Positions 1 to 64,000 of a DNA stretch of 64,000 nucleotides are shown piece after piece. Position 1 is the stretch's first letter, and each line of letters starts with the position of its first letter. The translations under genes were made by a program, and so were the position numbers. The stretch is from Callorhinchus milii (lineage: Eukaryota): the NCBI RefSeq assembly GCF_018977255.1, contig NW_024704742.1, positions 33,482,001 to 33,546,000 of the forward strand, written 5' to 3'. The notes beneath the pieces were generated by a model. The model did no database searches. It was not told where the DNA came from and worked only from the letters and a program-made list of their open reading frames with translations.

Positions 1-1693
1 ACAGACAACACTCCACCCTGCAGTTTTGCCTTTCCCTTACATTTAAACCAGTGACTGTGCCAAGTGTGTATTAACAATGGCAACAATAACCTACCTTCTC
101 TTGAGCTCTGTATCTTTCTACACATCTTCAGGAATATTTCTTGATGAGTAGCGATCAAATACAAGAATTATTATTCCAGGCTGTGATTGATTGTGCCTCT
201 TTCCATTTGCTAGCACTTAGCACTTACAGAGTTGTGTCCTTTAACAAATCAGCACACAAGACAACATACAATTATGCTACCCCTTTAACTGTTTCTTAAC
301 TGCTGAAAATTCAAGACCGTAATCTGTGAATTAACATAGTCAAAGGGTTTATTACAGTTTTGAAACATTTATTGATGTTTATTCATATTTTTATGCACTG
401 AACATATCCATTTGTCCTCTCCAAAGGCACTGAGAATTCAATCATGTACAGTATCGGACTTCTGCAAGATCTGAAACAAACCCTTAGTTTGACAGGAATG
501 GAGCAGTAAATTAATAATAATAATAATTACCCATAAACTAAGAGCGGAATCCCTGTGCTGCCCCTGCTGTTGCCCTGATCCAACAATTCGCATTCAGCCT
601 CAACTACAGTCGAGCCAGCTAAACAAGGACGGGCAACACCACCACCAAATTACATTTGTATAAAGCCTTTCACGTCAGGAGGATATCCCAAGGCATTGGA
701 AAGGTGCCAAGTTGATCAACCTCTTTCTTACACCTTTTGCCATCCTTTACATTGAATTCTCCTCACTCCACATCTGGAATTAATGCCACTGGAGGAATTA
801 TGATGCTTTTTGAACCACAAAGTTCACAATTGGATGCACAATTGTCTCTTTACCATTGGGACATAATAGGCCATCTGAAAAGCATGACATCAATACCACC
901 CAGTTGCACCACCACGACTCAGGAAGAATACAATGCAGATCTTATTACTGTGCCAAATGGAGCAAAAGGGGGCTTCACTTGGTTAGTTGGACCCAAAAGG
1001 AAATTAAGCCTCATTATTGTTCAGCGAGTTAAATGCTTTAGCAGATCAACATTTGATCTTACAGCAAAGGTTTCTGAAACACAAAACAGAAACAGGTCAT
1101 GAGGTATCAGTTGCATTACTGTAAATCTGTAAAACTCTCACTTCTGGACACTGGATTTTATTCAGATCTGCATGTCAACAACAGGTTTGTTTACTTGCAA
1201 TGCTCCATGTTGTACAGGGATTCTTATATGCTTTGGGAGCGGGACTCCAAATGCAAAGTATTGAAAGGCAATGGGTGTAGTGTACGTGGGCATGGGGGGA
1301 GGAGAGATGGGATTCCAGTCTGACGTGCCTTCTTTATCTCTCTTCACCATATCTGGTTCCGTGTAGCTGTAACACCTGATCTGCCTCTCCTGCCAATCTG
1401 TCTCTGTAAACATGTTTTTTTCTGATTGGAAAGTGTAACTGGAAAATTCTATTGGCTTTTTCAGTCTTCTCTGCAATACAAAAACTGTTTATAATCCCAG
1501 GGAAATATATCATTGGAAACACTGGATTAATTACATGTGCTTGTGGGATTTATCGACTCTCTTTGGCAGAAAGAAAGTCATCTGATGTTTAGAAGAAGAC
1601 AGGAGAGTGACAAGTAACCAGAGATATGGATGAGTAATGGTGAGAGAAGAAAAAAACGTCAAACAGATTGTGCACAAAAGGGACAGGCAGGCA

Positions 1694-2055
1694 GAGTCCT
1701 GTAGCTCAGTGGTTAGAGCACTCGCCTCACAAGTGAGAGACCTGGGTTTGCTTCCCAGCAGCGCGAAACATTGGGCAAGTGTCCTTACTCTATATCTCTG
1801 TTTACCTAGCAGTAAGTAGGAACCCGGTTGTAAATCGATTAGCGGATCGCTTTTCCAGGGTTAATAATTCCTTCAAAAAAGAAGAATTGATCACTCAATC
1901 CACGACTGTTTGTGGGACACTGCTGTGCACAATTGCCTGCGTTTCGCCCACAAAATTTACAGTCAATTCATTTTACAGTATATTCTGTGACGTACTTTGA
2001 GACGACACAAAGACATGATAATGAGCTATATTAAATGCAAGGATTATTATTATTA
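1694..2055 (+). mobile_element. tRNA-derived SINE, family A (long form)
   Basis: Head GAGTCCTGTAGCTCAGTGGTTAGAGCACTCGCC...GGGTTTGCTTCCC carries A/B-box-like motifs. Body ends in an L2-like tail AAATGCAAGG(ATT)n; several homologous copies occur in the window. Confidence 0.9.
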
Positions 2056-2291
2056 GATTAGACAAGAGAGATGCATATAAACACAAGAACCAGAGTGGGA
2101 AGAAACGGAACAAGAAGGCATTTGCACTTTGGTTTGTGCAAGCTGAAGTGACCAGCAAGTAGAAAAATTGCAGGGAAACTCTACGATCTCCAGGAGTAGT
2201 GTGTAATTAGTTTGCGTGTAATTAGTTGCAGGCAACATGATGCGCATGAGATTTAAGATAGCCTCGTTCTGACCAGTAACCAGTAACACAG

Positions 2292-2751
2292 GTGGAGTCC
2301 TGTAGCTCAGTGGTAAGAGCACTCGCCTTGCAAGCGAGACACCTGGGTTCAATTCCAGGCAGAGGGCGAAACCTTGGGCAAGTTTCCTTACTCCACACAG
2401 AGCCTAATAATAATCCCTCCAAAACCAAAAACAATAATAAATTGGTCATTTTCAATCTACGATTGTTTGTGGGACATTGCTGTGCGCAATTGGCTGCCGC
2501 GTTCACCCACAAATATACAGTCAATTCACTTTACAGTGTGTTCTGTGAAGCGCTTTGGGACGTCCTCCCGACGTGAAAAGCGCTATATCAAATGCAAGGA
2601 TTATTATTATTATTATTCTGTGAAGCGCTTTGAGACGTCTGGAAGATGTGAAAAGCGCTATATCAAATGGAAGTATTATTATTCCAGTGCCTTGGGACGT
2701 CCTCCCGACGTGAAAGGCATTATACAAATGTAATCTTGTTGCTGTTGTTGT
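2292..2751 (+). mobile_element. Family A SINE (short, young form, 2292-2617) followed by two extra stacked 3' tails (2618-2751)
   Basis: tRNA-Ala(TGC)-like head CTCGC-CTTGCAA-GCGAG and (ATT)n tail; nearly identical to the inverted copy at 42175-42490. Confidence 0.9.
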
Positions 2752-3099
2752 AACTAGGATTTGCGGGCCCTATCAATCCTATCAATTCCGACCCGGCTGC
2801 TCCCTTCGCTCAGCGAACCCCAGTCTGTTTTATGGCCCCCACCCTATCCGCCCCTCTACCAGTAGGGAGATTTTCAGTTATTTTGCCAAACTCTCTGGAA
2901 TTCCATCCCAGAGTTCCTCTAACTCCCTCCCTCCCCTCTTTCAAGTCTCAAAAGGCACCTCTTTGACTGCACTTTCAGTATCTTTCCCCTTTCCATCTGC
3001 CTCAGGTGCCAATCCAGCATTGTGAAGCTCTTTGAGACATTCACTCCTATTGGCCCAATATTAATGTTATTTTTTTTATTCAAATAGTAAAATTTACAC

Positions 3100-3470
3100 C
3101 AACCCCTGCTTTGGGCATGTTGGCTTTCAAGATTTCAGAAAAGCAAATTCAATGGTAATCTCTGTGATTTTAGCTGGTTAAACTCCAGCAGTACCCCAAT
3201 GCATACTCTCGAGTCCCCAAGTCTTGGCTCTTGAAAGCCATGCCTAATACTCTGGATTTGGGTAGGCAGGGCATGTTCCTCTCGGTGGAGAGATTGCATT
3301 GCATTTTCAGCCACAGGGAAATTTTTATGTTCAAATATCATACATGGAACTCTGGTTTGGATACTCTTATACATGGTAATGGGTTTTCACATGTGTCAAA
3401 CATCTGGCTAATCAAATAAGTGGTAAAAATGCCTTTATTTCTATGGAAGCTATCATAATTGTGGTTAAGA
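3100..3470 (-). other. Degenerate coding-derived repeat, fragment 1
   Basis: Homologous to 4380-4700 (-) and 49655-49760 (+); peptide ITMYKSIQTRVPCM...RVCIGVLLEFNQLKSQRLPLN. Confidence 0.65.
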
Positions 3471-4119
3471 TGCAAAGTTTTCTTTTTTGTAGACATCCAA
3501 TTTTTTGTTGAGCGAAATGACTGCACAATAAGTCACAGCTAATGCAGTCTCTTCAGGTATAAATGCAACAATCCCCTCATTAAAACATGCCTTATAGACC
3601 ATGCAAATAAAGGAGATATTCTCTTATAGCAGTGTCAGCAACGTAGCAGTTGATGTAATTATTTTTCTGGGTCACAGATTCTAAGACATGCTCCATTTCT
3701 GTCGTGCAAAGGTTGCATTCCTTCTGTATTAGTATAAGCTGGAATCTGATATGATTGCAGGCAGTGTTAATAATGTTCCTAAACATAATGGTGAGAAAGG
3801 GAAAAACAGCACAAGATGCATCAAAAGTGAAAAAAGGGAAACATTTTACAAATTCATAATTCAGTCACTTTAAAGCAACAACAACTTGCATTTATAGAAC
3901 GCCTTTTATGCAGGGTAGCATTCCAGAGCACAAGATTGATCTCAAAGAAAAATCAAGTATATCTTTATGATCTACGATGAGTTATTTTGTCATACGTAAA
4001 TAAAGAACTGTGTGCCATTTGCAATTTGATGCCAAAACTCTTACTGAGCAATTTTCCTCAAAATATTTAACTTGGAATATATATTTTTAAAATGACTATC
4101 CTAATTGGGGAAGGGGGAA

Positions 4120-4700
4120 GGGGGTAAGCAGGAAGGAGGTAAGCAGGGTGTCCTTGGAGTTGAACAGGCTACAAGGAGAACTGGCAATGAACTGTCAGAA
4201 TCGAGCCCACTCTCTGTGGTGGTCCTGGTAGTCCTGTTCCTAAACCAGGCAGTACTCCAGGGCACTGGAGAAGAGCCAGCCCAGACCATTGACAGCAATT
4301 AGAGGAGCAGGGTAGGACTAGAGCTAATGTTGGCCCTGAAAACTAAAGCCCTAATGGGTAGGGTGGTCCAAGCTGAACAAATGCCTGACAGTACTCCCAA
4401 TGGCAAGCTGTGGGATTTAGCCAGAGGAACTCCAGTAGTACCCCAGTGCACACTCCGTCTCAAAACCTCTGCTCTCACCAAACTGTGCTTAATACACTCC
4501 ACAATTAGGTAAGCTGGGTTAGCAGCACTCCAAGGAGAAAGTGCACATTCAATTTTAAAGTGTAGGTGGCATGCACAGAACTCTGTCTGGTTTGGATACT
4601 CTTAAGCATGGTGATGAGCTTCCGCAAGTTAGACACCCGGCTAACCAAAAAACGGTATGTTGGAATTAAATGACGGAACCTTCTCAAAGGTCTTCACAAT
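4120..4700 (-). other. Degenerate coding-derived repeat, fragment 2
   Basis: FLVSRVSNLRKLITMLKSIQTR...VCTGVLLEF...ICSAWTTLPIRALVFRAN, read across frameshifts. Confidence 0.65.
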
Positions 4701-7700
4701 GGAGAAAGTAAGATTACCAAACTTGTTGTGCGTTTTTCATTCACAGAATGGTGGCAACCTTCACTAACCTATGGGTCATTTTTCCATGTCAGAAGCCTCA
4801 ACAATGGAGTATTACTCAAGTAGGTGCCGAATGAGGAACATTTATAATTCAATATATTGACATGAATTAGTTAACTTAATAGGAGGTCCACCTGATGATT
4901 TAGGTGCAGTCCCAGCAGGATGAACCAGAGAACAGAGCTGGGTAAGGAAATACTAGGGAGAACTCAATTTGAGTTTGATGCTGGATATTCTTTTGTTTGC
5001 TTTTATGCAGCTTGTGATATATAACAAAATAATCCTAAATATCAAACGTGCAATAGGATCTATGCTTCCCAAAGGCAAAGAGTAATTCAAGGTTTAATTT
5101 CCAGGTTGGGTTAACCATGTGCAAATGCATGTGTGAAGAGGGAATTCCAGTTGCCTGTTATTATGTAATTAATGACAAATGTGGAACATTACATATGATT
5201 CTGTGATTCTTTATATTTATGGTTAATTCCAAAGTTAAAGGAATCTATTATTTACTCTTTACACATGGTTAGGGTTAACATTGGTTTATTGCACAAAATT
5301 AACCCAACTCATAAATGAATCCCCAATGTTTCTCTGCAGCAAACGTGGTTTTCATGTTTTGGGTGCCTCCTCAGTCTCCAGTTGCTATAACAGTAGGGAT
5401 GCTGTGACCATGAAGTTATTACTTGCCTATTTTTTTTCTATTTCCTACCAGGTGCATTGCTCCACATTCACTATTAAATGATGCTTCAGTTACAAAGGTT
5501 TATTCTAAATTCAAAAAGAATGACTTAAGAGCTGAGCTCTGGAAGCTATGCCATTTACTTCATGAACTCCCCTAGATGAATAATTACTTCCCTCGTCCTT
5601 TGTGCAGAAATGTTACAATATGGAGAAAATAAGGAAGAAAGAGGCTAACATAGACATTCAGGTAGAATCACTGGCATTTTAGAGACTAATACCATAAGAA
5701 TCAGGGTGTGACGTTGCAAAATATATGAATGAAAAGGCAATGCCAAACAAACAATAGTGCTGATGCAGCAGAGCTGTCTATCTTGGGAAGAACAATTAAG
5801 TTCTTAAATTAACTTGTACTTTATATTATTTTATTGTACTTTCAAATCGTGTACAATCACAGAATTCAGAGTTCAAATCCATTAAAACAGATGAGTTTTC
5901 CCCTTAAGTAGACAACATCTGCATGTTACCACTTTTAAATATGTAATAATACAGTATTTACATTTCAACATCCTTTGAGCCAACGTGTTCCATACTCTCC
6001 ATTGTAGCACGGGCAGCTCATTTAAAACCTACTTTTTAAGTGTGAAGAAAAAATAATTATTCACAGTGGATATACAATCATCCTCATTTGGATGACAAAA
6101 AGGTGAAAAGCTCCAATATTGGCTTGAGCCCATCTCTAAAGGTTAGTGGCACACATAGGACTGCTGGAAACAAAGGGGGAAAAGACTGACACCTTATAAA
6201 GATCACAACAATGAAAACTACAGTCCAGTGGCTCTGCCACTGCTAAGCGCTCTGAGACGCTACCCTGCATGGAGGGCGCTATATAAGTGCAAGTTGTTGT
6301 AGTGAGAATGGCCAAAACTGGAGACTAATGTCGATGAAGATTATCCACATTGCTGAGTCACATCTGGTAAAGACGAACATCTGATGAGGATTGATAGCAC
6401 TGAGGCTTATGCAAACAATGATAGAAGATGTTCCCTGGTCTTAATAAGACAAACAAAGCACAAAAAAGCAAGATCTTTCTCCATAATAGCAAGAGGGTGT
6501 CGAGAGGGTGAAATCTACCAAAGAAAGGCACGGGAGTACCACAAGAATGTCAGAGAGCTGTTCCAGTGTAAGGATTTAAAGAATACACAAAAATATATGA
6601 CTTCTCCCATAGGGACTGCTCTCTTGAAGACTGAACAAATGACATGTGAAAGAGACCAACACTGAAGGGAAATTCATAAATGTAATTCAATTCTGATGAC
6701 CTTATTCACAAAATGTGAGAGGGAGGGGAATGAAAGAGAGCGGAAGCGTAAAATATGTTTCAGGAATGAGTGAATAAAGTTACCTTAACACAACATATTT
6801 TTATTAACAATGACAGATTCATTTTATTGCTTGTTAGCACGGTAGCTCTCAATTCCAAAACTAATTAATTATTTGCAAGTTAAATTGAGCCTGGAGAATC
6901 TCTGATAATTTCTAAAGTATCATATTTTATTAAGAAGGTCAGTGATTCAATGATACATATTGAGCTTTGATGAATTTCCTATCTTGTTACTGCACTAAAC
7001 ATTGCTGGCGCAGTCCTAGGCAAGTAATTTTTCATCCCAAAGGTACCAGTCAGATATTGCCAGGCAGCATTCCATTCTCCACTGTTGTAACATCCCATAA
7101 GAATTCAAGCTTCAAAGAATTGATATTGAACACACTTTAAACACCACACTAGTCTCCTAGGGTACAGGGTCATCTTACAAGCAAACAAATGTCATTTTGC
7201 TTAATGGAGGTCTAATTTGCGAGATTTCTTAAACGGTTGCTTATTAAGAACTTCAAATAAAAATTCCGCCAGGAACTCTGCTTCGGAAGTAGATCATGTC
7301 AGAGTGGTGTTCCCATCAGTCGGCGAGATGTACCTCTGGCCGCTGGAAAAAATCCCTGTATGGATAACTTGTATTTCTTATTAAGGATTCCTTTTTTTTC
7401 CAGGAAATCTTGTAAATTCGACCACCTGAACTCCCGATTATTATCCAGTGTCACTGTTTTTTTAAATGGAATACCCAGAATAGGAATTTCAGTTCTAAGA
7501 GAATATAAGCAAAGGTTTGTAAATTTATCAGTGATTGGAGAATAACTAACTCATGTTTCCTAATTTAAAATATATAGTACATATACCTCTGATTGGCATG
7601 CCAGAGACTTTGAGGTGAATTTTATTTTCTAATACAGATTTTCTTTAAAATCAAAGCATATTTTTGGGGGGTATTGAAGGATAATATCATTGTACAGCTT

Positions 7701-8147
7701 TTAATCTTGGATTGTACAGCTATAATCTAGGATTATTCCTATAAATTTGCTTTGGTGATAAACTTATTTACGGTCACAACAATTATTATGTAACTTTCTC
7801 CATACGCTTTCCATTTGTTTGCGGCAAAGGATCTATTCACCGGCACGTAAATACCACTGAGTCTTTATTCACCCTCATTTTACTGCATTGTATTTGAGCT
7901 GAACATACAACATTTAAAGGCACGGTTAAGACATGCAAACAATGGTTCTGCATGGATTTCAAGCCACAAGATGCACTTGCTTCACTGAACTGGTCAATTT
8001 GTCCCTGTTGGGAAAAAGCAGGTTAATGCTGGTGTAACCTTTACATGGACAGGCAAAGCATGAAGTTTTGTAATTCAGGACTCAAGATTCCTTTCGAACT
8101 TATGACAGAGGTCCAGCACTGCATGTACGTGCTTATTAAGCCTTTAC

Positions 8148-8240
8148 CTCCTGATGACTTGGGCCCATCTGATCCTGGAAAGTTACCCTGGGACGTAACA
8201 ACCTCTCCCGGGGAGCGGGGGGAATTTGACTCCCACCTTG
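8148..8240 (-). CDS. Candidate 93-nt internal exon of an unidentified minus-strand gene
   Basis: tcttctcttcttaattcccacatgacAG|CAAGG...CAGGAG|GTAAAG; GC-richer than the flanks; two open frames (QGGSQIPPAPRERLLRPRVTFQDQMGPSHQE or RWESNSPRSPGEVVTSQGNFPGSDGPKSSG). No homolog recognised. Confidence 0.3.
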
Positions 8241-8705
8241 CTGTCATGTGGGAATTAAGAAGAGAAGAGTCATAGTGTGAGAAGCGAAATCAATGGCAAT
8301 GCAGTGTGGTACTTATACTGTTTGCAAGCAAATAACAGGAGCTTTAGTCTCTGTAACTCAAAACTGCTGCAAGATGCCAATTTGCTAACAAGCAATGTTT
8401 TAGCGAACAATAGGGATGAGCACTTGAGAGAACTGAAACTCAATTTGCCATTTGTAACTCATTGGCTGAAAAACTGAACTCAGAACTGAATTTGATGTGT
8501 ACTGCCCGATTTACAATTTGCTGACTATAGTTTGAATAACTGTGCTGAAAGAACAGCCATGAAGTTAGATAATTAGTTGGGGAGGACAAGTTGCAGCGCT
8601 ATGGGTAGCACAGGGGAATGGGATTGATTTGGGTAGCCCTTTTCAGCACAGACTCGAGGAGCCGAATGGCCTCCTTCTGTGCTATATAGCTCTATGATTC
8701 TATGA

Positions 8706-8964
8706 AGTGAAACACCAACTTTATTTGGGGGATTGTTGGCCAGGACACCGGGAGAAACTCCCTGCTTTTTTCCAATAGTGCCATGGGATCTTTAACATCC
8801 ACCTGAACAGGCAGATTTAGCTTAACAAAGTTTGGAGTCTCCAATAGTATAACAAGCTCCATCCCTAAAGGCTTAGCCTACACTATGTGAGTTCAAAGAC
8901 ACCAGGTGGGGTTTGAACCCACAATCATCTGACTCAGAGGCGAAAGTGCTACCAACTGAGCCAG
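8706..8964 (-). mobile_element. Deu-domain-like tRNA SINE, family B
   Basis: Minus-strand head TGGCTCAGTTGGTAGCAC...GGTTCAAACC (A/B boxes). Core GGACACCGGGAGAAACTCC...GCCATGGGATCTTTAACATCCACCTGAACAGGCAGA resembles DeuSINE/SacSINE1 (from recall). Confidence 0.75.
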
Positions 8965-9959
8965 TATTAGAACTATTAGAAAGAGTTTCTCTCAGTGTGC
9001 AAATTAATTAGATATTCATTGTGTGGCTGTTTGTGGAACCTCAATGTGTCAAAAACTCTGCCCTATTTGCCTATGAAAACAGTCACTACACTTGATTGTA
9101 ATAACAAATTATGCTTTTGAAACATTTTCAGATGTATGTTGTGGTTAAGGGCTATCAAAAATGCAGGTTGCATTTCTATCTCTGTGTGTCTCATGGTCAA
9201 AATCAAAATCCAAGTGCTCATCCCCAGTGAATAGTACAGAATATTGATGTGGAAAATCTCCACAATCATTTGGATATTTAATATTAGTTGTCAGAAAAAA
9301 CAGTTCCTGAATATCCTGCACTTTCACAGAATTTCTGCAAGCAGCTTTCAATACAACTTAAAAATGCATTATCATAAATCTGCTAAGTTAATAATTAATA
9401 GGCTTAGCTAGCTTAAAGAAACATATCAATCTAGTAAAAGCGTTTTTTTAAAAAGCATTCAAACAAAATGAGAAGAGATAAAAGGGGTGTATTATACATG
9501 TTGTGTAAACCATATGTAAACATATGTGTACAGGTTGAATTGCAGATGCCCTTAATTTTGTAAATTAAAATCAGTTGAAATATTACATGCAATTGGTGCT
9601 AATTATATAATAAAGGCAACCTGTAGTTCCCTCTGTACACACGATTTGCACAATAGGCAAACAGAACTCCCTTTTGGGCTGGAAAAGATAAAGTTTTCAA
9701 AAAAATGGAGCAAATCAGGTGAGGAGTCAAAGCATCAACAAAGAAGCCAGTGTTATTCACTTGCTTAAGTATCCGTGGGTCCATCTCCATGTTAAATCAG
9801 GTTCATTCAAGTCAGGTGTAACCTCCTGACCTGGTTTTACCAAGAAATATCAGTGGCATTGAAAGAACAAATTATAGAAGAATTTTTTTTGTTTAAAATC
9901 AGAAGCAATGAGAGTGTCATGGTAGTTTTCTGCAGGGGAGGAAGGGTTGTCCTCCCATT

Positions 9960-10320
9960 CCCTCTCCGTGTGATCTCATGCCAATCCAGGGTAAAGATCT
10001 GTGTGCAGCGGTGATCCTCTTGCACCAGCCCAAGTTGCCATTCTTCATTTGATAGACTGGGTGGTGAGTGGCAATTGGCTTTGGGAGCCATCACAGTGCA
10101 ATCTGATCCTGTCCTCATCCACCATCCAAACAGTTCCAGCAGGGATTGGTGGATAACAACTTAGAAGTAGGAGCTCTCACCAATATTGTTCCTTTCCTGG
10201 TCCATGGAGGTTGAAGTCCACACCACCCACCCCTGGCTGAGATCAGCTAACTCAGCACACACTCGGAATCAAGCCTGTGACTCCCCTGCTGTGTATGGTA
10301 CAGAGCCATATCACTACACA
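9960..10320 (-). mobile_element. Old tRNA-derived SINE, family C (other copies ~23495-23610, ~41780-42035, ~45205-45375, ~54955-55045, ~56880-57185, ~61730-62070)
   Basis: Recurrent motif TGTGCTGAGTTAGCTGATCTCAG after a B-box-like segment, then a shared degenerate body. Family identity not verified. Confidence 0.55.
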
Positions 10321-10565
10321 GGATGTTTGAAAAACTAACATGGCTTGGTTCAGGGATGGTGTGTGAGATTGTGTTCTTACAACCAATATATTGTGTTGTG
10401 CAGCACTACCATAATATATAATCATTTTTACCTAGACTTACATGAAACGCGAGAGCACAGAAAGTGGTCAAAATAAGCCTCATAAACATGTGTTGAATCC
10501 CAGTGCTGGAGGGAGCTCTAGCCACATGCTGGGCCTGACATACAGCTATCTGAGGCGGCTCACCG

Positions 10566-11035
10566 TGTTCAATTCCCTTCACTCCCTGGCACCTCCCTAC
10601 CTCCTCACTCCCCAATCCACCACCCAACGCCTCTGCTCGACTGGCACTGGCTCTTCAACCATGCTTACAGCCATCGACCCCCACTCGGCTTGGAGTCAGT
10701 TTCCGCCAATGTTAAGGCGCTCTGAAACCCTACCCTGCATGGAGGCTGCCTATATAAGTGCAAGTTGTTGTTGTTGGTCTATATATTTAGTATCTGTGGG
10801 TCCCTCGCACCCTCCACGCTACCATTGGAGATTGCGCTTTTAGTTGCTAGGCCCCGAAGATATGGAACCCTTTCCCTCAATCCCACCACCTTGCCCCCTC
10901 TTTCCCCTTTTTCAAGTCCCGCCTGAAAACCTTCCTTTTCGACCATGCTTACGGTCACCTCCCCCACCCCCGGCTCAGAGTCAGGCTCCGCCACTACCCT
11001 GCGTGGGGGACGCTATATAAGTGCAAGTTGTTGTT
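10566..11035 (+). mobile_element. Rearranged L2 subfamily B 3' end with two tails
   Basis: Tail TATATAAGTGCAAGTTGTTG occurs at ~10750 and ~11015; the first part is a near copy of 25270-25509. Confidence 0.85.
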
Positions 11036-13104
11036 AGTTAATAATGATTAATCTTCAACTACTTCATTCCAGGGCACAACAAGGTAGATCACATAAGAAC
11101 CTGCTTGACTGAGCTCCAACAAAGTCACACAGTCACTACATTTGACAGCATATCCTATGAAGCGCTTTGAGACATCCTCTCAGTCTGAAAGTGTGCTATA
11201 TCAAATGCAAGAAATATACAAAATAAACAATTTTTGCACATATTTTTNAAATGTTTGTGCAAAGGAAGGTAATCCCATATTTGTCATGTTGATTGATGTG
11301 GTACATTAATATTTTAGAGCAATTAAATGTTTTTTGTAATACTCAGTGGAGGAAGAATTGACGGACAGATGAACCTTTCTATCTGATTCAAGCCACACAA
11401 ATAAGGTGACATATTCAATTATCACTTGACAGCTGAGGCGGATTTAGGTAATAACACATTACAGTGTCAGCACAGACATTCAGACATAATCCCAATCCAT
11501 CTCATGGAACTGATTGCCAACGTTTTAAATGTTCCCAAGATGTATCATTATTATTTACTTTTGCTTCAAGTATTTTTCAGTTCCCTAATTGTATGGATTA
11601 ACTGATATGCTTCACAGAATATTTTTTGTCTTCCACAAAGATGTGCAGCACTGCCTTTTTTGTCAGATAAGATCCTGGCATGCACCAAAATCTATTGCTA
11701 TACGGACTAATATGTTTTGGTCAGCTGGGTTCTGCCACATGTGTAGACCAGACCCATCATCACACTAAACAGTATCCAAACTAAACAGAATTCCATGCAT
11801 CCCACATATATGTGGAAATTCCAGAGATGTTTATTGGAATGTGCACCCTCTCCCTCCAACAAATTAGCTTTCACTCCCTTGTGCCTGTTATGTATGAATC
11901 ATTCCAATGAGAAACTGGATTAATCTTACTGCCCGAGATTTGTGTTCATCTGACCTCATTTATTTGTTCTTCAGTTATATTGGTTTTATAATTTACAGCA
12001 TAGATGGTACAAGTGTACTGGATAAAGACAGTAAACCTTACAATGTTCTGTGGATGATCCCTGTGCTAGCTCTGGTGACCAGTTATAATACTGCCTGTTG
12101 TAACAACTCCAGGCAAGTTGTGCATCACAGCTCTTGTCAGTTTTCTTACGTAAGTGTGGTGATGTGCATCCTTCTTCCACAGTGTTTGGTCTGTGTGTTG
12201 CATTTTGATAAGGCCAGTATTGGGGACCAGATTTTGAGAATTCACCTTAATGCAGAAAATACATGACAGCTGTCAGAATGAGCTATTTTCCAAAATGCTT
12301 CAATTTATGTTGGGGAGAGAGGTTTATTTATGCTTCTTCAGTGGGATGTACCAATGGGTTGCATTGATGAGAAAATTCAAGAGTTTGCTGATGCTGGTTC
12401 AAATCCCTTCTCCCTGGATCCCGAGGCTAATTTGCAAAATTTATCAAATGATTTCTACATAGCATGAAAGGCTCTATATAATTATAAATTGTATTGTATA
12501 CATACGGGCATGCTGGGGTGGGTATATCATGTTAAAAGATTCATTTTAATTTTTTCCTTCTTGAAATGTTCTGGCAATTGATGCAAATAAATAAACGTCC
12601 ATTCAAAGCAAGTTAAGGTTTAATCAAGCTCATTCTCGCTGCAGTTATATTCTCGCACGACATTAAATAAAGATTGCGTAACCCTGTGAAGCAGTGAACA
12701 GCAAGGTTTAAGACAGCCTCGAACAGTCCAAAACTCAAATCAGAAACCTTAATAAGCAAAGAAAAAAAACCTTTCCTGTATGCAGCAGTTCTACATACAA
12801 TGCAAAATGACACTACTAAATCTGACTGTTTAGGCACAGTTATATAACCAACTCGTCTTTGTTGTAATTCGAGGAGCTTAATAAATGGAAGTTAAAGATC
12901 TGTAGAAGGTCTTTATTACTGCTCCACCACTGTTACGCTCTCTTGAGACACTGCCCTGTGTGAAGGGTGCTACGCAAATACAAGTTATATTAGCAAATGT
13001 TGTACTAATTATAACTCTTTATTAAAAAAATGATAAGCAGCATTGCCCAACGTAATTTAACGCCCTAGTAACAACTATTATTCTGCCAATCAACTTAACA
13101 TTGT

Positions 13105-13220
13105 TTGTGGGCAAGGTATTGGAATCCATAATAATAGTTATCGGGAATAGCAGAATATAATTAAGAGCAGCCAGCACAGATTTACAAAAGGAAGATCATG
13201 CTTGACCAACCTTATCAATC
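13105..13220 (+). mobile_element. CR1 RT fragment
   Basis: AGCCAGCACAGATTTACAAAAGGAAGATCATGCTTGACCAACCTTATC = SQHRFTKGRSCLTNLI. Confidence 0.7.
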
Positions 13221-16200
13221 TTATATCTTCAATAAACTAAAAATAACCATCTCTATATTTGATATAATACCTTTCATGTCAGGAGGACTCCTCAAACCTC
13301 AGTCATACTGTAAAATGTAGTCACAGTTTGTTTTGTTTGTAGAAGGTTTCAGAGAAACTACAGAAGTTTATCTCAGCTAAACAGATTCAGGGTAAATTGC
13401 CTCAAAGGAAATTGCACCGAAGGAACCTTTTGGGGGAAATTGGGTGGGTTGGCTATAGAGGGCCAAGGACTATTCCTGCCTGAAATTGTTACTATGTTAC
13501 TTGTAAGAATAAATCCTGCCAGGATGCAACGTTCTTGATTAAACTAAATATGAACATGTAGATCATCAGCACAAAATATTCAGCTCCATGAAATTGCTTT
13601 ATATTAAACTAACACACGTCAGAAAACTGGCTGCAAAATTCAAGCACATCAACATGGAGTTCCCTTATACACTGCCTTGTAAGCAGATTGAGTTATCATA
13701 TTTCCAGTTTTATAAGCAAAGTGTAAAGTTCCACATATTGAGGACTGCTTTGGTATTTCTACCCAGGAAAGTGAGATGCTTTGATAGACTGCTGGCTCAA
13801 GTTTGGCCAAACATTGAAGGCTCCCTCGGCTTGTTTCAAATATTTAATGCGATGATTGCTTGAAACTACTGCCTGACTTGTTTTTGGTTAGTGATATTTA
13901 CAGCCTATGATGTAGCACATTACAAATAATAATGTGCACAAGCATATTCTGTAGTTGACAGGCACTACATTCTATTGTGAACCTGTGGAGCGTTATAACT
14001 TAGAATGTTGTTGACTATCTGAGCTCCTTAGATAACTTTATCGCAAAAGCTAACAAAACTTTCGGATGCACAAAGACAGTAGAACAAGAGGACATAGGTT
14101 TAGAGTTGTAAAGTTGTAAAGCAATTTCATGACAGGTTCTAGGAAGTTTTTTTTAAAACCCATTTGGTAATTAATGACTGGAACATGTTGCCAAAGTGGT
14201 TGAGGCAGGACACTGGACTCATTTAAAAAAGGGCAGTAGGCTGGATATTCCAGAGGCATGAAATCAGATGGGCCGAAAGAGGTTCAGCCCATTTTATCTC
14301 ATTCTTCCAGAGTATCAACCCTACAGCCTTCCCATTACAGCATTTAACTGAGTTAAACAAGGAGTTCAATTGAATTGACACCATTGAACAGTTTTCTCTC
14401 ATCTCAATCTTTGAAGTTGGTTAACTTTATGGTTTATTATACTGAACTGCACTGTTCAGTCCATTCTACTGCTGCCTAAATTCAAATCAGAATGGAAAGT
14501 ATTTCATGAGTCAGTCAGAGTTTTCAATTTGGTCTCTTGGGAGTAAATTTCACTGTAAATGCTCCAATCCAGGGTCTGCTTGCAACCTAGGCTCAATTTG
14601 TCACCATCATCAAATCATTAACAGAGGCTCAACATCTCGGACTTTCAACCTTAAGACGATTGTTTCCAAATTTAAGACTGTAGAATTTTGGAGTTGTCTT
14701 AAATTCAGTTTTCATTCGGAAGCCTGCTTTTCTGTAGGTCTTTTAAAAAAAAGTTAACAAAGGTAAAAAAGTTAATTGAAAACTGTTGGTGGGTTGGAGG
14801 AGGGGAGCTGGAGACAAACACCGCTTCCAAATTAACACTCAGTGGAAGAATTCTTACAAAATTCTGCATGTTCTTATATTTTAAGACAAAGGTGTATTAA
14901 GATTAAGTGTTAGTCTTTGTATTAAAAAACATGTTTCTACATAGTTGCGCGGTTATGTCACAGGCTTCCACTGTACAGCGCAGTGGTGATGTGATCCTGC
15001 TTAACTGACAAAGAATGCAGTTTGACTGAGTAATTTTTGTTTAGGTTATTTCCAGTTTCTCAGCTCTGGCTGGATTTGCAGTACTTCTCAAAAGATTAAT
15101 GCAGAAGGAATCACAACAGCACGATGATGAATCAACAGGGAAGATGGCCAGAAAATACATTATATAAGATCAATGTTATGAATTATTACTGCTAATATTG
15201 ACATGTCCTCATTACATATTATATTTCCCATTCTCAGTTGGTAAAGCAATACATCATACAATTATAATATTTTATCAATATTGATTACTGATAAAATCAT
15301 ATCAAAATCACTTGAGTATTTAAAATTTTTAATTGAGCTGCAAAGAAATTTAGCAACTAATTTTGATCCTTTAGTAAATTTATTTTTCTACGTATTTATT
15401 CAAAAAGCTAAAAGTCAGATAGAACATTAGGCACAATAGAGAAATTAATGTTCAGCATGTAGATGTATTATGATAGAGTATCAAGATGCTTTGCAAAACA
15501 CCAGTACAAAGTTGGTTCATGTTGAGTTAACAATTTCAGTCACATGGGGAGTTTTCAATAACAACAGTGTGCATTTATAAAGCATCTTTCGCATTGGCAG
15601 GTGGCAGAGGACAATGACTGGATTTCCAGTACCACTCAAAGGATAAATCTGGAAGGAATCGGAGCAGCAACAGAATTGCTTGAAATCAATAAGGGCAAGA
15701 ACAAAAAAATCACTAGGGTGGTTTGGGTGAAGGGGAACCTTCGACCCATTTCATCTCATTTGCAAGATGACACAGCAAAGACATGGGGAAGGGAAAAGAA
15801 AGAAATTTAGCCTCGGTCTATATTTACTCTCCTGACTTTGCATTTTAGAGTGTTCAGATGTTACCCAATTCTTAGACGACATGAAACGTTGCATCAATAA
15901 ATCTAGACCCAAGTGAAATTCATCCACTAATACATTCATTACATTTACTGGAAATCCAGTGAAGTGCTTTGAGATGTTTCGATTAAAATGTGATAAGGCT
16001 CTCCAGGACAACAGGCTCTTCCTCCCCCTCCTGGCTAGGTAATGTAGTGCAGCACTGAGGGGAGAGGCTTTTAAATAAATGTTGCTGCTTATGTTCAGGG
16101 ACTTTTTAAACTTAAAGTCACTGAACAAATTAATTTCCCTGTAGATTGTCTGCCATGTAGATTGGAGCAGTCTTTCCTTCTCTCATCATTACAAGCAGTC

Positions 16201-16309
16201 ATGGTAACCAGGTATACGTCAAACAGCTGGGAACCAATAGCAGAGGGGAGAGCGAGCTCCAGCCTTGAAATGCATAACAGTTGGTTGTAAATATAAAACA
16301 TAATGTTGT

Positions 16310-16550
16310 AACAACAACTTGCATTTATATAGCGCCCTCCACGCAGGTTCAGAGCGCGGAGCTCGACTACGAGCCAGGGGGAGGTGGCTATAAGCACGGT
16401 CAAAAAGGAAAGTTTTCAGGCGGGACTTGAAAGAGGAGAGAGAGGGGGCAAGGCTAAGGGATTGAGGGAAGAGTGTTCCAGAGCTTCGGGGCATAGTGGC
16501 TAAAAGCGCGACCTCCAATGTGGAGCGGAGGGCGCAAGGGACAAACAGGA
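16310..16550 (-). mobile_element. L2 subfamily B 3' end
   Basis: Translates ...[22 protein letters not shown]; (AAC)n tail. Confidence 0.88.
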
Positions 16551-18477
16551 TATGTTACAACATGTATTTGAAGGAGAGACAGTACTGGGGTATGCAAAAC
16601 TGAATTAGAAAGATGCAGATACGATTTGCAGCACTTAAAGAAAGAACTGTTTTACATCTTGCCTCCTGATAACAAACAGAACCATTTCAGTATTGAAAGT
16701 AATATCCAACTTCCCAAACATGAACCTTTTATACTCATGAAACATTTAGGGTTAGAAATCCCAAGTGGATCTAGGTTCATTCGATTCAATTAGCATTTCA
16801 AAGCATTAGGAATTGACCCAATTCTTAAATGTATTCTTCACTTTGAATGCTGGTTTCCTGTAAGCTCTTTTAAGAACTACTGAAACCCGGCTTCAAAGTT
16901 GAGGTGAATTCAACAATTTACCAAATTCTGGAATCTTTGAAAAGCTAAGAAAATCGAGACCCAAAGAAATTCACAGCATAGAAGGCAATGATTCGGATCC
17001 TCATGGCTGTGTTGGCTCTTTGAAAGTGATATCCATTCAGTCCCAGGCCTCTGTAAATTATTCCTTTATTAAGATATAAAATTCTACCCAGCTGGAATTT
17101 CTCTTTAATTGTGTTACTATTGAAGAATGGAACTGGGGAAATTAGAAGATATCAAGAGCAATATTAAAAACAAGTGTAAATATTCGTATACTGAGTGCTG
17201 TTTTGTTACTCCTGTTCCTCAATGCAAGATGCTGTGAAACACAATTTTAATTCACTGTATTTTGGGAATAAACGAGTGGTTGGTGGGAAGGCAGAGACTT
17301 TGTATTACTTGGATTTGGTGCTGAGGTACTGCTGTTATTGCAGTTATTAAGCCATCTCCCACGAGCCTCCAGAGAGCCATCGTCTCCTCCAGTGCTGTGC
17401 TCTGCGTGGAATTTCAGTTTTGCATGGTTGCGCTGATTGCTCACCACTGCTGCGCTGTTTCTCACACAGGCAATGGTCGACCCGCAGAGCAGAGTCCTTG
17501 AAATCACCCAAAACAATGATTTTTAATAGATTTTTACCCGAAATGGGGGTAATTAACCGGCTGAAACAAGTTATCAGGATGGATGGTGGCAACAGAGGTT
17601 CAATCTAAAAACACAGCTCGAGCCTGAAATGACGGAATAATAGGATGTGTATTCTTGATGGTTAAGATTAAATGGGTTGAAACATCTTCTTCCTCCAATC
17701 TATCTTGAAATCTTGTGAAGAATCATCCAGTAATCAAATAATGGGTTTGTGAATGAAACTGTCTATTGAACTCAGACCAGCACAGGCGACAGATAAAAAT
17801 ATTCAGCATGGTGGGGTGGGCTGAATAAAACTCAGTTAAGAGGTCAGTCCCCTTTAAGACAGGTGAGCCATTGGCTTGCCTGACAGGTCCATCTGACAAT
17901 CAGAGGTGGAGGACATCCTGGTGAGCAGCCCACCCGGTCTGGAAATGGACAAGAGTCGCCAACAAGATGGGAGAGGGGCAAGAGCGCTGGCTGTGGGTGG
18001 GGGGGGGAAGAGAGATGGGCTGAACCCTCTCTAGCCTTAGCCACCATCTCCTATGAGTGTTATTAAACTATCCAGTCTGATTTACAGATGTAGGACTGTT
18101 CTTTATGGGAGCTGGATCAGAATACTGTATATGGCAATAATGCTTTTGCTTCTTGCAAGATATTTTATGGTTATACAGTCATTGCTGTTATCATCCAATT
18201 TCCAATATTAAAATTTGCAGTGGTTACGAAACTGCTGACTTTAGGATTCTCTACAAACACTTCATATTACAGTGGATTCAGCACTTTTCCCATTTGTCTG
18301 TCTTGTTGCTGATCGATGTACAATTATCAAAAAAGTCAGTCAGCTATGTGATTCAACAATCAGTATCTGGTCTATTACTCTATTAAAGTGAAATGAATGT
18401 CAAATAGAAAAATATTTTACATGAGCTGAAACAAACATATAATGAACATTATTAGAGACCCATTTTATAACAATAGC

Positions 18478-18912
18478 AATTGATATAGCTCCTTATCATA
18501 CCTTTGAGATATCTCAAAGAACTTCACAGGAGTTACTGTAAAGTGGATTGATTGACGGTATTTTGTGGGTGAAACACAAAGCTAGTTGTCCACATTAATG
18601 TCCCACAAACAGCCGTGGAGTGAATGCCTAATTTTATTTGGCGAATTGGTGGCCGGGACACTGTGAGAAACTCTTCTCTTTTCGAAAGGTGCCATGGGAT
18701 CTTTAACATCCACCTCAACAGGCAGATAGGATCTCGGTTTATCATCTCATCTGAAGGACAGTACCTCCAACATTGCAACACATCCCAGCACCCCAGCACT
18801 GCATTGAAGTGTCACCTTAAACTGTGTGATTCCAAGAACCAAAGTGGGGCTTGAACCCACAATGTTCCAAATCAGAGACAAGAGAACTCAAGTGACTGCA
18901 CCAAGCTAACAC
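18478..18912 (-). mobile_element. Family B (Deu-like) SINE, near full length
   Basis: Same core as 8706-8964, plus the 3' body and tail shared with family A. Confidence 0.8.
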
Positions 18913-19199
18913 ACAATACACAAAGTCAAAACCTTTTATTTTGAGACTAGACAGATATTGGATTCCTAACTAATCTTCACAGAATAACGTACGTTATCAA
19001 TAGTGTGTTTGGTGCATTTTGTTTTCAACGTGTTTTCAACATAACCCAGTATCCTATTGGGAACTTGTGGAAACCAATACTTTTGCAAGTTGCCCAGGGT
19101 CAAAATTACAGGATTTCAACTCTGGATCCACAAATATGGACCATCCTAACCTACATGAACATCAGGCGACTGCAGGTCAGCAAAAACGAAAGATTGAGA

Positions 19200-19270
19200 A
19201 AAGTTTACAGTATTTCATAATCCATTCCTTGTGATAACTATCACAGATGTTATGAAATACTGTAAATTTT
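19200..19270. repeat. Inverted repeat / hairpin
   Basis: 21-bp arms with 20 matches, plus an inner TGTGATA/TATCACA stem. Confidence 0.85.
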
Positions 19271-20580
19271 ACGCCGTAAATTACTCGATACACCTCCCAA
19301 TTGAATATTCTTAACACTGTGATTTGATTTGCAAATTATCCATTTTAAATATAATTTAATGATCAGAGTTATAATTAAATCTAATGGTGTGAATGCAAAA
19401 CTGAAATTACTGTCAATGAATTGAAAGTCAAGTGCCTGTAAATGCTGCAGTATCATTTCACATTGAGATGCAAGTATGTTTTCATTGGGCTTTGTAGCAA
19501 GGTGCGCTGTTAAGTCAACAGTTCTGCTACGATTGTACTTGCATTTAGACATCTGAAAGCCAGCTGAATTCTGCGGGCATTACCTATATCAGTCTATACG
19601 TGAAGAATATTTTTTGGAACAACAGTGCACTGAAAGTCTCAGATAATGGAGTCACAGTAAACAGCAGAGATACAAAAGGCACTAACCAATATCAAGAAGC
19701 GATCCATTGCCATATGTCCCCTACGCTTCCAATTGAGAGCACATATTCAAAGAGACATTTTGTGCCTTGCCCAAGGGGAAGGGGGAAATTATTTGCATAT
19801 TTTCTTCATTTAAACCAAGGAATAATTGGTTTGACCAAAGAAGCAATTAAACACATCTTGCCTTCTAAATATCCATTAAAAGAAACCCTTCTGCAAAGCA
19901 CAAATAATACAAATACTCCTGAGAATTACTCTGGGTATTATCCACTGAGGGATTAATAGATAACATTTTGTCTGCTAGATTATTAATGTGCTACAGAAAT
20001 TGTTGAAGTAAACTATTGTAGGCATGTATGTAGAGGGCTATCCAGTGTTAAGTGATACCATCAAATTCAATGCCTGCATTTTGTAGAATATTAATCCAGT
20101 CAAAATGGAGGAAATTACAATGAAAATTCAACTCATATTCACCACACCAGGGATATATTGGAAGTATGAGGTGAGTTTGATCATTCTGCCCCATCTTTAG
20201 TGCATCTCTTTTCATGCCACTCCTGCTTAATCAATTCTCGGGTATGGTCGGACAACAAAATCATTTTCTTGATTGAATATTTCTTGATTTAAGTAAAGGG
20301 AGGGCAAGTTCCCCCAAAGTGCTGGCCAACAATCTTCCAGATAAAGATTGATCATTCACTTCATGGCTGTGTGTGACACATTTGTGTCCACAAATTAACC
20401 GCTTACGAAATCCACAATCAGTACACTTTACTGTAAATCCTGTGAAGCGCTTCAAGACATCATCCCCATGTTAAAGGAGCTGTATCAAATGCAAATATTA
20501 TTATTTAATAAATAAATGGTTTACTTCTTTATTATAATATGTTATTTATACATTTAGATTATTTTAATGAAGATGAAACA

Positions 20581-20689
20581 ATGGCATCTGACTGGCACTT
20601 TAATGGATCCAACGAATAGGATTCGTGCTGGGCACTAACAAGCTATCATCCTTTCTGTCAGATCCACTAAAGTGCCAGTCAGATGCCAT
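20581..20689. repeat. Long inverted repeat / hairpin
   Basis: ATGGCATCTGACTGGCACTTTAATGGATC pairs with GATCCACTAAAGTGCCAGTCAGATGCCAT (28/29), with further imperfect pairing inward. Confidence 0.9.
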
Positions 20690-21147
20690 CTTCTCTGATA
20701 TGCATCAGGAAAGTGGCAGAGAGCCATTACTGCAGGCATAAGCCCAGGAGCAAGGGACTGCAGCTGTACTGCATTACTGAAGAGGAGGAAACGCCACAGA
20801 GTGGGGAAGAGAACAGAAGCATTGGCTTATAAAGAGGGGCTGGCATAGATTTCAGGTTAAACCAAACCAGAAGAAATCTCTCATCTCATCAGAAATTTTA
20901 GGCCAGTTGGAAAGAATAGTCTGATAGTGTGCTAGCGACACACGCAGTCTGCTCGGTTTCTCTTAGCTGTACGTGTCGCTGTACAGCAGTGCCTGGCTTC
21001 TCCTGAAACCAGCCAGAAATGAGTACCCAGATGATAAATATAATAAAATGTTACTTTCGCTGCATGGCTTGGCCTTAATTACCCACCTCAAAGGAGAAAC
21101 AAAATAATCAGGTATTGATCCAACGATCTTTGCCTTTTCATTGGCAG

Positions 21148-21228
21148 GAAAGATCAGAGCTTCTTACAGCTTTGGCACTAGATTTCGAGAATGCCGTACA
21201 ATGTTTCCCAAGTAATTGGGAAGAAATG
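21148..21228 (+). CDS. Candidate 81-nt exon (weak)
   Basis: ctttgccttttcattggcAG|GAAAG...GAAATG|GTAAGT; one open frame, ERSELLTALALDFENAVQCFPSNWEEM. No homolog recognised. Confidence 0.2.
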
Positions 21229-21524
21229 GTAAGTAAAGAAAAAAAAACATAGCGACTTCTTATGTTGTAACGTTAAAAAGTGCTTCACAGGCAATTAATG
21301 CAATATCAAGAAAGTGATTATATTTGCAGCCTCAAATATTTGCAATAACAAAAATCACACAAACAGCCAAAAGTGAAAGAGCAATATACACTCCTGAAGC
21401 TGAATGTGATTAGTACTGAAACAGTCCATTAACCACCTCCATTCCAGTTTGTTTAATTTGCTCTTTTCTCTCAGTATTTAACAAACTTGTTGAAATGTCA
21501 TACATTTTTTCAACTGTATCTCAC

Positions 21525-21912
21525 TTGCACAATAATTTGGTATAGCGCCTTTCAAGTCAGGAGGATGTCTCAAAGGATTTACTGAAATGGACTAATTATG
21601 TATTTGTAAGGAAATGCGCCAATCCACTTGCACACAGCAGAGTCCCACAAATAGCCATAAAACAAATGAACAATTTTATTTTGGAGATTGTAGGCCAGGA
21701 CACCGGGAGAAATTCCCTTCTCCTTTCAAACAATGCCATGGTATCTTTATCGTCCAGCTGAACAGGCAGACGGAACTGCAGTTTAACCCCTAGTACTAGT
21801 ACCCTAGTATACATTGGAGTTCAGCTTAGACTACGTGATTCCAAGTCCCGACATGGGGCTTGAACTCACAACCTTCTGACTAAGAGGCAAGAGTGCTACC
21901 AAGCTGATACAC
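21525..21912 (-). mobile_element. Family B (Deu-like) SINE
   Basis: Core GGCCAGGACACCGGGAGAAATTCCC...GAACAGGCAGACGG; head, body and tail present. Confidence 0.8.
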
Positions 21913-23287
21913 AACAGGTTGCAAATAGTTACATGGAGTGATACAGCACAGAAACAGGCCATTTGACCCAACTTTCATTCCATCTATACAGTGTCACCCT
22001 TCACAGGCATTTTACGATCTGTTGGTAGCATATCCACTGCCTCTTTTGCTTCTAATATTTTTCTTTATTTGGTCTGTGCTGACTTGCCTTCACCAATCTT
22101 CTGAAGTGGCTTCCATTTCAAGGCTGACAGAATCGCAAACAAAACATCAATCTGCCCTTTTCTCTCCAACATTCCTTGTACTCATGTGCACTCCCATATC
22201 TTCCAATATAATTCCTATTTCATACATCTCAGTGCAAGGCCCAGCCCCATGACATCCATGGAGACCAGTAAACTGGAAGGGTTATATCAATTCTTTCCAA
22301 CAATAAATAAATTATGAGCATTAAGTGTACAAGTAAATCTTTTATGACATCCTGTCTTTGGCAGTGGGCTTGTTCTTGAAATGGTCATCAGAAAAACTGC
22401 AGGCTTTTCTTTGTTAAGTGCACCGAGATGTGAAGGGCACTATATAAAATGTAAGTTGCTTTTGTTATTCTAGTATTTTTTCAAAAACAGTAAAACTTCT
22501 ATTCACATCATAGCATCACAGTGATTATCTTATGTGCCCCTCCATATTCAAATCCATTTCTTCTCCTAAAATCAGTTGTATATTCAATCAGCTGCTATGA
22601 TTTATTTAATCATCTTCATCTTTCACTCTCACCTTGAACTGATTTTCAACAATTCACAGATTCCTCTCTCTCTCCCCCCACTCTCTTTCTATCTACCTAT
22701 TCAATTGCATTGTGTGGTTCAAACTATTTTCAGCCTTTCAGCAGCTGGTAAAATGGATGCATAGACAATGGCTGCTTTACCATGTTGGAGCTCCCGCAGG
22801 ACACCTATCAGCAGGGCCCAGCAAGTCAGACGGGTTGGTTGACGACAGTTGCAATATAGCTACACTGTCTTCATCTTTTCATTTGCATTTTGTTTATTGC
22901 TGGAAGGAACAAAAGTAGCTATAAATCTGCAGCGCCTACTAAAAACTCTGCCCTACGTGTTTCTACCAAAGCTGCCACTCTTTTGCGTTCTGTGCATAAC
23001 AGCTATGACATGTAATTTATTTATCTTGTAACAAAGCAGCAGGCATGCTGCTCCAGTGGAGATACCATCCACTGCCCACGGTTACTTTCAACCTAAAAGG
23101 CTACCTCAGAATGTGAAGCCAGCTCTGTGACCATCAACCTATTCAGACATCGTCTTTAAATGGTACAGCTCAGAATCAGGTCATTCAGTCCATCCAGTAT
23201 TTATACTCCACACAGGTGCCTCTCCTAAATCCCATCCCCATTCCCATATCTCAGTTTTTTCCTACTTATTCCGAGGTAAACAAAGGC

Positions 23288-23380
23288 GTGTGGAGTAAGG
23301 AAACTTGCCTAAGTTTTCGCTCCGCCCGGGAATCAAAAACAGGTTGTCTCGCTTGCAAGGCGAATACCCTACAGGACTCC
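23288..23380 (-). mobile_element. Family A SINE 5' head fragment
   Basis: Reverse complement of the head: GGAGTAAGGAAACTTGCC...CTACAGGACTCC. Confidence 0.8.
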
Positions 23381-24134
23381 TATTTATGCTACTTCAAAAC
23401 TAGTCTTTGTGATCACTGGGGCAATGAATGGGAAATACAGGTAAAACAGTGATAATGATCCAAACAATCCCTTTCATAATATAATCACAAGTAAAACTTA
23501 TTCTGTGTTGTAGCTGATCTCAGGCAGCACACCACTGGCACGGTGACAACTATAATTGGCTTGAATACGTCCTAATTAGAGGGAAAAATCAACCACAGTT
23601 GTCACTTCTTAATGCAATCCAGCCCTCTTGCTGCAAAGTGCATGTATGTGGATGTTGGTCTCGACTGCGATGCTTCCCCACAGTTGAATAACAACAAACA
23701 CACACTGTCCAGGCTCACACATTATGAATGGCCACTGAGCAATTCTGAAATACCTCATTCTGTCTAAGCAGTGGAAGATTCCAAAGCTGCACATTTTTTC
23801 CCCCAATAAATTCAATGCAATTTGTATGCTCACACTGAAGAGAAAGGGAGGAACGGCAGCAGTGATTTTTATTTATATGAGCCGCACGGGGGAGCAATTT
23901 CCCTGTAGAATGTCCCCAAGCTGCTTAATTCAGTTTGTACTCAAATAAAAACGTTTGAAAGCTCTGCTGTAATGCGGCAGATAATAACTCTCTTATTGGA
24001 CTAAATTTCCTTCCCCTAAGACATAACATGTTAACATTCTGTTAATCTGATGTGAATTTGCTTCAAACAGAACATGTTATGCTCTCCTTTACAAACACAT
24101 GCCACTGGGTATCAAGAGTAAGACGTTGACATGG

Positions 24135-24815
24135 ACTTTAGGAATTGGCTGGAGGGAAGGAAGCAGAGGGTAATCAAAATGGAAGTGGGTTGAAATGAGG
24201 GAGGTATTAAGTGGGGTGGCTCAGAAGGGATGTTGTGGGACCAATGCTCTTCCTTCGACCATGCCTATGCCTTTTAAACCATAGGTTTCTCCCTTCTCCT
24301 TTGCTCGGTGCCCAACACCACCACTATACAGCCCTCTGAGAGGCATGAAGGGCGCCTTATAAATGCAAGTTATTTTTGTGTTCATTAATGATCTGGATTT
24401 CCAGACTCAATGCAAGGCAGTTACATTTACAGGCAACGCCAAGTTAAGGGGAACTGTCAAATCAGAGGAGGCAGCCAAGTCTTACAAAGAGCGCTGGCTA
24501 GGGTATGCATGTGAACTGATAACTGGTAAATCCCATTCAATAGCGATGAATACAGGTACCAAACATATGGAGTAAGAACAGAAACACATGTACTCTATGG
24601 ACAGGACAGAACTTGCCAAGGAGGAAGCTAAAAGAGACCCAACGGCGTTAGTTGATTTATTGTTCACTATGTCAAAATAGCCATTCAACAATAAACAAGG
24701 ACAAAACAAGATGCTGGACTAAATTGCCAAGTCAATTGATTTGAAATCCCTAGAAGGTCATACTCAAGATGTACAGTGCTCTGGTCAGCCTTCACCTGCA
24801 GTCCTGGCCACTGTG
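24135..24815 (+). mobile_element. Degenerate CR1-type LINE RT fragments, interrupted by an L2 tail (~24250-24372)
   Basis: GGAATTGGCTGGAGGGAAGGAAGCAGAGGGT (NWL.GRKQRV), FINDLD, and TACAGTGCTCTGGTCAGCC are typical CR1 ORF2 segments. Confidence 0.65.
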
Positions 24816-25097
24816 ATATAACAAACTCGATATGTTATTGAATCGGTTATGAAACATTGCTTTTTTCACCCATATGGGTGATTATGGTGCAGAACACTCA
24901 AGGCAGAAACACCAACTCCCGTGGTTATACTGGAACCAACACAGAACAACAATATGAAACCAGTTATCCAGCAGGTTGCTCAGCTTTATGCGATTGTAAA
25001 GCTCCATACAAGGTATATCCTTTACCTACCCTTACCACCCTAAACTTGTGCCCTGTTCTTCTGCTGCTTTGGCATTTCTGAAAGTATTCTGAATGTT

Positions 25098-25192
25098 CAG
25101 ACAAAAGTTATCGATCTGAAATGATAACTCACTTTCCTCTCTCCATGCTGCCTGACCTGCTGAGTGTTGCCAGTGCTTTTTTATTTATTTGT
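25098..25192 (+). mobile_element. Possible Penelope-like terminal repeat fragment
   Basis: ATGCTGCCTGACCTGCTGAGTGTTGCCAGTGCTTTT resembles an abundant chondrichthyan repeat end (from recall). Confidence 0.45.
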
Positions 25193-25244
25193 AAAAGTAT
25201 TGTTTTGTGGAAATTCAGCACCAACATCTAAGTAGAAAAAGGGA

Positions 25245-25496
25245 CTCGACTTCAAGATCCTCACAGTTCTGTTCAAATCCCTTCACTCTCTGGCACCTCC
25301 CTACCTCTCTGACCTCCTCACTCCCCAATCCACCACCCAGCGCCTCAGCTCGACTGGCACTGGCTCTTCAACCATGCTTACAGCCACCGACCCCCACTCC
25401 CCACTCGGCTCGGAGTCAGTTTCCGCCACTGTTAAGGCGCTCTGAAACCCTACCCTGCATGGAGGCTGCTATATAAGTGCAAGTTGTTGTTGTTGG
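25245..25496 (+). mobile_element. Internally deleted L2 subfamily B 3' fragment
   Basis: GACTTCAAGATCCTCAC start, an internal jump, and a (GTT)n tail. Confidence 0.85.
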
Positions 25497-27514
25497 TCTA
25501 TATATTTAGATATTCAAAATGAAACTTCATAAACATGTAAAGAAGATGCAAATGGGTTTAGGGAAAGAGCAAGGACATGGGATTACAGGAGACAGGCATA
25601 ATGGACAAAATAGCCTCCTTCTGTGCTGAAATTTCTACTACCATCTTCCTGCCTTTCTTACTTGGTAAGCAAATGCCTTGGAACAACTTGATTTTTTGGT
25701 CTGTGAGAAGCTCACTTTATTACTTCAAATTCATGTGGTATTATGTAGCCCAAACCAATAACAACTTGGATTTATATAGCACCCCTCATGCAGGGTAGCA
25801 GCCTAGAGTATTTGATAGTGGGAGAGCACAAAGCTATATATGAGAGCGCCAAGCAACAGCTTGGAAGGATACAGATGTGCGGGTTTGGCGGACAGAGAGA
25901 GTTCCCGAGCTCAACTGGGGTTGTGGGCAAATGCTGAGGGGAGGCCATGAGCTGCTCACATAAGGAGGAATGAAAGTAAACTGGAGAGGGGGGGGGTTCA
26001 TCAAGGGCAGCACCCATGCAAATCATAGAGGTGGTCCCACACCAGCCCTGAACAGAAGCTGGTAAGAGCTCATCTTTGTACTCCTCTCAAGCTATGGTGC
26101 GGTGCAACGATTGGGTAAACCTAGCTTTACAGACAAAAAAAATTACATGTTCTAGAAAAAATGAAAAATGGTCATTGGTATTCAGTAGAAACAAAGACAA
26201 GTTACAGAACACTGGATGAAAGCCCCACAGCACCAATCTTTAATAGCCAATTTCAAGAGGAAATGGTCTCATCTCCTCTGAGAATAAATGCAAAGTAACT
26301 TTCCAGGAAAACTGCAATCTGTGCTGTCACTTCTTCCATAACAACACATTTCCCATCCTCTGCCCTTGAAAATGCATTGGAGTCATTTCCATTTAATAAG
26401 GCTATGGGGAGAAAGCACACAACAACCAAGGTGTTGTATATGTGCATTGCCTACAATAATAATAATATTTGCACTTGATATGCAACATAGAATTTGTCTT
26501 ATGTGCGTGAAACTTTAGGATTCACATCTCACAACAAAAGCAAAATACTAGGACTAAAAGTACAGCACCTCGGTTACGTTCCAAGGAATCTGTTGTTCAC
26601 TGATTGCTATCTCCAGGAAACTGTTTGTTCCATGCTTGCCCACATTTCCAATAATGGAACAAAATCTTCCCCACTGTCAGCAAACAGTACATGTTGGCCC
26701 CTAAAAGTGTAGCCGTTTCTAATTATCAAACTACTAACAATGAATTCCATTTGTAAGACAAGAAATCGAACATAAATAAAATGTATGGCTTTGTGCCATT
26801 ATGAATCCAAATGCTCAATCTAATATGTGTTGAGTTAGTTTACCCCAATCCTCGAACTAGCAGTTGGGACACTATAACTCTCCCTAATACCTTAGGGCTC
26901 ATTCCTCTCTAATCTCATTTTTGCTCAGACATTTCCTCCTAGAAGAGCAGAGCACGTCCTGGAGATTGAATTATAGTGTGACAGTCACAGGACTCCAATC
27001 CGCAGCTGCAACCCAAAGTGAATGTCTTAAACTTTGCGCCACAGAGAGGTAACCACCAAGTTATAACAGGCAGAGAATGTCGGCAGCTTTGAAGAACATC
27101 AAATAGCTGACAGACCTTCAGACCTTTGGTGCCAATTGGCTGTGATTTAAATAGGAACAGCAATCTGTGTTGAATGAGTATAGTTGGATCATCAAAATAA
27201 GGAAGTTAAAATATATTTTATACCCCATGTCTCTAAACACAGCAAATAAAATGCACTGACACATTTCATAATGCTGTTTCTGGACTTCGTCAGTTTTACT
27301 CCAAGTTGGACAGAAACTGAAACATGTTCAGCCAAATAATCTGAAGCCTATTTGGCTTTTGAGACAACAGGCGTTTGTTTCCTTGCTACTTTCTCAAAGG
27401 AACAGTATTCCTACTGAAGGCTACTCCAGATCCAAGAAACATTTCCACCCAAGTATAGGAAGTCTAATGAGTCATCCATGTTGAACAGAAATAGATGAGA
27501 CTGACTTTTCTATA

Positions 27515-27645
27515 GGATTCATGGGGTCAAGTTCCACATGTATGTAGGTGACACTCAACTCTATCTCACTACCTCCACCCTCAACTCCAGGATTACTGCT
27601 GACCTGACAGAATGCTTGTCAGACATCAAGTCCTCAATGAGAGAA
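27515..27645 (+). mobile_element. Short L2 RT fragment
   Basis: MYVGDTQLY...LTECLSDIKS, homologous to the 29243-29965 ORF. Confidence 0.8.
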
Positions 27646-28760
27646 GAGTATATAAAATTCCTGAAAAGCACAGAGGTGTTGGAATTTTTTTACAACCGAT
27701 TGCTTATTCATTCACCACTAGGCCTTTGAGACAATTACTAGCTTGTATCTCACTTCATTGGAACTTCAATTTGCTCCTAGTCACTGGCTCTGCTGATTTA
27801 AAGGAAATTCCTGCAACATGGAAATTACACATACACATCTCGCTTTGGCTCAGAAATACAACAACCTCATTTATGTAGCACCCTGAACATGGGGCTCAAA
27901 GGGCTTCATAGGATTCACTCAAAGCTCTCAGAGCCCTGAAGCATTACAGTTCCCAATAGAAAACTGGAAACTGTGGATTGATCCTCTTCCCCCCCTCACC
28001 CCTCTTTCCTGACATTGGCAAGATGCTTGTGCCTGAATAGATCAGTGCCTTGGTTGTTGCGGAGCGTGGCATTTCAGTGCTGTTTCATGAGTTGCTGTCT
28101 TAACTCAGTATCTTATGATGTGCCACTGAAACACAAGAATGGCAATGCTAAAATCTTTGGACCCTCTTTGTGTTCAAGCTTTATGCTGAAATTGGGGAGG
28201 GATTTCATCCTTGTAGTCAGTTAACTCGCTTTGTTTCTTAACAGAATCAGTGTTAACACATTGAACAACAAATGAAACAGAAATCCTCAAATTTGACCTT
28301 GCACCTTAACATCAGGAGATCATCTCAAAGGGCTTTGCAGGACAACAACAAAAATAACTAAATTACATTTGTATAGCGCCTTTCATGTTGGGAGAATGTC
28401 CCAAGGTGCTAGACAGTCAGAGTTTTGGACCCGAGCTGGGGGTCGGGATTATGGAGGATGGAGAGCGGGGGGGGAAGCAGGGTGATCGAAAGCACAGTCG
28501 AAGAGGAAGATCTTGAGATGGGTCTTGAAGGAGGCAAGGGAGGGGGCGAGGTGGAGGGACTGCGGGATGGAGTTCCAGAGGGTGGGGGCAGAGTGGCAGA
28601 ATGCCCGCCCGCCAATGGTGGGACGGACAAAGCGGGGGACGTGAAGCAGGCCGGAGCCCACTAAGCGGTGGGAGCGGGCAGGATGATTTGGGGTTAGGAG
28701 GTTGAAGAGGTAGGGGGTAGCAAGACCATGGAGGGCTTTGAAGGTGAGGACTAGGATCTT

Positions 28761-29074
28761 AATAATAATAATCCTAGAATTTGATATGGCGCTTTTCACG
28801 TCTTCTAAACATCTCAAAGTGCTTCACAGAATATACTGTAAAGTGAATTGACTAAATTTTTGTTGACGAAACAAACGGCAGCCAATTACGCACAGCAGTG
28901 TCCCACAAACAGTCGTGGATTGAAGTGACCAAATTATTATTGTTGTTTTTGTTGAGGGATTATTATCAGGAGTATGGAGTAAGGAAACTTGTCCAAGGTT
29001 TCGCCCTGCTAGGAATCGAACCCAGGTCTCTCGCTTGTGAGGCGAGTGCTCTAATCACTGAGCTACAGGACTCC
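28761..29074 (-). mobile_element. Family A SINE inserted into an L2 element
   Basis: Full head-to-tail SINE splitting the L2 sequence ggatctt|...|ttgaactg. Confidence 0.9.
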
Positions 29075-29242
29075 TTGAACTGTATCCTCTGTATGATGGA
29101 AAGCCAGTGGAATTGGTCGAGGATGGGGGTGAAAGAGTTACGGAGCCTGGTGTGGGAGAGGACACGAGCTGCAGAGTTCTGGATGATCTGCAGTCTATTG
29201 AGGGAGGAATTGGGGAGGCCAACAAGGAAGGAGTTTGCATGT

Positions 29243-29965
29243 TCAAGCCTCGATGAATGTGTGTGTGAGGGTTTCGGCAGCCTGTGGTGTGAAACAGTGG
29301 TGGAGCTGGGCGATGTTGCAGAGGTGGGGGAAGGTAGAGCGGGTGATGGCACAGTTGTGGGATAGAACAGATAGTTGAGGGTCAAACAAGATGCCAAGGT
29401 TCTGGACTGGCTTAGTAAGGTGGAATGTGCAACCATGGATGGTGATGCTGTCAGCGCCTGAGGTGTGGAGGTGCTGACGGGAACCAATCAGGAGGGCCTC
29501 GGTCTTGTTGGCATTCAACTGAAGAAAGTTAGCTCTCATCCAGGACTTGATGTCTGACAGACATTCAGTCAGCACAGCAGTGGTCCTGGAGTCGAGGGTG
29601 GAGGCAGAGATGTACAGTTGGGTGTCATCCGCATACGTGTGGAAGTTGACCTCATGTCTGCGGATGATGTCACCAAGAGGGAGCATATAGATATTGAAAA
29701 GGAGGGAACCAAGAACAGAGCCCTGAGGAAGACCGCACAAAACGGTGAGGGGGATAGAGGGGAAATCGTTTGCGGAAATGAAGTGGAGGCGGTGTGAGAG
29801 GTACGATCTGAACCAGTCAAGGACAGAGCCGTGAAGATTGAGGTCAGAGGAGATGCGGTGGATGAGGATAGAGTGGTCAATGGTATCGAAGGCAGCAGAG
29901 ATGTCAAGGAGGACAAGGAGGCAAATGGTGCCCTGGTTGCAGATGGTCAGAATGTCATTTGTCAC
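29243..29965 (-). pseudogene. Non-LTR reverse transcriptase ORF2 fragment (240 aa) of the L2 copy
   Basis: Canonical RT motifs including YADD; lacks the N-terminal endonuclease and is broken by frameshifts. Confidence 0.9.
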
Positions 29966-31424
29966 TTTGACCAGAGCTGTTTCTGTGATGTGGGCGGCAC
30001 AGAAACCCGATTGGGAGGGTTTTGTGAAGGGAGTGGCAGGAGAGGAAGCTGGGAAGCCAGCTCGTTCAACAACTTCTCCCAGGACCTTGGAGAGGAAAGG
30101 GAGGGCTGAGATGGGGCGATAGTTTGAGACTCACTGTGAAGTGTAGTGACTGTATATTTTGTGAGCAAATCTGTTGAGAAATTGTCAATTTTCACAACAT
30201 ATTTTGTTTGCGCATCTGAATGGAATGTAGATCTGGTAGCTGGAATCATAACCGGGCTTGATATCCAAGCCACTAAATAAGAGAAGGGATCTCTGTGCTT
30301 GCGTGGGATCAAAGTGTGGGATTAATGAAATAAATAGACGTATATTTTTTAAGTACAGTGCAAAACATGGAATGTTGTATTAGAGCAAATGCGTCTTGTT
30401 TTCTATTCTGTGCAGTCATGCATCACTGTTCAGCTCTATCTAATTAAATATTTCAACTGTACCAGTCTGTAGTGATTCCTGTTGCATTTTGTGCTCATCA
30501 CTCTTTCAGCAATAAACCCAAAGGTCAGATTACTAACAAGAAGATAATTATAGGCTTTTATATTGATGGGAAAAGTGAACCGGATGAAAATCAAATGCTA
30601 ATGAATTTTACTCCATAAGCATAGGGAACTTAATTAAAGGAGCATCCTAAACCAGACTGTGCATATGGAACTTTTTATATGTCGGAAGATAAATGTAAGT
30701 TTTTTTCTCCAATTTTCATGCAGCCTATATAAATTGTCTTTCGTGTTTCATATTTCAAATATTTCCAAACAAAGGAACATCTGGCCTGATTATAAAGATG
30801 GTCAATATTTTAACAAAATAATGTTAATGCTTTGTCTGAGATTGGATATGCTGACTTTGTATGCTGAGAGAATTTGCAGGCTAGAGTACAGTTTTAGCAT
30901 TGTCTATTTCATTTGTGAGCATCTTATCCAAAGTGGGGCTTCATACATTACCTTTGTGGTGAAGTTGGATGCGGCAGGGATTGGTGGGGGGGTGTTGGTG
31001 ATCCTACCATGATCAGTCAATTATTGATTAATTATTAAATGGATTCAATCACACTTATCATCCTGCGCTATCAAAATTATCTGGTTGAGTCCAGGAAACT
31101 ACAGCTTAATGCTGTGATGGAGAGGTTAGGATGGGTGTTGTGGAAGGATGAGATCAGATGAGCTGAAGGTGATTCTTCATCCGCACCAATCTTGTGTGAT
31201 CTTATGACCTCTCACTGTTCACCAAATTTCTTCTATTGATCTCCCTACTTCAGTGGAGAGTCGCTATTTGGTCTCTCTCCTTGTACTAAGCAACCACTCC
31301 GATGACATCAATTTTGGATTCATTGAGAAGCTGCTTGATAGAAACAACCCCCACACCCCCCCATCATCAAAACCAGGATTTGCGTAGCCCTAGATGGTGA
31401 TCTGAAGGCTTCCCAGCATGGAAA

Positions 31425-32095
31425 ATACAATACATTTGTATAGCGCCTTTCACGTTGGGAGGATATCCCAATGCACTAAACAGTCAGGGATTTGGATCCG
31501 AGCAGAGTGGGGAGGGAGGCTGGAATCGGGGAGGGTAGGAGGGTGGTTGAAGGCAAGGTCAAAGGGGAAGGTCTTGAGACGTACCTTGAAGGAGGCAAGG
31601 GAGGGAGTGTGGCGAAGGCAATGTGGGATGGAGTTCCAAAGGCTGGGGACGAGGATCTTGAGCCAGTGGAGTCGGGCGAGGGTGGGGGTGATGGGGTCAT
31701 GGAGTCTAGTATGGGAGAGAACATGAGCTGCAGAGTTCTGGATGATCTGCAGCTTGTGGCAGGAAGAGGTGGGAAGACCGACAAGCAAGGAATTGGCATG
31801 GTCGAGCCTAGATAAGATGAACTCATGAATGAGCATTTCGTCGGCCTGAGGGTTGAGGCAATAGTGGAGTCGGGCGATGTTGCTGAGGTTGGGGAAGGCA
31901 GAGCTGGTCATGGCACAGATGTGGGGTAGAAAGGGTAGTTAAGATTCAAACAAGACGCCTAGGTTCTGGACTGGCTTAGTAAGGTGGAGTGTGCATCCTT
32001 GTATGGTAATGCTGTCAGTGCCTGAGGTGCTGAGGCGCTGACGGGAGCTAATCAGGAGAGCCTCGGTCTTGTTGACATTCAACTGTAGAAAGTTA
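31425..32095 (-). mobile_element. L2 subfamily A 3' fragment
   Basis: ORF 31450-31911 contains SRLDHANSLL, QNSAAHVL and LWNSIP; tail at 31425. Confidence 0.9.
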
Positions 32096-33392
32096 GACTA
32101 CAGTATTAAATCTTGTTTTGCACATAATTTGAAAGTCATACTCCAATAATCAGATTCCTGATGGAACTAATTTATTTGAAAAATATTTATCTGTTATCTG
32201 AAGTATAGTTTACCCTTTTTTCTTTACCTCCTGCTGCATTTGCATTTGGAAATTTGGATTTCTCTTTCCCCATTTGCAAGCTGTCCCCATCTCCGCCACA
32301 ATGACATGCCCAGTTAGGAGAAAGGGCCAACAGAACTGGAGATATTTGGGTTTAAAAATAATAATGCTGCACTTGCATTCATCACGTCATTGAGATGTCT
32401 CAAAGCACTTTGCAGGATTGACTGTGTATTTTATAGGCGAACGTGGTTTTGATGTGTTCTCCTACGTGAGGGCATTATGTAAATGCAAGTTGTAGAAGTA
32501 ATTTAGAGGAGTTTGCAGGACACATACACTTGGCAAAGATATCTAGGAAAGGCTGGCCTTACACCAGTCAAGGGCAAGTGAAAGGGTCCCTCCAGCAAAC
32601 AGATGATAATCTGATTGAACACATCACCCAACTTGCTGGTTGGCTGCAAAGTCCACTAAGGACCAAAGTGAAGGGGAGGCAAGCCCACATATTATACACA
32701 TTAGTGCTTGCTGGAGCCTACACAAATGATCTAAGGCATTTGCGTTATATTAGTATGAGATACTTTGATATTCCCCGGAAAGGTCAATAAAATAAACGTT
32801 AAGATTGCTACCTCCAAAGAAAAATCCAAGATGGTGGCAAACATCTTGAGAATGGGCTTTGGAGTCAACCGTTGTGCTGAGGTCAGGAGTAGCAGATTCA
32901 TGCCTAAAGCCAGTCCTTCCTGATTCTCAAACTAAGACATCAAGTGGCCACATAATTGTCAACAACGTGCTAATTAACACTTCCCAGGTTGCAGTATTCA
33001 CCAACGTTTGTTCCAACTGAAGTTATGACTCTTTTTTTGCTGCAATTCCAAAAACTCAAAGCAGCACATTGCCAAATCAGCTCGCTTTGACTCCATCATT
33101 TTCCCATTATAGAACTGCATGGAGAAGCAACGAGAGATCCAACTGCAACTCAGGTCCTGAGCAATTCATAGCCAGGAAAAGTAGCTGATTTACAACTCGT
33201 GTGGCCTCCTGGGGCAAGCTTGACTAGGAAACAGACTTAGATTAAAAGCAAATATTAGGCGATTCCCAACATCTGTTAATCCGTTAAATATGTTCATATC
33301 TAAAATGACAGACTGAAACAACTCCTTTAAGTGGCAATGCAACAACAACTTGCATTTATATAGCGCCTTTCACGTCAGGAGGACATCCAATG

Positions 33393-33634
33393 CAAGACCC
33401 AAATTCCACCTATTCTTAACCTGTTCAGTCACTTTGTCTTAAAATTTACAATCATGTAGAAACTGTGGGAAATTATTCAATTCTGGAAGCCAATTATTTT
33501 TAATAACTGCAGTAAGCTATCTCCGAATGTAGACTGAATTTAATAATTTTCCACAATTCTACGACAATTTTTGGAACAAAATTTTTGGAGGCAAAATTCT
33601 TTCACCCAAAAGACAAGGTGGAATTTGGGGCCTG
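33393..33634. mobile_element. Palindromic MITE, probably Tc1/mariner type
   Basis: TIRs CAAGACCCAAATTCCACCT / AGGTGGAATTTGGGGCCTG (14-bp perfect core); inner inverted pair GTAGAAACTGTGGGAAATTATT / AATAATTTTCCACAATTCTAC; flanks TG...TA. Confidence 0.65.
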
Positions 33635-34786
33635 TAATTTCTTGAATCCGATTGCATTTCACACCATAAATTCTTGGTCTGGAGAGGTTTCTAATTGCAA
33701 GTGGGTATAAATGGTGAGGGCAAAGTAAACTATGGTACTGTAACAATTAATTGTAGATATCCACATCCCTTGTTCATCCAGAGGTACCATGACTCGTGTT
33801 CATCCAATACATGTACCGGATGAGGAATCTGCTCCTGCCCATTCCCTGCCTCAGGTGGTTAGAGGAAGAGAATCAGTTTAGTTCAGATCATTAGATTTGA
33901 CCTGGTAGAGCCTCTCTGTGTCAGCCACATGTTAAATGCATCCTAATGTAATCAGCAGCTAATTGTTTACAAACTGCAATGCTCAGAGAAACTCACTTTC
34001 TAATGGAACATGCTTGGCCACCCTAAATAAGAAATAAAAGCAGGAGATCTGCACATGAAAATCAGGCCGACTGAGTTTTACCTCTTCTTTCCCTCTGTGG
34101 TTCAGCAGTCAACAATAATTGAGGGTGAGCACAGCTGGGTCATAAAACTCTGATCCAAATTGAACTGAATTGGTTTAATCTGCCCAGAGTCATGCTTTAG
34201 TCACCTGTTTCAGATTTCTTCTGAAAAGTAGACCTCTCCGTTTATCAAAGTGTTTGCACAGTGTGCACATCACAGCGCAGTCTGCGAGTACGTAGTGCAG
34301 CTTAGTCACATGCGCTATATGCTGTGACTCCACATGCTCACTGGTTCAAAGCTGGGTCGCAGGGGGACAGGCAGAGCCACTTTAGGCTGAGTCACTGAGA
34401 TCCTATAATAAGGACACAGGACAGACACATGCTGCCATGACTTATAGCTGCTGAAGAGACACCTCTTAATGTTATCACAAGGTCATATCACCCCACTAAT
34501 ACTATACTATGCTCACGTTCTCCAAGTTTACAGTAACTAATCTACATTAGGCAAGCATATCTGCTTTGACTCCCCCAAATTATTAATTTTGTATAAATTA
34601 CATATAAATATATACATTAAATATCCAGAACGGGTTTCATTACTAACTGATAAATGTGCTGTATACTCTTTTACTCAAATAGTTATAGTTTAGTATAAAT
34701 ATATCACAATGTTAAGATAACGTCCTGATAAATGGTGGCCACTGATCAAGTGGCCATGATGTGACTTTACCACACAATGCCAAGTG

Positions 34787-34881
34787 CAGACTCTCTAACC
34801 TTAGTGTGAGTTCCCCACTGGTTAGGTTGACCTGAGGTCAATTTAACCGGCCAAGATCTGAGAATAAGGTTAGGGAATCTG
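34787..34881. repeat. Imperfect 95-bp palindrome
   Basis: 47-bp arms align without gaps (about 34/47 matches) around a single central G (TTGACCT-G-AGGTCAA). Confidence 0.8.
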
Positions 34882-34966
34882 AGCCTGACACGTCTTCGCA
34901 AACCATTAACAATAACTGTAAAGATTTCTCTCAAAGCAGAATTATAAAATGTCAGGAAAGCAGAAC

Positions 34967-35065
34967 AGGTACCTTCTGTAACATTGTGCTCATCTTCTCA
35001 TGTCAGTTCCTCATAATAATGTTCATTTACTTACCTGAAAAGAAACAAAATAGAAGGTTAGTCAC
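34967..35065 (-). other. Candidate recursive splice site (AG|GT ratchet point at 35035|35034) followed by a 62-nt RS-exon (35034-34973)
   Basis: Minus strand reads gTGACTAACcttctattttgtttcttttCAG|GTAAGTaaatgaacattattatgaggaactgacatgagaagatgagcacaatgttacagaag|GTACCT. Branch A is at 35058 (-24), followed by a pyrimidine tract and a 3'ss abutting a consensus 5'ss, with a weaker downstream 5'ss. Confidence 0.65.
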
Positions 35066-36283
35066 AAACATTTGCAAGACGCATTTTTAAAAAAAAAAAA
35101 AGTTGTGCAATTGGCTGACAAGAGGAAGTCAGCCCACATGATAAAAAAAATTAACATAAAGGCTGATACTTTCGCACCCAGAGAACATTTAAGGTGTTTG
35201 TACAGATATTGTTTGTATGGAGGCGTTTGAATAGATGGTTGCTGTGAGATATTTACTTCCTGGAAACAGCATGCAGTGTTATTTTGCCAGCAAAAGTCAA
35301 CGTAGGGGAGCTAAATTCAGTGCAGGTGCAGAAATAATAATAATCCCTGCACTTGATATAGTGCTTTTCATGTCAGAAGCACATCTCAAAGCAGATCACA
35401 GCATATACAGTGAAGTGTAGCGACTTATTGCATGCAACAATGTCCCACAAACAGACGTGAAGTGAATGTCCAATTTTATTTGAGCAATTAATGGGCAGGA
35501 CATATGGAGAAACTCCCAGCTTGAGAAATTTATCCTGTGAGCTGCCACAGTTCAGTAAGTATTGTAGTGCTGTAATACAGTCTAATCCTTGGTTTGGAAT
35601 ACAACAAGAAAACATAGTGACCCCTCAGTGTATAGGTTCAGGACACGTCCTGCTCGCAGCATTGATTGTCTGGCTTCCTAGGCACAGTAGCCTCCAGTTC
35701 AGTGGTGTCCCTGGCAACCGCTGAAAATGCTTGCGAGAGCAGTCACCACTGACCTGCCAGTTTCCTGCGCTCAGAGCTCAGACCTTAGACCTCACCGACG
35801 TCAGTCGTGACCCCAAAGTGCTGATAGGCAGCCACACTACAACATTCTCCGTTATAATACTGCGTCTCATTTTAGGCCCCCCCCCAGCCCATTCACCGCA
35901 TTATGATGGAGTTGGATTGTAGTAATCTAGGGCAGTAAGCAAGTGGCTGTCTGCAGCCTACTTCCGCAAAGGATTAAGTAAACTGTTGAGTAGAATACGT
36001 TGCTAAAATAAATCTCTCCTAAATTAGAGGATTAGGCACTGGCATCTACATTCATGTGGTTAAAGTGTAATCTGGCTCCTCGCTATTACCTTTTACTCTT
36101 TCGTAAATTAATGCTGCTCTTTTGTTATATGTTGTGAATTGATGTCTAAGAAGTCTGAAATCAGTTGCTCTGCAGGTCCAAAGCCCTTCCTAATGTATAA
36201 AGCAGCAAACGTTAAAGAATCAGATTATTGTAAAACCATTTGTTCTGCATCAAAATTATGTAATCATAAATGATGCAGTAGCA

Positions 36284-36514
36284 AAATTCAGGTGAAATCA
36301 CACTGGTTAATCCGTTTTGTGTGAAATTACTGTAATACGTGGAGCCCCGAGAGATTATCTTTCTATTCTGAGGCGGATGAAAACTGACATTAACAGAAAT
36401 TTGAAATCCAGGTGAAATCACACAAGTTGATCCTTTTTGTGTGAAATTACTATAATACGAAGAGATTATCTTTCTATTCTGAGGCAGACAAAAACTGACA
36501 TTAACAGAAATTTG
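36284..36514 (+). repeat. Local tandem duplication (120-bp and 111-bp units)
   Basis: AAATTCAGGTGAAATCACAC...ACTGACATTAACAGAAATTTG occurs twice, with substitutions and one indel. Confidence 0.92.
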
Positions 36515-36589
36515 TCATTCAAAATACCTCCCCAAAAATCAAAATGATAAGAGCTGTTTGTGTGAGGCTTCAAGTTACTACTATTACTA

Positions 36590-36982
36590 CTAACAATAAT
36601 CATTGTATTTGGTCTAGTGCCTTTCATGTTGGGAGGATGTCGCAAACAGCTCCACATTTAAAAGCACAGTGACTGTTATTTGTGAGTGAAAGCAGCAGCC
36701 AATTTGTGCACAGCAATGTCCCGCAAACAGCCTTGATGGGAATTAGCAATTTTATTTGGGGTTTGTTGGCCAAGGCAGTGAGAAACTCCCTTGACTTTAG
36801 GAATAGTGTCATGGGATCTTTAACCTCCTCCTAAACAGGCAGACGTTGTCTTTGTTTAATGTCTCATCTGAAGGACAGCACCTCCGACAATGCAACACAC
36901 CCTCAGCACTGCATTGGCATGTCAGGTTAGACTATATGAGTTTCAAGTCCCAATGTCCTCACAACCTTCTGACTCAGAGGTG
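36590..36982 (-). mobile_element. Family B (Deu-like) SINE
   Basis: Homologous to the 18478 and 21525 copies. Confidence 0.8.
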
Positions 36983-37629
36983 AGCTGGGAATGACACATG
37001 CAAATTAAACCATATTCTCTCATACTCTTTGTACACCCGCAATGAAACGGCCTCAGCCCACACTTTCCCCACTGAAAGGTCACATCCCAAAGGTTCATTA
37101 ATTTACTGGTGAGCAGAGTACCAGAGGCATTTGCCCAGAGAGGGCAGTAAATTTATCAGCAATCAGATAAATAGCTCCCCTCAGTAACGTCAATAAACCC
37201 CATTTCAGATACAGTCAAATCAGTTTTCAACAATCTCTCAAGGGAATGGGCCAAAGAGGGTGGCCTCAGAGTAAGGATTCTTTGGTGTGTTAACGCACAC
37301 TGCTCCAGGGTGGTTGTTAACAGGTGGTGGTTGCTAAAAGTAGGTGACTGCTGGAACAAGTTTGACTGAAAATTAATTTGCAGTTCATCTACATGGAGCT
37401 GCAGAGCAATGAATGTATGGAGCTACAGTCACCGAAAAAACCTTGGACACAAATCTGAACTCAAGATGTATTTTAAATAGCACCCTGAACCTCTAAAGGC
37501 TTATAGCATCTGAATCCTCAAGAAAACTGCAATCTTTCAATCACTCACACTTATTTTTCTATATAATACACATTATTCTTGGCACAGAATTTCCTGGTAA
37601 TAAAGTGCATTTTGTTTTATACTATCTTA

Positions 37630-38360
37630 CTAAGCCAGTCCAAAACCTCGTCTTGTTTGACTCTCAACTATCCTTTCTACCCACATCCATACCATGATCT
37701 GCTCTGCTTTCCCCCACCTCCGCAATATTGCCCGGCTTTGCCACTGTCTCACAACGCAGGCCATCAAAACCCTCATACATGCATTCATAACATCCAGGCT
37801 TGACTATGCAAACTCCTTGCTTGTAGCCTCCCCAATTCCTCCCTCCATAGCTGCAGATCATCCAGAACGTTGCAACCCATGTCCTCTGCCGTATCAGGCT
37901 TTGTGACCCTATCACCCACATCCTCACCTGACTTCACTGGCTTCCCATCACACAGAGGATACAGTTCAGGATCCTGGTCCTCACCTCAAAAGCCCTCAAT
38001 GGTCTTGCTCCCCCCTATCTCTGCAACCACCTAACAGCCCTACCAACCTGCCCGCTACCTCCGCTCAGCGGGCTCCAGCCTGCTTCACGTCCCCCGTGTT
38101 GTCTGCCCCACCATTAGCGGGCGGGCTTGCTGCCACTCTGCCCCCACCCTCTGGAACTTCATCCCACAGGCCCTCTGCCTCGCCCCCTCCCTAGCCTCAT
38201 TCAAGGCCCATCTCAAGACCCTCTTCGTCGACCGTGCCTTCGATCACCTTCGTTCCCCCCCTGCCCTCCACCCTCCCCATTCCTGACCCCCAGCTCGGGT
38301 CCAAAACACTGATCGTCCCACTGATTGGGATATCCTCATATGTAATTTGTTTTTGTTGTA
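37630..38360 (+). mobile_element. L2 subfamily A 3' fragment
   Basis: LIHAFITSRLDYANSLL motif; 3' UTR homologous to 28400-28700. Confidence 0.9.
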
Positions 38361-38975
38361 ACGAGGGTGTAACATTAATTAAACCTCCCCTTCCACAAAC
38401 GTCAGGATGTGGAGCACACGTGGCCACAATAACCGCACTAACCCAACATCCACACCCTTCCCGCGGGAGTGAGCTTGCACGCTTGCACACACACACACAC
38501 ACACGTTATATACTATATTGCAAATCCTTTAAAACTCTTTAAGACATCCTTCCAATGTGAAAGGCACTTTATAAAATGCAACTTTTATTATAATAGATAA
38601 TAACTCTTGCATTTGATATAGCGCCTTATCACGTCTTTGAGATGTGTCAACTTTTCACCCTGACCCGAAAAAAAACCCCTAATATCCAGTTAACTGCTGG
38701 AGAATTCCTCCACTGGTTAAGAAACGCTTCAATTACTGTGTGGTCAGGATGCCTGGCTGTCACCTCTGGGTAAGTGTAGCTGCTTGACAGTACGAAGGCC
38801 CATAGGGGCACCAAACCAGCAGTGCTACGAAAACAATTCTCACAGAAAAACTTGAAACATTGGGCTGGAATCTGCTCCTTTTTTTTTGTATAAATTCTTC
38901 AGAAAGAAACTGAGTCGCACACACAGAGAAATCAGGACCGTGCCACAATGACTTGTGGAAACTCTGCTTGTAACT

Positions 38976-38976
<1 letters not shown>

Positions 38977-39015
<39 letters not shown>

Positions 39016-39019
39016 TGTG
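38977..39019. repeat. (TG)n microsatellite (shorter CA/TA tracts at ~38486-38504, ~46674-46704, ~61253-61282)
   Basis: Directly visible. Confidence 0.95.
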
Positions 39020-39579
39020 GCCCCCATTGAATTACCAGGTAAGTCCAGGTAAATAAATAATTATGGTTATTATTATTATATTAAATAGAAAGTACAAGGC
39101 TATAATCCTATCTTGGAGTTCAGGTGATGCTTATATCTTCTTCTGGCTTTGCTTTTGCACTTGACATCTTCTCAACTTCTTAAAAAGATCAGGGTCTCAC
39201 ATTCAGTGTTTGAAACTACCTGCTATATTTCTACATTAATTGCATCATTTTGTCAAAATGCCAAAAGCATTCAATGACAAATTAGCGACAGGTGGTGGGT
39301 AGTTCAACCAAAATCAGACACCATCTTCAAAATGAGACACGTTGAAAAGGTTCGAGCCAGTTTCAAGGCACCCTGTGTAGAACCAGCTGCTTTAAAGTGA
39401 CTAGTTTTTTGATCAGGCTGTGGATGTGCTGCTGCAGACTTGCAGACACAGGTGTCATTATGATAATTTGGAGCGCTTCACCCCTCTGGTGATTTAAATA
39501 ATGGCTATCACAGCTATCTTCCATACCCTCCCAACACCCACACATACAAAAACACATGCAAAACCACAGACACACACCC

Positions 39580-40035
39580 GCGCGCACACTATGGACGAGT
39601 GTTTCGGCTGAGTCTGGGGTGAGGTATGGTCAGAGGTGGGCAATGTGGTGGAGGTGTAGAAAGGCGGTCCTGATAAGGGATTGGATGTGGGGAAGGAACG
39701 ACAGCTGTGGGTTGAACCTGACTCCAAGCTTCCGCACTGGTTCAGTAAGTCTGTGGGATAGGCCGGGGAGGTTGACGAGATCAAAGCCGCAGGACAGAAG
39801 AGGTTGAGGGGAGCCAATAAGTATGGCTTCCGTCTCGTCGACATTTAATTGTAGGAAGTTTTCGCTCATCCAGGCCCTGATGTCCGCCAGACAAGCTGAG
39901 AGAACATCGGTGGACCTGGAGTCGCAGCTGGAGGAGAAGTAGATTTGTGTGTCATCCGCATACATGTGGAAGTTTACCCCAGGTCTGCGGATGACATCGC
40001 CAAGAGGGAGCATATAGATGAGGAAGAGTAGGGGG
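39580..40035 (-). mobile_element. L2 subfamily B internal RT fragment
   Basis: ORF 39630-40013 [10 protein letters not shown]...[11 protein letters not shown]. Confidence 0.88.
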
Positions 40036-40939
40036 AGTGAGGGTGGGGGCTATAGTATATCTGCTGTACTATATTGTAAAGGGCACAATCTTCACATTAA
40101 AAAAAATTGCCAAATATTAATTTTGTTTTATCTATGATACTCAATACCTATCACACAAAACAATGACTTAAAATCACACAGAAACGCATCATTTGCCACA
40201 AGCATGTGGTGTCTTGTCACAGTGAGAACAGCTTTTCCTGCTGTTTAACAGATCGTGGTCATTAAGACAGTGGCCCTTTCAAGAACAGTGCTCAGCACAA
40301 CATTCCAGTCTAGAGCCTGGACCTGGCTTGGTACCAAGCCAGCACCTCGGCACAGCGTCTTTCGCAGTACAAGGCCAGCATCTTGCAATAAAAACTGAAA
40401 GCATTTTATTTATTTTTTTAAAAAATGCCCTTCAGACATCACTTGAAAGAGAGACAGGTTAAAGTTCAGTGTGACTTTTCATCAGGACTTCATCCAACAG
40501 ATTTTAACAAGTAATTCACCACCAGGGCCACATTTATCATTGTGCGCCGGGTTATTCTCTACCAATTGCTACATTTATTCAATATGTCGTTTTGCTCTAA
40601 AAAGGGGTATTTTAATGAATCACTAGATTAAGTTAATCCAAAATTATTACAAATGACATTTCCTTACATTTATTTTTAAGTGGGTGTTGATAAATTTGCT
40701 ACACTCTGCAGAAGCAGTAATAATGTTATATTCGATAGGTATATTATGGGGTGAAACAATGCAATGTGAGATGTTACTCTACACATGAAAGACACAAAAT
40801 ACAATACACATTTATAGAGCACCTTTCCCAACCGGGGATGGGGGGAATGTCTCAAAGTGCTTTACACTGATCGCTGGACCCTCAATCTAAGGAGGTGGGT
40901 AAAAATCAAGCTGTTATTGATTTTATAAGGGATAACAAT

Positions 40940-41120
40940 AATAATAATAATAATAATGTCACTCAATCCACGACTTGGGACACTGCAGTATGCAATTGGC
41001 TGCCGCGTTTCACCTACAAAAATACAGTCAATTCACTTTACAGTATATTCTGTGAAGCACTTTGAGATGTCTCGAAGATATGATAAGGCGCTATATCAAA
41101 TGCAAGGAGTATTATTATTA
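40940..41120 (+). mobile_element. Family A SINE 3' half (similar 3' fragments at ~50490-50695 +, ~54085-54265 +, ~56645-56800 -)
   Basis: TCACTCAATCCACGAC...CAGTCAATTCACTTTACAGTATATTCTGTGAAGC...AAATGCAAGG tail. Confidence 0.8.
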
Positions 41121-42038
41121 CAAATATCTATCACAGTACAGGTCATATCGCCCCAGTAATCCTTCCTTTCTGGCTCCTTCTTGTGACCCATGGGACCTGC
41201 AAGCTTCCAGCAGACACTTCGCCCACATCAAATAAATTCAAGACAGTAAATCTTGGATGCAGCTGCAGAGCTGCCTGATGCGGGAAGCCCTGAGCTTCAA
41301 TGCCGTGAACAATTCACTTATTTTCTTACCAACTTTGCCATGCCTGGAATCCACCACTAGGGTGAGCAAGGGGGCAGAATAAGGCAAATTATTTACATCT
41401 CGGCCAAACTCAATTGTTACAAAATTGCAATGCAAATGCATTTTCACGGCAGTGGAACTGGAAATCTATCTCACTGCCCAGAACGTTGAGTTGGCAAGGA
41501 TGAACAGTAAGAAACTATGCCATTTAAAAAGGTATACAGTTAATACAGTAAAAGCAACGATCGCAGTAAATCCTGTGAAACACTCTGGAGACGTCCTCCC
41601 AACATGAAAGGCTATACCAAATGCAAGAATTTATGTTCAGGGTGAATCTTGCAATGACATTATACAGAGTAGTAATAATTCACACTGGAGTTAATTATCA
41701 AACGCTGCCAACATTTTGTTAGCTTTTCCAATGAATTTTCTTCTCTTTAGCTTACGGCTCTCTGCTTTTGGTCCCAGCATCCTCATGCAATTCCACAGTC
41801 CGCCCGAGCGGCTCTTATACATTTGTGAGCCTTGAGAATGAGCTTCCGCAGCCAACTTGACTGTAGAGGTTTGCCTGACCTCTCTTCACCCAACTGCCGC
41901 TGCGTACACTTCCAGTAGAGGGTGGTGCAGGCGGATCAGCAGCAGGACACTGAGCTGATTTTGCCCTCTCCCTGGTATGGTCGGGACCAATTTAACCTCC
42001 TCATACAGCCTCATCTGAAGCCAGCCAACTCATGACTG

Positions 42039-42743
42039 GTGGAGTCCTGTAGCTCAGTGGTCAGAGCACTCGCTTCACAAGCAAATAGGACCTGGATTTG
42101 ATTCCCGGCAGGGCGAAACAATGAGCAAGTTTCCTTACTCTATATGTCTCTGTTTACCCAGCAGCAATAAAGTAATAATAATAATCCTTGCATTTGATAT
42201 AGCGTTTTTCACGTCGGGAGGACGTCCCAAAGCGCTTCACAGAACACACTGTAAAGTGAATTGACTGTATATTTGTGGGCAAACGCGCAGCCAATTGCGC
42301 ACAGCAATGTCCCACAAACAGTCGTAGATTGAAAATGACCAATTTATTGTTGTTTTATTTTGAAGGGATTATTATTAGGCTCTGTGTGGAGTAAGGAAAC
42401 TTGCCCAAGGTTTCGCCCTCTGCCTGGAATTGAACTCAGGTCTCTCACTTGCAAAGCGAGTGCTCTAACCACTGAGCTACAGGACTCCACAAGTAGGAAC
42501 CTGGCTGTTAGTCGACTCGCGATTGCTTTTCTGGGGGTAATAATTCCTCTAAAAAAATAATAAATAATAAAAATAATTTGGTCATTCTATCCACAACTGT
42601 TTGTGGGACACAGCTGTGTGCAATTGGCTGCCGCATTTCGCCCACAGGATATACAGTTAATTCACTTTACAGTATATTCTGTGAAGCGTTTTGAGACGTC
42701 TTGAAGACATGATAAGGCACTATATCAAATGTAACGATTATTA
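42039..42743 (+). mobile_element. Family A SINE (long form), interrupted by an inverted young copy
   Basis: Head at 42039-42170; body resumes at 42491 (AAGTAGGAACC) and ends in the tail at ~42743. Confidence 0.9.
42175..42490 (-). mobile_element. Family A SINE (short, young form) nested in the opposite orientation
   Basis: Near-identical to 2292-2617; flanked by AAGTA at 42170-42174 and 42491-42495 (probable TSD). Confidence 0.9.
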
Positions 42744-43449
42744 TCACAAAGTGGGATTCCAACTAGCGAGCTTCTGATCTGTAAGCTGCAGCTCTATCCA
42801 CTACACTATTTGGGGTTGTCTCCAATATTGCAAAGCTTACCCCAACTCCAAATTCAGCATCAAATGACTAAGAGGGATAATAATATGATTCTTTCTCCTG
42901 AGCAGAACCAAGAATAAAAAAAACGTAACTTGCCAAACAAATATGGTTTCCAAATATATTAACACAGTACAGAATTATGGTAGCGAGCAGGTCAGAAATA
43001 TTATCTATTAGCAACGTGGTTCACATAAATCAGCCAAATGTTTCTTAATGGTACAAATCATAGTTAATAGAATGCATTAACTCTGGCATCAATATCAAAT
43101 AAATTGATTTAAATGGCTTTACATAGGAGTGAATTCAATTTGAATTTTGCAAACAACACTCTACTGCATAAAAATTCAGTTTTGCAGTCTGTTGCTTCAT
43201 AATTCACAATCTACCTTGTAGCAATAATTAGCAAACTCAGCCGTATAACTGAGACAAAGTGGAACACAAAGTTTGCACGCTTCAATTCCTTATTGAAAAT
43301 ATTACTGTAGCACGTAGTTGAAGTTATTAGAATCAAGTTGAGCTACATTGTTATCTCTGGGTCTCTAACACGGAGAGGAGCAATACAATGTAGCAATACA
43401 ATATTGCACCTTTCACATCAGTAGGACATCCCAAGGAAGAAATCAGCCA

Positions 43450-45010
43450 CTACAAAGCCCAACGCCTACTGCCTAGACCTCACCCAGTTGCTGGTCACCC
43501 AACTCCTCTTCCTCTCCCCACTGCTTGGCTGACACAGTCATCCGGTCGCTCTCTTCAGGTTCTGTTCCTCTCTCCCTTAAAATCGCTGTCATCACTGCCC
43601 TCCTCAAAAAAAAACACCCTTGAGCCCTCCAACCTCAAAAATTACTAACCCATTTCCAATCTGCCCTTCCTTGCCAAAGCTCTGGAATGCTAACCAGCTT
43701 TGCTCTCAATTCTCCCTCCATTCTCCTCCTCAGGCCCCTCCATTCTGGTTTCCGTCCTGCCCATAGCGCAGAGACAGCGTTTGTCAAGGTCACAAACAAC
43801 GTCTCCTCTCCTGTGTCTCTCTCCTCTCCCTCTGCCTCCTCGTACTCCTGGACCTTTCCACCGCGTTCAATGCAGTTGACCACGCAATCCTCATCCACCA
43901 CCTCTCAGCCCTCATCCACCTCAGTGGAACCACACTGCTTGGTTCGAGTCCTACCTAACAAACCGCCTTCACTTTATCTTTTCAAACGGTTTCTCCTCTC
44001 ACCCCCACCCAGTCACCCGCAGGGTACCCCAGGGCTCCATCATTGGCCCCCTCCTTCTCCTCATCTATACGCTCCCTCTTGGCGATGTCATCCGCAGACC
44101 TGAGGTAAACGTCCACATGTATGCGGATGACACACAAATCTACTTCTTCTCCAGCTGCGATTCCCGTCGACGTTCTCCCGACTTGTCTGGAGGACATCAG
44201 CACCTGGATGAGCGAAAACATCCTACAACTCAATGTTGACAGACGGAATCCATACTCATTGGCTCCCATCAAGAACTTCTATCTGCTCTGACCTCCTCAA
44301 CCTCCCGGCCTATTCCTCGGACTTACCAAACAAGTGCGCAACCGAGGCGACAGGTTTGACCCACAGCTGTCCTTCCTTCCCCACATCTGGTCCCTGACCA
44401 GGACCACCTTCCTCTGCCTCCGCCACATTGCCCGCCTCCGACAGTACCTTACCCATAACACAGCCGAAAAGCTCGTCTGTGCGTTCGTCACCTCCCAACT
44501 CGACTTCTCAAATGCCCTCTTTGCCGGTCTCCCCAGATTCACCAGGCGCAGGATCCAGCTGATCCAAAAATACTGCCATCCACATACTCACCCATACTAA
44601 GCTCCTTGCCCCATCACACCAGTTCTAGCCAGGCTCCACTGGCTCCCTATCTCCGAACGGATTGATTTCAAGATCCTCACACTTGTTTTTAAATCTCTTC
44701 ATGCACTGGCACCTCTCTACCTATTACTCCTAACCACCCAACCCACAGCCTCATGCTTTCTGCATCTTTCTCGTGCCCTCGGTTCCACCATCCGCTTTCA
44801 GCTACTGCAACCCGAAACTCTGGAACACTCTTCCTCTATCCCTCCTCCTTGCCCCTTCCTTCCCCATTTTCAGGTCGCACCTGAAGACCTTCCTATTTGA
44901 CGGATGGTCAGCTCCCCCTCCCCCCGTCTTGGCGTAGTGCTTCACCACTACCAAGCTCTGGGATGCTACCCCGTGTAAAGGGCGCTATATAAATGCAAGT
45001 TGTTTTTGTT
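43450..45010 (+). mobile_element. 5'-truncated degenerate L2 subfamily B LINE
   Basis: SGFRPAHSAETA, MYADDTQ and AFVTSQLDFSNAL motifs across frameshifts; tail GGGCGCTATATAAATGCAAGTTGTT. Confidence 0.9.
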
Positions 45011-45674
45011 AAGGACATGTCAGTCTGCAAACTGCCAGCAACCTGTAGAGTGTGAGCCACAGTGCTTTACCGTGACAAAAATCAATTTATATTTTCCTCC
45101 AAACATTATTTTTTCTGGTACTCAGGAAATAATTAGAACAATTCAATAGCAAGCCTGCCTTTATATATCTTGAGTTTCTTTTCTGAGACTAATTTTGCAT
45201 TTAAAAACTGGTGTGTGTGAATGTCAGGGGATCCTGGGTTGGGGCTCTGCTGTACTGCTCTTCAAGGTTGCCTGCTGACATTTAGCATCCAGGCTTCACA
45301 CTTGGCAGGCAGCCAGAGTCTGTGAAACCATACCCCAGCATGAGTCACTGACTTCAGTAGCAGAGGGGGGAGTACTGCAGAGGAAAATAGCACAAAAGAT
45401 TGGATTTGTAGATCAAATGAAGCAAACTACCTTGAGCAAAATGAATTCATTTTACTCTGTCCATCAGTGGGAAAATATACACTCTTTTTATGTTAGAAGA
45501 TGATCAGCGGGATAGTGGGGAAAGCAAGCCTGCATAGTGGGTGTTTTAAACATCTTCAAATAAAAAGCATTCACTCATTTTACAAGGTTTGATTAATAAA
45601 TAGCTCAAATATCTTTGGTGATATTTATTTGAAATACATATTTTTCACATATGCCAAAACAATGAAGGCACAGT

Positions 45675-45890
45675 TCGTCAAATGAACACTGAATAGTGAC
45701 AGTGACACAAGATTGAACAGTGACACAGGCATTCGATAGTGTCACAGTGGTACAAGTGTTCAGTGGTGACTGACATACGCATTCAACAGTAACATAATTA
45801 CCCAATACTGACACAAACATTCAATTGTGATTTAGTGACACAAGGGAAAAAGTGGTGGCATAATCACACAAGAATCCAATACTGACATAG
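45675..45890 (+). repeat. Degenerate ~18-bp minisatellite
   Basis: Repeated CAGTGACACAAGCATTCAA-like units. Confidence 0.6.
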
Positions 45891-45910
45891 TAGTGCTACG
45901 TTTCAGAGCA

Positions 45911-46462
45911 ATAATAATCCTTGTATTTGGTATTGTGCCTTTCAAGTCAGGAGGACATCCCAAAGTGCTTCACAAGATGTAATTTAAGCGCAATATCTAT
46001 GTGTTTTGTGGGCAAACGTAGCAGCCAACTTACACCCTGCAAAGTCCCACAAACAGCCATGAAGTGAGAGATTTTATTGGGGGATTGTTGGGCAGGACAC
46101 TAGGAGAAACTCCCTTCCTTCTCTTTTCGAATAGTGCCATGGGATCTTCAACATCCACCTGAACAGGCAGACGGGGCGGGGCCTTCGTTCAACATTTCAT
46201 CCGCAGGACGGCACCTCCACCAACCCTGCATTGGAGTGTCAGCTTAGACAAAATGAGCCCCAAGTCGTGATGTGGGACTTGAACCGTCAACTCTGACTAA
46301 AAGGCAAGAGTGCAACAGAGTTTCACCCACAAAATATCCAGTCAATCCACTTTACAATATATTCTGTGAAGCGCTTTTGAGACGGCTTAATAACGTGAAT
46401 TGACAAGGCTCTATATCAAATACAAGGATTATTATGTTATTATTACTGAGCCAAGCTGACTA
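45911..46462 (-). mobile_element. Family B SINE with an opposite-strand family A 3' fragment (~46318-46443) inserted in its head
   Basis: Head sequence GGCAAGAGTGCAAC...ACTGAGCCAAGCTGAC is split by a + strand tail. Confidence 0.75.
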
Positions 46463-47261
46463 CACAATGATGGAGGTATACAGGTTCAATCTGTCAAGTC
46501 ACCAAGTTCCGGATCGGATCGCTGCTATGGGGAGCCAGTCCACAAAGGTTAGACACCCTCTATCAGGGGTGTTGGACCCTGGTTCTGTATTTTAGTTATA
46601 AAATTCTAACTGCTCACATTTTTTAAATCTGCGTTTTTGTGCAGGGTAAAGCCTAAGCATGTTGTCATCTCCTACACACACACTAACACACACACACACA
46701 CACAGAAATCCTCCTTATTTTTTGGCAGAAGGTAAACAGCTGCTTCCGAGCAGTGGAAAAAACTGCTGCTGCGCACTGGAAAATGCCAACCATTTTATTC
46801 ACCAAGTCTTAAAGCATCGATCTTTCATCTGACCCCTCTGCAGCCTTCCTTTGATTCAATAAAATGCTCAGAAATGAATCACTGGGGCACCAACCTCAGA
46901 ATAAATACATCCTTTGTGCCATTTGCCCGGAAGGGAGCAACAGTTCAACAGACAAACACAATACTATTAGAGTCCAGTATAAAATCCATTAAAAAAAAAT
47001 GAAACATGAGGGTTCGCTCTTCCTGTTCCTTCACCCCGCACAACACTAAATGAGTCAAGCAACCAGTTTTTTCCAACCACTGTTGCAAGTTTGGAGGCAG
47101 AAAGCATTTGCAAAACTTGGACTGACGTTTGTGGCATTTCATAAAGCGTTAACTATTCAAAGGAACGCATTATTAAATGCCCCAAACATCACAACTTTTG
47201 TTCATTCCATATCATGCCGCAGTAAAATCTAAAGCCATTAATGTCTGACAATTTAAAATAG

Positions 47262-47465
47262 TGGACCGGGTGCAACAATAGACATCGTCCTTTCACCTCT
47301 AGGCCCAGCTTTCAAATCCAACCCAGATGAAGAAGCTACTGACCACTGTGAGAGCAATTTTACATCAATTGAATTTGAAGCATTCATAACTGAAAAAGCA
47401 CAAAACCACTCAGAATTCGGCGCAACTTGACACTGAGTTAGCAGAGAGGCCACAAAGGGTAGCCA
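47262..47465 (+). mobile_element. LF-SINE-like ancient SINE relic
   Basis: CCTTTCACCTCTAGG...TTCAAATCCAACCCAGATG and AGCAGAGAGGCCA resemble the LF-SINE consensus as recalled; not searched. Confidence 0.45.
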
Positions 47466-49654
47466 GTGTTGGGAACGCAAATAAAAATAAACATCCAATT
47501 CCATGGTGGAGGCTGCGTTACCGAATTTAGGATTCAGGTGGATTAATAAATCTCTGAAAAAGACATTTCAGTTGAACATGATCCAAGTCCAAACTGAGTG
47601 TCCGTGATATCTGCTTTGTTTTTCTCCTTTCCCGCCTTAAATGAAGGTGCCCTCTCATGCCAGGTTGCACAGACAATGGGTATCCTAATTCTCCAGTACT
47701 TTGCATTCCCAGGAAGCCATAATTCTAATGTTCACCTGCACCCCTGGTGTAAGATATCCCTTTTAATAACCAATGGCAATTAATAAAGAGCCAATAAGAA
47801 GAAGACAGGGTGTACAAAAGGACACTGGGAGTGGGACCAAGGGTTATGGGTTTATGGTAGGAGTATTGTAATTTGAGAACAAAGAAATTATTCAATACAC
47901 CAGTGTTGTGGATTGTGAAACATTAGACCTGGGAGACTCCAATTTGTGATATTCGCAAATGTGTTTGTAAACAGTGGGTCCTTCAGCTAACCCAGATGCA
48001 TTGCATAACTCAGGCCGACCCTCTAGAACTATGCTTGGACGCTGATCTCGGTTTGGATTTCTGTAAAGATGGATTACATTCAAAGAGACTCCTGGCAGAA
48101 GATCAAAGACTGAATCGAGTGCCAGGAGGTTAGGCTGAATCACATCCAGGTGCATGAGGGATCCACAATTTCCCAAAAAATAAATTTTCTTCACAAATCA
48201 GTGGGCTGCTCCATATCCCACCTGATCCTAGATGTAGCATTAGGACCTTACAATTGCAATTGCAGAGCCTGAGCCAGTCAGCTGATAACTGACAAGGTTT
48301 AGTATCATATTCCAGTAAAATATAGGGGCCCCAAATCGAACCTTTGCATAGGGCCCTCACAAGGCAACCACGACCCTTGCCTGATCCAGCCCATTGGTGA
48401 GTCAGTTTTGAGCCATCCTGCCCCCATTCTCTATAAATCTCTCTACCTCAACCCCTCCCTCTGCCTCACCCCCTCGTTCCCCAGTTTTAAAGCTTGTCTT
48501 TATAAATGTAAATTTGTTTTTGTTGTGGACCGAGCTGCTATAAGCAGCTACTATGGTCTTATTTTTAATTAGCTATTATAGTCACGTTCTTATCATCTGG
48601 TAGGAATTAAATGGGTTTAGTCTGCCTTCGTGTTGAAGTCAAATGCGCTGTGGGTGGGTGTAGTTGTAGACTAATTACAAACCTAGAATCAGACGATAAT
48701 ATTCAGCAATGCACAGTGGGCGTGCTAAACACTCGCCTAGCTGATTCTCAGCTGTCAGCAGGTCACATGAGTCAAACGCTTCCTGATCTTGGAATGAGGA
48801 ATTTGCTGAACACACACATGTCAGGTTTCCCCCTCACCCTCCCACAGAAGATAGGAAAGAGTTAAAAATTGAACACAATGTAAATTAGAAAGGTCTTAAA
48901 TAATTGGACACAGTTCTGTCATCATCATGTTACATTTCGTCAACAGCATAGGCTGGCGTTAGGTCTAAGATTATGAGAAATTTGCCTCCAAAATGGTATT
49001 TTAATAGGCACTACAATTTACAGTACATCCTGTGAAGCACTTTGAGACATGCTCCCCACGTGAGAGGTGCTATATAAAATACAAGGATTGTTATTTAAAG
49101 AGGCATGAAACATTTCAAATATTCAGTTGGAATTCAATGCATTCTGGATTTCCTCTAGAGCTGAGTGTAAAATGCTTATTGAGGCACTAATAAAATGAAC
49201 ATTGGGAAACTGGTAGTTTTGGCCCCAACCGTTGTGACAGAGACTGTGGCAGAGACAGAGTGGGGGTGGGGAGGAGGGGGGGGTGGTGCGGGGGTGAAAC
49301 CCACAGACAGAAATCATCAAGGCAGAATGTTTTATGGTGTGATAAATATCACCATGCCTCTTCACCTCATTGTCCTTAGGAACAAAAGAATTGAATAGAT
49401 ACTTGGGAAGCGAGGGTATTAAGGGATGTGGGGAAAGGGTTAAAAAAAATCTCCTGGGATCTAATAAATTGGCAAAGAAAGTTGCCAAGCTGAATAAGCT
49501 CTTCCTGTTCCTAACGTTCTACCCACTATGCACTGATATTAGTGGAAATGGGTTAAGAAATATACAAGAGGTATTGAGTGATGGTTTGTGATGTAGGTGC
49601 ATCCTTTCCTTTTACTTTGTCATGTACAGCAAAATACAGGGACACAATTCTAAA

Positions 49655-50030
49655 CCCCAGAGTATATGTTGAGGTACTGGTGAAGTTCAACCAGCTTAAA
49701 CCTGCACCTTTGAATGCACTCCCTGCCTGGCAAGCTTGCTGTCGTTTGTCCAGCTAAGACCACCCTATCCATTAGGGTTTTGTCTTGCATGGTCAACAGA
49801 AGAATCCCGGACCCCAATGACCGATCTGCTTCTCCAAGTCCTTCCAATAAATCAGGCTGGCTTGTCTGTAATCCACAGTGTCCTGGTGTACTGTGGACCC
49901 ACCTAACCCTGGAACGGGACTCCTAAGTGTGCCACAGAGGATTGACTTGATTCCTACATTTGGTTGCCGAGCACATCACCTTGGAGCCAACTCACCTACA
50001 AAGAGACCCCGCTTAACTCCCTGCTTCCTT
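49655..50030 (+). other. Degenerate coding-derived repeat, fragment 3
   Basis: RVYVEVLVKFNQLK...VCPAKTTLSIRVLSCMVNR; DNA aligns by eye with the reverse complement of ~4125-4460. Confidence 0.65.
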
Positions 50031-51639
50031 CACAGGAGGATAGTCGCTAGTTGGTTATTATTAAACCTCATGTCACTACATGTGATCAGTATAGCGAGAA
50101 CTGTACACTGACCTGTTCAGACTCTGATGGCATTGAACTGCAAGCAGATACCAGTCAGGTCCTATTCTGTCCTAGGATCCTGAAGTACTAATACCATCTG
50201 TCAGCATATTTTAGAGGAGTCTTTTATGCAACCTTAACTTAAGTCTACTGGCACATGAAGAACAGACAAAAAACATTAACACACAAGTCTTACGGGCACA
50301 ACATACAGTTTAAATCCAGGGTGCAACCTTTAACAAAGAACACCCACTATGTCTGGAGGGAGAAGAAGGAGCTGTGTTCTGTGTTTAATATAAATCAGAT
50401 CTAATTTGTGTTATTCCTCAGCAGGATTCGTTGTTAAGGAACTGAAGTCAAATGAATAGCACCACTTACTACAAGATTAATAGAAATGTGTGGAGCAAGG
50501 AAACTTGCCTAGGGTTTCACCCCACCAGGTTGTCTGATAACCAGACAACATGTCATCACAATGTGTTAGTGTAAGTGCAAGCGTTTTGCTCAAAAAATAC
50601 ACAACCAATCCATTTTACAATATATTCTGTGAAGCGTTTTGAGGCGTCTCAACGATGTGATAAGGCGCTACATCAAATGCAAGGATTATTATTACCTGTA
50701 GGAAGTCTACTCTGACCCGATCTACTGGCAGGGATTCCAGCAGGATTCCTCAAGAGATGCTGAAAACTAGACTTCAATATATAAAATTATTTGTTTTTTG
50801 AAAAGGGATATCTAAATGTCTCAAACATTCCCTTCCTTTGTTTAGGAAATGAATGCCTGATATAAACACTGATCTTGTTTATTGACAACGCTAAAGTAAT
50901 TTCACACAACTACAAATTGCCCTTTCTAAACAGTATTCCAGTTACAGTGGGACACAATGAAATGTGGTTCAGTACAATGGTGGGAATTGCAGCAATGGCT
51001 CATGTATTTAGGCATATAGAACAAAACCTAAGAAAAATGGAACCAGCTATGCTAGTAAAATTAAGCAACTTTTCTTCAACATGTGGTAACACAAGAAAAT
51101 AACTCTCAGATCAGGACATCCCTCTCAGCTTCAGAACCACAGCTTTCCTAACACTCGCATCTGAAGCAATGATACCACTCTATTCTAATTTACACCTGTA
51201 AGACCTGGACTGGAAATATATGGGAAAAATACACAGAAAGCAAAAAATCCCATTCAGCAACAAACATCAGCAATTTAGCTCAAAGGGATTGCAGCTTTAA
51301 GCATCTTGCAACTTTATTTTTGGTTTAATACGAATGATAATGTCATTAGTTGATTTTTCCTGACAGAATGATAATATTACTTGATGACTTTTGTTAGTTT
51401 TAATACAATTAAATAACACTAATAATCAGAGTTTGCATTTGATATAGAGGTTTAACACAATTAATGTTTCAAAGTGCTTCAATGATTCATTAAGTTACTA
51501 AGTATGAGTTTCAGCGCTACGAGGTATGATTTTGTGTGAAGGACGCTATATAAATGCAAGTTGTTCTTCTGAAGTATAGTAACTGATGTTATCTTGTCAA
51601 AAGTGTCACAATATATAATCTGCACTAGCCAAGCACTGA

Positions 51640-51890
51640 ATTATGCGCATGTTGTCTCATGCTAAACACCGCAACCCCATCACCCCAGTCCTTGCCAGCC
51701 TCCCTATTGCAGAACGGATTGATTTCAAGCTCCTGACGCTCATGTTTCAATCACTTCATGACCTGGCACCGCCCAACCTCTCCAATCTGCTTATACTCCA
51801 CTCGTCTACCCGGCCACTTCACTCAGCTGGCTCCAGCCTCCTGCATGTCCCTCATCCTCTCTGCTCCACCAACGGCAGCTATGCTTTATA
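51640..51890 (+). mobile_element. L2 ORF2 C-terminal fragment
   Basis: PITPVLASLPIAERIDFKLL...LAPPNLSNLL. Confidence 0.82.
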
Positions 51891-52645
51891 TATACTATCC
51901 AGTTATGTCGACCATTCATGTTTTGTTGACATAGATGGTCACAAGCGAACAATAGATATTCTATGATTAAAATTTGTGTACCATGTATCTACATGTATTT
52001 TCATTGATTTTTTTTTAAAAAGTCACGCATTTAGTTCAAATTCCTGAACCATTTAATTCTATGCATTTTTGTTACCTTATTTCCAAAAATGTCATCAACT
52101 TATTTACAAGGGTAGTCACATAGGGAATTTTTTTTTAACTGTTCGTTGATGACGTAAATGTTAATAAAACAATGTCTTTAATACCATTAAAGATCCTAAC
52201 AATTTGTCAACTTATGTGTGCCAAAGTTTATGTCGATATCAATACAGACAAACCATTTTTAGTATTAATGTGTGGAGAAGAGATGGGGACCTTTTTTTAA
52301 AAATTACAATCAATAAAAGGGTGATGTCGACTTAATAAACCGGTTTTAGATAAATGGTTAGGACTGTATAATCACTAAATACACTTAATGATCTTCCTAT
52401 TGACCTTCTTATACATCAGCCTGACTGGGTTAACTCTCGTCTCAGTCAAAAGGTTGTAGTTCAAACTCTCTGACACTCCAATTACAGTGCATTGTTGGAG
52501 GCACCAGACTTCAGATAAGATGTTGAAATGAATCAGAGCAGTTTCAATGTGGTCTTGCCAGCCCTTGATTCACAATCAGCATCTGGAAGTAAGTGATCCT
52601 ATACGCCAGACTCTAAAACCTGATATTCATAACAAAATCCTAAAA

Positions 52646-52777
52646 TAGCGACTCCTGTCAGTAACCAGAAGTGCATCACAGTGACCTTTGGATCATTGAT
52701 TGCAATTCGACTTTCTACTGGAGCATAGATCTTGCAGGTAGGTGTGATGCACTTCAACTTACCAACAAGAGTAGCTA
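52646..52777. repeat. Imperfect ~130-bp inverted repeat
   Basis: Perfect GAAGTGCATCACA / TGTGATGCACTTC core within ~48-bp degenerate arms. Confidence 0.8.
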
Positions 52778-55700
52778 AATATTTAGTTTATGCCCCAGAT
52801 TGATATAAAAAAAACTTGCAAATCCTCATCTTTTAAGAATGTAACCTTTGTTCAAAAGAAGTTTTTTTATTGAAGGGGTAAAAGATAGGACTCCTGTTGT
52901 ATAAGCATTACTCTCGGAAGAGATGTTATGAGGAGTGAAACAAGAGCAAATGCATCATCTGAACACTGAGGAATGGGATTCGATTTCACGCTCATCTCTA
53001 GCTTCTTTGTTACTTGCATGTTATGGCTTTGGTTTGGATGAAAAAGGAGAGATGTCGTAGCCTCTTACATTCTACTGTCATCTGGAAACAAGAGAGGCAG
53101 TCACAGAGGCTGATTCTTTCAAGGCAAAGACATCAAACCATGTTCAGCCCTCGGGGACAAAGAAAATTGCAACCTGCCATCCTTGCAACCTGCCAAGCAG
53201 GGAGGGAGGAGGGGAGAAAATCTTGTGAATACATATCACATGTTAGATGCAACAGTTTCCAAAACCAATGATTTTGGATAAAATGAACATTCCTTAAAAA
53301 TGCTGCACTTTGATGTGCATAATATCAGTCATCTGTCACAATGATTATTTTTGAGGCATTCGTTTAAGGAACGTGGGATAAACAGAATTTCCAGCTGGAT
53401 GTACAGAGAAATCAAGAAGTCTTTTTTCAAACATTGTGTACCATTGTTTAGCATTTAATATGCTCTTGCTGGGGAAACCTATTAAGTTACTAGTTATTCC
53501 CCAAATCATTAGTTTTGCTAACTATGTCATCTAAAATGTGATATTGACAAGATTTTCTCCCTGCCATTTCCTCTCCTTCCCTTATCCTTTTAACTCCAAC
53601 ATCCCTATTAATCACATCACTCTCACATAAATCTGGGAGTAGGGGACAATATGTTTTTGCTATGGGGCAAAAATTACATCTGTTCTGTCGCAAAATGTTT
53701 TATCAATGTGATTCGGACTTGTCGACACTTCATACAGTACTTGCTTCCTTACACACGTTTGCAATCCTTAACCTTACAGCAGATAGCTGTGCTGTAAGAT
53801 GGTGGATGGTGCCCAGACACCATCTGGTCAAAGAGATTTATGAAGTTAAAGCTATCAAGTGTCACTTGAAGAAGACAAGCAGCCTGTTCGGTCAGATCAG
53901 ACCAGCAGTACCAGTAACAAAACCAGGCAGCCGCACAATGAACACCAGCGCCCTGAATCAGAAGAGGTTGCAGGTTCACCAGGCGTCTACTAACAATCCT
54001 CAACATCACATAGGCACTACACCACAGGATATGACCTTCTCTATTCTAGACTTTGTGGCCGACCTTCTCCACGTCATCATAACAATAATAATAATTTGAT
54101 CACTAAATCCACGACTGTTTGTGGGACCTGCTGTGCGCAATTAGCTGCCCCGTTTCGCCCATAAAATGAACAGTCAATTCACTTTTCAGTATATTGTGTG
54201 AAGCGCTTTGAGACAGTTCAATAATGTGATAAAGCTATATCAAATGCAAGGTTTATTATTTGTTATTACATGACTCATTCCACTTGATACATTCTATCTG
54301 CACACCTTACCCAACACTGGTAAAAAGGAGTAAAAATGTGTAAATGGGAGAAGCTTTCATTTATTTGTTGGCATTCTTTCTAAGTTTTTAGATTTATCAT
54401 TTTTACTGAATTTGCTATATTTACTGAACAAAGCCATTGACTTTATTGCAACTAACCATGGTGTTGCGTCCTTCAACCCTGACACTCGAGTCCACTACAA
54501 TATAATTTATATAATTAACATATTGCTGGAATTTCCGCTCCTGGCAATGTCCCAGTTGATGGCGAGCATTGAGTTGAGCCTCTCACTTTGTGGATTGCAA
54601 CATCTCAGGCTTAGTTTGCAGAACACTGGCTAAATTTCATTTGAAATCCAAGCTGAGCTAGTATTCCACCAAGCCACTGAACTGTCAACCATTTGTACAA
54701 AGTTCGAGGGGGTTCACCCAAAGCAGTTATCAGTAGGGACATTATTAGCAGCACAATGTTCAGTTATTACCAGCAATATATCATGGAATGGTCTCATGCT
54801 TCCGTACACAGAATTGTGCCGAACTTTCATTTCCAATCAGTGCGAAAACAACCTCAGTCATCTTTGAACTCAGTGCATTAGCTATGGGGCTGACGTGATC
54901 ACTATTTTCTCCATGGAATCCCCTGCACAGCACGTAGATTCACAACACTTGGGTTAGCAGGTAAAGGCACAGCTTGGTCTGGCACCAAGCCACACAGACC
55001 AGAAGGTTGCAGGTTTGATTCCCGAGCTGTGCTGATTTATTTCACGTTTGCAGTCATCTTACAATGGCAAATTGCCCAGCGGGTCATCCACGATTCGCAA
55101 CATCACTTGCATCCAAAGTGTAATCTAGGTCGACACAAAATGTTTGTAACTTTGTTTTAAAATAGTTCTTATTTTTGTCAATTGAAATTCTTCTGACCCT
55201 ACCCTGTTTTGCTGTCTGTCCACTAAGAAACTTAATTTCACTGGCATCACAAGCTGAACAAGTAGAGTCGCACAGTTGCTAGTCGGCTGCAGAGAGGAGG
55301 AAGCCTTTGGATACGAGTGATAAAGGTTTAAAATGATGGATAGTTTACAAGCTACAAAGATTATCTATTATTGAAGGTATTTCCAGGAATTGAATGTGAA
55401 CTTTACTATTAAATACTTTTATCCCAGCACTGAGATAAGGTACCATTCTAATTCCTTCCCTACAGAATCAGTCAATGAATCAGTTTGATAATGCCTTTCA
55501 ATGCATTAGTTTTTTCGACAAACCTTGGCAATGGAAAACACCTGCTCAGTTTCCTTGACTACATATTGTACCTTTAGCCACTCCACTCCAAGCATATTAC
55601 AGCAAATCAGAGCTACATAACTTTGTTTGTCTTGGATTTGGATTTGTAATGTTTATTTATATAGATACAGCTGTATTTAGATAAACAATAGAGCTGACAC

Positions 55701-57194
55701 ATCCAATGGAAGATATATTTGGAAAAAGTGCATCAAACCTCACACCAAAATTACCTACCAAATAATAATGCTGCAACCTGCTATACTGCAAAGCAACGTA
55801 GAGCTATAGTAGGAAGTCCGGGGGGTAATGTCGCACAAACAAACAATTTATTCTTTATCAGTGACTAAAACTCTTATGATCCAAAATGCAGAATTCACAT
55901 AAATGCTTTCAGCATTGAAGGTTACAATTTGAACCTTAAATCTCATTACAAACTGGAAATGTAGGAGTTGTTCTATTCCATGCGATTTATTCTTTAATAT
56001 GATCTAAACGCTAATCTAATTTTGGTAATATTTGGGAATTTATTACTATCGATTACAAATATATTATTTTACCATAGTTTCCAATATGTAAATTAAATTA
56101 TTCCTTTAGTATTCCAATGTTTGGCAATTCATCAGTTTTCTAAAACACTTCAAGTAACCTTAACAAATAAATCTGCTAGTTCAAGTCTACTGCACATTCA
56201 GGCTCTAAAAATGGTTCAGAGTGATTTCTTGCTCATAACAGAGGCCTTACAACCATACCCTTTTTTTGAAACCAAGGGCTTAAAACAAATTAAGGCACTT
56301 CTGCTTCATATGCCATGTCTAATATCTTTTCCGCTTAAGTGCCTTAGCACAATAAATGTTGGTGCATCCATAGTGACAGACGGCATCCTGACACTCTGTT
56401 AGCTAAAGCCAAACAATTCCACTTAGACTTCACCCATTATTAACTGGTGCTGTGGATTCAATCCAATCAGTCTTGGATGTTGCAGTTGCCAGAGTTTGAC
56501 AGAAGGAATTAAAATGAAACAAAGGCATGGTTTATCTCTGTAATTTTGGAAAGATAACAACAAAACAATTTGTATTTATATAGCGCATTTCACACAGGTA
56601 GGTTCACGGAATGCTCAAAACAGAGACATCTCGAAATTGCTACTAATAATACTTGCATTTGATGATAGCAGCTTATCCCATCTTCAAGATGTCTCGAAGC
56701 ACTTCACAGAATATATTGTAAAGTGAATTGACTGTATTTTGTGGGTGAAACGCAGCAGCCAATTGCGCACAGCGGTGTCTCACAAACAGTCGTGGATTTT
56801 TTTTGCGATTTCAGAATACCCAATAAAAAGTGGCAACATGGATTAAGTATGTCAACCTAAGCCATAAATCCCAGCAGTCTGCTTGTTAGATTCCCAGTTT
56901 TGTAGCTGATCTCTGCTGGTGCACCAGTTGGAGCATTACAATCAGTCTCAGTGGCGCTTGGGCTACAACAGGCAAAAAAGGGAAAAGATTTTAGCTATAA
57001 TTTACCAATTGCTAACCAGTGATCCCTGACCATTGTGTGCACAGGCAGACAATTTGGGAAAGGGCAAGATTGAGCTCAACTAATGTTTCCTCCTCCCTCC
57101 ACCCCATCATAAATCGTCAAATAACCCGACACTCACTATCCTAGCTCACGCGTAAAGAATGGCTATTTAGACAAGATACAGGAACTGAACCCAA

Positions 57195-57602
57195 CAGACT
57201 CGCCTCTGAGTCACAAGTTTGTTAGTTTACGGCCCACAATGGGACATTGAGCTGATAGTCTGGGCTGACATTACAACGTGGTGCTGGGGGTTAACTGCAA
57301 TATCAGAGGTGCCATCCGTTGGATGAGACATTAAATTGAGGCCCCTTCTGCCTGCTCAGGTGCACATTAAAGATCCCATGTAATTGCTTAAAAAAAGAAG
57401 GGTGTTTCTCCTGGTGTACTAGCCAACAATTCCCCGATAAAATAAGTCATTCACTTCATGGCTGTTTGGGGAGACATTGCTGTGCACATATTAGCTGCAG
57501 TGTTTGCCTACAATTAAACAGTCTCTATACAATAAATCCTGAGAAGCAATTTCAGACATTTTGACAACGTGATAAAATGTTATGTCAAAAGCGAGAATTA
57601 TT
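57195..57602 (+). mobile_element. Family B (Deu-like) SINE
   Basis: CTCGCCTCTGAGTCA head remnant; CTGCCTGCTCAGGTGCACATTAAAGATCCCATG core. Confidence 0.75.
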
Positions 57603-58039
57603 ACAAGATCACAAGATTGGTTTGGATGAAGAAGGCCCTTTGGCCCATCCGATCTGATCCTTCTAGAACACCCACATTCAGCTGCTTTTTAAATAAGTCT
57701 TGTGTTCTGGCCACTACCACCTTTCCTGGTAACCTGCTCCAGTTGTTGATAATCCTATAAACAAAGTATCATTATTATTACTACTATGTCAGTAGCTTGT
57801 GAAGAGAAAGAAAGAAAAAAAGTATACCCGAGTTAAAAATTTGTTTTTTTAAAAAAAGCACTTACAATTATACAAAACGACAACATAAGAATATCCTGGT
57901 GCCAGGACACCTCGTCTAATATAAACTAAGGTTATCCACAGAACAAGAGCACATTGTTTAGGTTCAAGACATATGGCAGAGAATTACACTGATGATGGCA
58001 TTTCTGAAAATGAACCACTTTAGAGAAGGTTGAGGTAGC

Positions 58040-58460
58040 CTTCAAACTTTTAACTGATACCAGGGCTGAGGTGTTTTACTGCAAGGAAAGACGGCAGAAA
58101 CTGGAGCTATTTTCACCAGAAACACAGAAGGCTGAGAAGGGACCTCATGAATGATTTGTAGCAATTCAGTAGGAATTTTATGAAAAACATAACAGGGAGA
58201 AATTATTTGCATTGGCCAGCGAGTCGAAAGGACAAAAGGAAGGTGAAGGAGAATTTATTTACCCTGAGGGTTATTGGGATATGGAATACCCTAACTGCAA
58301 CCATGGTTGAAGGTAGAATCCATATTAGCTTTAAGACAGGCTTAAATAAATTTCTGAAAAGGAGAAATATAAAAGTGTTTGGGGAATAAACAGGAGAATG
58401 GTAAGCTCTTTCAGAGAAGCATCATGGGCTGAATGGTCTCCATCTGAGTTATAAATTTAT
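58040..58460 (+). mobile_element. CR1 3' fragment (similar ends at ~8560-8705, ~14050-14290, ~31100-31210, ~49370-49520, ~57600-57760)
   Basis: LELFS...RRLRRDL, then NLFTLRVIGIWNTL...SFKTGLNKFL; GGGCTGAATGG 3' UTR motif. Confidence 0.7.
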
Positions 58461-58529
58461 TTGTTTCTATAGATGGCTACTGTCATTTGACCGTATATTA
58501 AACAATTGTCAATGATTTTTAATGAATTA

Positions 58530-59650
58530 TAATACATGCACTTGATATAGTGCACTTGATATAGCACCTTAATCACATCATTGAGATGTCTCAAAGGTCT
58601 TCACATGATTTTACTGAGAAGTGTAATGAGGACTGTATTTGCAGGCAAATATGGCAGCCAATTTGTGCACAATATTCCACATACAGCCATGAAGTGGGTG
58701 ACCAATTTTATTTGGGCGATTGGTGTTTAGCATATAACAACAACTTAGATTTATATAGCGCCATCCACGCCGGACAGCGTCTCAGAGCACTTCACAATAA
58801 CGGATCCCGGGGCTGAGCCAGGGGTAGGGGGGTAAGAAGGTGACCAAAGGCGCGGTCGAAAAGAAAGGTCTTTAGCCGAGACCTGAAAGTAGTACGAGAG
58901 GGGGCGAGGTGATGGGAGTGAGGAAGGGAGTTCCAGAGCTTCAGGGCGTAGTGGCTGAAGGCACAGCCATGGATGGTGGAGCGGAGGATTCGGGGTACAA
59001 GGAGGAGACCAGACCCCGTGGAGCAAAGGCAACGGGCACTGTTGTGAGGAAAGAGGTGGTCAGAGAAGTAGGGGGGTGCAGAGGAGTGGAGGGATTTGAA
59101 GACAAGGGTAAGGATCTTGAAATCGATCCTCTCTGGGACAGGCAGCCAGTGCAGTCTGGAAGGACTGGGGTAATCGGGGAGCGGAGTTTGGTGCAGGTAA
59201 GAATGCGGGCAGCAGAATTCTGGATGACCTGGATTTTATGAATCGTAGAGGAGGGGAGACCGGTGAGGAGGGCATTTGAATAGTCCAGCCGAGAGGTGAC
59301 AGAGGCATGGACCAACAACAACAGGATTACATTTGTATAGCGCCTTTCATGTCGGGAGGATGTCCCAAGGAGCTGGACAGAGTAAAGCATTTCAGATCTG
59401 AGCTGGGGTTGGGAGAAGAAAAGGAGGGGAGGCGAAGGGTGTGGCTGATGGCATGGTTGAAGAGGAGGGTCTTGAGGCGGGACTTGAAGGAGGCTAAGGA
59501 GGGGGCGAGGTGGAGTGACTGGGGGATGGAATTCCAGAGATTGGGGGCAGAGTGGTTGACCAGGGTGAAACTCCCTTCTCTTTTCAAACAGTACCATGTG
59601 CCCACCTGAACAGGATGTTGGTTTAACGTTTCATCCGAAGGACAGCATCC
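58530..59650 (-). mobile_element. Composite: family B SINE split by two stacked L2 3' fragments (58735-59307 subfamily B; 59310-59553 subfamily A)
   Basis: SINE body at 58530-58730 resumes at ~59553 (CCAGGGTGAAACTCCC). The insert encodes L2 ORF2 C-terminal motifs ([19 protein letters not shown]). Confidence 0.8.
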
Positions 59651-62235
59651 TTGACCTCCAAAAAAGCAGGGTCTCCAACATGTGAAAAAACGTTGGAAGA
59701 CTGGCTCTGCGAAAGGGCTCAGGATGGTCAGATAAAATGGGTGCGCCAATTCATGGAGGCACCAAAAAGCATAAGTGCATGGAGATTTTATGCTTTTTGG
59801 TGCCTGAGCAACAACTTGCATTTATATAGCACCCATCACACAGGGTAACATTTTGGAGCTCTTAACAGTGGGACACATGTGCAGGCTGCAAAGGGGGTAA
59901 GTATTGGAAATCATTCACAGGAGAACTCTGAACCATTCATGGGAGTACTCCAGAAATTTTCTATATAGCCAGTCTGTCCCTACGTATGACTAGTGCCAAC
60001 ATTTTCTATCCTGGTCCAGCACACAGTCCTGAATCCAAAATTGAAATGTTTGGGTAGTGGCTCTATCTCTCCGTATTTTCTTTCCTCATTCATTGAATAA
60101 GTATCTAAGATAATAATATTAATAATAATACTTGCATTTGTTATTGTACCTTATCATGTCATTGCAATGTCTCAAAGTGCATCACAGGGTATATTGTAAA
60201 GTGTATCTTTTATTTTGTGAGCGATAAAGATTTAAAGAGAACAATCTTTATTTACCAGTAGCCCTACTTGAGCAAATGAATGCTGCTAATAATGAGCATG
60301 GTATTTGCTGGACACATGCATACAGGCAGGCAAGCAGGCAGACCCACTAATAATTTATTCTTGGAAAAGAATAAATTATTTAAAAGTGAATTTCTTGAGA
60401 GCGTCCAAACGAGATTATAAAGTAATCTTGCTGTGTAGCTGCACTACAGAGTAGAAGGCTATAACTGTGAAATACAGTACATCCATTTCCTTAACATTTT
60501 GTTCTTGGACAGTGATACAAGGGGCACTTCATTTTGAATGCATTATTAATATTACCATATAGCTCAGTGATTTATTCGTCACCCTTTGTGTCTCTTCTTA
60601 CGCTATTTAACGGTCAGAGGTGCAGTTGGTTTGTAGATTTCTATAGGAATAGAGCAGCAGTGATGATGTCACCCACATTCTTGTGCCCCTGAATAATACT
60701 TAGTGTTGTAACTTCTCGAATGTCATCGATCAGAAATGTTGCTTACATTTGGCAAGGATGCAAATTCCCAATTGTGACAAGGCTCAAAACACAACGCATG
60801 AAGAATGTTAATATTTATTAGACATAAATATCCAAACAACTTCTCTCTTCCCTAAAAATAAATAAGGTTATAATAATTTTAAAAAATTATTTGAATTGAT
60901 TGCACAACAGAAAGATCATTTCCCAGTTCTTGGTGGTGCTAAGGTTATCAGGTTTCCCATCTCCCCTCCCTCCACCAAAGGCACAAGCTCTATCCTAACT
61001 CCATTGGCAGCAGGTTTCACTGGACCTAGATTGCCCACTGAATGGAATGTCTATTAGGAGGGAGCTGAGATGATCGAAAACAAGTAGCACTTCCCTGCAA
61101 CAACAAATTTACATTTATATAACACCTTTTACATCGTGAGGATGTTCCAAGGTGCTACAAGAGTCTATCTCCTCTCAGCTACTCATGACTGTTGCCCAGA
61201 TCCTTCATGGTCTTTTGTCTAAGGGAAAGGCTGTGATTAGGGAAGGAGATTGATATATATATATATACATACACACACACACAAAATATTATATATACGA
61301 GAAACTTTCATTAAATAATAAAATAGCAAGTCAGTAGGATTGGAAAAGTATTCATCCGGAAGACAGCATAGCACAACACTCCCGCATATCAAGTTAGGAC
61401 AGAACATCATAAAGCCATTTCCTGGGCCTTCCTGTAAAGCTATTTTAGTTGAGACATCATCATCATAATAATACTTAATTTGATATGGTACCTTTCACGT
61501 CAGGAGACGACTCAAAATGCTTCACAGAATTCACTGTAAAGTGTAGTGACTGTTCATTTTGTAGTCAAACAACTACAGTAGGCAAGTCAACCAATTATTG
61601 TGTTAAAGCTACTATCTCAGTCACAAGCAACTAGATAAAAGTCACTGCTCGTTAAGTTTGAAGGATTGTACATAGTTTTAGCCTCAATTTTTGATATGAA
61701 AAATACTCTAAGTACCTCAAAAGCTTGGAAGATCGCAGTTTTCTGGTTCAAACCATGATCTAAATTATATTAACTGAATTCAATCAGGGCAGAAGGGTTT
61801 CAATTGGTCTCAGCAGCCCAAGTTTAGGGAAGAGAAAAAAGTCAGCTATGACACCCGTTCTTGACCACTTGTCCAGTCAGTGACTCCTGCTATGCATTTG
61901 GATGTTGCACAGGAGCAAGATCAGTCTCAGCTGTGTTACCCCCCCTCCCTCCCTCCCCCCGTTCAATAATCAGTCAGCACTCAGTGTCCAGGCTAATATA
62001 TCAACATTTGCAGAGGGCATCTGACACCATGGGGCAGGACTCCAGAATGAGCTAACACTTTCAGGAGGAGAAACTTGGCAGCTTAAAGAGTCTCGCTGTG
62101 CATTGCAGAATATGCAATGCGATAGTTTTTTTTCCCCTGAGTACACATTTCCGCCTTTGACGTTTTAGAAACAATCTAATAATAAATGTTCACATTTTCC
62201 AGTTGCCCTTGACAATAAGAGAGATGATGTACTTA

Positions 62236-62836
62236 TATTAATAATCTTTGCATTTGATATAACACTTTATCAGGTCATTGAAATGTATCAAAAAGCTTCA
62301 CAGGATTTTGATGTAAAGCAATATATGTAAATGCACATTTGCAACAAATTACAGCAGCCAATTTGTGCAATGTTCTACAAACAGCTATGAAGTGAGTGAC
62401 CAATTTCGTAAAAAAAATGAAATAACAGCAATCCTTGCATTTGGTACAGTACCTTACATGTTCGGAGGAAGTCTCAAAGTCCTGCACAGCATTTATTGTA
62501 AACTGAACGTAAATACAATTTGCAGATAAATGCAATTTACACACAGAAACATCTCACAAACAGCCATAAATTGAATAACCTATTTTATCTTGGAGATTAT
62601 TGATCAGGACACTGGGAGAAACTCCCTGCTCTTTTGCCATGGGCTGTTTCACGTGCACCCGAACAGACAGACAGAGCTTCAGTTTAACTTCTCATCGAAA
62701 GGATGGCATCTTCGACAATGCAGCGCGCCCCCAACACGACAGGGGAGTGTCAGCCTAGATTGTGAGCTCAAAGTCCCAACTTAGGTTTTCACGCACAATC
62801 TTCTGACCTAGAGGCGAGTTGATACCAACTAAGCCA
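62236..62836 (-). mobile_element. Family B SINE with a duplicated or second 3' tail segment
   Basis: Core at 62600-62836; two tail/body segments at ~62236-62410 and ~62425-62590. Confidence 0.7.
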
Positions 62837-63688
62837 TACTGGCACCTGCTTCCCCACTAATGGAGCAGGGGAGTGGAAGAGAAAGAAATGGGCAGAGAGA
62901 TGAGGGAACAAATTCAAGAGAGGTATCAACTCGGGCCACTCTCATTCACCTCCTCGTGTTCTGAACTAAGGACTCTGGACTCCTGGGTGCAAGTTTCCTA
63001 GCTACCCTTTGAACCCGAGAATGATTGGAATCAAATCTGAAGAGAAACTAAAAATGAAATGAGCAAAATGTTTATAACAACTTACATTTATTTTGCACTT
63101 TTCACATAGTAGCGTCTATGAGAGCTTACACATTAGATGCCTTGGTTTGTATTTTATAAAGGTGACAGCTTCAGAATGAATTTGCCTTCAATGTCTTAAT
63201 GGATATTTTGTACTGCCGACATAGAGATCATTTAGATGTTATCGGACACCAGTAAAATTGCAAGATAGATGGGATAACAGATGGAAATGCTATAATAAGA
63301 GTCAGGAATGCATAGAAATCTAGATTTGTTTGACATAAGGCTTCTTCTAAATGCAATTGCCTTGATGTTTTGATTCTTACATCCTGTTATTCTTGTTAAG
63401 TTACATATGATGCAAATAGACGTGTTAAGAATTCTTCCAGAAAAGTGCAGCTGAATCCATTGCACTCTGTAAGCTAGGCTACTAAAAATAGTGCCCGCTT
63501 TCCGGTTTTGCAATTAACTCTACAGAGCAGGCACAGATACAAAATGATTTGGATTGATACATTTTAGGAATTAAATGAAGAATTTAATTAGTGATAAATC
63601 TCAACATTAAATGGCTATTCAATTAATTTTTTTGCACATGGCCAATTTTCACTTCAGAAGACATTCTTTTCCCCCCTTCTACTTGTAT

Positions 63689-64000
63689 GGAGTCCTGTAG
63701 TTTAGTGGTTAGAGCACTCGCCTCGCAAGCGAGAGGATCCGGGTTTGATTCCCAGCGGGGCGAAATGTTGGGCAAGTTTCCTGACTCTACATGCCTCTGT
63801 TTACCTAGCAGTAAGTGGGAATCCAGTTGTTAGTCGATTGGCAGATCGCTTTTCTGGTGGTAATAATCCCTTCAAAAAAAAATAATAATTTGGTCAATCA
63901 ATCCACAACTCTTTGTGGGACATTGCTGTGCACAATTGGCTGCTGCGTTTCGCCCACAAAATACACTCAATTCACTTTACAGCATATTCTGTAAATCGCT
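63689..64000 (+). mobile_element. Family A SINE (long form), cut by the window end
   Basis: Head GGAGTCCTGTAGTTTAGTGGTTAGAGCACTCGCC; body matches 1694-2055. Confidence 0.9.

Follow-up and report, generated by a model that had tools for sequence, protein, structure and literature searches.

A conserved alternative 5' exon of ANK2 in Callorhinchus milii opens with a partial 5' splice site and is a candidate recursive-splicing exon

Introduction

Can an exon that supplies the start codon of one protein isoform also act as a recursive-splicing exon in a very long intron? This question is raised by a locus of Callorhinchus milii, where an acceptor directly abuts a consensus donor on the minus strand of a 64,000-nt stretch of DNA (NCBI RefSeq assembly GCF_018977255.1, contig NW_024704742.1; G000:C1:33482001-33546000, hereafter the window). 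A preliminary description of the locus had interpreted this motif as a recursive splice (RS) site followed by a poison RS-exon in the long intron of a neural gene.

Juxtaposed acceptors and donors are reportedly the hallmark of the ratchet points of Drosophila, associated with Hatton 1998, Burnette 2005, and Duff 2015, through which long introns are removed stepwise. Fly ratchet points are far more numerous than the vertebrate sites, their exons are mostly cryptic, and the lineage differs. Among vertebrate genes, ANK3 is said to have been given a recursive splice site in Sibley 2015, and the term RS-exon is used here in the sense of that work. ANK2, the paralogue of ANK3, has several alternative first exons and ranks among the major genes for autism and arrhythmia. 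Approximately 20 RS sites have been validated in mouse brain, in a small set of long neuronal genes that includes ANK3 (PMC8797253).

Results and Discussion

Anatomy of the motif and its expectation by chance

Read directly, the minus strand of the window runs tgtgacTAAC cttctattttgtttcttttCAG|GTAAGTaaatga across the site, a junction that can also be written as tgtgacTAACcttctattttgtttcttttCAG|GTAAGTaaatga. The following elements were identified (positions are those of the window):

35057..35064, minus strand: branch-point-like TGACTAAC, with the branch A at 35058, -24 nt from the first base of the exon (read directly)
35038..35056, minus strand: polypyrimidine tract, with C or T at 18/20 bases preceding the AG
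35035..35037, minus strand: 3' splice site (acceptor) CAG| (read directly)
35029..35034, minus strand: GTAAGT, a partial 5' splice site formed by exon bases 1-6 (RS-5'ss; read directly)
34967..34975, minus strand: downstream 5' splice site AAG|GTACCT, junction at 34973|34972 (read directly)

Between the branch-point-like TGACTAAC and the acceptor AG at 35036-35035, the minus strand contains no AG. A strong 3' splice site, composed of branch point, pyrimidine tract, and AG, abuts the GT of a 5' splice-site motif at 35035|35034, as expected of an RS site. The preliminary description had placed the branch point, pyrimidine tract, acceptor, and GTAAGT at these positions, and direct reading bore out all of its coordinates. 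It had also claimed a weaker donor 62 nt further on and, at the head of the intervening segment, 12 nt that contain a stop in each of the three frames; the donor was found at 34973|34972, the segment measured 62 nt, and the stops were seen in a three-frame translation of GTAAGTAAATGA.

We then compared the motif with others nearby. Both strands of the window held 2 AGGTAAGT sites and 8 YAGGTRAG sites, and the flagged site alone among the latter had more than 12/20 upstream pyrimidines (18/20). Within the 264 kb of sequence examined, comprising the window and 200 kb on its high-coordinate side, 1/10 AGGTAAGT sites had at least 16/20 pyrimidines. First-order Markov simulations (150 x 64 kb), which served as the null model, yielded an expectation of 0.027 such sites per 64-kb window, corresponding to approximately a few hundred per 1-Gb genome. 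With a few hundred chance sites per genome, the motif by itself is not significant genome-wide, and the case was therefore built on its context. What is significant is the position of the site, 41 nt ahead of a conserved start codon and on the correct strand of ANK2. The 351-nt stretch around the site was single-copy in the 991.5-Mb assembly.

The host gene is ANK2

A genome-wide search for the ZU5 domain revealed a ZU5 exon at G000:C1:33276750-33276992 on the minus strand, with the search match at 33276753-33276977. Its translation had ankyrin-2 as the best match in the PDB (E 1.6e-45; ankyrin-3 scored 2.6e-40) and differed from 4d8o_A at 2 residues over 76 aligned. Among the best 120 database matches, the named entries were all ankyrin-2/ANK2, the exceptions being one unnamed product and one 'hypothetical protein'. 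When the genome was searched with an ANK2 protein, ankyrin-repeat exons were found between 33376927 and 33267649, again on the minus strand. These results identify the host as the orthologue of ANK2 (ankyrin-B), with the window in its 5' part and the motif on its coding strand. Two exons delimit the intron that contains the site:

G000:C1:33619738-33619815 (L010:3738-3815), minus strand: coding first exon MASS...RIRQ, ATG...MASSSSSPSSPQGGGTSPNPPDRIRQ|GTGGGT (tblastn and direct reading)
first base 33376927, 102 nt, minus strand: exon 2, 140,045 nt downstream of the 62-nt segment and in frame with the MSTMLQK sequence described below

The first of these, hereafter the RIRQ exon, agrees with the MASPTSPAPEGGASTPPNPPRIRQ start of mammalian ANK2 isoforms, and it was the only credible match for 15 N-terminal queries in tblastn searches of the window plus 200 kb upstream. 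From the site to the La/RRM gene listed below there is a single unique CpG-rich patch, flanked by long CA/GA/CT simple repeats, and the RIRQ exon lies in it. Exon 2 ends in ...DINTSNQ, as does its counterpart in Heterodontus, the one shark ANK2 protein compared. The window and the 200 kb upstream of it yielded no first exon of the MMNED..., MAHAAASIKK..., or MGNAP... type, and the same 264 kb contained no motif of the ankyrin repeats or of exon 2. The 105 kb between the window and exon 2 may contain further ANK2 first exons or cassettes.

The intron between the RIRQ exon and exon 2 measures 242,810 nt and is split by the site into 102,703 and 140,107 nt, and the gene extends at least from 33619815 to 33267649, or approximately 352 kb. 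RS sites are found in long genes, in a first or second intron that is itself very long, and the present site shares this setting. The preliminary description had placed the window inside a very long intron of a neural-type gene and had proposed that the host be identified from the flanking assembly; identification through the ZU5 exon, the ankyrin-repeat exons, and the N-terminal exons established this intron as the 242.8-kb 5' intron of ANK2, a neural and cardiac scaffold gene.

An immunoglobulin-domain host gene was also considered and rejected, as none of the best 150 of 2190 Ig_3 candidates lay near the window. By Pfam, no coding exon was found in the window except for fragments of LINE reverse transcriptase; the scan covered the 150 longest of 1198 unique open frames, as well as 61/97 minus-strand frames at 150-200 kb and three frames of the window. 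On the high-coordinate side of ANK2, Pfam identified three further genes:

L015:6165-6356 and 8898-9143, minus strand: La+RRM gene (LARP7-like)
L018:452-757, L019:6939-7334, and L020:2974-3309, plus strand: GRF-zinc-finger/AAA_12 helicase gene (ZGRF1-like)
L022:2760-4046, plus strand: single-exon neurogenin-type bHLH gene (Pfam HLH, E 3e-17)

LARP7, ZGRF1, and NEUROG2 are likewise the neighbors of human ANK2. The LARP7-like and ZGRF1-like genes stand head to head around a CpG island at approximately L016:2700-3450, in the order that they also have beside human ANK2. The bHLH gene lies within another CpG island, approximately 221 kb from the site. A long TG/CA-rich simple sequence precedes the bHLH frame and produces spurious long open frames on both strands.

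The 62-nt segment is an alternative start exon

The segment between the acceptor and the downstream donor was examined for its coding content, and the following features were recorded:

34973..35034, minus strand: 62-nt alternative 5' exon of ANK2, a candidate RS-exon (alignment to a primate internal exon)
34973..34993, minus strand: start codon plus six codons, MSTMLQK, phase 0 to the donor (translation)
ATG 35026 to TGA 35003, minus strand: first short upstream reading frame (read from the exon sequence)
ATG 35001 to TGA 34990, minus strand: second short upstream reading frame (read from the exon sequence)

The last 21 nt of the exon, ATG AGC ACA ATG TTA CAG AAG, encode MSTMLQK in phase with exon 2. 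The pattern M[STA][STA]MLQK occurred once in six frames of the 264 kb, and GTACCT follows it directly, such that the donor AAG|GTACCT that closes the putative RS-exon also closes the MSTMLQK frame. The exon lies between the RIRQ exon and exon 2 on the strand of ANK2, where an exon for M(S/T)TMLQK is expected. Judged from its sequence, the 62-nt segment is a conserved alternative 5' exon of ANK2 that carries the known alternative N-terminus M(S/T)TMLQK. When the RIRQ exon is joined to it, the product reads RIRQVSK-stop in this genome. No CpG island was found adjoining the 62-nt exon. The stop of the second upstream frame overlaps the start codon of MSTMLQK as ATGA, an arrangement by which re-initiation can be coupled to termination.

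Use and conservation of the exon in other vertebrates

We compared the N-termini of 256 fetched proteins, almost all of which were ankyrin-2, and grouped them as follows:

63/256: start with M(S/T/A)(S/T/A)MLQK, followed by exon 2
28/256: RIRQ joined directly to exon 2, with the exon skipped
11/256: RIRQ followed by an internal exon ending in ...TML(Q/R)K
5/256: RIRQ followed by an unrelated cassette (rodents)
2/256: ...TMLQK reached from a longer upstream frame (Sorex)
147/256: other N-termini or fragments

To judge from these proteins, the orthologous exon has three uses, namely as a start exon, as an internal cassette, and as an exon that is skipped. Of the internal forms, 10 were primate isoforms, which carry VSNEKRHEELIFQMTTMLQK (60 nt), and the remaining 1 was from a teleost, Megalops, and carries VSSDQEDRADQVTTMLRK (54 nt). 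All of the internal forms (11/11) have V-S at the head of the exon, corresponding to GTN WSN, and GTAAGT encodes V-S here; in this comparison by protein, V-S elsewhere could be GTN-TCN rather than GTN-AGY. The primate and teleost exons that begin with V-S thus point, indirectly, to conservation of the AG|GT site across species.

The nucleotide sequence was then aligned. The 62 nt were compatible with a degenerate back-translation of the 20-aa primate internal exon at 50/62 columns with two 1-nt gaps, and the alignment scored 16.5, against -20.1+-5.2 for shuffled sequences (maximum 0.3; n=500). This likeness crosses three reading frames of the exon in the present genome, which indicates conservation of nucleotides rather than of protein. 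The exon is deeply conserved and ancient, and its architecture is that of a full RS-exon. A contig of another organism (run X9) covered 34891-35310 with 33 other letters and 3 gaps, and further out, at 35448-35697, the same contig had 35 other letters over 250 bases; this contig shows mild conservation and is not decisive.

These data bear on the proposal of the preliminary description that the segment is a cryptic, non-coding poison exon without a role in mature mRNA. The part of this proposal that concerns joining to the upstream coding exon held: the frame closes as VSK-stop, stops occur in three frames within the first 12 nt, and 62 is not a multiple of 3. The part that denied coding did not hold, as the final 21 nt specify an M(S/T)TMLQK N-terminus that is known from annotated isoforms, is in phase with exon 2, and heads 63/256 of the ANK2 proteins. 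The chance that MSTMLQK plus GT would arise anywhere in the intron was on the order of 1e-5 by a rough codon count. We consider a purely poisonous exon very unlikely.

We regard a functionless chance motif as more improbable still. Such a motif would accord with the simulated expectation per window and with the ratio in the mouse, where 2640 non-RS AGGT sites stand against 20 RS sites (PMC8797253 supplement, S3 Fig legend). However, it would not account for a site that lies exactly 62 nt ahead of the donor of a conserved coding exon, nor for the orthologous exon of primates (60 nt) and of a teleost (54 nt), which is spliced internally at the matching boundary.

A further small 5' cassette of ANK2, VTCPQMKPEAANIEK (45 nt), was observed in proteins P0237-P0239 (primates) and P0003. 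Its first codon is likewise GTN, and the exon that precedes it may be the MTTMLQK exon or the MMNED... first exon. The unrelated cassette that follows RIRQ in rodents has 33 aa.

Contig evidence for use of the acceptor

The sequencing evidence consisted of Logan contigs, each of which has one depth, so that no saw-tooth pattern can be read around the site. No RNA run was listed as containing the 1.2-kb stretch around the site, and runs X5-X7 were only guessed to be RNA. The contigs of X5 and X6 totaled 270 and 217 Mb at depths of 3-10, compared with approximately 960 Mb in the DNA-like run X1; these totals would fit an uneven, transcript-like cover.

In run X5, record 16 (397 letters, depth 7.4) fitted 34725-35034 with one differing letter. 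The fit ended exactly at 35034, and the remaining 87 letters, at an unstated end of the record, belonged elsewhere; the record also continued through the donor at 34973 into the downstream intron. Hence, it looks like a hint of a part-spliced molecule in which the upstream intron is gone and the downstream 140 kb is retained. With approximately 32 piece boundaries of X5 and X6 over 20 kb, the chance that one would match one given base was estimated at approximately 0.002. The fit stopped at 35034 and not at 35037; the neighboring letters were therefore not ...CAG, and the partner was presumably not the RIRQ exon. This single contig from a guessed-RNA run suggests that the acceptor is used in this species; the fit would end at the same base if the contig were chimeric or if position 35035 were heterozygous.

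Comparison with known recursive splice sites

The 20 validated RS sites of mouse brain carry AGGTAAGT in 15/20 cases, have a pyrimidine content of 0.6-1.0, and possess RS-exons of 42-348 nt with a downstream donor (PMC8797253); validated mouse sites are described as lying in a first or second intron, with an intron >51 kb and a gene >294 kb. The preliminary description had claimed that the arrangement is that of vertebrate RS sites with an RS-exon, and the present site matched these features of the mouse sites. The cryptic RS-exons of the mouse (CADM1/CADM2, NTM, OPCML, LSAMP, PDE4D, HS6ST3, ROBO2, and NCAM1) share with the ANK2 site the motif, the range of pyrimidine content (0.9 at the ANK2 site), and the setting in a first or second intron of a long gene. 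Under normal conditions, these mouse exons are reported to be missing from mRNA, whereas the ANK2 exon is present in annotated isoforms of many vertebrates.

The Ank3 RS site of the mouse is located at chr10:69595048 and has a 79-nt RS-exon (PMC8797253). Like the ANK2 site, it belongs to an ankyrin gene, the two genes being paralogous, and follows an alternative first exon within a long 5' intron; both sites have AGGTAAGT, a pyrimidine-rich tract, a short RS-exon, and a weaker downstream donor (AAGGTTCGT, 8.44, in Ank3). By our matching of coordinates, the Ank3 RS-exon would lie 60.8 kb after the upstream exon, within the 172.5-kb gap between first exons 1b and 1c (PMC4449188), and given this location it would not be among the five annotated first exons. 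Unlike the Ank3 RS-exon, the ANK2 exon carries a conserved start codon. The two sites have no detectable sequence likeness, and the 28-mer of the mouse Ank3 RS site had no match at <=3 mismatches in this genome.

A third group for comparison is formed by the annotated RS-exons that are repressed through the exon junction complex (EJC). As described in Blazquez 2018 (PMC6224609), these exons resemble the ANK2 exon in being annotated, in beginning with a partial 5' splice site, and in their donor competition. The ANK2 exon differs from them in also providing a start codon and, in this genome, in not sharing the frame of the coding exon upstream.

The preliminary description had allowed for two origins, namely an orthologue of a known RS site or a new site. 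The site is new with respect to the RS lists searched, which contain the paralogue ANK3 but not ANK2, and the option of an orthologue of a listed site did not stand. Ank2 is not among the 20 mouse-brain RS sites (PMC8797253 supplements), and ANK2 is absent from the supplements of PMC10156609 and from 5 supplementary files of PMC6224609. Zhang 2018 (PMC6110456) does not list it in the tables that have junction or saw-tooth support. In table S10 of the same study, which presents candidates selected by motif plus conservation, ANK2 has at least 18 rows with at least 7 distinct sites in its long 5' intron; among the rows listed, no ANK2 site is at the edge of the exon. The mouse-brain screen and that of Zhang 2018 looked at AGGT sites in introns and may not have scored an annotated alternative exon. 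No report of recursive splicing in connection with ANK2 or with sharks was found in the literature searched.

Donor competition and a proposed mechanism

In Blazquez 2018 (PMC6224609), an exon that recreates a 5' splice site at its junction with the preceding exon is defined as a putative RS-exon, and its fate is said to be set by competition between the recreated site and the exon's own donor. We examined both donors on this basis. The RIRQ exon ends in ...CGCCAG, and its in silico junction with the 62-nt exon reads CAG|GTAAGT, a recreated strong donor that scores 10.86 in the mouse table (PMC8797253 supplement). In the exon's own donor, AAG|GTACCT, both +4 and +5 are C, and the nearest value in the mouse table is that of CAGGTACCA, at 7.88. 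By our count against the U1 sequence, AAG|GTACCT pairs with U1 at 6/9 positions and CAG|GTAAGT at 9/9.

On the basis of these findings, we lean, with slightly better than even confidence, toward the interpretation that the site is the 5' edge of a conserved ANK2 alternative start exon that acts as an RS-exon, as Sibley 2015 and Blazquez 2018 use the term. The exon is probably a stepping stone in the removal of the 243-kb intron. In the proposed mechanism, the exon would be defined by its strong acceptor (TGACTAAC, pyrimidine tract, and CAG) together with its own donor AAG|GTACCT, and would be spliced to an upstream exon. If the upstream exon were the coding first exon (...CAG), the junction would recreate CAG|GTAAGT, which would outcompete the weaker donor 62 nt on, and the exon, reading VSK-stop in the RIRQ frame, would be excised in a second step along with the 140 kb still left. 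If the downstream donor were used, the exon would be kept and would supply the MSTMLQK start. Retention could occur in transcripts that start near the exon or have a non-coding upstream exon, or where the recreated site is masked by a junction complex. The 243-kb intron would thus be cleared in two steps in transcripts from the RIRQ promoter, and retention of the exon in them would give a premature stop. We infer both this second, recursive step and the role that the choice of promoter plays in it.

If this mechanism is correct, a single exon that supplies a start codon and also serves as an RS-exon would tie the promoter used to the N-terminus chosen and to the stepwise excision of the 243-kb intron. 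Should the second step fail to take place, what is left is an ordinary alternative exon whose location was correctly given.

We hold the latter reading to be possible, at clearly less than even. It would make the segment an ordinary alternative or alternatively initiated exon, in which the EJC blocks the recreated donor, or splicing never makes use of it, and skipping results from joining the first exon directly to exon 2; GTAAGT would be kept for another reason, such as a 5' UTR element, the short upstream frames, or splicing enhancers. The distribution of the exon among start (63/256), internal (11/256), and skipped (28/256) forms can be explained with no recursive step, ANK2 is missing from every junction- or saw-tooth-supported RS list searched, and Blazquez 2018 (PMC6224609) reports hundreds of annotated exons that stay in the transcript owing to repression of their recreated 5' splice site by the EJC. 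Nevertheless, the same study reports that a strong recreated site leads to skipping despite the junction complex, and CAG|GTAAGT belongs to the strongest class (10.86), facing a competing donor with C at +4 and +5. A place midway along a 243-kb first intron is also typical of validated sites. Furthermore, V-S has been kept at the first two codons in primates, a teleost, and the present genome, although the middle of the exon differs; its persistence in a genome where the frame is closed points to selection on GT.AG. itself.

Recursive use of the exon, the interpretation that we favor, can be extended to a broader proposal. In this extension, which we put forward tentatively and without expecting it to be right in full, GTAAGT would be a promoter-dependent switch as old as the jawed vertebrates that provides a stepping stone and keeps the alternative N-termini mutually exclusive; the exon would have drifted out of frame in this genome, making the recursive step obligatory for productive mRNA from the RIRQ promoter. 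The first two codons are shared by this fish, a teleost, and primates, which would place such a switch, if it is real, near the origin of the jawed vertebrates.

Repeats in the window

Two fragments of LINE reverse transcriptase were identified in the window:

29243-30130, minus strand: RVT_1 fragment (E 3e-28)
39630-40049, minus strand: RVT_1 fragment (E 4e-8)

The contigs of all four runs reached depths of 1e5-1e6 at 28.3-29.7 kb and at 41-43 kb, which indicates very abundant repeat families. At 25495, 28923, 33340-33373, and 42173, many contigs of all runs linked these places to one another or ended in A/T-rich loose ends, a pattern expected of the edges of repeat copies, not of splicing. 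A further repeat at approximately 35340-35500 (minus strand), 300 nt upstream of the acceptor, had approximately 7-11 other copies in the 264 kb by self-BLAST and broke the DNA contigs; we take it to resemble the tail of a SINE.
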